Notes: generated from the sequence alone by a model not told the origin. A stretch of DNA of 64,000 nt from an uncultured Acidobacteriota bacterium (GCA_963827655.1 CAWHCF010000017.1:41584-105583), one strand, 5' to 3'. Numbered from the stretch's first letter, positions 1 through 64,000 are shown. A program made the numbers and translations.

Positions 1-311
1 CGCATCATCTCCTTTTTGATCAGGGCTCGAAAGTCGCGTGGTATCGCGTGCAAGAGTACGGGGCCGTCAAAGTTTCCTTGATGGTTGGAGACGAAAAAGT
101 AGTTCTGCCCGGGACGAATTTTTTCCCGTCCTTCCAACTTGACTCGGACGCCGCAGAGCCATCCCGCCGTTCGAATACAGAGGTGAGCCGCTCGATAAAT
201 GAACGTTGTATTTCCGGACGCAACGGTCCATAACATTGCGACGGGAGTCATGACAAGGATGAACAGGCCGACAAAGAGATAAACCAGGGAGGCTCGGGCG
301 AACTGTTTCAT
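1..311 (-). CDS. plsC: 1-acyl-sn-glycerol-3-phosphate acyltransferase (N-terminal part; runs off the window start)
   Basis: Not in the ORF track; translated by hand from ATG at 311: MKQFARASLVYLFVGLFILV...NYFFVSNHQGNFDGPVLLHAIPRDFRALIKKEMM. It has the NHxxxxD acyltransferase motif and an N-terminal TM helix. Confidence 0.85.
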   Translation of the reverse strand, partial: MKQFARASLVYLFVGLFILVMTPVAMLWTVASGNTTFIYRAAHLCIRTAGWLCGVRVKLEGREKIRPGQNYFFVSNHQGNFDGPVLLHAIPRDFRALIKKEMM

Positions 312-486
312 CGACTGGTCCCTTTTGGACTGCGGCGACTTGCCGCGCTTCACGGTCAGTCTACATGCGTCGATCGTCAATCGTCATTCGTCAGTGTTCT
401 TGTGAGAGACCAGAATACCTGATCACTTTTTTTACCGCAAAGAGAGGATAAAGTCTGTGCGTGTTGCGGAGTATCGGGGGTGATCC

Positions 487-1677
487 GTGGGATTCCATTC
501 GATAGGGGAAGCGCTGGAAGATATTCGCGACGGCAAAATCATCATCGTCGTCGATGACGAGGACCGCGAGAACGAGGGGGATTTTACCCTGGCCGCCGAG
601 AAAGTGACGCCGGAAGCCATCAACTTCATGGCCCATTACGGTCGCGGTCTGATCTGTCTGCCGCTGACGGCCGAGCGCCTGGACCAGTTGAATATTCCGC
701 TGATGGTGGAGGGAAATACGAGTAAGTATGGAACTGCCTTCACAGTTTCGATCGAAGCTCGGCACGGTGTTACCACCGGCATTTCCGCCGCCGACCGCGC
801 GACCACGATTCTAACGGCGATCAATCCGAGGAGCACGCCATCGGATCTGGTGCGGCCAGGACATGTGTTTCCGCTGCGCGCGCGGGCGGGCGGAGTCCTG
901 GAACGAGCGGGCCAAACGGAAGCTGCGGTCGATCTCGCGCGTCTTGCCGGTCTCTCGCCCGCCGGCGTCATCTGCGAAGTCATGAACCAGGATGGCACGA
1001 TGGCCCGCATTCCGGAGCTGCGCAAAGTGGCCCGCCGCCACCGGCTGAAGATCATCACCGTGGCCGATCTGATTGCCTTCCGTTTGAAAAACGAAACCTT
1101 CGTTCACAGGATTACCGAAGCCGATGTTCCCACCGAATTCGGCGAATTTCGGGTGATCGTGTTTGAAAACTCGCTGGACCACCAGCATCATGTCGCGCTG
1201 GTTAAGGGGGTCATCGATCCGAATGAGCCCACGCTGGTGCGCGTGCAATCGCAGTCGACCATGGCGGACGTATTTCATTCCCTGCTCAGCGAGAGCGGCG
1301 CGCAGTTGCGCGCGGCGCTGAGCATGATTGATGGGGCTGGAGCCGGGGTCGTGGTGTACTTGCGCCAGGAGGGCGGCGGAACGGGACTGGCTGAAGAAAT
1401 ATGCGGGTATGGGTTGCGCCGGCACAGGCCCGTGGCCGCAGAAGCCGGCGCATGGCTCGAGTCCAACCCGGACCTTCGGGTTTACGGCATCGGGGCGCAG
1501 ATTCTAACGCAACTGGGCGTCCGAAAGCTGCGCCTGCTCACGAATCACCCCAAGAAGATTATCGGGCTTCAAGGCTATGGCTTGACGGTGATCGAGCAGG
1601 TTCCGCTGGTAACGAACCGGTCGGAACTTTACCTGCGAAAGGATTTGAGTCCTGGGAAGCGCGAGACGCCAAGCTAG
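487..1677 (+). CDS. ribB: DHBP synthase (RibB) fused to a degenerate GTP cyclohydrolase II domain (RibBX-type)
   Basis: RibB motifs [18 protein letters not shown] and RPGHVFPL are present. The C-terminal domain reads [19 protein letters not shown] where active GCH II has RxHSxCxTGDxxxSxxCDC. Confidence 0.9.
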
Positions 1678-2282
1678 ACCTTCGAGAGGAAGTGTCCCAG
1701 CTTCTCTTTCTTGATTTTTAGATAGTCCCGCGTCGAGGAGTTCGGAGTTATCTCCAGGGGAATGCGCTGCTGCACTTGTACGCCTTCTTTTTCGAGGGCC
1801 CGCACTTTTTCGGGGTTATTGGAGAGAAGGCGAATGCTTCGAAACCCGAGATACTTCAGAATCTCGGCCGGCATGCGATATTCGCGTTGATCGGCCTTAA
1901 ACCCCAGTTCCTGGTTGGCTGAAACTGTGTCCAGTCCCTGGTCCTGCAGTTCATAGGCGCGTATCTTGTTGATCAGACCGATTCCACGGCCTTCCTGCTG
2001 CTGGTAGACCAGGACTCCGAAACCGGCCTGTGAAATCAGTTGCATCGATGTATGAAGCTGATCTCTGCAATCACAACGGACGGAGGCGAACACATCTCCG
2101 GTGAGGCACTGCGAGTGAATTCGAACCATCGGAATCGAGCCCGCAGGCGGAGGGCCAGCCATCAGCGCCACGGCTTCTTCGCCTGAATCCAGGTCACGGA
2201 ATCCATAGACCGTGAAGTCTCCGTAGGGTGTGGGGAGCGTGGCGCGAGGAACTTTGGCGAAATTCATATAGTCAATTCTCAC
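1674..2282 (-). CDS. ribA: GTP cyclohydrolase II (stand-alone)
   Basis: [44 protein letters not shown] and LLSNNP motifs are intact. The start may be ATG at 2267. Confidence 0.95.
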
Positions 2283-2415
2283 TGGGCGGCCCCGGGCGAG
2301 GTCTCCGGTATATTTTGGACCGCGGCGGGAGTATTATCCGCATGGATCGCGTGGCTGTCAACCTGCGCGCCGTGGCCTCGGTGTGGCAACTGCGAAGATC
2401 AAAGAATCAGGGCAT

Positions 2416-3024
2416 ATGGATGACAATCCGGCTAAGAAGATAATCGTGGCCATCACGGGAGCGACGGGATCTATCCTGGGGGTGCGTCTGCTGCAGCTCT
2501 CGCGCGGCGCAGGGATTGAGACGCACCTCGTGGTGAGCAAGTGGGGCGTTCGAACACTCATGCATGAAACATCCTATGGGATCGAGCAGGTCAGGCAAAT
2601 GGCGAGTTTCAGCTACCAGGAGGGTGATGCCGGCGCCGCGATTTCGAGCGGCTCCTTCTTGACCGACGGAATGGTCGTGATTCCATGCAGTATGAGAACT
2701 CTGGGCGCGGTCGCGAGCGGTCACGGCGACAACTTGATCCATCGTGCAGCCGATGTCGTTCTGAAAGAGCGCCGGAAACTGGTTCTCGTAGTACGCGAAG
2801 CGCCATTCAATGAAATCCATTTGGAGAACATGTTGAAACTGACGCGCATGGGCGCGGTCATTACTCCTCCAGTCCCGGCGTTCTACAATCACCCTCGGAC
2901 GATTGCCGACGTCGTGGATCACATCGCGTCGCGCGCACTGGACCATCTGGGTATTCATCTGGATCGCGTCAGCCGCTGGGATGGTGTGATGTCATCAGAC
3001 GGAGCGTCTCTGATGCAGGAGTGA
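2416..3024 (+). CDS. ubiX: Flavin prenyltransferase UbiX/Pad1
   Basis: IIVAITGATG, AAISSGSF, PCSMRTL, RAADVVLKERRKLVL, RE(A)P and PAFY motifs. Confidence 0.93.
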   Translation: MDDNPAKKIIVAITGATGSILGVRLLQLSRGAGIETHLVVSKWGVRTLMHETSYGIEQVRQMASFSYQEGDAGAAISSGSFLTDGMVVIPCSMRTLGAVASGHGDNLIHRAADVVLKERRKLVLVVREAPFNEIHLENMLKLTRMGAVITPPVPAFYNHPRTIADVVDHIASRALDHLGIHLDRVSRWDGVMSSDGASLMQE

Positions 3025-3161
3025 GGAGTATCCTCGGTCTTCGCGAGTTCTGTTAGTTCCGCACCATTAATTCCACTCTGCAATCGCGCGCATTCCTCCT
3101 TGCCTTTCTGGGCCCCATACGATAAAAAAACAACCCCCCTTAACCAGGGAGGATCCATCTC

Positions 3162-4418
3162 ATGAAACAGCACACCTTGATCAGCTCCATTGTCCTGACC
3201 CTGTTGGGTTGGAGTATTAACGCTCACGCTGACGTAGTCACCGACTGGAACACGGCCGCCCTGAACGCCATCCGCCTTGACCGAACGCCTCCGCCAGTCG
3301 CTTCTCGCGCCCTCGCCATCCTGCACGCGTCTATTTACGACGCGGTGAACGGGATCAGCCGCAGCCACGAAGCGTACTTCGTGCCGAGCCAGGTCCCTGC
3401 CAGGGCTTCCAGAGAGGCCGCCGCCAGCGCGGCCGCGCACAAAGTGCTCAGTACGCTCTTCCCGAACAGCGCCGCCGCCTTCGATATGCTCCATGCCACA
3501 ACGCTCGCCGCCATTCGGAACGGTCTGCAAAAGGCAGCGGGCGTCGCCTGGGGCGAATCGGTCGCCGCCCGGATCCTTGCCTGGCGGGCGATCGATGGGT
3601 CCGGCGTGCTCGTGGCGCCTCCTTCCGGCAACGGTCCCGGTGACTGGCAGCCGACGCCGGAGGCGTTTCTTCCTTATTTGCTGCCGCAGTGGGGTTTTGT
3701 CGCCTCCTTTGCGATTCCCAGGGCGTCCGCTTTTCGTCCGCCCGGACCACCGCTTCTGGACAGTGCGAGATGGGCGGCGGATTACAACGAGGTCAAGGAA
3801 ATCGGTCGGGCCACCGGTTCTACGCGCACGGCGGAACAGACCGAAATCGCGCTGTTCTGGGCCGATGGTGCCGGCACGGAAACTCCGCCGGGACATTGGA
3901 ACAGCATCGCGCAAAATGTCGGGGAGCGAAACACACTGGAAGAGAACGCCCGGCTGTTTGCCCTTTTGAACATTGCGCTGGCCGACGCCGCCATATGCTC
4001 CTGGGATGCCAAATACTTCTATAACTTCTGGCGCCCGGTGACTGCGATTCGTAACGGTGATACGGATCGCAACGACGCAACCACGCCCGATCCCGAGTGG
4101 AGTTCACTGATAGTGACTCCTCCATTTCCAGACTACACGTCCGGCCATAGCACTTTCAGCGGCGCGGCAGCGACCGTGCTGGCTTTGTTCTATGGTACGG
4201 ACAATATAGTATTCGCCACCGGCTCGGATTTCTTGCCGCGCGTCTTCCGACGCTTTACCAGTTTTTCGGCTGCGGCCCGGGAAGCGGCGCTCAGCCGCCT
4301 GTACGGTGGTATCCACTACCGGTCTGCCAATGACGACGGTTTGACTGCGGGCAGCGCCGTCGGCACGTGGACGTTCAGAAATTACCTTCAGCCGAAAAAC
4401 AATCGTTCGCGAAAGTGA
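3162..4418 (+). CDS. Secreted vanadium-dependent haloperoxidase / PAP2-family phosphatase
   Basis: Signal peptide; WDAKYFYNFWRP, PFPDYTSGHS and SRLYGGIHYRS active-site motifs. Confidence 0.85.
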   Translation: MKQHTLISSIVLTLLGWSINAHADVVTDWNTAALNAIRLDRTPPPVASRALAILHASIYDAVNGISRSHEAYFVPSQVPARASREAAASAAAHKVLSTLFPNSAAAFDMLHATTLAAIRNGLQKAAGVAWGESVAARILAWRAIDGSGVLVAPPSGNGPGDWQPTPEAFLPYLLPQWGFVASFAIPRASAFRPPGPPLLDSARWAADYNEVKEIGRATGSTRTAEQTEIALFWADGAGTETPPGHWNSIAQNVGERNTLEENARLFALLNIALADAAICSWDAKYFYNFWRPVTAIRNGDTDRNDATTPDPEWSSLIVTPPFPDYTSGHSTFSGAAATVLALFYGTDNIVFATGSDFLPRVFRRFTSFSAAAREAALSRLYGGIHYRSANDDGLTAGSAVGTWTFRNYLQPKNNRSRK

Positions 4419-4504
4419 ATTTCGGTGACAGGTTCCAAATTGCGTGGCAGAACTCTCGTCTTTGGCCTCTCTTGACAACGCAATTTGGCGCCTGTCACCA
4501 AATT
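4418..4504. repeat. Inverted pair of about 27-bp REP-like elements between convergent genes (possible terminator)
   Basis: aatttcggtgacaggttccaaattgcgt (4418-4445) versus the reverse complement of 4478-4504, aatttggtgacaggcgccaaattgcgt. Confidence 0.7.
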
Positions 4505-4564
4505 TAAAGCCTGGTGTTTCTTCGTGTCTTGGTGTCCTGGTGGTATTGGTTTGAAAGGCCGGAA

Positions 4565-5299
4565 TCAGGGAAGCTGGCGGATGCGAAGATTCCTGAATTC
4601 AATCGGTGACCCTTCCGACTCCAGACAGAGGTAGCCGGTGCGAGGTTCGGCGTCGCTGCCGCCCGAGACTTCCTCCCCGTTGACCCACAGCCGCACTTCG
4701 CCATTGATGGCCCGGACGTAGTAATGGTTCCACTCTCCGACGCCTTTGCTGAGCTGCTTGCGTGGGAAACTGCGCGAGCCGTTGGGGGAGGTCGGAGGAA
4801 ACGGTTTGAGCTTGGATTTGCCCACGGCAAAGATGTCGCCGTTGGTGCTGAACCAGTCGCCTTTCTTTCCGGATCGTTTCTCGTATTGCTCGGCGAACCC
4901 GTGATCGAGCATCTGCACCTCGATGCCACCCTGGGGCAGCACATTTGGTTTCAGCTCCTTGAGCGCCTCTTCCGGCACCCAGACGAAGACGCCCGAGTTG
5001 CCTGCGGGACGCAAATGCCGCCATTCCACGACCAGCTCGAAGTTGCTGAACAGTTGCTGCGTGCGCATCACGCCGATCGGCTGGCCCGTGCAGCTCAGCA
5101 GATCGTTCTTCCAGGTCCAGGTCTCGGGATAACAATTGACGTTGGCAAAGTCCTCCTGCCCCAGCGCGCGCCAGCCGGGTCCGGTGCCGTCGACGAACGC
5201 CTTGGGCAGGCTCGGTTCCTGGCCGAGGCAGAAGGCGATCGCCGGCAGCACCACCATCCCAAGCCAACCTGAGACTCGCGCAAGAGAAACATGCCACAT
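4565..5299 (-). CDS. DUF1080 (3-keto-disaccharide hydrolase-like) secreted protein
   Basis: NFELVVEW, GNSGVF, IEVQMLD, GEWNHY and GYLCLESEGSPIEFRNLRIR; ATG at 5299 with a GGAGG-like RBS. Confidence 0.85.
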   Translation of the reverse strand: MWHVSLARVSGWLGMVVLPAIAFCLGQEPSLPKAFVDGTGPGWRALGQEDFANVNCYPETWTWKNDLLSCTGQPIGVMRTQQLFSNFELVVEWRHLRPAGNSGVFVWVPEEALKELKPNVLPQGGIEVQMLDHGFAEQYEKRSGKKGDWFSTNGDIFAVGKSKLKPFPPTSPNGSRSFPRKQLSKGVGEWNHYYVRAINGEVRLWVNGEEVSGGSDAEPRTGYLCLESEGSPIEFRNLRIRQLP

Positions 5300-5527
5300 G
5301 AAGAGCCCTCCCACTGTTATTTCAAGAGAAGCGCACGGCACAAACCGGCTTCCGGGCATTTCTATCGAGAAAGCGCTGGGGACGCAAGCCCATTCTCGAA
5401 TTCCGGACTGCGTGGGGTGCGATCCAATCACAACTCGGGTCAGGATCGGCGCGCGGGGCCTCAAAAAACACCAAAGGGATTTCTCCGAGCGGCCAGCCCC
5501 AGGTTGACAAAACCTTCCCCGCGATAG

Positions 5528-5821
5528 CTACGATTTCAGGGTATGGTAAAAGGCTCGCTCACGCTTCTCCAACCGTGGCAGGGCTTCCCCCTTGATGTAG
5601 CGTTCGAAGTGGGGAGTCGACATGTGGGTCTGATAAGCCGATTCATCCGTATATTGCTCGTAGAGGAAGAAGACCTGCGGATCCTCGGCGGATCTGTGCG
5701 TCTGGTAAAAGAGGCAGCCCGGTTCCGCTCTCGAAAGGGGTGTCATGGTCTCGAGAATCTCTCGGATTTTTTCCTCCTCGCCGGACTTGACTCGATAGGT
5801 CGCTGCGACGACATAAGCCAT
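5528..5821 (-). CDS. Antibiotic biosynthesis monooxygenase (ABM) / putative quinol monooxygenase
   Basis: SRAEPGCLFY, FFLYEQY and HMSTPHF; about 97 aa. Confidence 0.85.
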   Translation of the reverse strand: MAYVVAATYRVKSGEEEKIREILETMTPLSRAEPGCLFYQTHRSAEDPQVFFLYEQYTDESAYQTHMSTPHFERYIKGEALPRLEKRERAFYHTLKS

Positions 5822-6115
5822 AGGGACGTCTCCTGTATAAGACTGCACGCTTCAGATCCCAACTTACCACCAGGACGCAAGGACGCCAAGAGACTCGAAG
5901 GCTTGGCTCTAGATCTCGACAGTCTTCGGGCTTCGTCCGGGGACTCAAACTGCTAGTCCAGAAACTTGGGGTTTGCGCCGGACTCTTGGTAGAATCCCGG
6001 AACCAGAGGCGACCTTATTTCAGACCATTCGGCGCTCTGGTTGACATTGCCGATCGCCTCGTGCTGGAACAGTCGCATCTGATCAGCTATTCCGGAGAAT
6101 CACGGAGCACCATCG

Positions 6116-6472
6116 ATGCCCATTCGCACGCAGCAAGAAGAGCCGGGTTTGCTTGTAGCCACTGTAAGCGGACGCGTTCATTACCGTGAGTTTCGGCCGC
6201 TGTGGCAAGAGAGTGCTGAGGCCATTGGACGGCTGGGCAAAATAAGAATCCTCATCGTGCTCGACAATTTCCAGGGATGGGAACAAAGTGAGGGATGGGG
6301 AGACACGAGCTTTCAGGAAAAATACGACCCATTCATCGAACGCATCGCTATTGTGGGGGATAGTCAATGGAAGGACCTCGTCCTCGCGTTCGCAGGCAAG
6401 CCGTTTCGAACTCTCCCGATTCAATATTTCCTGCCCACGCAACTCGCGGAAGCGCGCGCCTGGCTGGGTTGA
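6116..6472 (+). CDS. SpoIIAA-like (STAS/SEC14) domain protein
   Basis: GKIRILIVLDNFQGWE, IERIAIVGD and AEARAWL pattern. Confidence 0.8.
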   Translation: MPIRTQQEEPGLLVATVSGRVHYREFRPLWQESAEAIGRLGKIRILIVLDNFQGWEQSEGWGDTSFQEKYDPFIERIAIVGDSQWKDLVLAFAGKPFRTLPIQYFLPTQLAEARAWLG

Positions 6473-6528
6473 GTCAAATCGTGCTGCGATTGAAGTCGCC
6501 CAGTGGTGGCAAGCGGCGCCTGGGAATA

Positions 6529-7147
6529 GTGGCTTCGAAGCTCGCCCTTTTCTTTGCGTTCACTCTCCCGGCGTCGGCCCAGGTTTTCGAGCTGACGCCA
6601 CTGTTCGGCTATCGAATGGGCGGCACGCATCCAGGTGAAGAACGAAGGGGAGAGTACGTCCATCAAGGCCAGGTTGAAGGACGGTTTTGCCTATGGTTTG
6701 GCGGCAGGATATCGGTTCGACGAAGAGTCGGTCATTGAGTTCCGATGGGCACGCCAGCATAGCCGGCTCCGCTTACCGGATCCTGTCTCCCCGGATCTGG
6801 TCTCGCCGATCGATACCACGATCGACCAATTCCACTGTGATTTTACTCACGAGTATGAGTGGGACCATTATCCCGGCATCCGGCCTTATGTCCTGGGAAG
6901 TGCAGGCGCCACCAGATTCGGCCTCCCCGGTGAAAGCTTCACGCGTTTCTCTTTCGGCCTGGGCGGGGGCGTGAAGATTTCCATTCATCCGCGCGTGCGT
7001 TGGCGCATTCAGGCAGAGTGGCTTCCCATCTGGATCGAGCCGGAGGCGAGAGGCCTGACCTGCAGGGGCGGCGTCTGCGCTGTGTTCTTGTCGGGGACCC
7101 TGACGCACCAGTTTGAGGTCAGCTTCGGTCCCGTTTTTCATTTTTGA
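6529..7147 (+). CDS. Outer-membrane beta-barrel protein (one +1 frameshift near 6630)
   Basis: Signal peptide and FELTPLFGYRMGG in one frame continue as IQVKNEGE...PYVLGSAGATRF...FSFGLGGGVK...VFHF (terminal Phe) in the next. Confidence 0.75.
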
Positions 7148-7186
7148 GAAAGGGAGAGTGGCGAGTGGCTCCGAATCTCTTATTTA

Positions 7187-7353
7187 GCGTTCGCGCAGAA
7201 ATAAGTTCACATTCTGCTGCAGGCCCGAGGCCGCCGGCTAGGCGCGAGCGACGATGCGGACGCGGCCGGTACGTGGGGAGCGGGCAACAAAGCCACGATG
7301 GGGGTTCCGCCGAGTACAACCTGGCAGACGATTATTCTGCGCAGAATAGTCGC
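7187..7353. mobile_element. MITE-like element, copy 1 (degenerate right end)
   Basis: 7189-7226 gttcgcgcagaaataagttcacattctgctgcaggccc differs by 1 nt from 19255-19292. The right end contains the palindrome tattctgcgcagaata. Confidence 0.6.
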
Positions 7354-10280
7354 TAATCCCTGTCCTTTTTCTTCCGTTTTTCCCTGCGTGATCTCGAAGA
7401 TCGTAGTCGTGCCGCTGATCTCGTTCCCCACGACGAGCAGCGGCCCCTTGATCGGACTGTCCTTCTCATCGATGAACAAGATCCCTTCAGGCCCGAGGTC
7501 GCCCGCCTGCGGGGTGCCGGGCGCGGAACCGAAGTCGCGCCGGTTTACGTAGGTGATGAAGACAGGTTCATGAGGATCGCTGATGTCGTACACCACCACA
7601 CCGCCGATGCGCTCGAGCCCTATGAACGCGTAGGTGTTTCCTGCCACCGTCCCGATCGCGATTCCCTCCGGCTCCGGGCCTTTGTCATCACTGCGGTTGT
7701 CGAAATCGTTGCTGGTGTTAGAGGCGTTGAAGTTGGCCGGAGAGGTGATGGCGGTTATCCATTCCAGCTGGTCGCTGCTGTCGAATACCAGCTCGCCGGT
7801 CTCGCTCCAGATGGAAAACGACCTGGTACCGAAGGCAAACAGTTGTTCAAAGGCGCCCGTCGCCGGATTCCTGCCCAGCGTGTTTGTGATATTCAGCCGG
7901 CCCAGGTTGGCATTGTTCTTGAGCACAGCACCGTCAGGAAATGCCGCCGGGTCCAGGTTAACGCTGCCGATGCGCACTGCTTCCTGGAAAGCGCTGTACT
8001 CGCGCGCATCCCCTTCGTTCGCGGTCACCAGGTAGGTATCGGAACGAGATTTATAAGAAGCAATTGCCGTCGGGCAAGAACAGGCCCTTTACCGGCCACT
8101 GTCGGATGTTGATCTTGTTATCCCGGTCGCTGGCATCGAGGCCGTTCAGACGGACATCGATGATGCCGAGCTGCTCCGGTTCGGGCACATAGTTCAAGGT
8201 GAACTTGCCGTCCGGATGGATCGTGATATTGGCCACGCCGAAATCGTTGTCGTTGATCACCGCGAGCGTCCATGGATCAATAACCGCCAATCCTTCGACT
8301 TTCTGCGCGCGATTGTAGCCGGCTTTGTTGAGATCCACATGCAGGCTCTTCGCGATCGGCTGGATGCCGTTGGCCACCATTTCGGCGACGCTGAGCTGAT
8401 CCACGGTCTTGCCCGTCGATCCCACGACGCCTGTGAGCGCCGTCACGTCCGTGGCGCCGGTGAGATTGAACCGGTAGATCTTCTTCTCTATGTGGGCCGG
8501 ATTGTCATCCGGCAGCGCATCGTCATCGCGCTCCAGCGCCAGGAACTCGCCGTATCCGAGCGAGACGGCGTCACCGATCTTGTCCGCGCGGGTATTCGGT
8601 TCGGGGCCGAGATCCGGATTGTCCAGCACGTAGATGAACTGCCGGGTGGCTCGCGTCGTGGGATTGAACTCGACCACTCGGATGTTACGCATCTGGTTGA
8701 GCGCACTGTTCGCGAGGGTCGGCGGATTGCGCAACGGGCTTTGCATGAAGGCATAGATTTTGCCGTCGTCATAGGCAACCCCCTCGAAGCCCCGGTTCTG
8801 GCGGCGTTGGCCGAGCACCGCGGGAAGGACCTCGGTCCCGTACGTGCCGGCCGGCTTGACCGGCTGCGGCGGCTGTGCCCATCGGAACGAAGCGGTCAAG
8901 CAGCACTCCGGCGGCGCTGAAGTGGTAGATCGCCGGGCGATACTCGTCAACCATCCAGAATGTGCCGTTGCTTGGATCGATGACGATGCCTTCGAGGTCG
9001 GCGCCAAAGGGGTCGAGCGGGAGAAGGTTGCCGAGCAGGTTGACGGGCACCTCGTCGTTGTAGGGCGTATTACCTGAATCGCCCAGGGCCGTGTTGGACA
9101 ATCCGGTGAGCGGGGCTCCAGACGCCCAGCTTCAGCGGAATGATCTGGGTCACGTCGATCCGGTTGCCGTCCAGCTCGAACCGCACCAGTTGTGGAGTGA
9201 AGTCCGGCAGAAGGAAAGGGCGTAATATGCCGGTCGGCTCGGCATTAGGACCACGGTCGGTGTGGGTGATGAACTTGAGCGCTCCGCTGACAGGATGAGT
9301 TCCCTCGAAGTGCAACCCGGAGAATCCGCCCAGGAAGAGCGTCTGGTTTCCCAGTGTTCTCCCGATCGGGGGGAGAGATGACGAACGGAAATTGTAGCGT
9401 CTTCGCGGTTGCCTCAACCTTGCTATGGTCCTTGTGACCGAGTGCTGCGAGCTTTGTAACCACGGCTCTCTTGATGTCGATGATGGCAATAGCATTGTTC
9501 TCCTGGAGTGTCACATAGGCTGTCTTCGAATCGTGACTGACGGCAATGTACTCCGGTTCCATGTCCTGCGAGACTCTGGCGCCCGGCCCGAAGATGCGGA
9601 TTCCAGGGGGAAGCGGGCCGGTATTGAACGCCCGAAAATCCACGGTGCGCACATCGTCCTGCTTCAGCTTCGCGACGTCACCTTTCATCTGGATGATGCT
9701 CACCGAGCCTTCGGGATCGATGGTATAGGTGTCGTTGGGTTCCCCTTCGTTGGCGATCAGCAGCCAATCCCCATCCGGTGAGAAGGTCAACATGTCCGGG
9801 AGCGCCCCGACCTGCTAGAACGTTGAGGACTCTCAGGTCCTTGGCGCTGAAAAACACGACCTTGCCGGGATCGGTCTTGATGGCGTTTTCAACCGCCACA
9901 GCGACGACACCTTTGTCCACGGCCACGCTGTTGGCAACGGCCCCGTAGGGCCTGACGTCGATCTGGGCCACGCGGGTGACAGCGGCTGGATTCGCTATAG
10001 TCAGCACGTCGACCGTGGCCGACAGGGCATTCACGACGAAGAGCCGCTGGGTCTTGGGGTCGTGCGCTACGATCTCGGCGCCCCCCGCATTGAAAATGCC
10101 GCTCGCATAGGAACCGATCGGCTTCAGCTTGATTGATTCGCGGTCGTCCTGGTCGTCTGCCGGAGCAAGTGTCGCGGTCAAGGCGAGGGAAACAGCCAGC
10201 AGGGGACCCAACAAGGTCGAAAGCCTGGTTCCACGTGTCAAAGTTTGTTTCATCGGGCGTTGAAATGCCATGTAGCGCAT
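7207..10280 (-). CDS. Choice-of-anchor I (alkaline-phosphatase-associated) protein with an inserted phytase-like esterase domain; split into six ORFs by five +1 frameshifts
   Basis: Joined frames give GAEIVAHD, VGALPDMLTFSPDG, ANEGEP, EPEYI, TLQENNA, then TDRGPN, DLEGI, DEYRP, NRGFEG, KVEGLA, NDNDFG, then DASDRD, RSDDKGPEPEG, LERIGG, DLGPEG and GNEISGT. Confidence 0.8.
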
Positions 10281-10558
10281 GAGCAGCCTCCGGGTCGTAG
10301 AGATCACAAGATTTCGGATGCGAAGGAGGGAGATCGTGCCCTGGAGATGTGAACCATTTTTGACAGTCTTGTGACTTAAAGGTTAAGAACCTGCGGCGGA
10401 AAACGCAGCAGTACCTGTCCAGGAACGGGCAACAGATTTACAACTCGGTCCAATACGGAGGAACAGTTAAACCTCTTTTGGTGTCAAAACAGCGGGCTTT
10501 CTTGGTCGCAAAGGTCAGGCGTGCCGGGTGAGTTCAAGCAAGTTCAAGGAGGATAAGC

Positions 10559-10945
10559 ATGACGACAAGGGCTTTAACCCTTACCATCCTGTGGCTCATG
10601 GAGGCTGCGGTCTATGCTCAGGCTGGAGTCGCGGGTAAGTGGCGCACAGCCGAACAACCAAACCCGGAACTAGTAATCCGATTGGACCTCGAAACAGACG
10701 GAGCCCGGGTGTCTGGCACCGTAACCCATTTCGAACAGGAGCCGCGTCAGATTTCAAACGGAAGAGTAGACGGATCGAAACTCAGCTTTGAAACCGCGGG
10801 GCTGCTTAACGGCGAAGAAGTTACTGTTTCCTGGCACGGTGAAGTCAAAGGTGACGACCTTGCCCTGAGCCGCCGAATCCAGATGCCCAACGGTCGCATC
10901 ATCACCCCTTCGGGCGACCCACATAAATTTCATCGAGCGAAGTAG
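10559..10945 (+). CDS. Secreted hypothetical beta-rich protein
   Basis: AAGGAGG RBS, signal peptide, AGKW start and alternating beta pattern. Confidence 0.7.
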   Translation: MTTRALTLTILWLMEAAVYAQAGVAGKWRTAEQPNPELVIRLDLETDGARVSGTVTHFEQEPRQISNGRVDGSKLSFETAGLLNGEEVTVSWHGEVKGDDLALSRRIQMPNGRIITPSGDPHKFHRAK

Positions 10946-11177
10946 TCGGGCTTGCCTCTCGTGGCTCGCGAAGGGCTCGAGATCGAAGTCCCATGGTCCC
11001 GGGCCGCCGGGCCGCTAATCTCGCGGCCGAGCGGCCTGGTCCTCGATGAATGCTACCGCTTTGAAACTGAGGACAGGGAAGCCGCCGGTGTTCACTGTCG
11101 GCTCCGCTGGTGACGTGAAAGCGTCCCGGGTCAGCGTGCTTCCGGCGGACGCCGGCAGGGTCGGGATTCATGTTGGG

Positions 11178-11440
11178 GGCGAATTCGTCAGGGCTTGGTT
11201 GCCTGGATCTCCAGCCCGGTGCAGATGTTGGCGCGGTGCGTCTGGAACCGTGCGGTAGCTGAAAAGAGTGCCTCGGCTATCCCCGGGCTGGTCTTGTATT
11301 CGGAGATCAGCTTGAGAATGCGCCGCTTGGCTGGGCGGCCAGGTCGTCGAGCCCAGGCCTATGCCGGTCACGACCGGCGCCGGGCGGGGGTCCGCTGGAT
11401 CAGGCAGGAGGAATGGCCGGGGCTGGCGTAGTAATCCCCG
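11178..11440 (-). pseudogene. Eroded C-terminal LuxR/NarL-type HTH of a response regulator
   Basis: Across frameshifts the sequence reads DYYASP...PGLDDL...KRRILKLISEYKTSPGIAEALF-SYRTV-QTHRANICTGLEI, matching the NarL HTH consensus. Confidence 0.6.
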
Positions 11441-11462
11441 GCACTCAAAGAAACGCTAAGGG

Positions 11463-13274
11463 CTACCGGTTTTGGGCCGCTGCGCTTTCCGTGCCGGCGT
11501 AATAGCCTCGTCGGGCATTGATGGAATAGTCGCTGTTCAGGCGACCGAAGCGGTCGTTGAGGCGAACCTCGATTCTGCGAAAGGTACTGTCACGGGTGCC
11601 GTTGCTGGATTGGTATCCCAGGGTGTAACGCAGCTTCAACCGCGATATGGCCGCGGCCATGGCCGCGTCGAGCGAGCCGGTTGTAGAAACGTCAATGATT
11701 TCTCCGCCCGTCTCCTCCGTAACTTTACTCACGGAACCGAACCCGCCCAACCAGAGGGGGACCCGCATCGTCACCGGCGCTGCCTCCCCCGCAGTTTTCA
11801 CGCTATAAATGACGGTTTCCGTTTCCATCGCGAATCGAATGAGCTGGTCCTGGCTCATGCGCGGCCTGGTGGTGGCCAGGTTGTCTGAGATCAGGATGAC
11901 CGCGCGGCGCTTGTCCGGCGCAACCAGGCTGAGGTAGTTTACCGCGTCGAAGAGCCCATCAACGATATTAGTGCCGCCGCCGGCGCGGATCTCAGAGATG
12001 CGATCGGCGATTCGCTGACGGTCGGTGGTCAAGTCTTCGAGCCGCTGCACCTCTCCGGCAAAGGTAAACAGGGCGACCTGGTCGCCACGCTTAAGCTGTG
12101 ACAGCGCCTTATAGGCGGCCTGGCGTATCTCGGACATGTAGGGGGCGACACTCCCGCTGCGATCAATCACGAGAGCGAGGGCCAGAGGCAGTTCATCGCG
12201 GGAGAAGGACTGGATCTCCTGTTCGATTCCGTCTTCAAAGATCCGAAAATCCGGCTGTTTCAAGTTCTCGAGAGGGCGGCCGCCCCGGTCGCGCACTATG
12301 GCGTCGACCATCACCAGCCGCACGTCGACTTTGAGCTTGTATCCGCCGGAGTCCCAGTCGGGCGGAGAAGGGAGAGGCGCACTCGAAGGCGGGATCGGCT
12401 GGCGGGATGCAGCCTCGGCCGGGGCAGGGCCAGGATCGGCGGATTCAGCTTCGTCCTTCGTGAAATCGGGAACGGGTTCTACCTTGTCCTCCACCGGTCG
12501 AGTATCGCGGGTCGACGGAAACCTGCTGAGAATCGGGCGCGACGGAGACGGTGACGGAGATGGTGAGGGCGGCGAAGTATTTTGAGCTATCTGAATTGAG
12601 CGCTGTACGGCGGTGACGGGAACGCTGAAAGCCTGGTCGAACATGGCTTCAAACAGCATGTCACGCGGCAAATCGAGATCGGGGCCGCGCTGAAGCAGGA
12701 TGCTGGCCAGACCGATCCCTGCCCCAATGGCTCCTCCGTAAGCAGCGCCTTTAACTCCTCCAGCCATGGTACCAAGGACGGCGCCCTGCAGTCCCCCTTG
12801 AGCCACGACCGTAATGCTCCCGCCGTTGCCGGCTTCACCTTTTAACTGAGGCTCGCCTTTCTTGGCTTTGTCTACCTGGGTCAAACCAGCTCGCGTCACG
12901 CTCGCTTTGAGGGGCAGGTTGGTGCCGTCGGGAAGGCGAACCTCCTCAAAACGCAACCTGAGCTCGGCGCGCCCCTTGACTCGACCCGGACGTTGAACCT
13001 TGCTGACGGTGGCAGTGACCGAGCTTCCGCTTGGAATCGCGATCTCGCCGCCGACTCGAACGGGTTCGATCGTTCTGAAGTGAACCCGGTCGCCCTGACG
13101 TGAGGTCTGGGTATGAAGCGACGTCTCGAGTTGCAAGATCAGCCTCTCACCCGAGGGGACCGCGAGGGAATCAGCCGAGGGGCCGCTCGACTGCGCCAGG
13201 AGAGATGAGAATGGAGCAACCATCGCTCCCAGCACAAGAATTGCCACGCTGAGGACTGGTTTTAGGTAAGTCAT
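11463..13274 (-). CDS. Secreted protein: TrbI/VirB10-like beta domain, glycine zipper, Pro-rich linker and Acidobacterial VWA domain
   Basis: N-terminal LETSLHTQTSRQGDRV...IPSGSSVTATV...GRVKGRAELRLRF; C-terminal VDVRLVMVDAIVRD, MIDAS DRSGS, ILISD, ETGG and YTLGY. Confidence 0.8.
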   Translation of the reverse strand: MTYLKPVLSVAILVLGAMVAPFSSLLAQSSGPSADSLAVPSGERLILQLETSLHTQTSRQGDRVHFRTIEPVRVGGEIAIPSGSSVTATVSKVQRPGRVKGRAELRLRFEEVRLPDGTNLPLKASVTRAGLTQVDKAKKGEPQLKGEAGNGGSITVVAQGGLQGAVLGTMAGGVKGAAYGGAIGAGIGLASILLQRGPDLDLPRDMLFEAMFDQAFSVPVTAVQRSIQIAQNTSPPSPSPSPSPSRPILSRFPSTRDTRPVEDKVEPVPDFTKDEAESADPGPAPAEAASRQPIPPSSAPLPSPPDWDSGGYKLKVDVRLVMVDAIVRDRGGRPLENLKQPDFRIFEDGIEQEIQSFSRDELPLALALVIDRSGSVAPYMSEIRQAAYKALSQLKRGDQVALFTFAGEVQRLEDLTTDRQRIADRISEIRAGGGTNIVDGLFDAVNYLSLVAPDKRRAVILISDNLATTRPRMSQDQLIRFAMETETVIYSVKTAGEAAPVTMRVPLWLGGFGSVSKVTEETGGEIIDVSTTGSLDAAMAAAISRLKLRYTLGYQSSNGTRDSTFRRIEVRLNDRFGRLNSDYSINARRGYYAGTESAAAQNR

Positions 13275-13678
13275 GGTGCGGTTCCTTGAAACACGTTAAA
13301 TACGTACAAAAATGCTAAGTATTGTAGATGAAGAGAGGCTCTGGAATGGTTCAAAAAATTCCTCTACATTCTGAATCGAAGTAATTTGTGGTTTCTTCGT
13401 GACTTCGCGTCTTTTGGTTGACCAGCCAGGCATCAAGCCGGCATAGCCCCCTTCAGGTGTCGACCGCCGGATCAATTCACGGCGGGACCGATCCAGACCG
13501 TCTGGATGTTTACGAATTCTCGAATGCCGAACTCCGAAGCGCTTGAGCATTCTTCGGTCGCGGGATTGATCGATTCGATGATTCCGTGAGAAGCCATATT
13601 CACCTCCGGCAGGCCGGCAGCAGGGGCACCCGACTACGACCCACAGCTTTCAGCCTTCAGCCTACTGTTTACTGCGTA

Positions 13679-15361
13679 CTACTTGCTGCCTGTTACTGCT
13701 TGCTGCAACCTGGCAACCTGGGCGTCGATGACCGGGTCTTCGATCTTTTGGAACAGGATTTCCCTCGGCCCGAGGGGTTGGCCTTCAGGCAGCCTCAGCG
13801 TGGAGACCTCATCCCAGCGGCGGTAGTCGGGCGCCTTCAGCATCTGGCGCAGCTTTTCGGCCGAGAACGGCATGAAAGGCTCCATCAAGAGCGCGAGCGC
13901 CGCCTGGAGCTGCAGGGCGGTGTTGAGCGTAGTCGCGCACCGCGCCCGATCGGTCTTTGCCGTGGACCAGGGTGCCGCGTCGTTGAAATACTTGTTTCCG
14001 GCGCGGGCCAGATCCATCAATTCCCCTAACGCCCGCCGCACTTGAAATTCGTCCAGTGACTTTCCGATCCGGCCAGCGGCGGCGACCGTCTCGGCCAGAA
14101 TCGCGCAATCGACGGGGGCGAGCGGCCCCGCCGGAGGAACCTTTCCTTCAAATTGCCTCTCGATGAACGAGAGGGTGCGGTTCACCAGATTGCCCAGCAC
14201 GTCTGCGAGTTCACTATTGTTTCGGGTCTGGAAATCCTTCCACGCAAAGTCGGCGTCCTTGGTCTCAGGGGCATTGGCGGCCAGGTAATAGCGCAGGGGG
14301 TCAGGCGGGAAGATCTCCAGGTAGTCGTCGACCCATATCGCCCAGTTCCGGCTGGTGGAAAGCTTCTGTCCCTCAATCGTGAGAAACTCGTTGGCCGGGA
14401 CATTGTCGGGCAGAATGTAGTCTCCGTGGGCCATGAGCATGGCGGGCCACACGATCGCATGGAAGACGATATTATCCTTCCCGATGAAATGGATCAGCCG
14501 CGTGTTGCGATCGCACCAATAATCCTTCCAGCGCTCTGGAGTGTTCAGTTTCTGCGCCCATTCGACAGTGGATGAGATGTAGCCGATCGGGGCATCAAAC
14601 CAGACATAAAGCACTTTGCCTTTGGCTCCCTCCAGAGGGACCGGGATCCCCCAGTCAATGTCGCGCGTGATCGACCGGTCGGTCAGCCCTTCGTTGAACC
14701 AACCCGAGGAGAATTCGCGCACATTGCTTTTCCAGCGCGCCTTCGATTCCTGCCACTTCTCGAGAGCCTCTTGAAACTGCGAAAGTCTGAAATACCAGTG
14801 GAGCGTGGATCTCATTTCAGGCGCCGAGCCGCAAATCTTGCAGCGCGGGTTAATGAGCAACTCGGGTTCGAGCCAGCGGCCGCACGATTCGCACTGGTCA
14901 CCGCGGGCCCCGGGGCGATGGCAATGAGGACATTCCCCCTCGATATAGCGGTCGGGGAGAAATCGTCGGCACGTGACGCAGTAGTACTGCTTCACCTCCT
15001 GCTGTCGAATGTGCCCCTTGTCGTAGAGCTTCGAAAAAAAGTCTTGCGAGATCTTATGGTGCAACGGAAGAGAAGTGCGAGAGTAATTGTCGAAATTAAT
15101 ACCGAGAGCCCGAAAGCTCTCCTTTATCATCGAGTGGTACCGGTCCACGATCTCCTGCGGCGAAACACCCTCACGATCGGCGCGGATGGTAATCGGTACA
15201 CCGTGCTCGTCGGAGCCGCAGATGAAAACGACGTCGCTCCCTTTGAGCTGCTGATACCTGACGTAAACATCCGCCGGAATGTAGGCCCCGGCCAGATGGC
15301 CCAGGTGTAAGGGCCCATTGGCGTAGGGGAGGGCGGCGGTTACAAGTATTTTTTCAGGCAC
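13679..15361 (-). CDS. metG: Methionine--tRNA ligase (short form, no C-terminal tRNA-binding domain)
   Basis: LPYANGPLHLGH, GSDEHG, zinc knuckle CxxC pairs, YVWFDAPIGY, IGKDN and KLSTS. Confidence 0.97.
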   Translation of the reverse strand: MPEKILVTAALPYANGPLHLGHLAGAYIPADVYVRYQQLKGSDVVFICGSDEHGVPITIRADREGVSPQEIVDRYHSMIKESFRALGINFDNYSRTSLPLHHKISQDFFSKLYDKGHIRQQEVKQYYCVTCRRFLPDRYIEGECPHCHRPGARGDQCESCGRWLEPELLINPRCKICGSAPEMRSTLHWYFRLSQFQEALEKWQESKARWKSNVREFSSGWFNEGLTDRSITRDIDWGIPVPLEGAKGKVLYVWFDAPIGYISSTVEWAQKLNTPERWKDYWCDRNTRLIHFIGKDNIVFHAIVWPAMLMAHGDYILPDNVPANEFLTIEGQKLSTSRNWAIWVDDYLEIFPPDPLRYYLAANAPETKDADFAWKDFQTRNNSELADVLGNLVNRTLSFIERQFEGKVPPAGPLAPVDCAILAETVAAAGRIGKSLDEFQVRRALGELMDLARAGNKYFNDAAPWSTAKTDRARCATTLNTALQLQAALALLMEPFMPFSAEKLRQMLKAPDYRRWDEVSTLRLPEGQPLGPREILFQKIEDPVIDAQVARLQQAVTGSK

Positions 15362-15364
15362 TGC

Positions 15365-15676
15365 ATCCCTCCGGCGTCGTGGATAAAGAGCGTAATAGTA
15401 CCATACGCCTCAAATGGAGACTGACCATTGTCCCTGCGGCTTCAGGTCAAGAAATCGTCAATCGTCAATCGTCAATCGAGAGGTGGCTGGGGCGAGAGTT
15501 ACATAGTCGGTGAGGGCTTCATCCCTCCGGCGTCGTGGATAAAGAGCGTAATAGTACCATACGCCTCAAGGGAGACTGGCCATTGTCCCTGCGGCTTCAG
15601 GTCAAGAAAATCGTCAATCGTCAATCGTCAATCGAGAGGTGGCTGGGGCGAGAGTTACATAGTCGGTGAGGGCTTC
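15365..15676. repeat. Tandem duplication of a 156-bp unit (15365-15520, 15521-15676)
   Basis: Two near-identical copies, atccctccggcgtcgtgg...gtcggtgagggcttc, differing at a few positions. Each contains (atcgtca)x3. Confidence 0.95.
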
Positions 15677-16180
15677 GCGCGTCGACGGGAAGGCCAGCTC
15701 TTCCCAGGGAATCTCGGACGGCTCGAAGGCGCGTACTTCCTGGCTTTCGCTGGTTCGGCCGGCAACTCCTCCCGTCACCGTAGCGAGATACACAACCAGC
15801 ACGACTCCCACCTGGCTGTAAGAGTAGACATTCAGCAGGTCGTCGAGCCTGATATCGAGCAGTGTTTCTTCAAGGGTTTCTCGGATGGCAGCGTCGGGAA
15901 CGCGCTCCCCCAGGTCTACATAGCCGCCAGGGAATGTCCACCGGCCGTAGCCCGGTTCGATGTTGCGCCGCAGCAGCCAGATCCGGCCCTCCTGACGCGG
16001 TACGGCGGCGGCCACAATCTTTGGATTCAAGTAGTAGATGAAACTGCAGCCCGAACAGAATTTCCGCACGCGTTGCTCAAACTCGATAAACTTATCTTCG
16101 AGCTTTCCGCCGCAGCGCGGACAATACTTGACCCAGGTTGAATCGACGCTGTGCTGGTGTGGATGGTAAGTCGAATGCAT
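15614..16180 (-). CDS. NUDIX hydrolase with N-terminal zinc ribbon
   Basis: YCPRCG...CSGC, YLNPK and the Nudix box GGYVDLGERVPDAAIRETLEET. Confidence 0.9.
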   Translation of the reverse strand: MHSTYHPHQHSVDSTWVKYCPRCGGKLEDKFIEFEQRVRKFCSGCSFIYYLNPKIVAAAVPRQEGRIWLLRRNIEPGYGRWTFPGGYVDLGERVPDAAIRETLEETLLDIRLDDLLNVYSYSQVGVVLVVYLATVTGGVAGRTSESQEVRAFEPSEIPWEELAFPSTREALTDYVTLAPATSRLTIDD

Positions 16181-16296
16181 ATTCCGAGATTGTACGACCG
16201 AGGTCCAGTAGAAATCGAGAAGTATAGTAGCAGTAGGCAGTGGGCGGTAGCCAGTATGGCAATGCTGCCTGGTGCCTGCTGCATACTGATTTGTCC

Positions 16297-16740
16297 ATGA
16301 TTCGAGACTATCGGCCTGGGGATTTCTGGCGCCTCTACGAGATCGACCATATCTGCTTCCGGTCTGATGTGTCCTATTCTCGAGCCGAGCTTCTCTTCTA
16401 CTTGAAGCATCCTCAGTCCATTACCCGAGTTGCTCAAATGAAAAAGGAGATTCTCGGGTTTGCCATAGGGCGAATTGAGACGGACCGGTCGGCTCACGTT
16501 CTGACGTTAGACGTGGTGCCTGAGGCGCGCCGGCGAAAAATCGGAACCGCGTTGATGGCATCCCTGCACGATGCGTTCAAGGAACAAAGGGTGGTGATGA
16601 GCTTTCTGGAAGTGGACTCGGCCGACCAGGGGGCGCAGCTGTTCTACCAGGCGATGAACTACAGATATGTTGAAACTCTGAGGGGTTACTATGGGGGGCG
16701 AAGCGACGCCTATCGCTTGATGCGCGTGATGACTGCTTGA
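16297..16740 (+). CDS. GNAT N-acetyltransferase, RimI-like
   Basis: AHVLTLDVVPEARRRKIGTALM, LEV, FY and GYY..DA motifs. Confidence 0.85.
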   Translation: MIRDYRPGDFWRLYEIDHICFRSDVSYSRAELLFYLKHPQSITRVAQMKKEILGFAIGRIETDRSAHVLTLDVVPEARRRKIGTALMASLHDAFKEQRVVMSFLEVDSADQGAQLFYQAMNYRYVETLRGYYGGRSDAYRLMRVMTA

Positions 16741-16893
16741 TTGCAACAACCGCAAAAAATACGCAAAGAGCCGTGGGGCCACAACCAAAGTGATCCTGGT
16801 ATTTCTCGGCTCTTCGCGGTTAGCGCTGCGGAACAAATACCAACTTGGACACGAAGAAACGCCAGGATCTCGACGAGAGAATCCTGAAAACCG

Positions 16894-17967
16894 TCAGCTG
16901 TCTTTGGACTGATAACCTTTCCGAGTCAGAATCTTGACCTTGTCAGGCTTTCCGTCGTTGTTGATGTCCGCGACTACGTCTACCTTTATCTTCCTGTATT
17001 TCCCGTCCTTTTTGGTATTTGAGGAGGCGTAGGCCACGCTGTATTGACTGCGCAGCATGACGGAGACGTTGTTGAAAATGCTCGGGAACTCCGTGACGAA
17101 ACGCGGGAAGTAAGCCTCTCCTCCGGTGAATTCCGCAAATGATCGCAGCCGATTATCCGACATCAGCAATTCCAGATTGGTTTCAGGGCCGATATAGCCG
17201 GCGGCGTCGGCGCGAATCCGAAAGTTCTGCCCCAGACCTATGGCGTAAACGCTGGCGTTGGCGGCCTTGCACCTCTTCAAGGCCTCGTCGTAGGTGTGTT
17301 TGGAAAAGGTATCCAGCCCCGTTGAGACCAGCAATACCGCCACTTTTCCATCAATCTCCTCCGTGCGATCCAGGGTATCGATGAGCGCGTCGGAAAGATT
17401 GCTTTCGCTGAAAGCAGGATAGTTGAACCGCGCCAGGGCTTCGTGGAGCTTCTGGCGATCTTGCGTGAAGTCGCTGAGGATCGTCGGTCGCATGTCGTAG
17501 CCGATGACAGCCACCCAGTCTCCCGGTCGCAGAGTCTTGGCGAAACCGTAAATCGCCTCCCACACTTCGTAGATGAACCAGGAAACCTGCTTGCTGTACT
17601 CCACCAGCATCACCACCGTTATGTTGGCGTCCACCGGGGCGAAGTGGCTGATCTCCTGCTTGACGTTGTCTTCGTAAACGGTAAAGTGTTCCGGTCTCAA
17701 ACCGGTTATGACGTTTCCTTTCGGATCGGTTACCAGGACCTGGAGCGATACCAGATCAACGGCGACCGAAATGGCAGTTTGGCCTTTGGGCCGGTCCTGG
17801 TCTTGCTCGCCAGCCGCCGGCTTGGATGTTCGCTGAGGCGGACCTTGTTTCTTGGGCGGGTCCTGCGCGAATGCGCTCGGGGCGCCCGGCGGCAGCGATG
17901 AATCGCTGGTTGTCGACACGATCGAAGCCGCAAGAACAATCAAGAGCAAAAATGTGATCGATTTCAC
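16894..17967 (-). CDS. Acidobacterial VWA domain protein (non-canonical MIDAS, EYS / STG)
   Basis: ISVAVDLVSLQVLVTD, FTVYEDNVKQEI, FTGGEAYFP, QYSVAY and DGKYRKIKV. Confidence 0.85.
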   Translation of the reverse strand: MKSITFLLLIVLAASIVSTTSDSSLPPGAPSAFAQDPPKKQGPPQRTSKPAAGEQDQDRPKGQTAISVAVDLVSLQVLVTDPKGNVITGLRPEHFTVYEDNVKQEISHFAPVDANITVVMLVEYSKQVSWFIYEVWEAIYGFAKTLRPGDWVAVIGYDMRPTILSDFTQDRQKLHEALARFNYPAFSESNLSDALIDTLDRTEEIDGKVAVLLVSTGLDTFSKHTYDEALKRCKAANASVYAIGLGQNFRIRADAAGYIGPETNLELLMSDNRLRSFAEFTGGEAYFPRFVTEFPSIFNNVSVMLRSQYSVAYASSNTKKDGKYRKIKVDVVADINNDGKPDKVKILTRKGYQSKDS

Positions 17968-18194
17968 GACCTATCCTCCCCTGGGACAGAGTGGATTTTC
18001 CATGGGGCGAATGGTAACACAATCCGGCAGTGTTATGAAAGAAAGCTGAGATTTGGAAGCTTTGGGTGCGGGAGAGACACCTGCGCAGCGCGAAAAAGAG
18101 AAGTCGCAAAGAGTTTCTCCAAACTATTTGACCTTGGAAATTCAGGGTGACTATAATTCGGACGTTTTTCATGAAATGCGTATCGGAGGTAATC

Positions 18195-18452
18195 GTGAGC
18201 TACTGCCCCGAATGTGAGGCTGCAATCGATGATACTGAGATCGACGATGTCGGGGAAGTCCTTCCCTGCCCGGAGTGCGGCGTGGAACTTGAAGTAGTTT
18301 CCGTAGATCCTGTCGAATTCGACCTCGCGCCGATGGATGAGGACGAAGACGACGAGGATGAATATGACTTCGACGAAACGGATGAAGAAGAGGAGTGGGA
18401 CGATGAGAATTCCCACGACGATGAAGATGAAGATGACGAAGATAAGTACTAG
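18195..18452 (+). CDS. LysW-like zinc-ribbon protein with a long acidic tail
   Basis: GGAGGT RBS with GTG start; CPEC...GEVLPCPECGVELEVVSVDP, followed by about 40 mostly D/E residues. Confidence 0.75.
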   Translation: MSYCPECEAAIDDTEIDDVGEVLPCPECGVELEVVSVDPVEFDLAPMDEDEDDEDEYDFDETDEEEEWDDENSHDDEDEDDEDKY

Positions 18453-18536
18453 AATTATCCCTGCATGAGTCTGGCCTCCGTTTTATCGCATCTAAAAATC
18501 CAGCAACTCGGGGTTGTTATCCAAGAGGATTACTAG

Positions 18537-19235
18537 GTGCTGAATCATCTTAAGCTCCTGGTGTGGGACCTGGATTACCTCGTCTTCGACTGTTCAGCGC
18601 TCAAAGTTTCAGCTTTGCGCCAGAGCCTTATCTCATTTGCCGAATCGATTCCACAGAGTGTCCGCCTTCCTGATGCCATCGATGCCGAAGGGGGTTATCT
18701 CGACTATGGATTTCGCTGGCCCCAGTTTCTTGAGATTGGTCTTGATGAGGAGCGATTGGGGCAGTTTCAACGCGCCTTCCACATCCACCAGGACCGCTAT
18801 GTTCAAGCCGGTGTGGGCCGGGTTTATCCTGGAGTGCATGATTTTCTGATGGATTGCCGGAAGGGGGACATCCGCCTGGCGCTGGGCGCCGAGGCGAGCC
18901 GCGACTATCTCCTGGCCGTCACGGATCAACACAGACTCGACAACATATTCGATATGGCGCTGTGCACCGAGGAATTCGGTGTAGGTAGCGCCGACGAGAT
19001 GTTCGAGGAAATCATGAACCACACCGAGGTCTATCCGAGCGAAACCCTGGTGCTTGGAACCCGTCCGGCCTTTTTTCAGGCGGCGCACAACCTCGACCTG
19101 CTTACGGTTGGCTGCGGGTGGGGGCTGCGCCAGCAATACCGGCTCGCCGAAGCCGATCTGCAGGCGCCTGCGCTGTCGCATCTGCACGCGGTCATCGAGC
19201 AGGCCGACCACCTCTCTAATCGTTACTCGAGCTGA
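18537..19235 (+). CDS. HAD-like hydrolase (divergent; later motifs degenerate)
   Basis: LLVWDLD motif I, VYPGV, LVLGT where GD is usual, and GCGWG. Confidence 0.65.
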   Translation: MLNHLKLLVWDLDYLVFDCSALKVSALRQSLISFAESIPQSVRLPDAIDAEGGYLDYGFRWPQFLEIGLDEERLGQFQRAFHIHQDRYVQAGVGRVYPGVHDFLMDCRKGDIRLALGAEASRDYLLAVTDQHRLDNIFDMALCTEEFGVGSADEMFEEIMNHTEVYPSETLVLGTRPAFFQAAHNLDLLTVGCGWGLRQQYRLAEADLQAPALSHLHAVIEQADHLSNRYSS

Positions 19236-19252
19236 TTCCCGACAGAATCTAA

Positions 19253-19401
19253 GGGTTCGCGCAGAAATAAGTTCGCATTCTGCTGCAGGCCCCCAGACCC
19301 GCTGGCGAGGCGCGATCCTCAGCGTGCTTAGCGAACAGAAACCGGTTCATGATTAGCACCGATTCTCGCGCCAGAATGTGAAGTTATTTTTGCGCGAGCC
19401 C
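19253..19401. mobile_element. MITE of about 149 bp with about 30-bp imperfect terminal inverted repeats and a TAA target duplication
   Basis: taa|gggttcgcgcagaaataagttcgcattctg ... cagaatgtgaagttatttttgcgcgagccc|taa. Confidence 0.8.
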
Positions 19402-19465
19402 TAAAGGGCGCAAAGAAGGGCAGAGAACTTTTGTGTCCTGGTGTCTTCGTGGTAAAGTGTGACCC

Positions 19466-20284
19466 ATGGAACTGCATGAAAAGGAAGCCAGACTGGAAGC
19501 CCTGCTCAAGGAGCTCTCTCCGGTCATGGTGGCGTTCAGCGGGGGAGTGGATAGCTCGTACCTCGCGTATAAGGCCCACCAGGTTTTGGGCGACCGGGCG
19601 CTGGCCATCACGGCAGAGAGTCCCTCGGTTCCTTCGCATCAGCGCAAGATGGCACTCCAGGTGGCCTCGCAGTTCGGGTTCCTCCACGAGATCATTCATA
19701 CGGATGAAGTAACCCGCGACGATTATCGAGAGAACTCCCCGAATCGCTGCTACTTTTGCAAGGATGAGCTGTACAGCAGGCTCGCGGCGTTGGCGAAGGA
19801 ACGCGGATTTTCCGCCATAGTCGATGGACTGAATGCGGACGATCTGGGAGATTTTCGGCCCGGGCGCAAGGCAGCCCGCGAACAGGGAGTACGGAGTCCC
19901 CTGGTCGAGGCCGGGCTGCGCAAGGAGGAAATCCGCGAGCTGTCGCGGCGCGCAGGTCTCCCGACTGCAGACCAGCCTGCCTCGGCTTGCCTTTCTTCTC
20001 GTTTCCCATACGGTATCCAAATAACCGAGGAGAAACTGGCCATCGTGGACCGCGGAGAAGAGTCGCTGCGAGAAATGGGCTTCCGCGTGTTCAGGGTGCG
20101 GCACCACGAGGATACTGTACGGCTCGAATTCGGACCTGAGGATCTCAACCGCGCGCTCGATTTCGAAATGGCGAAGAAACTGACCTCCGTGTTCAAGCGC
20201 CTGGGATACAAATACGTAACGCTGGACCTGGAAGGATACCGCAGCGGTTCGCTCAACGAGGTGCTGGTCCGTAGCATTGATTAG
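19466..20284 (+). CDS. larE: ATP-dependent sulfur transferase, LarE family (PP-loop)
   Basis: AFSGGVDS, NRCYFCK, DFRPG, SACLSSRFPYG, RVRHH and LEGYRSGSLN. Confidence 0.9.
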   Translation: MELHEKEARLEALLKELSPVMVAFSGGVDSSYLAYKAHQVLGDRALAITAESPSVPSHQRKMALQVASQFGFLHEIIHTDEVTRDDYRENSPNRCYFCKDELYSRLAALAKERGFSAIVDGLNADDLGDFRPGRKAAREQGVRSPLVEAGLRKEEIRELSRRAGLPTADQPASACLSSRFPYGIQITEEKLAIVDRGEESLREMGFRVFRVRHHEDTVRLEFGPEDLNRALDFEMAKKLTSVFKRLGYKYVTLDLEGYRSGSLNEVLVRSID

Positions 20285-20395
20285 GCCGCCCGCCCTCCGA
20301 CGGTTTCGCGCGCAACTAGCGTTTCTTCGTGTCTCTGTGGTTAGTGCCGCTGATTAAACTCAACCGCGAAGACCGGCAGAAGTCGCCAGGATTTC

Positions 20396-22120
20396 ATGAA
20401 GGCCGATTCGAAACTTAGCCCGCTTCTGCGTTTTTCTCTTCTCAGCACTTTCGTCGCTGTCTGTGTGGCTCTTCCCCTGGGCGCGGGCGCCTCAAAGGCC
20501 CCGGTGCGCAGCATGCGCGGAATGGTAGTTTCGACCGAGGTGCGCGCGAGCCGCGCCGGGGTAGAAATACTGAAGCAAGGGGGCAATGCGGTCGACGCTG
20601 CTGTGGCCGTGGGGTTCATGCTGGCTGTGACTCACCCGTCCGCAGGCAATCTGGGCGGCGGGGGGTTCATGATGATCCGGATGAGCAAGACCGGCGAGAC
20701 CGTGGCGGTCGACTACCGCGAAATGGCGCCCGCCGGGGCCAGCCGCACGATGTACCTGGACAAGGAGGGTAATACGACCCCGGAAGCTTCGACCGTCGGG
20801 TATCGGGCGATCGCGGTGCCAGGCACCGTGGCAGGCTTGTCGCTGGCGTTGGAGAAGTATGGGACCATGAGACTCCCCCAGGTGATGGCGCCCTCGATCG
20901 AACTGGCCCGAGCGGGGTTGGAACTGAGCTACTTCGAGAGCGAATCGCTCAAGACCGCGAGAAAGCTTCTAAGCCGATTTCCCGAAACCATGCGGCTCTA
21001 CCTGCGCGATGGCAACTACTATTCCGAGGGGGAAACCTTTGTCCAGCCCGATCTGGCGCGATGCCTCGAGCTGATTGCGCGCAACGGCCCTCGTGAGTTC
21101 TACGAAGGTTCTATCGCTCAGCTAATAGTCAAGGATATGCAGGCCAATGGTGGTCTGATCACGGTCGACGATTTGAAAGCGTATCGTTCGACGGTGCGCA
21201 AGCCCATCGAGGGGACTTACCGCGGATATCGGATTTTTTCGATGCCGCCACCGAGCTCTGGCGGAATCGCCCTGGTGGAGATGCTCAATATCCTGGAAGC
21301 TTATCCGCTCGCGGACTACGGCCAGGGAGCCAGCCGCACACTTCACCTTCTTGCCGAGGCTATGAAGCGCGCCTTCGCCGATCGCGCGGAGTATCTGGGA
21401 GACCCCGACTTCGTCCGAATCCCGATCGCGGGGCTGATTTCCAAACGGTACGCCGCGGAGCGCCGCGCGACGATCGACCCTTTTCTGGCGTCTGATTCCT
21501 CCAAACTTGGGTATGGCAAGCCTGGGGACTACGAATCTGAGCAGACCACGCATTTTTCCATCGTTGATGCCGCCGGTAATGTCGTGGCCAACACCTATAC
21601 GCTCAACGGCGGTTACGGATCGGGAGTGACCATTCCGGGAACGGGCATTCTGATGAACAACGAGATGGACGATTTCAGCTCCAGACCCGGCGCTCCCAAC
21701 GCCTATGGTCTGGTGCACGGCGAGGCCAATTCCATCGCGCCGCGTAAGCGCCCGCTCAGTGCCATGTCTCCCACGATTGTCGTCAAAGACGACAAGCCGC
21801 TCCTGGTTCTAGGAAGTCCGGGCGGCCCCACCATCATCAATACTGTGCTCCAGACGTTGATCAACACGATCGACTTTCAGCTTACCGTTCAGGAAGCCGT
21901 GGACGCCCCCCGCATCCATCACCAGTGGATGCCTGACAAGCTCGTGATCGAGCGAATCGGATTTGCTCAGGACGTGATGGACGCATTGAAAGCGCGCGGA
22001 CACTCTTTAGAGCTGCGCCGCAGCATCGGCGACTGCCATGCGATCATGATCGATTCCAAGACTGGAGTGCGCCTGGGGGCCGCCGACCCTCGTATGGACG
22101 GGGTTGCGATAGGCTACTGA
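20396..22120 (+). CDS. ggt: Gamma-glutamyltransferase
   Basis: GGNAVDAAVA, GNLGGGGF, DYRE, PPPSSGG, the catalytic TTHFS, NNEMDDF and GSPGG. Confidence 0.96.
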   Translation: MKADSKLSPLLRFSLLSTFVAVCVALPLGAGASKAPVRSMRGMVVSTEVRASRAGVEILKQGGNAVDAAVAVGFMLAVTHPSAGNLGGGGFMMIRMSKTGETVAVDYREMAPAGASRTMYLDKEGNTTPEASTVGYRAIAVPGTVAGLSLALEKYGTMRLPQVMAPSIELARAGLELSYFESESLKTARKLLSRFPETMRLYLRDGNYYSEGETFVQPDLARCLELIARNGPREFYEGSIAQLIVKDMQANGGLITVDDLKAYRSTVRKPIEGTYRGYRIFSMPPPSSGGIALVEMLNILEAYPLADYGQGASRTLHLLAEAMKRAFADRAEYLGDPDFVRIPIAGLISKRYAAERRATIDPFLASDSSKLGYGKPGDYESEQTTHFSIVDAAGNVVANTYTLNGGYGSGVTIPGTGILMNNEMDDFSSRPGAPNAYGLVHGEANSIAPRKRPLSAMSPTIVVKDDKPLLVLGSPGGPTIINTVLQTLINTIDFQLTVQEAVDAPRIHHQWMPDKLVIERIGFAQDVMDALKARGHSLELRRSIGDCHAIMIDSKTGVRLGAADPRMDGVAIGY

Positions 22121-22161
22121 TCCTGGAGTTTCTTCGTGTCTTAGCGGTATTTGTTCCGCAT

Positions 22162-23239
22162 TTAAGATTGGGGCTTCGCGGCGAAGTAGCCCTTTCGATA
22201 CCGGAGATGGTGGGTAGGATCCGCGCCGTCAAGAACGACTTTCACTCGCCGAAAGGCGCCGTCGCGCGCGGGATTGGAAGAGATAAAACCGATGCTGTAC
22301 TGGTTGCGGAGTTCGTGGGCGATCTCGGACACGATGCGCGTTCATCTCGGCTACTTTTTGCGGGAAGAATGCCTTCCCGCCGGTCTCGTCCGAAATCTTT
22401 TGCAGAGCGTCGCGCGCCTTTTCCGGCACCGACTTTGAGAAGCGTCCGAACAGACCTTTCTCGGGAGTCGGATTCATGATTCCAATATTGAAAACCTGAA
22501 CATCAAGCTCCTGGACCTTGGCCACCAGTTCGTCCAGCTTGTAATAGCTGTCACGATCCTCTCCGTCGCTGACCACGACGACTGCTTTCTTGGGTTTCTT
22601 GCCGGTCTGCGCCTTCTGGATACTCAGGTAGATCGCGTCATAAAGAGCGGTCCCTCCCGAGACGATCGTGTTCTCGAGGGCATCCGTGATCAGATCGATA
22701 TCGCTGGTGTAGTCCTCGAGCAGCTCAATCTCATCGTTAAAGCCCACCAGAAAGACTTCATCCTCAGGATTGCTGGCCTTGATAAAGGCGAGAGCGGACC
22801 GGTTCACCATCTCGATCTTGTTCCGCATGCTTCCACTGATGTCCAGGGTAATCCCCATGCTGACCGGGACGTCCTCCTGGGAAAAAAACGAAACGTTCTG
22901 CGCGACGCCGTCCTCGAATAGCTTGAAATTCTCCTTCTTCAGACCTCCGACGAAATGACCGTTCTTGTCATAAACGGAGGTATGGACAACGACCAGATCG
23001 ACACTGACGCCGATCGTGTACCCCTTCTGGCGCTCTGGACGCTCTTCCTGAGGGGAGCCCGACTCAAGTTCCGGCTTGTTGGGCCGTTTTCGTTCGTCGG
23101 GTTTGGATTTACCTTCGTCGGGTTTGGATTTAGCCTGGGGAAACGCCGAGAGTACGGTTGAGTCTGAAATCGAGCTGGAAATGACGAGGGTCAGGCAGAG
23201 CGCAATCGCGGCGGCCGCTAAGCTAAGTCTTCGGCGCAT
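22162..23239 (-). CDS. Acidobacterial VWA domain protein (one +1 frameshift near 22337)
   Basis: DISGSM, GGTALYDAI and SDGED. The shifted frame continues IVSEIAHELRNQYSIGF...YRKGYFAAKPQS to TAA at 22162. Confidence 0.85.
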
Positions 23240-24149
23240 AATAACCCTCCTTAGCGTGGAGTATCAGCTTTGGAAGGCCTTCGGGCGGATCCAGCTTGAT
23301 CTTGACCTTGCGCCATTTCCCGTCGTGATTCTTGTTCGTGGGCACGTATCCGACGACGTACTGGTTGCGCAACTCGGCGTGAATCAAGTCAATGTAGTAG
23401 TCCAGCTCATTGAAGTTATTGGGGAAGAAAGCGCGCCCGCCCGTCAGCCCCACGATGTTCTGTATCTCCGAGCGGCCGTAGCCCAGCTTGCCTTCTTCGC
23501 CGATCGCGTAGATCTGCACGTCAGATTCCTTGGCGAACTCCCGTATTTCCGAGGCCGAGTAACGGCTGCTGTTGTCCTCTCCATCGGTGATCAGGATCAG
23601 CGCCTTCTTTTCATTCCTGGCCGCCTTGATATTGTCCAGTCCCAGATAGACCGCATCGTAGAGAGCCGTGCGTCCTCCCGGCTGGCTGAAGGAAATCTCG
23701 TTTTGAATGGACGAGCTCTGGCTGGTGAAGCTCTGAACCAGTGAAGTCTTCTGGTTGAACGTCACCAGGAAGAATTCATCCTCGGGATTGCCTGACTGGA
23801 GAAAACGGGAGACAGAGTTCCGGGCCGTGTGAATGTTGTCCTTCATGCTTCCGCTGATATCAAAGAGAATTCCAACGGAAATCGGCGCGGATTCCTGGGT
23901 GAAATGAGAGACGCTCTGCTCGACCTTATCCTCAAACACCTTGAAGTGCTCTTTTTCGAGTCCAGTGACGTAACGGTTCAGAGGATCGGTGACCGAGATC
24001 TTGATGAATACAGTTTCGACGCCGACGCGAAAGGTCGGCTTGGCCGGCTTATCCTGGGTTTTAGAGGACTGACCCCAGGCAAGAGTCGCGAAGCAAGCCA
24101 AAAGAATCAAACAAGGCGCCAGGCTTCTCGGCTTTGCAAGTGGCATCAC
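23223..24149 (-). CDS. Acidobacterial VWA domain protein
   Basis: DISGSM, TALYDAV, ITDGEDNSSRY, TGGRAFF, LRNQYVVGY and GYYAP. Confidence 0.9.
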   Translation of the reverse strand: MMPLAKPRSLAPCLILLACFATLAWGQSSKTQDKPAKPTFRVGVETVFIKISVTDPLNRYVTGLEKEHFKVFEDKVEQSVSHFTQESAPISVGILFDISGSMKDNIHTARNSVSRFLQSGNPEDEFFLVTFNQKTSLVQSFTSQSSSIQNEISFSQPGGRTALYDAVYLGLDNIKAARNEKKALILITDGEDNSSRYSASEIREFAKESDVQIYAIGEEGKLGYGRSEIQNIVGLTGGRAFFPNNFNELDYYIDLIHAELRNQYVVGYVPTNKNHDGKWRKVKIKLDPPEGLPKLILHAKEGYYAPKT

Positions 24150-24269
24150 GGTACCAGAGAGATCATAGTTTCATCGTGTTCCGCATTTTACCTCACCGAG
24201 AATCCAAGTCAAGCACAGTAATAAGGTTCCTGACGTTTCTTCGAGGCTTTGTGTCTCGGCGGTTAGCTC

Positions 24270-26519
24270 CTATTTCCCCACCAGCCGGTCCAAAAATTCG
24301 AGTCCAACCAGAACTTCTCGCGGTTTGGAGCCTTCGGCGGGACCGACCAGGTTGTTTTGATACATCATGTCGACGAGCTTGGCGGCCCGACCATAACCGA
24401 TACTGAGACGTCTTTGAAGCAAGGACGTGGAGGCACGCCCCTCGCTCACCACAATCCGGACGGCATCGTTGTAGAGTTCGTCATGCGCGCCGCCGTCCAC
24501 CGGGTTTCCCTCCTCATCGACTTCTTCCTGGCCGTAGGTAAGGACGGAATTGTCGTACGCCGGGCGGCCCTGGCCGCGCAAGTGCTCGACAATCAGCAGA
24601 GCTTCCTTCTCGGTGACAAAGGCGCCGTGAACGCGGGTAAGCCTGGACGAACCGGGCGGGATAAACAGCATGTCGCCATTTCCCAGAAGCAGTTCGGCGC
24701 CGTTAGAATCAATGATCGTCCGGGAGTCGACCTTCGTGGCCACCTTGAAAGCGATCCGGCAAGGAAAATTCGCCTTGATCACTCCGGTGATTACGTCGAC
24801 CGAGGGCCTTTGGGTCGCGAGGATGAGATGTATGCCGACGGCTCGGGCCATGGCGGCCAGGCGTGAAATCGATTCTTCAACCTCACGCGACGAAACCATC
24901 ATGAGGTCAGCCAGCTCGTCGATGACCAGGATCAGGTAAGGAAGCGCCTTCTCGAGTTCCCCCTCGATGTCGTTGCTGTCGATGAGCGACAGCTGGCGTC
25001 CGCCCGCTCGAATCAGGGTATTGTACTGGTCTATATTCCGAACGCCTCTCAGGGCCAGTTTTTTGTACCGCGTCTCCATCTCGCTGGTAGCCCAGCGCAA
25101 TGCATTTGCCGCCTCCTTGGGATCCGTCACGATGGGAGTCAGTAGATGAGGGATGTCGGCATAGATTCCGAGCTCGAGACGCTTGGGGTCGATCAAAATG
25201 AACTTCACTTCCTCGGGCGTGGATTTGTACAGAACCGAGGTGATCATGCAATTCAGCGCTACGCTCTTGCCCGCTCCGGTAGCCCCCGCGATCAGAAGGT
25301 GCGGCATCTTGGCCAGGTCGGTCACATAGACATTGCCGTTGATTAATTTCCCCAGTGCGAGGGTAAGTCTGGATTGAGACTTTCGGAAGACTTCCGACTC
25401 GATCACCTCGCGCAAAAAGATGGTTTCGCGCTGCGGATTGGGCACCTCCATTCCCACGGTAGCCTTCCCGGGAATGCGATCGATTCGAATCGACTCCGCC
25501 TTGATCCCCAGGCATAGATCGTCGACCAGCGTGGTGATTTTCGAGTACTTGATGCCGGCATCCGGTTTGAACTCGAAAGTGGTGACGACAGGACCGGGAT
25601 GAATCTGGGTGATGTTTCCATGCACGTCGAATTCCGCACACTTGTCGGATATCTGGCGCGCCCGTTCCATCAGCTCCGCTTCGTTCACACTCAGATGGTC
25701 TTCAACTTCGGCCAGCAGGTCGGAAGGCGGAAACAGGTATTTCCGGTTGCGCGGCCGGTCGTCGACCGGTGAGGGACGGGCGGCTTCGGTCTCGGGCGCT
25801 CGTACGACCGGAGGACGCGGTTCGGATCGCGTTGTAACCTGGCTGGGTTTTACGGGCACAGGACGCGGCGTCAGATCCAAGACTGCGGAACCCGCAGATT
25901 TTATGTTGACCACGGTTCGGAGTGGTTTGCGACTCTCACGCCAGCTACGAAACCTCTTCAGCAGACCCGGACCTGCCGATTCCTTTTCGGCTGCAAGGCG
26001 GCCGACTGTGGCGTCGAGCGAAACGGTCGTCGCTGTCAACAGCCCGAGCACGAAAGTTCCAATCAGCAGCACCACGGTTCCGGTCAGGTTCAGGTTTGGC
26101 AGGAGCAGATCCGCCAGCAGCACACCGACGACACCTCCCGGCAGGAAGTTGACGTCCGGCAGCGGAATCGGAACCATCTGCAGGACCGTGCAGGCGGTGG
26201 CAATTAACAGCGCCAGTCCGAGCGCGCGCAAGTACGGCGATTGAATTTGCCGGCCGCGGATCAGTTTCCAGCTCAGGATGACCATGGGAATCAACAACAG
26301 AAAGGCCGACAGACCCATAGCTTGAAAGAGAAGGTCGCTGACAATGGCGCCGACTCTCCCTATTCGATTCTCGGCTCCTGCCTTGTTGAAGATCGAGTTG
26401 AAACTCGAGTCGCTCGGATTGTAAGAAACCAGACAGAAAAAGAGCAGGATGGTCACAAGCAGGCCAAGGACTCCAATGTACTCGTGCCGCTTCGCCGGAG
26501 TGTGCAGGGACATGCTCAA
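24270..26519 (-). CDS. ftsK: DNA translocase FtsK
   Basis: 4TM N-terminus, PHLLIAGATGAGKS, IDELADLM, ATQRPSVDVITG and gamma domain QRRLSIGYGRAA. Confidence 0.97.
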   Translation of the reverse strand: MSMSLHTPAKRHEYIGVLGLLVTILLFFCLVSYNPSDSSFNSIFNKAGAENRIGRVGAIVSDLLFQAMGLSAFLLLIPMVILSWKLIRGRQIQSPYLRALGLALLIATACTVLQMVPIPLPDVNFLPGGVVGVLLADLLLPNLNLTGTVVLLIGTFVLGLLTATTVSLDATVGRLAAEKESAGPGLLKRFRSWRESRKPLRTVVNIKSAGSAVLDLTPRPVPVKPSQVTTRSEPRPPVVRAPETEAARPSPVDDRPRNRKYLFPPSDLLAEVEDHLSVNEAELMERARQISDKCAEFDVHGNITQIHPGPVVTTFEFKPDAGIKYSKITTLVDDLCLGIKAESIRIDRIPGKATVGMEVPNPQRETIFLREVIESEVFRKSQSRLTLALGKLINGNVYVTDLAKMPHLLIAGATGAGKSVALNCMITSVLYKSTPEEVKFILIDPKRLELGIYADIPHLLTPIVTDPKEAANALRWATSEMETRYKKLALRGVRNIDQYNTLIRAGGRQLSLIDSNDIEGELEKALPYLILVIDELADLMMVSSREVEESISRLAAMARAVGIHLILATQRPSVDVITGVIKANFPCRIAFKVATKVDSRTIIDSNGAELLLGNGDMLFIPPGSSRLTRVHGAFVTEKEALLIVEHLRGQGRPAYDNSVLTYGQEEVDEEGNPVDGGAHDELYNDAVRIVVSEGRASTSLLQRRLSIGYGRAAKLVDMMYQNNLVGPAEGSKPREVLVGLEFLDRLVGK

Positions 26520-26537
26520 TCCTATTCCAAATCCAAT

Positions 26538-28241
26538 CTAGATTTCCAGAACTAACGGGACAATCATAGGGCGAGTTCCCGTGCGCTTGCGAAAGAATCG
26601 CTTCAAATCGGCACGGATCATTTCGGTCAAAACCAGAGAGTCGGCACGTTCTTCTTCGGTGCTTTCCTTAAGGGTGTTAAGTACGATCTGCTTGCCCTCG
26701 GCCAGGATTGCGGAACCCCCTTTCTCGTCAAGGTGCCCCCGGCTGACCAGTTCGGGCAAGCCTTCAAGCTCGCCCGTCGACTTGTTGATCGCTACCACGG
26801 CCAGAACGACTCCCTCCTCGGAAAGATGCTGCCGGTCTCGAACCATGAACTCATCGACGTCGGCCATGCCGCTGTCATCCAGGAGCCGCCGTCCCACCGG
26901 AGCCTTGCCACGAATCCCGGCCCAGTCCGCGGTGAAGGTGATAATGTCGCCGGTCTCGGCCAGGAGGATCCGATCTTTGGTAATCCCGGTTTCCTGGGCA
27001 ACCAGCGAGTGATGATAGAGCTGGCGGTATTCTCCATGGATCGGGACAAAAAACCGGGGCCGGGTTAGGTTCAGCATGAGCTTCAACTCTTCCTGGCTCG
27101 CATGTCCGGAGACATGAATCGACCACCTGCTCTCGTCGTAGACTTTTGCGCCACGCCGGCAAAAATGGTTTATCAGATGTGAGATGCGGCTCTCGTTTCC
27201 CGGAATCGCCCGGGCGCTGATGATTATCGAGTCATCCGGCTCCACTCTGAAGTTCTTGTGTTTGTCCAGCGCAAGCTTTCCCAGGGCCGCCATCGGTTCA
27301 CCCTGGCTTCCGGTCGCCAGCAGGACGATCTGGTCAGCCGGGAGTTGCAGGCCCTCATTTATGTCCGCCAGAGTTCCGGCAGGAACGCTTATGTATCCCA
27401 TGCTACGAGCAATCCCCAGGTTCTCTTTCATGCTTCGTCCGACAAGCACTACGCGTCTTCGGAACTCCCGGGCCAGTTCCAGGATGATCTGGATCCGATG
27501 AATGCTCGAGGCGAAGCAGGCCACGATGATCTTGCCCTGGCTGGTATGAAAGATCTGTTCGAGGTGCCGCTGTACGTGGTTTTCGGAAGGCGTGTACCCG
27601 GGCCGTTCACTATTTGTGCTGTCGGAGAACAGAGCCAGAACCCCGCGTTCTCCGTAATAGGAGAAGCGGCTGTAGTCAGTGGTTTTGCCATCGGGAGGAG
27701 ACTGATCGAACTTGAAATCCCCCGTATGAATAAGGGTTCCCAAATCGGTCGTGATGGCGAGTCCGATGCTATCGGCTATGCTGTGGGTTACCCGGAGAAA
27801 CTCCAGGTGCATGTCGCCGACTTGCAGGGTATCGCGCGCTTGAACCCGGTTCAGCTGAACGCGGTCGAGCAGCCTCTGCTCTGAAAGCCGTCCTTCGGCG
27901 AAGGCCAGCGTGAGTGGAGTGCCATACACCGGCGCCGGAATCTCGTCGAGCAAGTAGGGAAGAGCTCCAATGTGGTCCTCATGGCCGTGAGTCAGCACGA
28001 TCGCTTTCACTTCGTCCTTGTGCTCCACCAGGTAGCGAAGGTCCGGCACGACGAGGTCGACCCCGAGGAGGTCATTGCGAGGAAACATCAGTCCGGCATC
28101 CACCACCAGAATGGTTCCGGCGTGGCGGATGGCCATCATGTTCATTCCGAATTCCCCCAGTCCTCCCAGGGGAATCACTTCAATCTGGTCGCTGGTCACA
28201 GTTCGCGGCTCGTCCGGTAAAGTGCGCGAAAAGTATAACAT
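26538..28241 (-). CDS. rnj: Ribonuclease J
   Basis: PLGGLGEFGMN, THGHEDHIG, HTGDFKFD, TGSQGEP, HVSGHA and PIHGE. Confidence 0.96.
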   Translation of the reverse strand: MLYFSRTLPDEPRTVTSDQIEVIPLGGLGEFGMNMMAIRHAGTILVVDAGLMFPRNDLLGVDLVVPDLRYLVEHKDEVKAIVLTHGHEDHIGALPYLLDEIPAPVYGTPLTLAFAEGRLSEQRLLDRVQLNRVQARDTLQVGDMHLEFLRVTHSIADSIGLAITTDLGTLIHTGDFKFDQSPPDGKTTDYSRFSYYGERGVLALFSDSTNSERPGYTPSENHVQRHLEQIFHTSQGKIIVACFASSIHRIQIILELAREFRRRVVLVGRSMKENLGIARSMGYISVPAGTLADINEGLQLPADQIVLLATGSQGEPMAALGKLALDKHKNFRVEPDDSIIISARAIPGNESRISHLINHFCRRGAKVYDESRWSIHVSGHASQEELKLMLNLTRPRFFVPIHGEYRQLYHHSLVAQETGITKDRILLAETGDIITFTADWAGIRGKAPVGRRLLDDSGMADVDEFMVRDRQHLSEEGVVLAVVAINKSTGELEGLPELVSRGHLDEKGGSAILAEGKQIVLNTLKESTEEERADSLVLTEMIRADLKRFFRKRTGTRPMIVPLVLEI

Positions 28242-28321
28242 AGCTTGGCTCTTGCGCAGATTCGCGTCCCGTTCTTAGTGTTTCTTTGTGTCTTCGTGTC
28301 TTTGTGGTTAAAGCTGTCTAA

Positions 28322-29138
28322 CTAGCGGTTGAAGTTACGGGCGTAAATGGCCGCCAGTCTTTCAAATTCCTGGATGGTCAGGTCTTCGGCCCGGCGCCCC
28401 GGATCGATACGGGCTTGGGCCAGGAGTGCGTCTGATACGAGCCCGATCTGTGGATCGTGGCGGAGAGAGTTGGCAAGCGTCTTGCGTCGATGACCGAATG
28501 CCGCTTTGGCGACAGGAACCAGAGAGTTGGTTAACGTCCGGTCTTTTGGCCGTGGGTGTGGTCGAAAGGTAACGACCGCAGAAACTACCTGCGGACGCGG
28601 TGAAAAGCAACCAGCGGCGACTTCGAATTCCAGTCGCACCTGCGCGAGATGCTGGCAGTACACCGAGAAGTAACCGTACTGGCGCGTTCCGGGGCTGGCG
28701 ACTATCCGCTGGGCTACCTCGAGCTGGACCATGGCGGTGATGTCCCGGACGGAAAGATCGAGGGAGAGCAGCTTCTCGATGATGGCTGTGGCTATGTTAT
28801 ACGGCAAGTTCCCTGTCACTCTGAGAGACTGGCCGGCTTTCAGGTAAGGGGATACCAGGGCCGGGATATTCAAGCTCAGGATATCCCCCGCCACGCACCG
28901 TTGCGGAGGGAAAGCGGGCAAGGGAAACCTGGAGCGCCGAAACGCAGTCGCGGTCCAGTTCCACCGCGACCAGCCGAGCCACCCGTGGAGCGAGGCGCTC
29001 CGATAACGCTCCATACCCGGCGCCAACCTCCAGAACTGTGTCGGTAGAGGCCGGGTCGACGAGACGGATCAGACGGTCCAGAATCCGTGCATCTCTAAGA
29101 AAATGTTGCCCCAAACGCTTCTTTGCCCGTGACTTCAC
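28322..29138 (-). CDS. rsmA: 16S rRNA m6(2)A1518/1519 dimethyltransferase (one +1 frameshift near 28895)
   Basis: KKRLGQHFL, VLEVGAGYG and AVELDR in one frame; GDIL, GNLPYNI, MVQLEVA, FSPRPQV and FGHRRKTL in the next. Confidence 0.92.
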
Positions 29139-29223
29139 TTGACAACCTCCGGACGCGTCCACATAATTAGTCCGTTTTGCTCACGCACGACGGAGCGATC
29201 ATAGATTTCGGAGGGACACCTGA

Positions 29224-29550
29224 ATGAGCGAAAAAGTTGCGGAAGTGGCGGATCAGAACTTCGAGACGGAAGTCCTAAACTCTAACATGCCGGTCCTGGT
29301 GGATTTCTGGGCCGCCTGGTGTGCTCCTTGTCGCATGCTCGCTCCTGTGGTTGAAGCGATCGCCGAAAAATACGCGGGCAAGGCGAAAGTGGTCAAGCTC
29401 AACGTCGACGAAAACACCTCAACCTCCGGGAAATACAACATCAAAGGTATCCCCACACTTCTACTCTTCAAGGATGGCGTCATCAAGGAGCAGATCGTCG
29501 GTAACACGACGAAAGATACCATCTCCAAGATGATCGACAACCATCTGTAA
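29224..29550 (+). CDS. trxA: Thioredoxin
   Basis: LVDFWAAWCAPC and IPTLLLFK. Confidence 0.95.
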   Translation: MSEKVAEVADQNFETEVLNSNMPVLVDFWAAWCAPCRMLAPVVEAIAEKYAGKAKVVKLNVDENTSTSGKYNIKGIPTLLLFKDGVIKEQIVGNTTKDTISKMIDNHL

Positions 29551-29680
29551 CCGATCGCTCGTGGCGCCGGTCCCGCGCTGGGGTCGCAGGAATGCAGCCT
29601 TCCGCCGGGCGCGCAAACATAAGATGATCCGGGAAAGATTCAATCCGTAATCCTCTGCTAGTAGTCTGCAATCGAGAGTT

Positions 29681-31003
29681 GTGATGGCTAATCTCGTCGT
29701 GGTGGGTGCTCAGTGGGGCGATGAAGGCAAGGGCAAGATCGTCGACCTGTTGACCACGCACTTCGACGTGGTAGCCCGCTATCAAGGGGGACACAACGCC
29801 GGTCACACGGTGATCATCAGCGGAAAGAAGTACGTCTTGCATTTGATACCGTCGGGAATACTGCATCCGGATAAGGTATGCGTGATCGGGAACGGCGTGG
29901 TCATTGATCTCTTGGCCCTGAAGCGTGAGATCGCGGAGTTGCGCGCCGCAGGGATAGACTGCAAGGGGAGGCTGCTTGTCAGCCACCGCGCCCATGTCAT
30001 CCTGGAATATCACCGGCTGGTCGAGACAGCGGCTGAAGAGCGACGCGGCGAAAACCGAATTGGCACTACCCAGCGCGGGATCGGCCCGGCTTACGAAGAC
30101 AAGATGGGGCGCCGCGGCTTGAGAATCTCCGACCTTCAGGATCCTTCAACGCTGCGGCGTGTCCTGGAAGAGAACCTTCGCGAAAAGCGCGTGAGCTTGC
30201 CCGCCGCAAAGGGGGCGCTCGACGTCGACGCCATTCATGCCGGGACGCGGGCTCTGGGCGAGGAACTGTCGGAGTACTTCGTCGACACGGCTGAGTATTT
30301 GAATCGCGTCATGGACCAGGGGAAGCGGGTTCTTTTCGAGGGGGCCCAGGGTACCCTGTTGGATGTGGACCACGGCACTTACCCGTTTGTGACCGCTTCC
30401 AGCGCAACGGCAGGGGGAGCTTGCACCGGAACCGGAGTGGGGCCTACCCGCATCGATGGTGTCGTCGGCATCGTCAAGGCCTACACGACCCGCGTGGGAG
30501 AAGGGCCGTTCCCGACCGAGCTAAGGGATGATACCGGTGAGGGAATTCGGCAAAGAGGACAGGAATTCGGGGCCTCGACCGGGCGTCCTCGAAGATGCGG
30601 CTGGTTCGACGCCGTCGTGGTCCACTACGCTCGCTTGATTAATAACCTGGACACCCTCGTGATCACGAAGCTGGACGTCCTGGATCCGCTCGCAGAGATC
30701 AAGATTTGCAAGGGCTATCGTTACAAAGCGAGTCTGCTCGAGTCTTTCCCTCCCGAAATCGACGTACTGGCCGAGTGCCGGCCCGAATATGTAACGGTGC
30801 GGGGTTGGAACACGAAGACGGCGGGGATTCAGGACTTCGACGATCTTCCTTCTCTGGCTAAAGACTACCTGAAACGCATCTCGGATCTGGTGCGGGCCGA
30901 GATCTCAGTGGTCTCAACCGGACCCGATCGTACCGAAACCATCATGACCTCGCCCAGATCGCGCCTTCAAACCTGGATCTCACCAAACCTGACCTGGGCT
31001 TGA
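29681..31003 (+). CDS. purA: Adenylosuccinate synthetase
   Basis: GAQWGDEGKGK, GGHNAGHT, EGAQG, TRVGEGPFPTE and TGRPRRCGWFD. Confidence 0.98.
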   Translation: MMANLVVVGAQWGDEGKGKIVDLLTTHFDVVARYQGGHNAGHTVIISGKKYVLHLIPSGILHPDKVCVIGNGVVIDLLALKREIAELRAAGIDCKGRLLVSHRAHVILEYHRLVETAAEERRGENRIGTTQRGIGPAYEDKMGRRGLRISDLQDPSTLRRVLEENLREKRVSLPAAKGALDVDAIHAGTRALGEELSEYFVDTAEYLNRVMDQGKRVLFEGAQGTLLDVDHGTYPFVTASSATAGGACTGTGVGPTRIDGVVGIVKAYTTRVGEGPFPTELRDDTGEGIRQRGQEFGASTGRPRRCGWFDAVVVHYARLINNLDTLVITKLDVLDPLAEIKICKGYRYKASLLESFPPEIDVLAECRPEYVTVRGWNTKTAGIQDFDDLPSLAKDYLKRISDLVRAEISVVSTGPDRTETIMTSPRSRLQTWISPNLTWA

Positions 31004-31050
31004 GGTCAGACACCTACGGTTCTGGACACTGGGTCAATAAGGAGGCAGGA

Positions 31051-31527
31051 ATGTCAGACGGAACGAAGGGCATGATGAAATGGCCGCTGATCATTGCGGC
31101 TGCGCTCGTGCTACTGCGCCTGGTACTCGAGCAGGCAGGCGCCCCTGAGACCGTCAACAACATCCTCGGCGTGTCATGGCTCTATTTCATCACACCGGTC
31201 TATTTCGCAAACCGTATTGTCGGAAGCGGCGACACGCGTCCCTTCAGGACTCTTTTTAAGACCCTCCTCGTGTACATCACTTACACGCGGTTGATGATCA
31301 TCCCTACCTACTGGCTGGCTTATATGCTTCAGTGGAAAGCGCCCCGCTTCGGGCTCCAGATGGGTGGGGTGGTCGGGGAAGGCATCAGCCCGGTCGAAGG
31401 TTACCTTTGGATTCCGGTCCGTAACGCGCTTGTCTGGATAGTGGGCGGGACCATCATCGGCATGATTATCGGCGGAGTGACCTTGCTGATTCGAAGACGC
31501 GGCGCGGGCGCTCCACGCACTGCATAG
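31051..31527 (+). CDS. Hypothetical membrane protein (about 4 TM helices)
   Basis: AGGAGG upstream of ATG 31051; four hydrophobic segments. Confidence 0.7.
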   Translation: MSDGTKGMMKWPLIIAAALVLLRLVLEQAGAPETVNNILGVSWLYFITPVYFANRIVGSGDTRPFRTLFKTLLVYITYTRLMIIPTYWLAYMLQWKAPRFGLQMGGVVGEGISPVEGYLWIPVRNALVWIVGGTIIGMIIGGVTLLIRRRGAGAPRTA

Positions 31528-31533
31528 TTGCTA

Positions 31534-31555
31534 AAATTAGGGACGTCCCTAATTT
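31534..31555. repeat. Perfect 22-bp palindrome just after a stop codon
   Basis: aaattagggacgtccctaattt equals its own reverse complement. Confidence 0.85.
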
Positions 31556-31802
31556 CCCACGGGTCTGGCGTTCTGCTCGGCGAGCCCTCATTCGTTGCGT
31601 CATTTCACGGCGGGCGCTCAAAAAGGAATCAAAGACCCTTCCGTCCAGGAGATACTGCTCTCCGGCTATCTTTTCGATTCGAGCAACTATCCTCATCGCC
31701 GCCGCCTCCGATATCAATAGAGTCTACGAATCAGAGGCCCTGTCTGGTTTTCAGTTTTTGGTTTATACTTGAAAACAACCTTGCCGCGTGAGGAGATCCA
31801 CG

Positions 31803-32339
31803 ATGAAGGTCAAGAGTCCTGCTACCCTCGAAGACCTGATGAAAATGCCCAAGGACGGCTACAAATACGAGCTGGTGGATGGATCAATTGTGGCCAGTCC
31901 CACCGGCATGTATCATTCCGAGGTTGGGGCGCGTATTTCCTATATACTCCAGAAATTCCTGGATCAGGAACCGCTGGGGCGGATCTACGGGAGCGACGTA
32001 GGGATCCAGCTGCCGGATGGGAATTTGCGTTCTCCAGATGCCTGTTTTGTCTCCGCAGCAAAACTCCCGGGAGGGAAATCCCCGGTTACCTTTGGTGAAC
32101 TGGTTCCGGACCTGGCGGTCGAGGTTCTGTCTCCCGGCGATAGCGCGCGCGAAGTTGCCGATAAAATCGGCGAGTATCTCGAGTGCGGCGTCCCGTTGGT
32201 CTGGCTGGTCGATCCCAAGGGGAAAACGGTTACCGTTTACCGGACACTGACCGATGCGCGGCGCCTGAGCTCCGAAGAGATTCTCTCGGCCGAGCCGGTT
32301 CTGCCGGGCTTCTCGTGCCGGGTCTCGCAGTTCTTCTAG
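31803..32339 (+). CDS. Uma2 family endonuclease
   Basis: YELVDG, RSPDACFV, PDLAVEVLSP, Y...GVPLVWLVDP and VLPGF. Confidence 0.93.
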   Translation: MKVKSPATLEDLMKMPKDGYKYELVDGSIVASPTGMYHSEVGARISYILQKFLDQEPLGRIYGSDVGIQLPDGNLRSPDACFVSAAKLPGGKSPVTFGELVPDLAVEVLSPGDSAREVADKIGEYLECGVPLVWLVDPKGKTVTVYRTLTDARRLSSEEILSAEPVLPGFSCRVSQFF

Positions 32340-32402
32340 CAACCCGGCTTCCCGGTTCTTGGTTTCGAGCCTTGGTGGTTAGCGTCCAGGAATTTCATTG
32401 CC

Positions 32403-33765
32403 TCAGTCCACCGGCTTTACCTCTTCCATCAGCGTGAAGAAGCCTTCGGCCAGCGTTGGGTGAATGTAGACCGCGCCCTTCAGCAGCGTGTAGGGGAGGT
32501 CGGCCAGCATCAGAGTGCCCAGCATCTGAACCAGCTCTCCACCCTCGGTAGATAGGATTGCGGCGCCTAGTATGCGGTCGTTAGAGGCATCGACGACCAG
32601 CTTCATCAGACCTGCAGTCTCGTCGCGTTCGATCGCCCGCGCGACCCGGCTCATCGGGATTTTCCCCACCTTGACTCGAAATCCTCTGTTCTCGGGCCTC
32701 CTTTTCACCGATGCCGACACGACCGAGCTGTGGATCCGTGAAAACCGAGTAAGGAACGATGCGGTGGTCGATAGTCAGATTCTTGTTCTCGATCAGGTTG
32801 GCGTAAATGATCTGGTAGTCGTTGTAGGATATGTGAGTGAAGGCCGGTCCCCCTTTAACGTCGCCCAATGCCCAGATACCCGGAACGTTGGTTTCCAGCC
32901 GGCCGTTTACTTTGACAAAACCACGGCTATCCGCTTCCACTCCGGCTTTCTCGAGACCCAGGTCTCGAGTGCTGGGGACTCGCCCGGTGGCGATGAGCAG
33001 GTGAGAACCCGAATGCGTCGAGGAGCCTTCCACATCGAGAAGGATGCGGCCGTTTTTTCGGTGGACGCGCGATGTTCGCGCATTCAGAACGAAGCGGACA
33101 CCTTCCGCCTCCAGAGCCTTCTGAAGTTCGGCGGCAACGTCAGGATCCTCACGCGACAGCACTTGATCATGAGCGTGGACGATGGTGACCTCGCTGCCGT
33201 AGCGACGAAACATCTGGCCGAACTCGAGACCGATGTAGCCTCCGCCGAGGATGAGCAGGTGTTCGGGGAGTTGGCGCAGCTCCATCAGGGTGGCATTGGT
33301 CAGGTAATTGATCGCGTCCAGTCCTTCGATCTTTGGAATGGCGGGATGAGTTCCTGTGTTTATGAAGATTCGTTCGCTCTCGAGTGTTTTATCGCCGACC
33401 GTGACGGCGCGCGGACCTGAAAAGCGGGCCTGCCCCCGGTAGAGGTGGAGGTTCGGACGGCTGCTCACGCCGCGCTCAAGGCCGGCGCGGAAACTCTGCA
33501 CGACCTTGTCTTTCTGTGCCACAATTTCGGCCAGGTCGACGCTCACTTCGCCGGCGCGGATACCCCACCGGGCGGCGTTGCGCGCGTAATGAGCTATCTG
33601 GGCGCGCGCGACCATGGTTTTGGTCGGCGTGCAGCCGGTGTTGACGCACGATCCTCCTAAATGTTCTTTCTCGATCAGGGCCACGGACCACCCCTGATCG
33701 GCCAGTTTCTGCGCCAGCGGGTTGCCTCCCTGGCCGGAGCCGATTACGATCGCATCGTGTCTCAT
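32403..33765 (-). CDS. FAD-dependent pyridine nucleotide-disulfide oxidoreductase (MerA/RclA-like core; one +1 frameshift near 32688)
   Basis: GSGQGG, GGSCVNTGCTPTK, GGGYIGLE, FTH, VFTDP and IHPTLAE. It has no C-terminal Cys pair. Confidence 0.88.
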
Positions 33766-33961
33766 GGGATTCCTCCACGCCTCAGCTTAACGCCTTTGTC
33801 CCTTTGTGGTAATAGAAAGAACAAAATACACCTGGAATCCGTAGAGACGCTCGTAGGAATCTTGGTTGAAACCTTTATCCTGATAGCGCCACTTACCTAG
33901 CGTGATTTTCCACGCAACAGCATCGTAATCGAGCTGTGCCGTGAAAGGAGCATGAAGTTGT

Positions 33962-34705
33962 ATGAGGAGAATTCTGGCTGTTCTTGCTGTAACGCCGTTC
34001 GTCATGGCGCTGACGGTGGCAGATCCGCTCATCGCTCAAGACTTTCAAAAAGCTTACTCAATCAGCGCGGGCGGGCAGATCCGGATTGCGACGGTCTCGG
34101 GTAACGTTGCGGTGGCCGGCTATAACGGCGATACGATTCTGGTTCACGGTTACAAGGAAGGGCGCGATCGTGACCAGGTTCAGATTGAAGATACCAGCGC
34201 CGGCGACCGAGTCGACCTGCGGGTACGATATCCGGAGTCGTGCAACTGTGACGCGAGCGTTCGGTTTGATGTCCGCGTGCCGCGCGCCGTCACCTACAAT
34301 TTCGAACGCATTTCGTCGGTAAGCGGTAATGTTCTTGTAGAGGACATCACAGGGCGCCTGAAGGCGGAGGCCGTAAGCGGCAACGTCGATGTCAAGGATG
34401 TCTCCGGTCTGGTCAGCGCATCGGCCGTCAGCGGAAACGTCACCGTCGAAATCAGGAGTCTCGAAGGCGCGGGAGACATGAAATTCTCGGCGGTCAGCGG
34501 CAATGTCACTGTCAAGGCTCCGGCAAATCTGGACGCCGACATTGAAATGTCGAGCGTGAGCGGTTCGCTCAAGACCGATTTTCCAATTGAGGTGCAGGAA
34601 CGTCGCTATGGCCCGGGCCGGTCCGCGCGCGGCCGGTTGGGAGCCGGGTCACGCAATCTGCGGATAAGCAGCGTTTCGGGGCGCGTGAGCCTGACGCGCA
34701 CGTGA
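33962..34705 (+). CDS. DUF4097 beta-strand repeat protein
   Basis: Signal peptide and repeated (T/S/A)VSGNV units. Confidence 0.88.
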   Translation: MRRILAVLAVTPFVMALTVADPLIAQDFQKAYSISAGGQIRIATVSGNVAVAGYNGDTILVHGYKEGRDRDQVQIEDTSAGDRVDLRVRYPESCNCDASVRFDVRVPRAVTYNFERISSVSGNVLVEDITGRLKAEAVSGNVDVKDVSGLVSASAVSGNVTVEIRSLEGAGDMKFSAVSGNVTVKAPANLDADIEMSSVSGSLKTDFPIEVQERRYGPGRSARGRLGAGSRNLRISSVSGRVSLTRT

Positions 34706-34729
34706 TGGAACCTTGGTAATCTTGGCGTT

Positions 34730-35392
34730 TTGACGGTGAGAAAAGCCGGGGACATCCGGAGGAATAGATTGGCGGAAGCGCGACTGCTACAGAGTTCTGC
34801 GGCGTGGGGAAGGGAAGAGGCGGAAAATATCGTGGCCCGTGCCCGTGACGGCGACGAGGAAGCCTTCCTCGCGATTTTTAACCGCTACGCGAAACCGGTC
34901 CAAGCCTTCATCTTCAATCTTCTAGGGGATCGCGGGCGAGCCGAGGAATTGACGCAGGAGACGTTTTATCGTGCTTTCCGCAGGCTCGAAAGCATGCGGG
35001 CCGAGACGGAGCTGTCAACCTGGCTTTTCGGCATCGCACGCAATGTTGTGCGCGAGTCGATCAAGGGCAAGTACAGAGAACAACGCCGGAGCTCCCCGCA
35101 AGACCCTGCAGGTCTGAACCTGGAGGATCAGCGACTCGGGGCGGACCAGCTCTTGATATCGAGCGAGTTTCAGCAGGCGATCGGGCGAGCGCTGGACTCC
35201 CTCAGCCTGGACCATCGGCTGGTTTTCGTGTTGAAGGCGTTTCATAGCATGAGCTATCAGGAAATCTCCCGGATCACCGGTTGCTCCATCGGTAAGCTCA
35301 AGACGGACCTGCGCCGGGCCAGGCAGGAGATCAGGCGCAGGCTGCGTCCGTATTTGCGAGATCCGGGAGTGAAATCGCGAGGTGAACCGTGA
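34730..35392 (+). CDS. ECF RNA polymerase sigma factor
   Basis: AEELTQETF, STWLFGIARN and MSYQEIS...IGKLKTDLRRAR. The start is uncertain. Confidence 0.9.
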   Translation: MTVRKAGDIRRNRLAEARLLQSSAAWGREEAENIVARARDGDEEAFLAIFNRYAKPVQAFIFNLLGDRGRAEELTQETFYRAFRRLESMRAETELSTWLFGIARNVVRESIKGKYREQRRSSPQDPAGLNLEDQRLGADQLLISSEFQQAIGRALDSLSLDHRLVFVLKAFHSMSYQEISRITGCSIGKLKTDLRRARQEIRRRLRPYLRDPGVKSRGEP

Positions 35393-36156
35393 AATGCGCG
35401 AGAGTCTTGGAACTCATTGAGGACTACCATTACGGGGAGTTGGACCGTCGGGCGGCGGACCGGTTGGAGTCTCATCTGCGCCATTGTGGTGAGTGCTCGA
35501 AAGCCGTCGAGTCTTTGGAAGAGGAGAGCAGGCTCTTTCGCGCCTACGCCAGGGACATCGAGCAGGCTCAACTGAAGCCTGCGGTGTGGGAGGCCGTGCG
35601 CCGCCGGATCAGGGACCTTCCTCGATCGCGATCCGGGTGGCGTGGTCTCATCCACCGATACTCGGACGTAGCGGCACAACCGCGGAGTGGTTTGGTTCTG
35701 GCCTGCACAGCTGCAGTCGTCATTCTGCTGGTCTCGGTTGCCGTGGGGTATCGATACCTCGACCCGAAGCCTTTGGGGCGAGGCGCGGCTGAAGGACAAG
35801 GAATCAGCCCGGGATCACAGGATCCTGGAGGCGGGCTTTCCAGAGATGGCGCGGCTCGTGGAGGCGATTCCGCCCAGCACAGGAGCAGCATTCAGTTTGC
35901 CGAGTGGTCGATTCGCAGAGCAGAAGAGCAATACATTGAAGCGATCGAGGTTCTGAGCGCGGCGTTCAGCGAGCGGAAGGACAGTATCGATCCTCAGGTA
36001 GTTGCCTCATTTGAGCGCGATGTGAAGGCCATCGATCGAAACATCGCTGCCAGCCGGAAAGCATACCGGGCCCGCCCCCGCGACTTCGATCTTGGGCAGT
36101 ACATGCTCACCGCCTATGCCCGAAAGCTGGAGATGCTGCAAACGCTGGGGTCATAG
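35389..36156 (+). CDS. Anti-sigma factor (zf-HC2 with TM helix)
   Basis: HLRHCGEC and a single TM helix; overlaps the sigma stop codon (GTGA). Confidence 0.85.
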   Translation: MKCARVLELIEDYHYGELDRRAADRLESHLRHCGECSKAVESLEEESRLFRAYARDIEQAQLKPAVWEAVRRRIRDLPRSRSGWRGLIHRYSDVAAQPRSGLVLACTAAVVILLVSVAVGYRYLDPKPLGRGAAEGQGISPGSQDPGGGLSRDGAARGGDSAQHRSSIQFAEWSIRRAEEQYIEAIEVLSAAFSERKDSIDPQVVASFERDVKAIDRNIAASRKAYRARPRDFDLGQYMLTAYARKLEMLQTLGS

Positions 36157-36335
36157 AATCCTTCTGGTCTCGGCCTCGTCATGACGAACGACCGGAACAG
36201 AATTCGCCGCTGAAAACGGGGACAGCCAAGGTGTTCCCCGAAAGAAGTTCCTGTATTTCCCATTAGGATAATTTTGGGTGGCAACAAAGGGCGTCCTTAG
36301 TCTGCCGAATCGCGCCAGGTGCTCCAGAACCGCCT

Positions 36336-36364
36336 TTGAAACGGCCTGACCTACGTGCTAATCT
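36336..36364 (+). promoter_or_regulatory. Candidate sigma70 promoter upstream of tRNA-Lys
   Basis: TTGAAA-N17-TAATCT with an extended -10 TG (tgctaatct). Confidence 0.55.
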
Positions 36365-36515
36365 TCCCGTCGTTACGCCGCACATGTTGCGGCAAGAGGT
36401 CGCGGCAGGCTCGAACAGACGGCAGGGAGTTGAACTACTCGCACGAAGGATTCCCCTGCAGGAACCGCCGACGCCGAGCAGCGCGATGGCGGTGAATAGA
36501 GCTTGTCAATAGGAT

Positions 36516-36591
36516 GGGCCGTTAGCTCAGTCGGTAGAGCATCTGCCTTTTAAGCAGAGGGTCGCTGGTTCGAGTCCAGCACGGCTCACCA
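36516..36591 (+). tRNA. tRNA-Lys(TTT)
   Basis: 76-nt cloverleaf; anticodon arm tctgc-ctTTTaa-gcaga, GGTTCGAGTCC T arm and encoded CCA. Confidence 0.97.
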
Positions 36592-36778
36592 GTTTTTTCA
36601 ATGGTCACCAACAGTAAACTGCGGAAGCACCGCTGCACCCAGACTTGCTTCCTGACAGGCGTCGGACCCTTCAGCCATTACTCTTTTCGGTAATTCTTCG
36701 ATTCCAAGTGCACGAAGCCCCAGGGTAATAGACTTTTGGCGACGGACAGGGATCGCCTGAACGGTGAAATGAACCACC

Positions 36779-38206
36779 TCACGCGAGGAGCTTCTTCACC
36801 ACGTTCCCCGAGACGTCCGTCAGGCGATAGTCGCGGCCGAGGAACCGGAAGGTAAGCCTGGTGTGGTCGATGCCCATCAGGTGAAGGACCGTAGCGTGGA
36901 GGTCGTGGACCGGCACCGGCTCCTCCACCACCCGGTAGCCGAACTCGTCGGTCCTTCCGATAACCTGGCCGGGCCGGATGCCGCCGCCGGCGACCCACAT
37001 CGTGAAGGCGTGCGGGTGGTGGTCGCGGCCGAGGAACTTCGATCCGCTCCGCTCCTCGTTCATGGGGGTGCGCCCGAACTCACCGCCCCAGACTACCAGG
37101 GTCGAGTCGAGCAGCCCGCGATCCTTCAGGTCACGCAGCAGTGCGGCCGATGCCTGATCGGTTTCGCGGCAAAGGCGCGGCAGCCCGATGTCCTTGATGT
37201 CGGAATCCGCGCTCGTGCCGTGGTGGTCCCAGCCATTGTGAAAGAGCTGCACGAAACGGACCCCGCGTTCGACCAGCCTGCGCGCCAGCAGACAGTTGTT
37301 GGCGAAGGAGGCTTTTCCCGGCTCGGTTCCGTAGAGCTCGTGGATCCGCGCCGGCTCGCGGCTGATATCCATGAGCTCAGGTACACTCGTCTGCATCCGG
37401 TAAGCCAGCTCGTAGGATGCAATCCGAGCGGCCGTCTCCGGGTCGCCAACGTCCAGGAAGTGGCGGCGGTTGATTGCGACGATCGAGTCGATGGTGCGCC
37501 GGCGCGCTTCCGTGGTCACTCCCGGTGGGTTGGAAAGGTAGAGCACCGGGTCGCCGGAGTTGCGGAACTCGACCCCCTGGAACGTCGTAGGCAGAAATCC
37601 ATTCCCCCAGCAGGATTTTCCTCCCTCGGGGTTGTTCCTGCCCGAAAGCAGCACGACAAATCCCGGCAGGTCGCGGTTCTCGCTTCCGAGCCCGTAGCTC
37701 AGCCACGCTCCCATGCTCGGCCTTCCCACGATCTGATGCCCGGAGCTCATGAAGATCTGGGCCGGCGCGTGGTTGAACTGCGTCGTCTGCATCGAGCGTA
37801 CGACGGCGATGTCGTCGGCCACCGAGCCGAGGTGGGGAAGCAGCGACGACAGCTCGAGGCCCGAGCGGCCGTGGCGCTCGAAATCGTGCGGAGACCCGAG
37901 AAGGCGCGGCACGCCCTTGATGAAGGCGAAGCGCTCGCCCTGGAGCAGGCTCTCCGGGCAGGGCTGGCCGTTCAGCTCACGCAGCTTCGGCTTGGAATCG
38001 AACAGGTCGACCGACGAGGGTCCCCCGGCCATGAACAGGTAGATGATGCGCTTCGCCCTGGGCGGGAAATGCGGAGCCGGCCTTGCGCCGTCCCCGGCGT
38101 AGCCGACGAGCTCCGTCAGCGCGAGCGCGCCGATACCGAATCCGGCATCTCGGAAGAAGTGCCGGCGTGTGATCTGCTTCACGGCCTCGTCGGTCTGAAT
38201 ACGCAT
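36779..38206 (-). CDS. DUF1501 domain protein
   Basis: [53 protein letters not shown] and GRDHHP. ATG overlaps the upstream stop. Confidence 0.93.
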
Positions 38207-38207
38207 C

Positions 38208-41200
38208 TCACTCCTTAGTCTGGGTCTCGTCGAGATTGAGCAGCACGTTCGCCACCATGGTCCAGGCCGCCAGCTCATTACGCTCCGCGTCCGAGGAGGG
38301 CGCGGAGGCGAGCCCTTCGAGCACCGAGTCCGCCGCTCTTTCCCTGGCGAACCGCGCCTTCTCGCTCTCGTAGAGTGCGACAAGGTCGTCGAGGTCCAGG
38401 GCCGAGGGGCGTCGCGCCGTGGTAATGCGGAATCCGTACGCGGCGCGCGAGCGCGGGTCGTTCCCGCCTTCCCTCATCATCCGGTCGGCGAGCGACTGGG
38501 CGGCCTCGAAGAACGCCGGATCGTTGAGCAGGTTGAGCGCCTGAAGCGGCGTGTTCGTTCGGACCCGCCGGACCGTGCAGACTTCGCGGCTCGTGGCGTC
38601 GAAGGTCATCATCATCGGGTAGGGCGCCGACCGTCTCAGGAAAGTGTAGATCGTTCGCCGGTGACGGTTCTCTCCGGTCGAGGTCGTCCATTTCAGACTG
38701 CTGCGAGAAACGTTCCAGATTCCATTCGGCTGCACCGGGAAGACGCTGGGCCCGCCGATCCTGGGCGAGAGGAGTCCACCGGCGGCGAGGGCTACGTCGC
38801 GGATCATCTCCGCCTCGAGCCTGAACCGCGGTCCGCGCGCGAGCAACCGGTTGTCGGGATCCTTCTCGAGCAGGCTGGACGGCGCGCGGGACGACTGCCG
38901 GTACGCGGCCGAGGTCACAATGAGGCGGTGCAGCCTCTTCATGCTCCAGCCCTGCTCGATGAATTCGGTGGCGAGCCAGTCGAGCAGCTCCGGATGCGTG
39001 GGGGCGGCGCCCTGCGTGCCGAAGTCCTCGCTGGTCTCGACGATCCCGCGGCCGAAGAACTGTTCCCAGAAGCGATTCACGGCGACTCGCGCGGTGAGCG
39101 GGTTATCCGGGTCAACGAGCCAGCGGGCCAGCTCGAGCCGGCTCGCCGGCTGGTTCTTGCCGAGCGATTGGAGCGCCGCCGGAACCCGCGCCTGAACGCG
39201 CTCGCCAGGGCTCGTGAAGGCGCCGCGCACGCGCAGAGGCGTCGATGGAGGTTCAGAAGCGGGTTTCTCCTGCATCACGATCGCGGTCGGAATACCGAGC
39301 GCGTCGATCTTCTTCTTCAGCTGCGCGATTTCGGTGCGAACCGGAGCGAGCAGCGGCGCGATCGTCCGGTAGTACGTTTCGAGCTCGCGGCGTCCTTCCT
39401 GACGCCTGTCCCCATCCTTGGCCAGGAGAACCGCCCGCACGCCCGCCGGCAGATCGAGCGTGCGCGCCGCGTCAGACACCGGCGAGGTCGACAGGCGGAA
39501 ACGACCGATTCCGTGCTGCGGGTGAACGGTCTTGTACTGCAAGTCGATCCTGAGCACGGTCCCGCGCTCGCTGTGAACCGGCTCCTTGAATGTGAAGATG
39601 GCGGTCGGCTCCTTTCGTCCTGTCACGGACCACCCGGTGCCATTCTTTCCGTCGATCGCCTCTGCTATCGTCCAGCCGGTCACGGACGAGTCGGCGGCCG
39701 CTTTTTCAATCGCCACGGGTGCGAAATCCTTCGCGTCCTTCCGGCGCACCGACAGCTTGAACTCTGACAGCGCGAAGTCGCCGTTAGGCCCGCGGCCGGG
39801 CCCCGATGACGGCAGGCTCGGATCGGGCAGCAGTTCCAGTCGGAGCGCGGTTGCCCGCGGTCCGGGGACCTTGGTCATGAGCGTGTAGCTGTCATTGATG
39901 GGGTTCGGGCCCGACACGAGGAGCGACTTGTCGGGCTGACGCCGGAGGCGGGCGCCGCTCTCGGCGTCGGCTTCGCGCGACTTCAAGGGTTTCCAGCTAC
40001 CCAGGAGCGCCCTCGTTTCTGACACCCAGCGCGCGCGCGCCGCGGCGAGCTCCGTGGTGTCGGTCTCGAGGATCTTGACTCGCTCGGCGATCTCGGCCTC
40101 GAGAGCACGAAGGCTCGCCTCCTGTTCGGGGCTGGGCACCGAGATCTTCGGGTCATGCCTCACGGCGTTCGCGCCCGCGCGGCGGTCGACATCCACGACG
40201 CCGTTGTCGAAGAAGGCGAGCATCCCGTAGTAATCCCGTTGTGAGAAGGGGTCGTACTTGTGATTGTGGCATTGAGCGCAGCCGAGCGTGGAACCGAGCC
40301 AAACCGTGGCTGTCGTGTTCGCGCGGTCGACCAGGACCTCGAAGCGGGCTTCCTCTCCATCGACACCCCCCTCCTCGTTGAGCATGGTGTTGGCATGAAA
40401 GCCCGAGGCGATGCGCTGCGCGACGGACGCATCGGGGAGCATGTCGCCGGCGATTTGCTCGATCGTGAATTGGTCGAAGGGAAGGTCGCGGTTGAAGGCT
40501 TCGATGACCCAGTCGCGGTACTTCCACATGACCCGAGGCCTGTCTTCGTCGTAGCCGTTCGAGTCGGCATAGCGGGCGAGGTCGAGCCAGGGCCGCGCCC
40601 AGCGCTCCCCGTAACGAGGCGAGGCGAGGAGCCGATCGACCATTCTCTCATAGGCATTCGGGGCGGTGTCCGACAGGAAGAGGTCGAGCTCGGCGATCGT
40701 TGGGGGAAGTCCGGTGAGGTCGAGGGTGACGCGGCGCAGGAGCGTCTCTCGACTCGCCTCCGGCGCCGGCGCCAGGCCCTCCTTCTCGAGGCGCGCGAGC
40801 ACGAACGTGTCGATGGGGTTACGGACCCATCCCTCGTTCTTTACCTTCGGGAGCGCCTGCCGACGAGGCTTGACATACGCCCAGTGTTTCTCGGCCTTTG
40901 CCTCCGCGTTCGCGGCCGAATCGGGCCACGTCGCACCCTCGTCGATCCAGCGGCGGATGAGGTCGATTTGCGCTCCGGGCAGGGGCTCCCCCCTGAACGG
41001 CATCCGTTCGTCGGGATTCTGGTTGGTCAGCCGTTTGATGATTTCGCTGCGCTCGCTCATGCCCGGCAGGATCACAGGCCCGGACACGCCTCCCTTCATG
41101 GCCAAAGCCCGGGCGTCGAGCCGGAGCATCCCCATTTGAATCTTCGGGCCGTGGCACGGGTAGCACGATGTCTGGAGAATCGGCTGTATGTCGCGTGCGA

Positions 41201-41297
41201 AGTCCGCTCGGTCCTGGATTGTCGACCAGGCCGCGACAGGGACCGACAGCAAAACTGCCGCGAAGAGCAGATGGATCGATTTCGAGCGCGAGCGCAT
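38208..41297 (-). CDS. Planctomycete cytochrome c / DUF1549 (PSCyt2) / DUF1553 (PSD1) protein
   Basis: [53 protein letters not shown] and NTPLQAL. Confidence 0.93.
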
Positions 41298-41784
41298 GCC
41301 TGAACCTCAGTGAGACTGACCCGTAGCATTATAGATTGGTTCTCGACAACACGCCACCCAGCGGCATGCGATTCACGGTGCTTCCGTCATCAATTGTTGG
41401 TATGCCGCCAGACGCATCCGCGTCTCAAAGACAATGACGAAGGCGGGTGCTTGTCCGAACGCGACTCTCTTTGATGTCCAGAGAACCATCGGCAACGGGA
41501 AGCTCTCCCTTAACGCCAGCCGTATCAACGATATGTACCGCGTGTACAGCCGCAGAATCCTTGACTTTTTCCGAGCAGTTGGAGCTGTGAAGACATCTCT
41601 TCCCGCCGCATTGATGCTGTTGAGAGTTTTTGTGACGTTCTCTGTGGCGTAACTCTGGTTAGACTACCCAGTGTAACGCACTGAAACACAGTGATACAGA
41701 TTTACGACGATAGTGCTGAAACCCGTGTCAGTCGCGGGTTCCGGCACCATCGGTTACGCTTAGTAGCGCGTCACTTTTAGAACT

Positions 41785-41829
41785 TTTTAAGCAGAGAGTC
41801 GCTGGTTCGAGTCCAGCACGGCTCACCAG
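41785..41829 (+). repeat. Duplicated 3' half of tRNA-Lys (att site)
   Basis: 44/45 identical to 36548-36592; lacks the 5' half of the tRNA. Confidence 0.92.
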
Positions 41830-41969
41830 CCTTCATTCGGGGTTTCGCCTTCCGCAGCTAGCGCAAGGACGCACGCCGGAAATGGAACAGGCTGGGCGAT
41901 CAACTTCGCTGAAAGAATCGTCCCACCATCCCCATGACGTCACGATGCGAACGGAACGGCCAGCGCCCG

Positions 41970-42980
41970 CTACTTCGGGGCCGGACTTTCGCGGCGCGCC
42001 GCAATCGAGCGCTTGTCGGCGGCTTGCAGGACGAGCGTGCCGTCCGGCCGGATCTCGAAGCGTTGCACGCCCCGCAGGATGCCGAGGAATGCCTGCTCCT
42101 GCTTCATCAGCGGAGTTGCGCACGCTTTCATCGTCCCGATCGTTTGGCCGATGGTCAAGTTCTCTCCCGCGATCTTGTAACTCCCGCTGTACGAGTTGCA
42201 GGAGGAACTGCCCGACACACGGCCGTCCTGGCCGAAGCTCAGGGTGACGCGCGACTTCTCCACCGGCGCGGTGCCGTTGATGTCATGGACGACCCAGGTC
42301 CCGCCCTGTAGCTGCTGCGCACCCGCATCCACCGGCGTACACTCCGGATAAGTTTTCCCCTTCACAACCAGCGTGCCGTTACGGCCCTTGTTCCAGAACG
42401 AAGTCGTGGGATCGCCGGCAACCTCGAACTTGGCGCCGGAGGCAGCTTTCACTTGCTTCATCTCGTAAGTCTGGCCGCCCACGATCACGCGCGCGATGTC
42501 CCGATCGAAGCTCACGGAGATCCGCTCGGAGCCGCACATGAGCGTGGTCTTCAACGGCTCCGCCCGGACCTGAGTAAGCCGGATCATGCCGACGTCGACC
42601 GAGGGTGCGGCGGAATCGACGGCGATGTCCTTGGAAGCCCACATCGGCCGGCCACCTGACACAATGGCGCCTCTGACGACGTAGCGCTTTCCGGACGAGA
42701 GTTTCGCGCGATCAACGGACAGCTGGAAGGGTACCGGGACCTGCCGGCCCTCGAGGTCGATGCGCTGCTCCGCGACCGCCGGGGTGCCCTCGGGCGCCGC
42801 AGCGTCGCGCAACTCAACGACCGCGCGGCTGTCTGGCGGGAGCGCGATGCGCGCTAAATAGGTGAGCGAGCCTTTGATGATCAGAGGCTGGTTCTGCTGG
42901 GCCACGGCGTTCGCGGGCACGCCCACGAGCGCCGCCCACCCCGCGAAAGACGTCACGACACCAGTAATGACACGGAACAT
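41970..42980 (-). CDS. Secreted YbaY + MliC + META (HslJ) domain fusion
   Basis: TYLARIALPPD...QVPVPF (YbaY), AASGAKF...FWNKG (MliC), and GSSSCNSYSGSY...TMKAC...MKQE (META). Confidence 0.85.
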   Translation of the reverse strand: MFRVITGVVTSFAGWAALVGVPANAVAQQNQPLIIKGSLTYLARIALPPDSRAVVELRDAAAPEGTPAVAEQRIDLEGRQVPVPFQLSVDRAKLSSGKRYVVRGAIVSGGRPMWASKDIAVDSAAPSVDVGMIRLTQVRAEPLKTTLMCGSERISVSFDRDIARVIVGGQTYEMKQVKAASGAKFEVAGDPTTSFWNKGRNGTLVVKGKTYPECTPVDAGAQQLQGGTWVVHDINGTAPVEKSRVTLSFGQDGRVSGSSSCNSYSGSYKIAGENLTIGQTIGTMKACATPLMKQEQAFLGILRGVQRFEIRPDGTLVLQAADKRSIAARRESPAPK

Positions 42981-43429
42981 GGCGTTCCTCCCTAGTGTGT
43001 GCTTCTCCCGACTCTACGTCAGGCCGCGCGAACAATGCAATCCGAAATACCGAGGCGAGTGCGGCAGGCGAGACGGCGGACCATTTTCTGTTGGCCGCGC
43101 AGTCTGGTCACCCTGCAGGATCGCGCCTTTCCGGCTGCGGCCTGCAGGCCCGCCGGCGTTGTGACTCGCCCTCTCGTACCGCTCCAGGTCGGCATCGTCG
43201 CAGCACCGCGCCAGAGATCCCAGTGCGAGAGCGGTAGAATGCGGACTTATTCCTGCGCAGTCGCCCGACCTTCCTGACGTTCAAATCCCTTGAAATTCGG
43301 CACCCCGGTCCGTAGTATTCAGGCTCCGGGCGGTACGCGTGGGACTTGGACCAATGCTTTCGAGAAGCCTCAGGCAACCATGCGGAGAACCAGCAACCCG
43401 TCACCTCCGCTAATGCTGCTTTCGCATCC

Positions 43430-43506
43430 GTCCCCATCGTCTAGTCGGCCTAGGACACCGCGCTTTCAATGCGGCAACACGGGTTCGAATCCCGTTGGGG
43501 ACGCCA
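43430..43506 (+). tRNA. tRNA-Glu(TTC)
   Basis: gtcccca...gtctag...cctaggacaccgcg-ctTTCaa-tgcgg...gggttcgaatccc...tggggacgCCA; 77 nt. Confidence 0.96.
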
Positions 43507-44940
43507 GTTCTCGAATTTGTCTTTCCGCGCCAGGATGTCGAAGGGCTTATGGTATGTGGGACAAAGACTTCCGCGCGCGAAGGCGCAGTTCGATAGCAGG
43601 GTATTAAGCAGTCTTCGTCTTTCGGGGTGGTCCTGCCGTAAGTACAACTGGTGGGCTTTCTTGGCCAGTTCTAGAATACTGATGCCAAGCTCGTAATTCT
43701 TCTTAGTGGCATTTTCGTAGCGGGCCATCGAGAGCCTGATTTCCCTGAGTTCGCTCTGCCATTGTCTGGACTTCCTGGTCCAGAATTCCTCATCGATCTT
43801 TCCCGCTAGCTTATCGTCGTAGGCCCGATCCAATCGCTCCTGAACTGCTGCGTACTGAGTGTGGAGCTTCTCGATGGCCTCCCTATGGAATTTCTCTATG
43901 TCCCGGTGACTTTCCTGGAGGGCAACGCCAATCTTCGCCGCTAGATCGTCGGGGATCTCGATGGCTCGAACGATCTCACCAAGAAGATTCGACAGTCTGT
44001 CTTCGCGTATGTACGTGTTACCGCACTGCCCCTTGAATCCTGTGCAGTGGTAATAGACATAGCGGCTCTTCTTCTCTTCGGCGGTCATCGAGCAGCCGCA
44101 AAGCCCGCAGGTCAAAAGCCCAGAGAATGCGAAACTCCGCTTCGTTGCGCGAGGGCGACTTGAGCTCTTGAACACTTCCTGAACCGTGTCGAAAAGCTCC
44201 CTGGAAATAATGGGCGTGTGCTTGCCAGCGTGGATTCTACCTTTCCAGACAAACTCGCCGCAGTAAATCGGGTTATGCAAGATTCTGTGGATCTCAGATT
44301 TCGCCAGCCGTTTACCGGATCTGTGATGGAGAAGCCCAGAATTGCCGGCGATTTGCACTATTTGTTTGAGCGAATAGCTGCCGCTTGCGTAGGCCTCAAA
44401 CATCTTGGCGATCAGTGGTGCTTTCTTGGGATCAACCTCAATCACTCTGGTCTCCCGGTTGTTGACGTATCCTATCGGGGCGTAGCTGGGCCAATGTCCC
44501 TGCTCGGCCTTCTCACGCATTCCCTTGCTCGTCTCTTCCGACAGGTTGTCCAGAAAGTTTTTCGCAATCAACACCTTCAGCCCGTGCATGAGCTTCTCTG
44601 AGGAGCGCGACGTGGGAGAAATGATTGAGTTCTCTTTAACGAGCCTGACCTCGAGTCCAAGCTCATCAATGATCACATAGTCTTTGAAGTTTCGGTAAAG
44701 TCTGTCGGTCTTTTCCACAAGGATGATCCGACAGCCTGGATTCCGCCTTAGGAATGAAACCATTTTGCCGAAGGCAGTCCGACCTGACTGTTTGGCGGTC
44801 TCAACATCCACGAATTCCTCTAGAACGTTCAGGCTGTGATCGTCTGCATAAGCGAGCAGGAGCTTGAGCTGCGCAGGGATAGAGAAGCCCTCTTTCTCCT
44901 GCTCTTTGGAGGAGACCCGCGCATAAAGGACCGCCTTCAT
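43450..44940 (-). CDS. Large serine recombinase (integrase); the last 18 or so codons are antisense to tRNA-Glu
   Basis: YARVSS catalytic motif, SIPAQ, DRLYRN, APIGY, NPIYCG, H.PIIS.ELF, zinc ribbon CGLCG...YYHC...C and a coiled coil. Alternative start at 44973. Confidence 0.93.
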   Translation of the reverse strand: MKAVLYARVSSKEQEKEGFSIPAQLKLLLAYADDHSLNVLEEFVDVETAKQSGRTAFGKMVSFLRRNPGCRIILVEKTDRLYRNFKDYVIIDELGLEVRLVKENSIISPTSRSSEKLMHGLKVLIAKNFLDNLSEETSKGMREKAEQGHWPSYAPIGYVNNRETRVIEVDPKKAPLIAKMFEAYASGSYSLKQIVQIAGNSGLLHHRSGKRLAKSEIHRILHNPIYCGEFVWKGRIHAGKHTPIISRELFDTVQEVFKSSSRPRATKRSFAFSGLLTCGLCGCSMTAEEKKSRYVYYHCTGFKGQCGNTYIREDRLSNLLGEIVRAIEIPDDLAAKIGVALQESHRDIEKFHREAIEKLHTQYAAVQERLDRAYDDKLAGKIDEEFWTRKSRQWQSELREIRLSMARYENATKKNYELGISILELAKKAHQLYLRQDHPERRRLLNTLLSNCAFARGSLCPTYHKPFDILARKDKFENWRPQRDSNPCCRIESAVS

Positions 44941-44991
44941 GCGCCCCTTATCGGAATGTTCGTTCTTTGGCATGTTGGTCCTAAAGGGACT

Positions 44992-45234
44992 TCAAGGTTT
45001 GCGGCTAGAGCTTTGAGAGTAATCTATCATCAACGTTGGGGCATCGCGCAAGATTTTTTGGGGATCTGGAGTCGTCGGCAGTGGCGGAGTTTTCCTTTCT
45101 CTCTCATGCCATTCATAGAGCACTCGAAAGAACCCAATCAAATTGGGAGTGATGGTGAGCTCTGGTCCAGCTTCGGGGAGATCCGTCTGCCAGTTCGCAA
45201 CTGATTTCTTCTGATCTGATTGGCTGACTTTCAC
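44992..45234 (-). CDS. Small hypothetical protein immediately upstream of the recombinase
   Basis: 80-aa ORF, co-oriented, with the amphipathic helix NLIGFFRVLYEWHERE. Confidence 0.5.
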   Translation of the reverse strand: MKVSQSDQKKSVANWQTDLPEAGPELTITPNLIGFFRVLYEWHERERKTPPLPTTPDPQKILRDAPTLMIDYSQSSSRKP

Positions 45235-45310
45235 GAGGTTTTCCAGCGATCAGAGCTTCTCGTTTGCAGTAGCTGAGGCTGCTCCGTATTGAACTCCACG
45301 TGCTTCGAGT

Positions 45311-45604
45311 TCATACGGCGGCACAGATCCCCTTCAACTCGATCTCAAAGCCGAACGGGGAGAGATCGTGGTCATGGACCATATGAGCGTGCATTCGAAA
45401 GGAGCGTAGACGGTTTCGAATCTCCGGCCGCTCCCGGATTCGCTCCTTCAGCAGGTCCAGATTGATGGCGCACTCGTCAATCAGAACTAACTGAAGTAAG
45501 TCGTTATCGCGAGGAAATGGTTTCCAGATCCACGCCGCCGTCCACACTGCGGATGCCACGCAGTAGCTGACGAAAGACTTACCCTCGATGACGCGCCGTA
45601 ACAC
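45311..45604 (-). pseudogene. Probable N-terminal remnant of a type IV coupling protein (TraD/VirD4-like)
   Basis: MLRRVIEGKSFVSYCVASAVWTAAWIWKPFPRDNDLLQLV (a TM helix then PFP) recalls Acidobacterial coupling-protein N-termini. No ATPase domain follows. Confidence 0.4.
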
Positions 45605-45617
45605 CTTTGTCTTTTTC

Positions 45618-45884
45618 TCACTCGATCGTGGACTCGGAACTCACGGCTCCTTCGGTCTGGTGGTGCGGTGCTCTCTTGCCTGTGGTCCTGTTGCGCTTGA
45701 GCCAGGCCTGAAATTCCTTGTCTCGACCGAAGGTATAGCGAAGCGCCTGCTCGACTACATAGTGCTGGCCGCTATCTATAAACTCACAGTAACTCCGAAG
45801 CAGATCGCCCACGGCAGGATCGATCCGTATGTTGAGCTGGTCCTTCTTCTCAACCGGAGGTTCCTTTGTAATCAGAGCCACCAC
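45618..45884 (-). CDS. Small ribbon-helix-helix-like DNA-binding protein
   Basis: GAGGAG RBS then GTG; QLNIRIDPAVGDLLRSYCEFIDSGQHYVVEQALRYTF has a strand-helix-helix pattern. Confidence 0.6.
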   Translation of the reverse strand: MVALITKEPPVEKKDQLNIRIDPAVGDLLRSYCEFIDSGQHYVVEQALRYTFGRDKEFQAWLKRNRTTGKRAPHHQTEGAVSSESTIE

Positions 45885-45920
45885 TTTCTCCTCGACTTGC
45901 TGGTGCCTGTAATCGCATTT

Positions 45921-46000
45921 TGCTAGCAGCGATTGCCTCATCTCTGCTAGCAAGCTTTCGCGAAACCGTGCTAGCAAGGAATCCCGTAAGTCTGCTAGCA
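45921..46000. repeat. Four TGCTAGCA palindromes at exact 24-bp spacing
   Basis: Starts at 45921, 45945, 45969 and 45993. Confidence 0.9.
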
Positions 46001-46015
46001 AGATTCTCTCGTCTT

Positions 46016-46137
46016 GGGTCAAGGGACGGGCGGGAGCGACCCCCGGGAGTTCGAAGCAAAGCTTCAGAACGATCCGAGGGGTTTTGGGCGGCCCAGCCGC
46101 ACAAAAACCGGGGTCGCTCCCGCCCGTCCCTTGACCC
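46016..46137. repeat. Perfect 28-bp inverted repeat with a 66-bp spacer
   Basis: gggtcaagggacgggcgggagcgacccc (46016-46043) and ggggtcgctcccgcccgtcccttgaccc (46110-46137). Confidence 0.92.
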
Positions 46138-46289
46138 CGCGGCCCGCCCAGATCGGACTTGACGGCTTGTGAAGTCATTGTGAGAGCTTTGATTAGTATC
46201 GGGCGGGCACAGAACCACGAGCCAGAACATTGACCTGAACATCCAATGCGTTGGATGGTTCAGGCTTCTTCCGCCCAATCTGAGGTATT

Positions 46290-47110
46290 TCTGGCAGACG
46301 TACCAAAAAGGTCATAGTTTTCATCGAGCTTGTAGGTCAGAAAGTCCGCTGTGAGGGCACCAGAGCGATCGCTTCTTGGGAACAAAACAGCGATCACATG
46401 CACACCAGGGAGGTCGTCTTTCCTTTCGTCCGAAGGATTGAAAAAGCCGCGACACGAAAGGTTTTCTCGGCGGTAGGAAGTGCCTTTGTTCGTCGCGACG
46501 TGCACGATTCGGACTCCGCCGAGCGCGTCAAAAGGTTTGGTACTGCTTCAAAAAGTCTGAAATCCTGAAGTGGAAACGACACCCTCAGCGACGCAGCAAA
46601 AGGAGACCACAGGAGCTGAGAGCGACAATAAGTTCGGCCGGAATGAAGATCGGAACCTTGTCGAGAAATGAGATCGCGGATTGGACGCCGCTTGAGCGAT
46701 AGATCTTGGTGGGATTATCGATTCCGATGCCGCGCTCGCCCGTGAAATAGGCGATTTTTTCCTCCTCTTCTTGGTCCAGAAAGCGCTTCCGATTCGCGAG
46801 AACGAAGTCAGTGCCATCAGTTTGGCCTTCGCAACAAGCGCCGGTCGCGTGCGTCTGGGCGGTTGTTCGCTTGACCAATGGCACCGTAGAAGGACTGGGA
46901 GCATTGGTGGTAAACAAGGCTTTGCGTCGCCACCTGTACATTGGCCGTGGTCCTGGCCAGGATTTTCTCCACAAGTACGTCGTCACGTCAGCCGGTTTCT
47001 TACCGCGGAACTGGCAATACTGGCGCAGGACGAAGTAGCCGCTATGAGCCGTCGCCAGACAGAGAAACACAGCTTCTCGGTCTGTGTGTAGCCCAGGGAC
47101 TGGAGTGCTG
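46290..47110 (-). pseudogene. Multiply frameshifted hypothetical gene of an integrative element (possible replication/relaxation protein)
   Basis: Protein-like blocks in different frames: REAVFLCLATAHSGYFVLRQYCQF, VKAKLM-DFVLANRKRFLDQEEEKIAYF, FLDKVPIFI and FLTYKLDENYDLFG. Confidence 0.45.
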
Positions 47111-47427
47111 CGATGCGTTCCTGGTGTGTCACGATAGCGAGAGGATTCCCGGCGGTTTAATGCGGCATAAAAGTCAGGCAGACGCACCCTGCGAAATAAG
47201 ACGAGCGGCGCCTTGATCGCGACTCTGCAGCTTTATATTAGTAACGAAAAATGGGTAAATGTAACACGAGGGGTCAAAAAAACCCGAGACTGTAGTGCGG
47301 GCATCCTTGAGTCTTGACGTTTCTCGCGGGAGTTCGACGAAATGAAACACACTCAGAATAAATATTCCGAGCACGCTGATGGCCGAGGTTTTAGGACGGA
47401 CGAAATCTGTCGCCTTGCTCTCAAATC

Positions 47428-47757
47428 CTATCGGGTCGATCGAGTAGTTGTTTTCAGCTCTTTCGTGTTTGTCGTGCGGAAAGCTGATCGAATTGGATAG
47501 TGCGACGGATCGTCGAAACGAAAAACCAGAGACGAATCGGAACGTTGGTAATGACAGCTGTACATAAGGCGTATGGGTCTTGGTTCTGCGTCCACGAGTT
47601 CGCGGAAGTGAAGGTGTGAGTTGTCGAGGAAGTAAATGTTTCCTCGGATTAGTCCTGCATCGGGGCTGCGCTTGTCGAGTGCTTCGTTGTACGAGCTGAC
47701 GTAGGAAGATTCGCCGAGGGCTTCCAGCAAGCGTGAAATATAGTCTTCAATGGACAA
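47428..47757 (-). CDS. DUF6516 / TumE-like toxin family protein (C-terminus possibly degraded)
   Basis: IRGNIYFLDNSHLHFRE...YSCHYQRSDSSLVFRFDDPSHYP matches the YSYHYQ...FRYDNAPHH family pattern. Confidence 0.65.
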   Translation of the reverse strand: MSIEDYISRLLEALGESSYVSSYNEALDKRSPDAGLIRGNIYFLDNSHLHFRELVDAEPRPIRLMYSCHYQRSDSSLVFRFDDPSHYPIRSAFRTTNTKELKTTTRSTR

Positions 47758-47894
47758 TCTGGGCCCCATGAAGAGTTTCGTACTTTTTCCTGAGTACGGG
47801 TGTTCCTGGCGAATTCCGAATTTGCCGTCATTTCCATCCACGTGTCCAGGGCGAATTGTCGCAATCCTTCGATTTTCTGATCTTCAACGCGGCA

Positions 47895-48191
47895 TACGAT
47901 TGCGGAACGGATCAGTCGGCCGGGGGCGCATGAGGAGAGCACACAAGCCGGCGACGACGCGATCGCAGACGCGCAGATTGGGTGAACGGTGTCGGGAACG
48001 ATTCAGGATCAGGAGTTGCTGCTTGACCAGAACAGATTCGGCGACCACAGAACGTGCGCCGCCGGGACCCGCGAGTCGGGCAATCGTCGTAATGAGATGG
48101 ATGAAAGTACAGCTAGATCACGCATGAGAGAGCATCGTAACAGATCGCGAAATCCAAGAAATGCCCTAAAACTAGCAATTCGCCACCGACA
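47895..48191 (-). mobile_element. Truncated IS (IS481/IS3-like integrase-core transposase; left end and N-terminus only)
   Basis: End sequence TGTCGGTGGCGAATT, then MRDLAVL/FIHLITTIARLAGPGGARSVVAESVLVKQQLLILNRSRHRSPNLRVCDRVVAGLCALLMRPGRLIRSAIV, after which it stops. Confidence 0.65.
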
Positions 48192-48436
48192 AGATCCGCA
48201 GCGCGGCTCTTCAGGTACGTCACCGGTCGAATATCTTTCCTTAGATGCCCATGCATGGATCCTCGGCCCGAATTCGGTACCGAATTCGGACCGATTGCAA
48301 GCTTTCTGCCGTCCGCGAGAATTCGGTTGTTTCAGTCAGGCCGCTGCAAAGGTACTGCGGGCCCCGGCAGGACAACGCTCCAGGGTGCGACCGCGTTCCC
48401 CGGGCCGACAGCCTGGCCGCCCGGCGGCACGTTCAT

Positions 48437-49570
48437 CTACGGGCATACGGTGGTGCCGCGGCTCAGGACAGTCTTATCGCATTTTATTGTCCCGATGGCT
48501 ACCCCATCAAAAGTCACCCGGGTCCCAAAGCCGAGGTCCACATCGGTGCCATTGCGTGTGATGGCAGACGGGTTCGCTGGTATCGACACAAATGTCAGAC
48601 TGTCGGCGGCATCCGCCAGCACTCCGGTGTCGCTATTGTTTCGCACGGTGAGCCCGCCAACGACGAGAGCCCCGGACCCCTGACCGAAGTTCAAGCCTAT
48701 GGCGTTGTTCTCGATCAGGAACGTGCTGTTTCCAACAGGACTGACGAGTGTGCCGTCGACAACAAAGATCCCCGTCGGATTATTTGAGGCGCTGATTGTG
48801 CTGCGGGCGAACACCGTAAAGATTGAGCTGGCGATGACAATGCCGCCAGCACCGTTGTGGTGTGCGGTTATGCTGCTTCCCTGCGATGTCCCGAACCCGA
48901 AGATGGCCACCTGGCCGCTACCGGCAATCAAGCCGAATGCACCGTTGTTGCTTAATTGAACCGCCGCCCCGCGGATTTCCAGAGTCGACTGACCGTTGAC
49001 CTCTATGCCGTTCCCCACATTGTTAGTAATGTCGATCGCGTTCTTGAGGACGGCGCTGGAGCCTGTGAACACGTCCAGGCCGAAACCGTTGCGCCGCATT
49101 GTGCAACCGATAAGCTCGGCCGAGGAGCTGTCACCGACTGCAATACCTGTGGCGGCATTATCCTGCACGACGGTGTTGTGCACCGCAAAGGCCGCGCCGC
49201 GCATACCGAGAATCCCTTCTCCGGGACCGCGTTGTATGGTGAAGCCCTTAATAACCACGCCGCTAGCTCCATCTATGGTCACCACCCCGTCGAACTCGGT
49301 CGGCGCACCGCCACCTCCGTCGAGGATCGCGGCGCGTTGCCCGTCAAGCGTGATCCGGTCTGTAGTGATGGTCACTCTCTCACGGCAGGTGCCGCTGACG
49401 ATGATCGTGTCGCCCGCTTCGGCTTTGCTCAGAGCCTCGGCGATCGTTTTCCCCGCGCCGCAATCTACAACTTTCATACCGGGGGCAGCGACGGCCTCTG
49501 CAGAGGAGGCTGCCGCGACCAGCGCGATCATCAGCGCAAAAAGCTTCGTTCGTGCGTCTTGAGTTTTCAT
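48437..49570 (-). CDS. Secreted right-handed parallel beta-helix protein
   Basis: Signal peptide, VDCGAGKTIAEAL...GDTIIVSGTC.E and repeated NN..GI units. Confidence 0.85.
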   Translation of the reverse strand: MKTQDARTKLFALMIALVAAASSAEAVAAPGMKVVDCGAGKTIAEALSKAEAGDTIIVSGTCRERVTITTDRITLDGQRAAILDGGGGAPTEFDGVVTIDGASGVVIKGFTIQRGPGEGILGMRGAAFAVHNTVVQDNAATGIAVGDSSSAELIGCTMRRNGFGLDVFTGSSAVLKNAIDITNNVGNGIEVNGQSTLEIRGAAVQLSNNGAFGLIAGSGQVAIFGFGTSQGSSITAHHNGAGGIVIASSIFTVFARSTISASNNPTGIFVVDGTLVSPVGNSTFLIENNAIGLNFGQGSGALVVGGLTVRNNSDTGVLADAADSLTFVSIPANPSAITRNGTDVDLGFGTRVTFDGVAIGTIKCDKTVLSRGTTVCP

Positions 49571-49880
49571 GACTCTCTCCTTGGTCGGTTATCAATCATT
49601 TGCTGCAGCGGGGTAATCACTCCTTCATTATTTGGCATGTTTGTATTCTCCTTTTGTTCTTTAACGGCACCTGAATGGGGCCAGAATGTTTCAACCATTT
49701 CTTCTCTCAAGCTCGCGCCGAATGTTGCAATCGACGCCTTCACTTTCATTAACGGAAATGGCGGCGAAAGAGGATCATGCAAATCAAGGATTCGATTACC
49801 AAATGCAACCAAGCGGCGCGCAAGTGGTATAATGCTCGGCGTCTCAGCCTGAACTCATTGCACGAAAGGGGTGATCGCCC

Positions 49881-50447
49881 ATGACACCCTCGCCCCAAGA
49901 GATCTCGCAATTGCTCGTCGAGTGGAGTAACGGCGATCAGGCCGCGCACGACAAGCTGATGCCACTGGTCTACGACGAACTGCGCCGGATAGCGAAGCGT
50001 TACATGAGACGTCAACATCCTAGCCACACGCTGCAAACCACCGCGCTCATCCATGAAGCGTACCTCCGGCTGGTGAATCAACGAGAGGCACACTGGCAGA
50101 ACCGCACCCACTTCTTCGCCGTCGCGGCGCGTGTGATGCGCCAGATCTTGGTCGATCACGCCCGCTCTCGTCACAGCGCCAAGCGTGGGGCTGAGACACG
50201 CGCAATCGTTCCGGAGGAAGCTGCCGTCATTGCTCCGGAACGGGCCGCAGAGATGATCGCCCTCGACGAGGCGCTGCAGACGCTGACGGCCATCGACCGG
50301 CGTCAAGGCCGGATCGTGGAATTGCGGTACTTCGGCGGGCTGACCGTGGAAGAGACCGCCGAGATCCTCAAAATCTCGCCGATCACAGTCAAACGCGACT
50401 GGAGTCTGGCCAAAGCTTGGCTCCATCAAGAGCTCAAACTCAAATAG
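49881..50447 (+). CDS. ECF sigma factor, STK-associated type
   Basis: [40 protein letters not shown] and TVKRDW..AKAWL. Confidence 0.93.
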
Positions 50448-50512
50448 TCCCTTGTTGCTGATCCTTGTTCCTTTATCGGTTGCCACGGGCCATGGCCTGT
50501 GATCAAGAATCA

Positions 50513-53339
50513 ATGACGCCCGAACGTTGGCAGCAAATCGGCCGGCTCTATGACGCTGTCTTAGAGCACCCGCCAGAGGAGCGCCCTGCCTTTCTCGCTC
50601 AAGCTTGTGCTGGCGACGAAGACCTGCGCCGAGAGGTCGAAATGCTCATTGCCTCCTCCGAGCAAGCGGGCCGCTTCCTGGAGTCATCACCGGGGGATAT
50701 GGCGGCTGACTGGCTTGCCGAAAGCCAGGCTCGAGCCATGGTCGGGCGGAGCCTGGGCCCTTACCGGCTCATTTCCTTGCTCGGCGTGGGCGGAATGGGT
50801 CAAGTCTACCGCGCCCTGGATACGCGATTGGACCGCGAGGTGGCGGTCAAAGTCTTGGCCACACACCTGGCCCAGGATGCTGGGGCGGTGGCGCGCTTCA
50901 AAACCGAGGCCCGAGCTGTCGCGGCGCTCTCGCATCCCAACATTCTGGCGATTCACGATTTCGGGACGGAGCAGGGCGTCACCTTCGCAGTCATGGAATT
51001 GCTCGCCGGGGAGACGCTACGCAGTTGCCTGGCGCGCTCGGCTCTGGGCTGGCGCAAGGCAGTCGAATATGGGATGACGCTTGCTGACGGGCTGGCGGCG
51101 GCGCATACCAGAGGGATCATTCACCGCGACCTCAAGCCAGAGAACATCTTCCTGACCGAGGACGGTCAGGTGAAGATTCTCGACTTCGGCTTGGCGCGAA
51201 TAAAACGAGTAGTCTCCGCCCAAACGGCGGTCTCGACCTCGGTGATGCCTGTTGTCACTCAACCGGGCGTAGTGTTGGGGACGGTCGGCTATATGTCGCC
51301 GGAGCAGGTACGCGGGGAGGAGGCTGAGGCGCCCAGTGATATTTTCTCCTTCGGGTGTGTGCTTTACGAGATGGTGACGGGCGGTCGCGCCTTTGCGCGC
51401 GCGACGGCGGCGGAGACTATGGCAGCGATTCTGAAAGACGATCCGCCCCGTCTGGCAGAGGCCGGGCAAAGCATTCCCCCCGCTTTAGAGCAATCGATCG
51501 GGCGCTGTTTGGAGAAGCAGGCCGAGAAGCGCTATCAATCAGGGAGCGAACTGGCTCTTAATTTAAGGGCCACCGTAGGCGGGATCGGAGGAGCGAAGGG
51601 CTTGCCGTCGCGCTTTGTGGTCGGCTTTCGTCGAGCGGCGTGGGTTAGCGCCCTGTTGCTCGCGGCCTTAGTGGCGGCTCTGTGGTGGCAGCCCTGGCAG
51701 AAGCCGCAGCAGCCGGTCCAGCAACTCATTTCCACTTTCCCGGGGGCGCACACCGCTGCCAGTTTTTCACCGGATGGCAGCATGATCGCATTAATGATGC
51801 AGGATGGGGCGGGAGTGCCTCAGATCTGGATCAAGAACCTGGCCCAGGGTGATCCGATCCAGGTCACTTTCGATCCGGGTGGCGCTGGCCCGCCACGCTG
51901 GTCTCCCAAGAATGACCAGATCATTTTCAGCCGTGGCCGGGGCTGGCAATCCATATTGTCGGTCCCACCTCTCGGTGGCCGACTCCGGATTCTCATCGAT
52001 AGAGGTCATAATCGAGATGGCACACGCCATCCCGAAGGCGGCAGGAACCCGAGTTTTTCCTGGGACGGATCCCGGATTGTCTTTGAGAGAGCTGGTGAAC
52101 TATGGATCGCCAATGCCGACGGAAGTAATCAGCACAAGGTCGAAGGCCTAGTCCCAGGTAATGACCGAAGCGGTTCACTGGGGCCTACGTTTTCACCCGA
52201 TGGTTCTCTCATCGCCTATTTTCATTCCACACTCGGTCCAGTGGGTGAAATCTGGGTGATCTCCTCTCAGGGTGGAAAACCGCGCCAATTGACTTTCGAC
52301 AATGACCTTTGCGCAACGCCCGTCTGGACAGCGGATGGACGTCACATCATCTTTTCTTCCAGTCGGCGCGGCAGCCAGACTCTCTGGAAGGTGCCCGTGG
52401 GTGGCGGCGAGCCGCAGCCGGTGTTGGTGAGCGCGGGTGAAGACACGAATCCGGAAGTTTCCCGCGATGGCACAAGATTGATCTATACCACGGCGCGCAA
52501 TCATTACGCCTTGACTGTTCTAGACCCAGCAACCCAGCAGAAGCGGGAACTGAGGGAAGTCCGGGCCGACATGGCGGGGCCCGTCTTTTCTCCCGCGGGC
52601 GATAAGATTGCATTCTGCAGCAGTACAGTGAGTTGGCGATTCGCATTTGTTTACGATCGATGCGGATGGCCGCAACCTGACCCAGGTGACCCATGGCAAG
52701 GGGGAACGAAACATTTTCCCCCGCTGGTCTCGTGATGGGTCAGCCCTGTATTTCTATCAGGACCGTCCGGTTCCGTCTTTTCGAAAAATTTCGCTCCGAG
52801 GCGGGCAGAGTGTGGAGCTGGTTCGCGGTTGGAGTTTTTCGTCCCAATGGCTGGTGCATGTCGATCCTCAAGAGAAGCTCATTGCCCACTCCCAGATCGA
52901 GAACGGCATTGTCATCGGAACCTTTCTTCGGGAAATTGCTACGGGAAAGGAAACCCTGTTCCGCAAGCTCATGTATGAGCCTCAGTGGTCGAAAGACGGC
53001 CAATGGATTCTGGGCACTGAATTGAACTCTGGCGTCCGCAGCTCGTTCGGTGACATCGTGGTTTGCGCCGTGTCCACGGGTGAGTGCCGCAAAATAGCAG
53101 CCGATGGTAACCGTCCCATCTGGTCTCACGATGGTTCCCGGGTCTATTTCCACCGCTTCAAAGGAGGGAATCGAGATCTCTTCTCAGTAGCTAACGATGG
53201 GACCGATGAACGTCTGGTTGCCGAGCTCGGACCCTTCCCACCCTATAACCATCTCACGGACGTTTCCCGGAAGGGAGAGGTAGCCTACGTGCAATTTAAG
53301 GCAGGGAAACCAGAGCTGTGGATGATGGATTTGAGGTGA
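50513..53339 (+). CDS. Ser/Thr protein kinase with TM helix and TolB/PD40 beta-propeller (one +1 frameshift near 52633)
   Basis: MTPERWQQI, LGVGGMGQVY, VAVK, HRDLKPEN, DFGLA and YMSPEQ; repeated FSPDG/WS.DG continue in ORF 52647-53339. Confidence 0.9.
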
Positions 53340-53565
53340 GGAACCACCATGACCCGTACCGGCTTCCCGCTTGCGTCTCAAACGCTCCGGCGATTGAAAA
53401 CCCTATCATCTTCAACCCGCCGACGCGACGGCGAACTTCGTCCGTCCGAGCGAGCTCAGAAAGCCTGACGGCCGGATCCACGAACGGCGTCGCTGGGGCG
53501 GCCAGCCGCATACCGTCGACAACTGGTTTGTTTCAGTTCCTGTTTACGTATAGTAAACTTTCGCC

Positions 53566-53850
53566 GTGCGGGTAATCTCGCGGCGGCGCATCAATGAATT
53601 TTGCGAGCAGCATGCGGATGCGCTCCCTGGTCTTCACAACTGGTACAAGACCGTCCGTCGTGCCACTTGGAGGAACTTCGCAGAACTTCGTCAGGACTTC
53701 AATTCAGCGGATGTGGTTGGACGGCGGACGGTGTTCAACATTCATAAGAATGTTTATCGCCTGATCGCTCGGGTGAATTATCAGAAGCAGATCGTTTTTG
53801 TGTTGTTCATCCTCACACACAATGAATATAAAAAAGGGAAATGGAAATGA
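53566..53850 (+). CDS. higB: HigB family toxin (mRNA interferase)
   Basis: MRVIS, SADVVG.RTVFNI, YRLIARVNY and THNEY.K. Confidence 0.9.
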   Translation: MRVISRRRINEFCEQHADALPGLHNWYKTVRRATWRNFAELRQDFNSADVVGRRTVFNIHKNVYRLIARVNYQKQIVFVLFILTHNEYKKGKWK

Positions 53851-54254
53851 GGGCGCCAGCACGGATCAATAGAGAACGATATGGACGGCTTCTCCTCGAG
53901 AAACTGCCGCGGCCAATTCGGAACGATCGTGACCTGGAGCGTGCCGAAACAGAGCTCCTTGCGCTCGACGAGAAGGGGAATGATCTGACTCCCGAGGAAG
54001 GCGAGTACTTCGACATGCTCGCGGTCTTGATCGAGGATTACGAGAACAAGCACTACCCTGTCCCAACTGTTCCCGCAAGTAAGGCATTGAAGGAGCTGAT
54101 GTTCGAACGTGGACTTCGGCACAAGGACATCGCGGCAATCGTTGGCAACAAAGGGCTGACAACGGAGATTCTGGCTGGCAGGCGTGGCATCAGCAAGACC
54201 GTTGCGCGAAAGCTCGCCGAGCGCCTGCAGGTCCCGATAGACCTATTTCTCTGA
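53841..54254 (+). CDS. higA: HigA family HTH antitoxin
   Basis: LAVLIEDYENKHYP, LMFERGL and EILAGRRGIS; overlaps the toxin stop. Confidence 0.9.
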   Translation: MEMRAPARINRERYGRLLLEKLPRPIRNDRDLERAETELLALDEKGNDLTPEEGEYFDMLAVLIEDYENKHYPVPTVPASKALKELMFERGLRHKDIAAIVGNKGLTTEILAGRRGISKTVARKLAERLQVPIDLFL

Positions 54255-54467
54255 GGATCAGGAAGAGCTTCGCCCCTGGTGTCTTCGCCGTCGCAGACTG
54301 CCTAGGCGTAGGGCTTCACCCCGGCCACAGGTTTACGATAGACATTGGGACGGCCATCGTACTCGAAGAACTCAACTTCCAACGCTCTGGCCACATCCCA
54401 CCCATCAATGGCAAGGATGCGTCTTAACTTGGTACAATGCAACAACCCCACGAGGAGGACCCTGATC

Positions 54468-54719
54468 ATGCTGAAGACCGTGGATGGCGTTTATCGGAAT
54501 GGCAAGGTCGAGCTCAGCGAGATGCCGGATGCTGTCCAGGATAACACCCGCGTCCTCGTGACGTTTCTTGGGCCGGGTGCAATCGACCTGCGGAAGCGAG
54601 GGATAACTCCAGAGCAAGCAGCGGAACTGCGCGTGAGGCTAGCAGCCTTTGCCGAGGATTGGGATAGCCCCGAAATGGCTGTTTACGATGACTACGACTC
54701 TGCCAAAGCGCGGCTGTAA
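54468..54719 (+). CDS. Putative antitoxin (DUF104/AF2212-like N-terminus)
   Basis: MLKTVDGVYRNGKVEL...VLVTFL and acidic tail FAEDWDSPEMAVYDDYD; overlaps the PemK gene. Confidence 0.7.
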   Translation: MLKTVDGVYRNGKVELSEMPDAVQDNTRVLVTFLGPGAIDLRKRGITPEQAAELRVRLAAFAEDWDSPEMAVYDDYDSAKARL

Positions 54720-55053
54720 GCGCGGCGATGTCATTCTTGTGCTGTTCCCGCATTCTGACCTACGCACTGCCAAGCCGCGCCCGGCGTTAGTGGTCCAGGC
54801 CGATGAGCTTCAGAGCGGATTGCCCCAAGTCATCGTCGCTATGGTCAGCAGCAGGATCGCTCGGGCAAACCATCCAAGCCGGGTCATGGTGCAACGTTCG
54901 TCGGCCGAAGGAAGACGGTCCGGCCTTCTCGCCGACTCCGTCATAATGACCGACAACTTGGCGACGATCGCCGAAGTAGCTATTGACCGGGTCATTGGGA
55001 ATTTGCCCATGACTGAAGTCGATACGGCCTTGCGACACACGCTGGGCCTTTGA
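54688..55053 (+). CDS. PemK/MazF family toxin
   Basis: RGDVILVLFPHSD...KPRPALVVQ, SGLLADS and VDTALRHTLGL. Confidence 0.9.
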   Translation: MTTTLPKRGCKRGDVILVLFPHSDLRTAKPRPALVVQADELQSGLPQVIVAMVSSRIARANHPSRVMVQRSSAEGRRSGLLADSVIMTDNLATIAEVAIDRVIGNLPMTEVDTALRHTLGL

Positions 55054-55075
55054 ATGGCATCCCTTTCCTCGTGCG

Positions 55076-55345
55076 TCAGGCCACTTGGATAGCCCAGTTG
55101 CGGAACTCGTCCACTATGGGACGCCAGTTCTCGAATTTGTCTTTCCGCGCCAGGATGTCGAAGGGCTTATGGTATGTGGGACAAAGACTTCCGCGCGCGA
55201 AGATACAGTTCGATAGCAGGGTCTTAGTGGCATTTTCGTAGCGGGCCATCGAGAGCCTGATTTCCCCGAGTTCGCCCTGCCATTTCCTGGACTTCCCGGT
55301 CCAGAATCCCTCATCGATCTTTCCCGCTAGCTTACCGTGCGCCAA
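55076..55345 (-). pseudogene. Second copy of the recombinase 3' end, with an in-frame 99-bp deletion and an alternative C-terminus (attP-like junction)
   Basis: 55118-55338 matches 43498-about 43818 apart from about 10 substitutions and loss of 43603-43701. It ends KFENWRPIVDEFRNWAIQVA. Confidence 0.85.
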
Positions 55346-55488
55346 TCGTTAGTGATAGGTTCAATTCGAACTGGCACTATCATCTTCGTCCCACGCGGTC
55401 TCCCTGTCGCGCTGCAGATCGCCACAAGAGCACCACTGCCCGACGTGCAGCTGTACCACACAGAGGAATGCGATCACCATCCGTTGCT

Positions 55489-57863
55489 TCACTTGACGTC
55501 CACCTGCACCTTCATGATCTTCCCGGTGAACTTGTTGCCGTGTTGCTTGTAAGCCGGGCTTACGTTGGTGCCTTCGTCCACGCCCACATCCGCAGCGTCG
55601 TCAGCGGAGAAGATGTTGGCGTTGGTGTTCTCGACTCGGCCGGAGCCGACCTTCTTGCCGTTGATGTAAAGGGTGGCCGTTCCGCCTTTGCCGCGTCCGC
55701 CGTCGTAGGCGAAATCCAACTTGATGGTCGCCTTGCCTGGGGCGAGCGCGTCGGTGGAATTGACGGTGTACTGATGAAGACCCACATGGTTGTAAGTGTA
55801 GGCCGGCTTGCCGTTCACCACGTAGAGACTCCATCCGCCGAAACGTCCGCCTTGGCAGAGGATCACGCCATTCGCGCCGGCAGGAACTTCGACATCCGCC
55901 GTGATGGTCTTCGATTGGTTTTTCACGTTGATGAACGCGTTCTCCATCATGCCTGTCATGCCTTCATAGACCGTGAGCGACTTGCGGCCCGCCATCAGAT
56001 CCGGACGGCCCGCCATGGCGGGATCGAACCTTTCGAGCGCCCGGTCGTCAATCGGCAGCACGCGGTAGCGCTCTGCTTCCTTCATGAACAGCGCTTGCAG
56101 CTCCTTGAGCTTGGCGGGATTGCTGGCCGCAAGGTCGTTGGTCTCGCTGAAGTCCTCGTCCACGTTATAGAGCTCCCAAATGTCGTCGGCGAGCCTGCGT
56201 CGTGGCTCTGCTTCCCACGGGGCCTTGTGCACGGTGGCGGCCACCCATCCGTCGTGGTAGATGGCCCGGTTACCGAAAATCTCGAAATACTGCGTCCGGT
56301 GCCTGCCCGCAGCCTTGGGGTCGTCGAAGGTGTACATCATACTCACGCCTTCCATCGGCGTCTGAACCACCCCGTTGAACGTTTTCGGTTCCGGCAGACC
56401 TGCCGCCTCGAGAACGGTCGGTGCGATGTCAATCACGTGGTGGAACTGGCTTCGGATTCCCCCGGTCTTGATGCGCGCGGGCCAACTGATCACCAGCGGA
56501 TTGCGCGTGCCACCGAAGTTGGCGGCCACCTGCTTGGTCCACATGAAGGGCGTATTGCCGGCCACCGCCCAACCCGCCGCCATGTGCGGGAAGGTCTCGG
56601 GCCCCCCCATTTGTCGATGTTCTCGAGCATGTTGGGCACCGACTCCTGGACGCCGTTGAAGTAGGTCATCTCGTTGAACATGCCGGTCATGCCGCCTTCG
56701 GCACTGGCGCCGTTGTCGCCCACCAGGTACAGGATCAGCGTGTTGTCGAGTTCGCCGAGGTCTTCGATCGCCTGCACCACGCGGCCGATCTCGTTGTCGG
56801 TGTGGGCGGCGAATGCCGCAAACACTTCCATCTGGCGGGCGAACAGCTTCTTCTCGTCGGCCGTCAGCTTCTCCCAGTCCTTGATGTCGCTGGGCTTGGA
56901 CGCGAGCTTTGCGTTCGGCGGGATAATGCCCATCTGCTTCTGCCGGGCGAACGTCTCCTCGCGGTACTTGTCCCAGCCGCCGTCGAACTTGCCCTTGAAT
57001 TTCGCGATCCAATCGTTAGGCACGTGATGCGGGGCATGCGTGGCACCGGTAGCGAAGTACGTATAGAACGGCTTGTCCGGGGTCAGCGATTGCTGGTTCC
57101 GGATCCATTGAATCGCCTGGTTCGTCATGTCGGTCGTGAAATGGTAGTTCGGGTCGTCAGGCGGCTCCACTTTGATCGTGCCGTCGAAAATCAGCGGCGC
57201 CCACTGATTGGTCTCGCCGCCGATGAAACCGTAGAACTTGTCAAATCCGGAGTGCGTGGGCCAGCGATCGAACGGCCCGGAGACGCTGACTTCCCACGGC
57301 GCTGTCTCGTGATACTTGCCGAAAGCGGCCGTGCTATAGCCGTTCTGGCGCAGGATCTCGGCCAGCGGCGTGACGCTCTGGGGCCGCACCCCGGTATTGC
57401 CCGGAAACGCCGTAGCCACTTCCATGATCGCGCCCGCATTGTTCGTATGGTGGTTGCGGCCGGTCAGGATGGCCACGCGCGTCGGCGAGCAAAGTGCCGT
57501 TGTGTGGAAGCGGTTATACTTGAGCCCGCGGCTCGCGAGGAGCTCCAGCGCCGGCATTGGAATCTGCCCGCCGAACGCACTCGCGTGACCGAACCCGATG
57601 TCGTCGATCAGAAAGATGATAACGTTCGGAGCGCCCTGCGGCGGTTTCACCTCGAACCTCGTCGGCGCCTTGACATTGCGCGCATCGAGTTCGGTGGCCC
57701 GTGGATAGTCAGGCTCCGCGATAGGAAGCACGGTTCGATCGAGCCCGGTCACAATCCCGGCAGGTTGGGATGTCCCCTTTTCCAGCTGCGACCCGCCGCA
57801 GCCGACCATGGCCGAGATGGTGACCGCGACGGCAAGGGCAACGAGAATGCTTGGTATTTTCAT
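55489..57863 (-). CDS. Arylsulfatase, lipoprotein (one frameshift in a G/C homopolymer near 56602)
   Basis: Lipobox [32 protein letters not shown] and GDNGASAEG; LamG-like C-terminus. Confidence 0.9.
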
Positions 57864-57925
57864 GATCGTTTGCTCTACTCCTTTGATGAAATGCTTCACC
57901 TCAAGTTTTGCGTTGTGAACAGAAC

Positions 57926-58930
57926 CTAATTCTTCTCGAAGGGGTGAATTATTTTCCAGTCCCTTTTCATGTCGACAGCCGTCCAACCTTTGACACTCGC
58001 TTCATCCAAGCCTTTATCTAATTTCCCGATGTGCGACGTTCGGTCGTAGGCCCACTCGCGCGCGGCGTCGGTGTGGTGGATGTAGACGCTCAAGCGCGCA
58101 CCTTTACCGGCTGCCGTCCATTGCAGCATCTGCAGATCGCCGTCGGAATTGCCGAACGCAGCGATGGGCCGGCGGCCAATATACTTATGGATGGCGATCG
58201 GCTTGCCCTCCTTGTCGTCAACGAAGTCCAAGGCCGGCAACTTGATCAGTACGGGCTTACCGTCGCGAAGTTCGAACTTCAGCTTGCCCGTGCTGCCGAT
58301 GACCTGTTCGGGTGGAATGCCATAGGCCTTTTCCGCAAAGGCGCGCATGAAATCGACGCCACCGCCCGAAACGATGAACGTCTTGAATCCGTTGGCACGA
58401 AGATATGCGAGCAGTTCGAGCATGGGCTGGTAAACCATCTCCGTGTACAGCCGCCCCGTTTTTGGATGCTTCGCGGTGGCGAGCCAATTCTTTACAACGG
58501 GCTCGAACTCCTCCGTGGTCATGTTTGAATGCCCCGCGACCATGATTTCCATCAACGCCCGCTCGCCGCCGGCCAGCGCGCCCTTCATGTCGCCTCCGAG
58601 GAGCGACTTGAACGGCTCCTTCTCTTTCCACTCCGGGTGCTGAGTTGCTTCCGCTTTCACGCGGTCAGCGGCGAAAAGGAATTGGAAATACAAGGGCTGC
58701 TCGGCCCAGAGTGTGCCGTCGTTATCGAAGGTGGCGATGCGTTCGGCGGGGGTCACGAATTCCGGTGAGCGTGCCCTGGTGACCCTTGCCACGAAGTCCA
58801 CGATGGATCGCTTCGTCTTGCCCTCGTTCCACGATGGCAGCGGGTCGGCGGATTGCGCAACGGCCGTCGTCGAAGCCATCGCACAAAAGATCGCGGCTGC
58901 GATGATCCTTTGGTTGTGGGTGATTTTCAC
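57926..58930 (-). CDS. Secreted HAD-family hydrolase (NapD-like acid phosphatase)
   Basis: [28 protein letters not shown] and REWAYDR. The start is uncertain (GTG 58930). Confidence 0.88.
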
Positions 58931-59116
58931 ACGCGTCTCCAAGCTATTGATGGCGTCATTCATCGACTCGAGGTCCGGCAGCTTCCATGTTCCGTCAAAC
59001 AAACGTTCTTTTGGCTGTAGAAGGGGAACATCGGATAGAAGCGGCCTTTCCGGGAACCGTTTGACTGAATCCCGTAACAAGAAATTGTCCCACACAACCG
59101 CATTGCCGCCGAGGGT

Positions 59117-59480
59117 TCAGGGTTTCTCCGTCATGGACTCTGGTTGTCGTAGGCGCCGCCGCTCTTCCATGTCGCGGTCGAGGAAATAGGCCAGGAATGT
59201 CCGGATCACCGCAATCGCACCCAGGCGACCGATTTCGTCCCAGGTCGGCGCAACCGCCGTATGCACGATATCGCCCGCGAGCTGGAACGTGAGGCCTGCG
59301 ACGATCCAGCGCGCATAGCGCATCCACATCTCGCGCATTTCGGCGGGCACGCGCGCGTGTAGCCACAATGCGCAGCGCGTTGACGACCGCATCTATGGAA
59401 CCGACAGCGATCACGATAACGGCCACTGCCTCGATACCCAGCGCGATGTGTCCCGCAAGTTCCTTGAACAGTTCTTCCAT
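59117..59480 (-). CDS. DUF1622 membrane protein (one +1 frameshift near 59355)
   Basis: GLTFQLAGDIVHTAVAPTWDEIGRLGAIAVIRTFLAYFLDRD. Confidence 0.8.
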
Positions 59481-59487
59481 TACGAAC

Positions 59488-60355
59488 TCAGAGCTCGACC
59501 GGTCTGGCGTCAGCTTGGCGGCGGCGCCAAGCGATATAGATCGCGGAGGCGATGAGCCCGATGATCAGATGCCATAGCACCGCGCCGAGCACGAGCGTTT
59601 CGCCGGGTGCGGCGGCGTGCGCGACTGCCATGGCGACTCCGGGATGGCGCGTAGATGTGGCGAGCGCGAGTACGACACGGTCGTCCGGATCAGGACCACC
59701 CAACCCATGTCCGGCCGCAAGTCCGGCAACTACGAATACGGCGATCGCGGCGAGCGTACCGTTGCCGACCAGCGCTACCGCCGCCGGCCATGCTGCAAAC
59801 ACTATCGGCAGGACGCCTACCAGCAGGGCCACGGTCGCAAACAGGGAAACCGGCCTTGCGATCCGTTCCGCAAACCGCGGAGCGAAGTGCCTTACCAAGA
59901 TACCCGCCGCAAGCGGCGCAATGACGGTGATGGACACGATCAGCGCGACCCTGGCTGGCGTGATGTGCGCGGGTTTATCGAATATTCTGCCGATAATCTC
60001 TACCGAAAGTGGTATCGACACGATCGTAAATAGCGCTGCTGAAAAAAGCAGCCCGACGGTGTAGTACGCGCTGCCGCCCGCTTTCAGTTGTTTCTTAGGA
60101 AGGATGGGCGGGACGGGCGACAGCGCCAGCGCTATTAGTGCCACTTTCAGGGCGTAGTGAAGATCGAAAGCGGCCACCAGCATTACCGCCAGCACAGGCA
60201 TGACGATGTTCATGGCGAGAAGAGACTTTACGAGCTGCGCCGGCACGCCGCAGCAGATAGAGAGCCTCTTCGAAATTCGCACCTAATCCCAGCGCGAAGA
60301 CCAGCAGAAAGACGCTGGTACGTATCGCGATTGGTATCAGTTCCGCTAGATCCAT
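59488..60355 (-). CDS. Bile acid:Na+ symporter (BASS) family transporter (one +1 frameshift near 60245)
   Basis: VFALGL, SLLAMNIVMP, ALSPVPP and ALATSTRHPGVA; many TM helices. Confidence 0.8.
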
Positions 60356-60374
60356 TGGCGCGGCCTTGCGTGGT

Positions 60375-60600
60375 TCACGTAACGTAGCCCGTTTCGTCGA
60401 CGAACCTGCGGAATTCGGCGTTCGTCACGACGCTCGAGTCTCATCCAGAAGGCACCGACCGTGACTTTGTGTGCCGGCGCCTCCTCGGGATAGTGCTGGT
60501 CGGAACCCGTGAGGAAGGTCCCGCCCGGGATCCAGACCATACCCTCGGCGGGCGGTTTGCCGGGCGGAGGCGCACCCTGGGGGAGCCTCTTCTCTTGCGT
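60375..60600 (-). pseudogene. N-terminal remnant of a formylglycine-generating enzyme (SUMF1)
   Basis: GMVWIPGGTFLTGSDQHYPEEAPAHKVTVGAFWM / VTNAEFRRFVDETGYVT, then truncated. Confidence 0.75.
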
Positions 60601-60649
60601 CGGCGAATTAATTGTCACGAGCGTAGGCCGCCTTCGTGTTCTAGTCGAC

Positions 60650-60832
60650 GGCAAAAGCGGCCGCGGCAAGTTTCTCCAGATTGAGGTATTGCTTTTCTCG
60701 ACAGTCACGCCGACGAAGAGGATGGTGCCGCCCTTGAATTCCCCAGGCGACTCGTAATCTTCGCTCACGGCATCGCCGCTGTCACGGCCGATGCACAGGC
60801 CGTCGTCGGCCAGCGTGAACTTGCCCGGCTGC
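60650..60832 (-). pseudogene. C-terminal remnant of a third arylsulfatase
   Basis: QPGKFTLADDGLCIGRDSGDAVSEDYESPGEFKGGTILFVGVTVEK with no upstream body. Confidence 0.6.
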
Positions 60833-60855
60833 CTTAACCATCAGCAAACGACTGA

Positions 60856-62370
60856 TCAACTGCCCGGGAGCGAAATCGTCTCGAGCTCCTGGAGGCGCTT
60901 CAGGGCGTTGGCCGCCTTCAGGGACTGGTAGTTGATTCCCGCCGCGTTAAGGCTGCTGCCTTCCTGGAACGGGTAGTCCGGTATCGTCGCCAGGAACTTT
61001 TTGATGAAACCCTGCGCCGGCACGAAAGCCCATAGATTGTCGCCGTACCAGCGGAGGTAGCCCAGGTCTGCCTCGTTCGGCCCCTTCTCGTACGGGTCCG
61101 CGCGCAGGTTGATGAGCAGCGGCCAGCCGGGTACCGCCCGAATCCCGGTCGCGATGTTTCCAACCTGGGTGGCGAAATGGATCTTCCAGTTCTTGACGCG
61201 AAGCGCATTCAGCTCGCCGCCCTGGCTGAAGTAGTAGATCTCCTCGCGCGGCCCTTGCTTCACCTCGCCCTTGAAGTAGGGCAGAAAGTTGTATCCGTCG
61301 GCGTGGATCTTGAACGTCTTACCGTTGGCTTTGTGACCCTTCTTCAATTTCTCGACGATGTCCGGCTCACCGGCTGCCGCGAGCAGCGTCGGCATCCAAT
61401 CCTCCTGCGAAATGATATCGTTGTAGACCGTGCCGGGCTTGATCACGCCGGGCCAGCGCACCACTAGCGGCACGCGGAAACCGCCTTCCCACGTGGTGCC
61501 TTTCTCGCCGTGGAAGGGAGTCGTTCCGCCATCCGGCCAGGAAAATGTTTCGGCGCCGTTGTCGGTCGAGAACACAACGATGGTGTTGTCGGCGATCTTC
61601 AAGTCATCGAGCTGCTTGAGCAACGCGCCGACTTTGTCGTCGAGCTCGCACATGCCGTCGGCATAGATGCCGATGCCGGTGCGGCCATAGGTCTCCTTCT
61701 TCAGGTGCGTCCAGACGTGCATACGCGTGGTGTTGAACCAAACAAAGAACGGCTTGCCGTCCTTGACCGAGCGGTCGATGAACTTACTCGCGACGTCATG
61801 GATCTCGTCGTCGATCGTCTCCATGCGCTTGGTCGTCAGCGGTCCGGTGTCTTCAATCTTTCCACCGGCCCACGAATGTATTACGCCGCGAGGCCCGAAC
61901 TTCTTCTTGAACTCGGGATCCTTCGGATAATAATAGGTCTCGGGCTCCTCCTCGGCATTGAGGTGATAAAGGTTGCCGAAGAACTCGTCGAATCCGTGAG
62001 CGGTTGGCAGATGCTTGTCGCGATCTCCCAGATGGTTCTTGCCGAACTGGCCGCACACATACCCTTGCTCTTTAAGCAGGTCGGCTATGGTCGGCGACCA
62101 GTCCGGTATGCCGTGCTCCGACCCCGGCATGCCTATCGTCAAAAGCCCGGTGCGGAAAGGATGCTGTCCGAGAATGAAGGAGGCACGGCCTGCGGTACAG
62201 CTCTGCTGCGCGTACGCGTCGGTGAAAAGGGCGCCTTCCCGCGCGATGCGATCGATGTTCGGCGTGCGATACCCCATGATCCCGTGGTTGTAGGCGCTGA
62301 TGTTGTGCACGCCGATGTCGTCACCCCAAATGACCAGGATGTTCGGTTGTTTCTGCTTTTGCTGTGCCAT
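60856..62370 (-). CDS. Arylsulfatase (cytoplasmic, Cys-type)
   Basis: PNILVIWGDDIG, QSCTAGR, GKNHLGD, TDNG and GEKGTTWEGGFRVP. Confidence 0.93.
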   Translation of the reverse strand: MAQQKQKQPNILVIWGDDIGVHNISAYNHGIMGYRTPNIDRIAREGALFTDAYAQQSCTAGRASFILGQHPFRTGLLTIGMPGSEHGIPDWSPTIADLLKEQGYVCGQFGKNHLGDRDKHLPTAHGFDEFFGNLYHLNAEEEPETYYYPKDPEFKKKFGPRGVIHSWAGGKIEDTGPLTTKRMETIDDEIHDVASKFIDRSVKDGKPFFVWFNTTRMHVWTHLKKETYGRTGIGIYADGMCELDDKVGALLKQLDDLKIADNTIVVFSTDNGAETFSWPDGGTTPFHGEKGTTWEGGFRVPLVVRWPGVIKPGTVYNDIISQEDWMPTLLAAAGEPDIVEKLKKGHKANGKTFKIHADGYNFLPYFKGEVKQGPREEIYYFSQGGELNALRVKNWKIHFATQVGNIATGIRAVPGWPLLINLRADPYEKGPNEADLGYLRWYGDNLWAFVPAQGFIKKFLATIPDYPFQEGSSLNAAGINYQSLKAANALKRLQELETISLPGS

Positions 62371-62482
62371 GCTCTACTCCTTTCACATGATAAACGTTGG
62401 CTGGCCGAGGTGGCCCTCACCTCGAATCTCCGCGTATTCTCGTGGTCCCGCTCTATCCCCACCGTGTCCTCCCGCGGCTTTC

Positions 62483-63682
62483 TTAGAACAATAGGCCCGC
62501 CAGTGCCGAAACGATGTCATCGAACGGCAGACCCAGCAGCACCACTGGCGCAAATGGCAGCAAGGTTGCTACCGCGAGCATCACCAGACTTCGGAAATCC
62601 ACCGGCACGAGCCGCATCTCGTGCACCCGGTCCGCGACCTGGTACAGATCGGTCGCGGCGGAGAAGTCCGGCTGCTTCAAGATGCTGTCGTCAGTGTGAG
62701 CTTGCCGCTGCAGCCACTTCCGCTCGAAATGGCGGCCGAATCTGTCTACGAGCTCACCATACTCGAAGAGCCCCCTCCGCCACGCTTCCAATAGCTTCCC
62801 AAAAAATACCAACAGCGGAGCGGTAAACAACGCGACGGGAGTCAATGCCACCGCTGCGATACCGTAGCGGTAGTCGAACAAGACCGCTTCGTGATGTACG
62901 ATTTTGGTCGCTAGCACGCCTGCGACAATCGCACCCAAAGTGAACCCCAGCGGCCACCAAGCCCGAACCGTATAGGACACAAACCTAAGTCCCGCTGCTC
63001 GGTCTGGGTGAGAAGGAATAAGACGCAGATCGAGCCGCGATACCAGCCACAGCAAGCGCGTCCAAAGTATCCAGCGCCAGGCCCATCCCAGAATCAGAAT
63101 AAGCAGGATGGGCAAGCTGACGAGCAGCCCCCACCATCCTGCCGGTGACAGATTCAGGCCTCTCCCGGGATCCGAGCGGTGCCAACCCTGCACATCGGAC
63201 TCAAGCTGGGAATAGGAAAGCGCGCTAACCAGGGCGTACGCGAGTATCACGACGGCGATCTCGACGGGCGTCGAGTCACGCAGTTTTCTGGTTGAAGCAA
63301 CCGCAGCGTCAAACCTCGCGTGCTCCGCACTCGCCACCAGTCGAGCGTCGATGAAATGCCGTGCCGTCGCACCCAATCGCGGCCCGCACATCGCATCCGC
63401 AAGAATCAGCATAGGAATCGCAACCAGAAAGCGCGCATGCACGCCGAAATCGGAGAGCAGCGACTGGCCACCGCTTTCATGCGCGAAATCGCCTCGTATT
63501 GCAGTGAGCACGGCGAGGGGCAACCACGCGACCAGGGCGGCAATCAGCGCCCTGCGCTTGATGCGCAAGTCCTCGGGACCGATCAATCCCAAGACTGCCT
63601 GCAGCCTATACGGCGGGCCGACACTGAACAACTCGCCGTACTTCTCGGCAGAAGCCGGCTGTTCTCGATGGGTATTCGCCAC
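62483..63682 (-). CDS. Hypothetical polytopic membrane protein
   Basis: 399 aa with about 8 TM segments; HPDRAAGLRF and DFSAATDL motifs. Confidence 0.75.
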   Translation of the reverse strand: MANTHREQPASAEKYGELFSVGPPYRLQAVLGLIGPEDLRIKRRALIAALVAWLPLAVLTAIRGDFAHESGGQSLLSDFGVHARFLVAIPMLILADAMCGPRLGATARHFIDARLVASAEHARFDAAVASTRKLRDSTPVEIAVVILAYALVSALSYSQLESDVQGWHRSDPGRGLNLSPAGWWGLLVSLPILLILILGWAWRWILWTRLLWLVSRLDLRLIPSHPDRAAGLRFVSYTVRAWWPLGFTLGAIVAGVLATKIVHHEAVLFDYRYGIAAVALTPVALFTAPLLVFFGKLLEAWRRGLFEYGELVDRFGRHFERKWLQRQAHTDDSILKQPDFSAATDLYQVADRVHEMRLVPVDFRSLVMLAVATLLPFAPVVLLGLPFDDIVSALAGLLF

Positions 63683-64000
63683 GTCGGATTGTCATTGTCC
63701 CGCTACAGGGACGGCACCCCTGGCCTCAGCGGGCGGTGACCCAAAATGCTGCCCCTTAACCGTGCATACAACACGCTTACGGTGAGCCCGGAGGAGCATA
63801 CCTTGAACTCCACATACGGCTTCCGCCCCTATGATCTTCAAAGTTCCAGGTCCGACCGCGTCCAGAGCTTAACGGTAATACGAAATCGCTCGGGTATCGC
63901 CTGCCCTAAATACTAATCGGTTTCGCCAGACATTTGGAAAAGGCTAGCCACTAAACTGACAGCGCAGGCGGCGGCTAATCCGCGCTATCGGTCCGGAGAT

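What the first reader, a model, noticed from the sequence alone, without database searches (positions are those of the whole stretch)
43450..55345. Serine integrase whose C-terminus is swapped by its own integration into tRNA-Glu
Seen: the recombinase ORF crosses its crossover core (gggacgcca, the tRNA acceptor strand plus CCA). In the integrated state it ends ...KFENWRP-QRDSNPCCRIESAVS*, read from the antisense tRNA. At the element's far end the same core is joined to a different arm that reads in frame ...KFENWRP-IVDEFRNWAIQVA*. Excision between 43498-43506 and 55118-55126 would therefore give the full-length enzyme a different tail (13 aa instead of 15 aa). An imperfect inverted repeat (ccagttgcggaa 55094-55105 / ttccgcgccagg 55143-55154) is roughly centred on that core, as expected for attP. 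Established: large serine recombinases normally need a separate RDF for directionality, and in mycobacteriophage BPs an attP inside the repressor gene changes a C-terminal degradation tag. Inference: here the integrase itself exists as two state-specific isoforms, so the tail could set activity, directionality or proteolysis (the -VA end resembles ClpX-type degrons). This is the best candidate for an undescribed regulatory system in the window.
Basis: partly seen in the sequence, partly recalled or inferred. Interest (0 to 1): 0.85.

Follow-up and report, generated by a model that had tools for sequence, protein, structure and literature searches.

The report
Serine integrase gene spanning its attP
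An 11.6-kb mobile island sits in a tRNA-Glu gene, and its serine integrase gene runs across its own recombination site, so the enzyme's last 13-15 residues depend on whether the island is integrated; this proves to be the rule for a very large, little-described family of tRNA-targeting serine integrases.

Summary
The integrase ORF (43450-44973, minus strand) crosses the core GGGACGCCA and ends in antisense tRNA-Glu. The same core at 55118-55126 joins an arm that reads ...WRP-IVDEFRNWAIQVA*.

Correction: the far copy is more than a 9-bp core. About 226 nt of decayed integrase 3' end (55127-55338) lie outside it. The right junction is therefore attP-like (P-core-P'), not a plain attR.

The swap is family-wide. 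ARAGORN found an antisense tRNA at the integrase 3' end in 56 of 80 genome loci and 42 of 80 metagenome loci. Free phage genomes carry non-tRNA tails instead.

The predicted "FRN" motif is DNA-level. It is a T-loop-like hexamer in the P arm, placed 5 bp further out than the tRNA T-loop (11 of 11 phage comparisons). This is the known attP/attB geometry of serine integrases.

Beyond that motif, phage tails look protein-coding (dN/dS 0-0.73). Of 27 such tails, 19 end in an ssrA-like ...[AVCLIS]A, against 1 of 18 tRNA-type tails.

A regulatory or degron role is plausible but untested. Precedents are Dehalococcoides DsiB, Mx8 IntP/IntX and phage BPs. Verdict: new variant of a known kind.

The parts
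43430..43506 (+). tRNA-Glu(UUC) gene with encoded CCA. It is the B arm of attL, and the only tRNA-Glu(UUC) found in the assembly.
   Evidence: ARAGORN. Whole-genome ARAGORN found 46 tRNAs, with one Glu(ttc) on contig C17 and one Glu(ctc) on C40. The assembly is 90% complete.
43498..43506 (.). Left copy of the common core GGGACGCCA: acceptor 3' strand, discriminator and CCA. The inferred crossover is at or next to the CC of CCA.
   Evidence: 2 copies in the window. The symmetry centre at the equivalent base 55124 is.
43450..44973 (-). Large serine integrase, integrated (attL) form, 507 aa. Residues 497-507... that is, the last 15 residues QRDSNPCCRIESAVS, are read from antisense tRNA-Glu.
   Evidence: It is the only full-length copy in the genome.
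43507..43531 (.). P' arm of the attachment site, lying inside the integrase coding sequence (...ARKDKFEN). It carries the inverted CGGAA motif 15-19 nt from the centre.
   Evidence: Read from the sequence. Symmetry test.
44992..55053 (.). Island cargo. It includes small ORFs with no family hit, a TumE-like ORF, a beta-helix protein, an ECF sigma factor, a Ser/Thr kinase with PD40 repeats, HigB with an HTH partner, and a MazF-like toxin. No phage structural gene and no relaxase were detected among the ORFs scanned. GC is 52-62%, against about 65% upstream of the tRNA.
   Evidence: Pfam. PHROGs: 1 of 11 ORFs had hits, to a transcriptional regulator family. Composition.
55076..55117 (-). P arm of the attP-like junction. 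It encodes the alternative tail IVDEFRNWAIQVA (55079-55117) and its stop codon (55076-55078). It contains the T-loop-like motif CGGAACTCG at 55101-55109.
   Evidence: A contig variant in run X2 that replaces 54326-55069 with 32 nt resumes at 55070, so the arm is retained in that variant.
55118..55126 (.). Right copy of the core GGGACGCCA.
55127..55338 (-). Decayed 3' fragment of a second integrase copy, corresponding to codons of about 385-496 minus 33 codons. It lies outside the far core and probably is a remnant of an older or tandem related element.
   Evidence: (loci L002 and L003).

Best explanation
Shown.
- An 11.6-kb island is integrated at the CCA end of tRNA-Glu(UUC). It encodes a large serine integrase whose gene spans its own attP.
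- In the integrated state the ORF runs from the P' arm, which is its own 3' coding region, across the core into antisense tRNA. This gives a 15-aa tail.
- On a circular element the same ORF would run into the P arm and end IVDEFRNWAIQVA.
- In this genome that arm is still joined to an integrase 3' end, because a decayed fragment of a second integrase copy lies beyond the far core. The right junction is therefore P-core-P'.
- The arrangement is general for a very large family. Integrated members end in antisense tRNA of at least 13 different tRNA types by ARAGORN. Free phage genomes carry non-tRNA tails.
- The P arm carries a T-loop-like hexamer exactly 5 bp further from the crossover than the tRNA T-loop.

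Inferred.
- The tRNA T-arm is the zinc-ribbon-domain binding motif of attB, and the P arm mimics it at the attP spacing. This would explain both the tRNA targeting and the conserved [FVLI]-R-[TN] residues of the free-form tails.
- Beyond that DNA-constrained stretch, the free-form tail is a selected peptide with an exposed ssrA-like end (...LAA, ...LVA, ...KCA; here ...QVA).
- Integration would then remove a degron or regulatory tail. The incoming or excised element would make a short-lived or differently active integrase, and the resident island would make a tail-swapped one.
For: Anatomy in the window.

Family size. 6002 proteins at E<=1e-20 among 8000 scored candidates. 2708 50%-identity cluster representatives at E<=1e-30.

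tRNA overlap.
- ARAGORN antisense tRNA at the integrase 3' end: 56 of 80 genome loci, 42 of 80 metagenome loci, 8 of 51 viral loci.
- By ARAGORN or my own regex for antisense T-loop residues: 61 of 76 genome ORFs that have a stop and 64 of 74 metagenome ORFs.

Free forms.
- 27 of 51 viral loci with an aligned C-terminus have non-tRNA tails.
- In 3 of 4 lineages checked, an endolysin gene lies just beyond the tail, and repressor or replication genes lie upstream of int.
- Five phage lineages are seen in both states.

Spacing. The +5 shift holds in 11 of 11 free-versus-integrated comparisons (8, 3). In the window the motif start shifts by +4. Read without gaps, CGAATCCCG lies 10-18 nt from the centre in the tRNA and CGGAACTCG lies 15-23 nt from the centre in the P arm, with 6 of 9 bases identical. 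Rutherford 2013 places the ZD motif at bp 11-19 in attB and 16-24 in attP.

Distal tails. dN/dS is 0-0.73 in 16 phage pairs, against 0.08-0.22 for the gene body.

Endings in [AVCLIS]A. 19 of 27 viral non-tRNA tails (11 of 19 distinct endings), against 1 of 18 viral, 1 of 61 genome and 3 of 64 metagenome tRNA-type tails.

Structure. An AlphaFold2 model of a free-form phage integrase has mean pLDDT 81.9. It shows a low-confidence linker at 479-489, where the crossover lies, then two helices (489-501, 504-512) and a coil for the last 5 residues.

Host tag. The host tmRNA tag ends ...LALAA.
Against: - No experiment or read evidence shows either isoform, a circle or an empty site. Only Logan contigs were available, and none gave a 43.5-55.1 kb joint.
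- In this element the tail beyond the DNA-constrained motif is only 6 residues (WAIQVA). The one other free-form tail that shares WRP (P0207) ends ...RAVI.
- Several free-form tails do not end in Ala: 8 of 27 viral, and 8 of 10 metagenome and 15 of 15 genome 'other' tails, many of which look degenerate.
- Integrated tails are arbitrary and can be as short as 2-3 residues after W, for example WLRG*. The enzyme clearly tolerates tail loss.
- The dN/dS estimates rest on 13-17 synonymous sites per pair, and the pairs are related to one another.
- The right junction here is not a canonical attR, so this copy may never excise by the integrase.
Confidence: 0.6

Rival explanations
1. Neutral by-product. 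The attachment site simply sits at the 3' end of a compact int-attP module. The ORF reads on until the next chance stop in either state, and the tails have no function.
For: - Integrated tails are dictated by the tRNA and vary from 2 to more than 25 residues.
- The proximal free-form motif is explained by DNA constraint alone.
- McMurdie 2011 raise this trivial reading for dsiB.
- The window's own tail is short.
Against: - Phage free-form tails of 25-45 aa have distal dN/dS below 1, with synonymous divergence similar to the gene body.
- They converge on ...[AVC]A ends in at least 11 distinct tail sequences.
- They are predicted to be helical with a free end.
Confidence: 0.35
2. Fossil in this genome. 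Whatever the family does, this copy is locked in. Its right junction is P-core-P' next to an integrase pseudogene. It arose from a tandem or related earlier element, either by homologous recombination within int or by dimer integration followed by deletion. The attP-form isoform is then never made here.
For: - The right copy is a pseudogene, with a 99-nt deletion and mostly residue-changing differences.
- The core occurs only twice in the window, so no further attR is seen.
- A similar far-end remnant exists in L041, 80% identical over 99 aa.
- A relative (G007) keeps only a roughly 63-nt integrase remnant after its tRNA-Glu.
Against: - The left integrase is intact, with all three domains.
- Near-identical integrases (88-93%) occur in other metagenomes.
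- Parts of the island occur in runs from 17 studies.
- The 109-nt direct repeat would still allow loss by homologous recombination.
Confidence: 0.4
3. The free-form tail is a recombination-control module rather than a degron. It would contact the coiled-coil, the zinc-ribbon domain or a directionality factor. Integrase made from attP would then favour integration, and the tail-swapped integrase would favour or permit excision.
For: - Two predicted helices follow a flexible linker directly after the zinc-ribbon domain.
- The Mx8 precedent: the altered integrase changes its site preference (review passage).
Against: - There is no contact analysis and no conserved helix in the short tails of the window's own clade.
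- Tail sequences differ greatly between lineages.
Confidence: 0.15
4. The 55.1-kb copy is an assembly artefact.
For: A 96% identical repeat of 109 nt could in principle confuse an assembler.
Against: - The copy has its own substitutions and a 99-nt deletion, which repeat collapse cannot create.
- Contig X1 from another sample bridges 54398-55162.
Confidence: 0.03

Closest known systems
Dehalococcoides ssrA genomic islands and their serine recombinase DsiB (McMurdie 2011, PMC3146451; passages seen)
   Same: - A large serine recombinase sits next to attL at the 3' end of a tRNA-like gene.
[quoted passage not shown]
- Islands occur next to one another.
- The authors suggested the enzyme may be fully functional only on the circle.
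   Different: - The target is tmRNA, not a tRNA.
- There is a second small recombinase, DsiA.
- No attP-form tail, T-loop mimicry or degron-like end was described.
- Homology of DsiB to this integrase was not tested here.
Myxophage Mx8 IntP/IntX (review PMC6070905, passage seen; primary papers cited there were not read)
   Same: attP lies inside the int coding sequence. Integration creates a new 3' end and an integrase with altered properties.
   Different: Mx8 Int is a tyrosine recombinase. By my recollection a much larger C-terminal part is replaced.
Integration-dependent immunity of mycobacteriophage BPs and relatives (Broussard and Hatfull 2013, PMC3694055; passages seen)
   Same: attP lies inside an ORF, so integration removes a C-terminal degradation tag. 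Int itself carries a C-terminal tag, and one residue change in it stabilises the protein.
   Different: There the split gene is the repressor, and Int is a tyrosine recombinase whose tag is not removed by integration. Here the integrase gene itself is split. The tag is only inferred.
Canonical phage serine integrases: Listeria A118/LI, Bxb1, phiC31 (Rutherford 2013, PMC3783163; passages seen)
   Same: - The same domain order.
- Short att sites with imperfect dyad symmetry.
- The ZD motif lies 5 bp closer to the centre in attB than in attP.
   Different: By my recollection those genes do not span attP and do not target tRNA genes. [quoted passage not shown]
SSV1-type archaeal integrases (review PMC8371274; seen only in search listings; content recalled)
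   Same: attP lies inside the integrase gene, and the target is a tRNA gene.
   Different: These are tyrosine recombinases. Integration splits the gene into two large parts rather than swapping a short tail.

Membership tests
Large serine recombinase (serine integrase) | N-terminal resolvase-type catalytic domain with a serine nucleophile | tested here: met
   PF00239 at E 2.4e-21 over residues 14-161. The motif YARVSS is present, and R19, V20, S21 and S22 are invariant or nearly so in alignment A2.
Large serine recombinase (serine integrase) | Recombinase domain followed by a zinc-ribbon domain with a coiled-coil insertion | tested here: met
   PF07508 at E 3.9e-17 and PF13408 at E 8.1e-12. 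Cys289, Cys292, Cys294 and Cys310 are invariant. Long helices at 335-438 inside the zinc-ribbon domain appear in the AlphaFold2 model of a homologue that is 40% identical to the window's integrase. The window's own protein was not modelled.
Large serine recombinase (serine integrase) | Short attP with imperfect dyad symmetry, and an attB whose ZD motif lies 5 bp closer to the centre | tested here: met
   Arms match 9 of 12, centred on 55124, with 56 of 2000 shuffles reaching that score. The +5 shift holds in 11 of 11 phage comparisons. In the window the shift is +4 at the motif start, or 6 of 9 identical without gaps at +5.
Large serine recombinase (serine integrase) | Crossover at a 2-bp central dinucleotide; unidirectional without a directionality factor | not testable with these tools
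   Only the 9-bp limit of identity and the symmetry centre are known. No directionality factor was identified among the small ORFs.
Integration-dependent control by loss of a C-terminal degradation tag (BPs type) | attP lies inside an ORF, so integration replaces its C-terminus | tested here: met
   for the window. for five phage lineages seen in both states.
Integration-dependent control by loss of a C-terminal degradation tag (BPs type) | The removed C-terminus is a protease-recognition tag | tested here: inconclusive
   Sequence resemblance only. 19 of 27 free-form viral tails end [AVCLIS]A, against 1 of 18 tRNA-type. The window's tail ends ...QVA, and the host tmRNA tag ends ...LAA. Proteolysis cannot be tested here.
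Integration-dependent control by loss of a C-terminal degradation tag (BPs type) | The split gene is the immunity repressor | tested here: not met
   The split gene is the integrase.
Mx8-type integrase with attP inside int | Tyrosine recombinase | tested here: not met
   The domains are those of a serine recombinase.
Dehalococcoides DsiB-type ssrA island integrase | Target is the 3' end of ssrA; a DsiA partner is present; sequence homology to DsiB | tested here: not met
   The target is tRNA-Glu. No second serine recombinase was found in the island. Homology to DsiB was not tested, because no DsiB sequence was at hand.

The most novel reading that the evidence does not exclude
A very large and so far undescribed clade of serine integrases recognises the universally conserved tRNA T-arm as its attB zinc-ribbon-domain motif. 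This would explain how serine integrases can use tRNA genes. The genes span attP, so the free element encodes an integrase with an ssrA-like degron or regulatory helix that integration cuts off. Integrase stability or activity would then depend on integration state, a layer of directionality control that acts without, or in addition to, a directionality factor.
Probability: 0.3. Interest if true: 0.8.

Novelty: new variant of a known kind. Interest (0 to 1): 0.65.

Why it matters
- It was stated in 2015 that serine integrases are not known to target tRNA genes. Here most sampled members of a large serine-integrase family do so, in many phyla and in phages.
- The T-loop mimic 5 bp further out in attP gives a simple, testable rule for how they do it. 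The same rule could be used to predict attP and attB pairs for thousands of uncharacterised integrases.
- If the tail swap changes stability or activity, it would be a self-contained switch that reports to the enzyme whether its element is free or integrated. That bears on how directionality and lysogeny frequency are set, and on the design of integrase tools.

Tried and rejected
- Exact-repeat search for the far ends of 80 genome loci. It gave mostly chance 9-mers and was not used.
- Empty site in relatives. Only the tRNA itself is conserved and the flanks differ in every genus, so the native B' arm of this genome is unknown.
- Search with the 89-aa far-end fragment for longer proteins. It returned 4 hits and no new free forms.
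- Single-protein scan of viral contigs. It returned 1 locus, so I repeated the scan with alignment A2.
- Sequencing runs. Only Logan contigs were available. No contig joined 43.5 kb to 55.1 kb, so no circle or empty site was shown. An X2 contig covers 54942-55126 and then continues for 80 nt unlike the window. This could be a canonical attR in another strain or a more divergent integrase, and I could not see those letters.
- PHROGs on 11 island ORFs. The only hit was a regulator family, and no directionality factor was found.
- L041's far arm does not show the +5 motif by eye. I left it out of the count of 11 because it is a chromosomal remnant, not a phage pair.
- 26 of 77 viral loci were dropped before the tail counts, because their match to the query ended before residue 440.
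- Literature searches for a description of tRNA-targeting serine integrases with swapped tails found none beyond DsiB, Mx8 and BPs. Subscription journals and supplements were not searched.

Full report
THE OBSERVATION

ARAGORN places tRNA-Glu(ttc) at 43430-43506 on the plus strand. The minus-strand ORF at 43450-44973 encodes a 507-aa protein with Resolvase, Recombinase and Zn_ribbon_recom domains. It is a large serine integrase. Its last residues...KFENW-RP-QRDSNPCCRIESAVS*, are read from the antisense strand of the tRNA. W-R-P (TGG CGT CCC) is the reverse complement of the tRNA end GGGACGCCA.

That 9-mer occurs only twice in the window, at 43498-43506 and 55118-55126. A 9-mer pair alone is not significant: 20 of 100 shuffles give two or more matches. 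At the far site the minus-strand frame reads ...KFENWRP-IVDEFRNWAIQVA*.

The island between the two cores has 52-62% GC, against about 65% upstream of the tRNA. It carries an ECF sigma factor, a Ser/Thr kinase with PD40 repeats, HigB with an HTH partner, a MazF-like toxin, a TumE-like ORF and a beta-helix protein. No phage structural gene or relaxase was detected among the ORFs scanned.

The repeat is not just the core. 43498-43606 matches 55118-55226 at 96%, and 43701-43817 matches 55222-55338 at 94%. The far site is followed, on its outer side, by a second copy of the integrase 3' end. That copy has an in-frame 99-nt deletion and 11 substitutions. Comparing the two translations, at least six of the roughly eight changed codons alter the residue, so the copy is a pseudogene.

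The right junction is therefore P arm, core and P' arm, which is an attP-like site. It is not a canonical attR (P arm, core, B' arm). The likely origin is an older or tandem related element. Homologous recombination within int, or integration of a dimer followed by deletion, would both give this layout, and I cannot tell them apart.

Such remnants are rare but not unique.
- Among 353 flanks tested around 211 loci, 3 gave a hit. One of them (L041) has the same far-end, same-strand layout.
- In a relative (G007), tRNA-Glu is followed by a roughly 63-nt decayed integrase 3' end and nothing more.
- An 851-nt contig from another soil metagenome bridges 54398-55162 at about 97% identity. The arm-core-integrase contiguity is therefore not an artefact of this assembly.

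IS THE TAIL SWAP GENERAL?

Yes. The family is very large.
- 6002 proteins reach E<=1e-20 among the 8000 candidates scored.
- 2708 50%-identity cluster representatives reach E<=1e-30.

The tails of the top 120 homologues are dominated by W-x3-[RLW]-DSN-[PQS]..., which is antisense acceptor stem and T-arm.

With DNA in hand, ARAGORN finds an antisense tRNA at the integrase 3' end in three locus sets.

| Locus set | Loci with antisense tRNA | tRNA types found |
|---|---|---|
| Genome | 56 of 80 | Asn, Gln, Asp, Glu, Ser, His, Pro, Met |
| Metagenome | 42 of 80 | also Arg, Ile, Trp |
| Viral, C-terminus aligned | 8 of 51 | also Leu, Ala |

I also counted tails that carry antisense T-loop residues, using a regex of my own.

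| Locus set | tRNA-type tails among ORFs with a stop |
|---|---|
| Genome | 61 of 76 |
| Metagenome | 64 of 74 |

The record titles span Acidobacteriota, Alphaproteobacteria, Zixibacteria, Omnitrophota, Planctomycetota, Gemmatimonadota, Myxococcota and others.

[quoted passage not shown] My searches found no later description of such a clade.

FREE FORMS

An alignment-based scan of IMG/VR gave 77 loci. I dropped 26 because the match to the query ended before residue 440. Of the remaining 51, 6 ran off the locus, 18 had tRNA-type tails and 27 had other tails.

Several loci with other tails lie in mid-contig. In 3 of 4 lineages checked, an endolysin gene lies just beyond the tail, and a CI-like repressor or replication genes lie upstream of int. 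This is the classical lysis-attP-int-repressor layout of an unintegrated temperate phage.

Five phage lineages are present in both states. DNA alignment shows them diverging a few bases after the tRNA end.

THE FRN MOTIF IS DNA, NOT PEPTIDE

It exists. Examples are:
- IVDEFRN (this window)
- LVDVFRT
- FGDTFRT
- VDLRTF
- NEVRTY

In all 11 free-versus-integrated phage comparisons (5 lineages, pairs not independent), a hexamer T[CA]GAAC lies in the P arm exactly 5 nt further from the shared block than the tRNA's antisense T-loop TCGAAC lies in attL (8 pairs, 3).

In the window the motif is imperfect: TTCCGCAAC against TTCGAAC, with a shift of +4 at its start. Read without gaps, the numbers are as follows.
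- tRNA 43486-43494 (CGAATCCCG) lies 10-18 nt from the centre.
- P arm 55101-55109 (CGGAACTCG) lies 15-23 nt from the centre.
- 6 of 9 bases are identical.
- The P' arm carries the inverted CGGAA at 15-19 nt.

Rutherford et al. 2013 showed for the Listeria integrase that the zinc-ribbon-domain (ZD) motif sits at bp 16-24 in attP and bp 11-19 in attB, a 5-bp shift toward the centre.

I infer that the tRNA T-arm is the ZD motif of attB, and that the P arm mimics it at the attP spacing. A 5-nt displacement changes the reading frame. D-S-N (GAT TCG AAC) becomes x-R-T or x-R-N, which accounts for the peptide motif.

The symmetric arms are centred on 55124, the first C of CCA. They match 9 of 12, and 56 of 2000 shuffles reach that score.

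IS THE REST OF THE TAIL A SELECTED PEPTIDE?

In phages the tail runs 25-45 residues, well beyond the attP half-site. For the last 22-28 codons, dN/dS is 0-0.73 in 16 pairs from 4 lineages, against 0.08-0.22 for the gene body. Synonymous divergence is similar in tail and body. The caveats are that each pair has only 13-17 synonymous sites and that the pairs are related.

Endings differ sharply between tail types.

| Tail class | Tails ending [AVCLIS]A |
|---|---|
| Viral, non-tRNA | 19 of 27 (11 of 19 distinct endings) |
| Viral, tRNA-type | 1 of 18 |
| Genome, tRNA-type | 1 of 61 |
| Metagenome, tRNA-type | 3 of 64 |
| Genome, 'other' (mostly degenerate-looking) | 0 of 15 |
| Metagenome, 'other' | 2 of 10 (...FIAA, ...ARAA) |

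The distinct viral endings include ...LKLVA, ...LDLAA, ...KKCA, ...LLKVA, ...KLKAA, ...LVLVA, ...LLDVA, ...FDFAA, ...KYAAA and ...LEKAA.

Among the 135 cluster representatives of at least 470 aa, 66 lack the antisense motif, and 11 of those end this way.

An AlphaFold2 model of a free-form phage integrase (20-sequence alignment, mean pLDDT 81.9, pTM 0.39) gives the expected domains. It then shows a low-confidence linker at 479-489, where the crossover lies, two helices at 489-501 and 504-512, and a coil for the last five residues.

The host's own tmRNA tag is ADTQLALAA. That ...LAA-type and ...LVA-type ends are ClpXP signals is my recollection, not a result of any call.

MECHANISM

Shown:
- the two reading frames
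- the family-wide tRNA overlap
- the free-form tails
- the +5 geometry

Inferred:
- The T-arm is the ZD site.
- The crossover is at or next to the CC of CCA. The host tRNA is then left intact, which matters because this is the only tRNA-Glu(UUC) gene found in the assembly.
- The free-form tail is a degron or a regulatory module that integration removes.

By analogy with BPs, where Int carries a C-terminal tag and one residue change stabilises it and raises integration, a tagged Int-P would be short-lived after entry or excision. The resident Int-L would lack the tag.

For this particular element the support is thin. Only WAIQVA lies beyond the DNA-constrained stretch. The one other free-form tail sharing WRP (P0207) ends ...RAVI. 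The non-canonical right junction may prevent integrase-mediated excision altogether.

COMPARISON WITH WHAT IS KNOWN

- The closest precedent is Dehalococcoides DsiB. It is a serine recombinase at the 3' end of ssrA whose gene 'is always found overlapping attL', with the stop inside ssrA or a neighbouring island. The authors speculated that it may be fully functional only on the circle.
- Mx8 shows the same principle for a tyrosine integrase.
- BPs shows tag removal by integration, but for the repressor.

New here are the scale, the tRNA targets, the T-loop mimicry at the attP spacing, and the recurrent ssrA-like ends of free-form tails.

VERDICT

This is a new variant of a known kind, with interest 0.65.

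Supplements of the cited papers were not consulted.

Noticed in passing
window 45921-46005 and 46016-46137: Three direct copies of TGCTAGCAAG-containing units lie 24 nt apart. Immediately after them is a perfect 28-nt inverted repeat with a 66-nt spacer, inside the island upstream of int. This looks like iterons or an operator-origin region.
   Followed up: no
window 54326-55069: In run X2 a contig joins 54325 to 55070 with 32 other letters in between. A related strain therefore carries the island without the MazF-like module but keeps the P arm.
   Followed up: partly
window about 43085-43258: The stretch just upstream of the tRNA matches at least 8 other places in the same genome at 72-88% identity, and many places in relatives G010 and G008. 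It is a dispersed short repeat.
   Followed up: no
L097 (G007:C73), just after its tRNA-Glu: A roughly 63-nt decayed integrase 3' end (reading ...KQPFEILVPKDEIQRW) follows tRNA-Glu with no integrase beyond it. It appears to be a scar of a lost island of the same family.
   Followed up: partly
L094 (G017:C54): A 44-nt exact duplicate of the tRNA-Glu 3' half lies 4.2 kb from the full gene. An ORF next to the tRNA has a sequence that looks to me like a tyrosine integrase; no family search was run on it. If so, the same tRNA is used by the other integrase class in a relative.
   Followed up: no
L041 positions 997-1293 against 11431-11539: A Kofleriaceae MAG has the same layout as the window. An integrase 3' remnant, 80% identical over 99 aa, lies at the far end of a roughly 10-kb island in tRNA-Asn. 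Its arm does not show the +5 motif by eye.
   Followed up: partly
window 55358-55374: The near-palindrome GGTTCAATTCGAACTGG lies about 20 nt beyond the end of the integrase remnant. Its reverse complement begins CCAGTTCGAA, like the P arm's CCAGTTGCGGAA. Its meaning is unknown.
   Followed up: no
L112 6243-7379 and L119 6808-7401: Reverse-transcriptase genes lie 2-3 kb beyond the integrase tail in two free-form phage lineages. They might belong to diversity-generating retroelements, but that was not checked.
   Followed up: no
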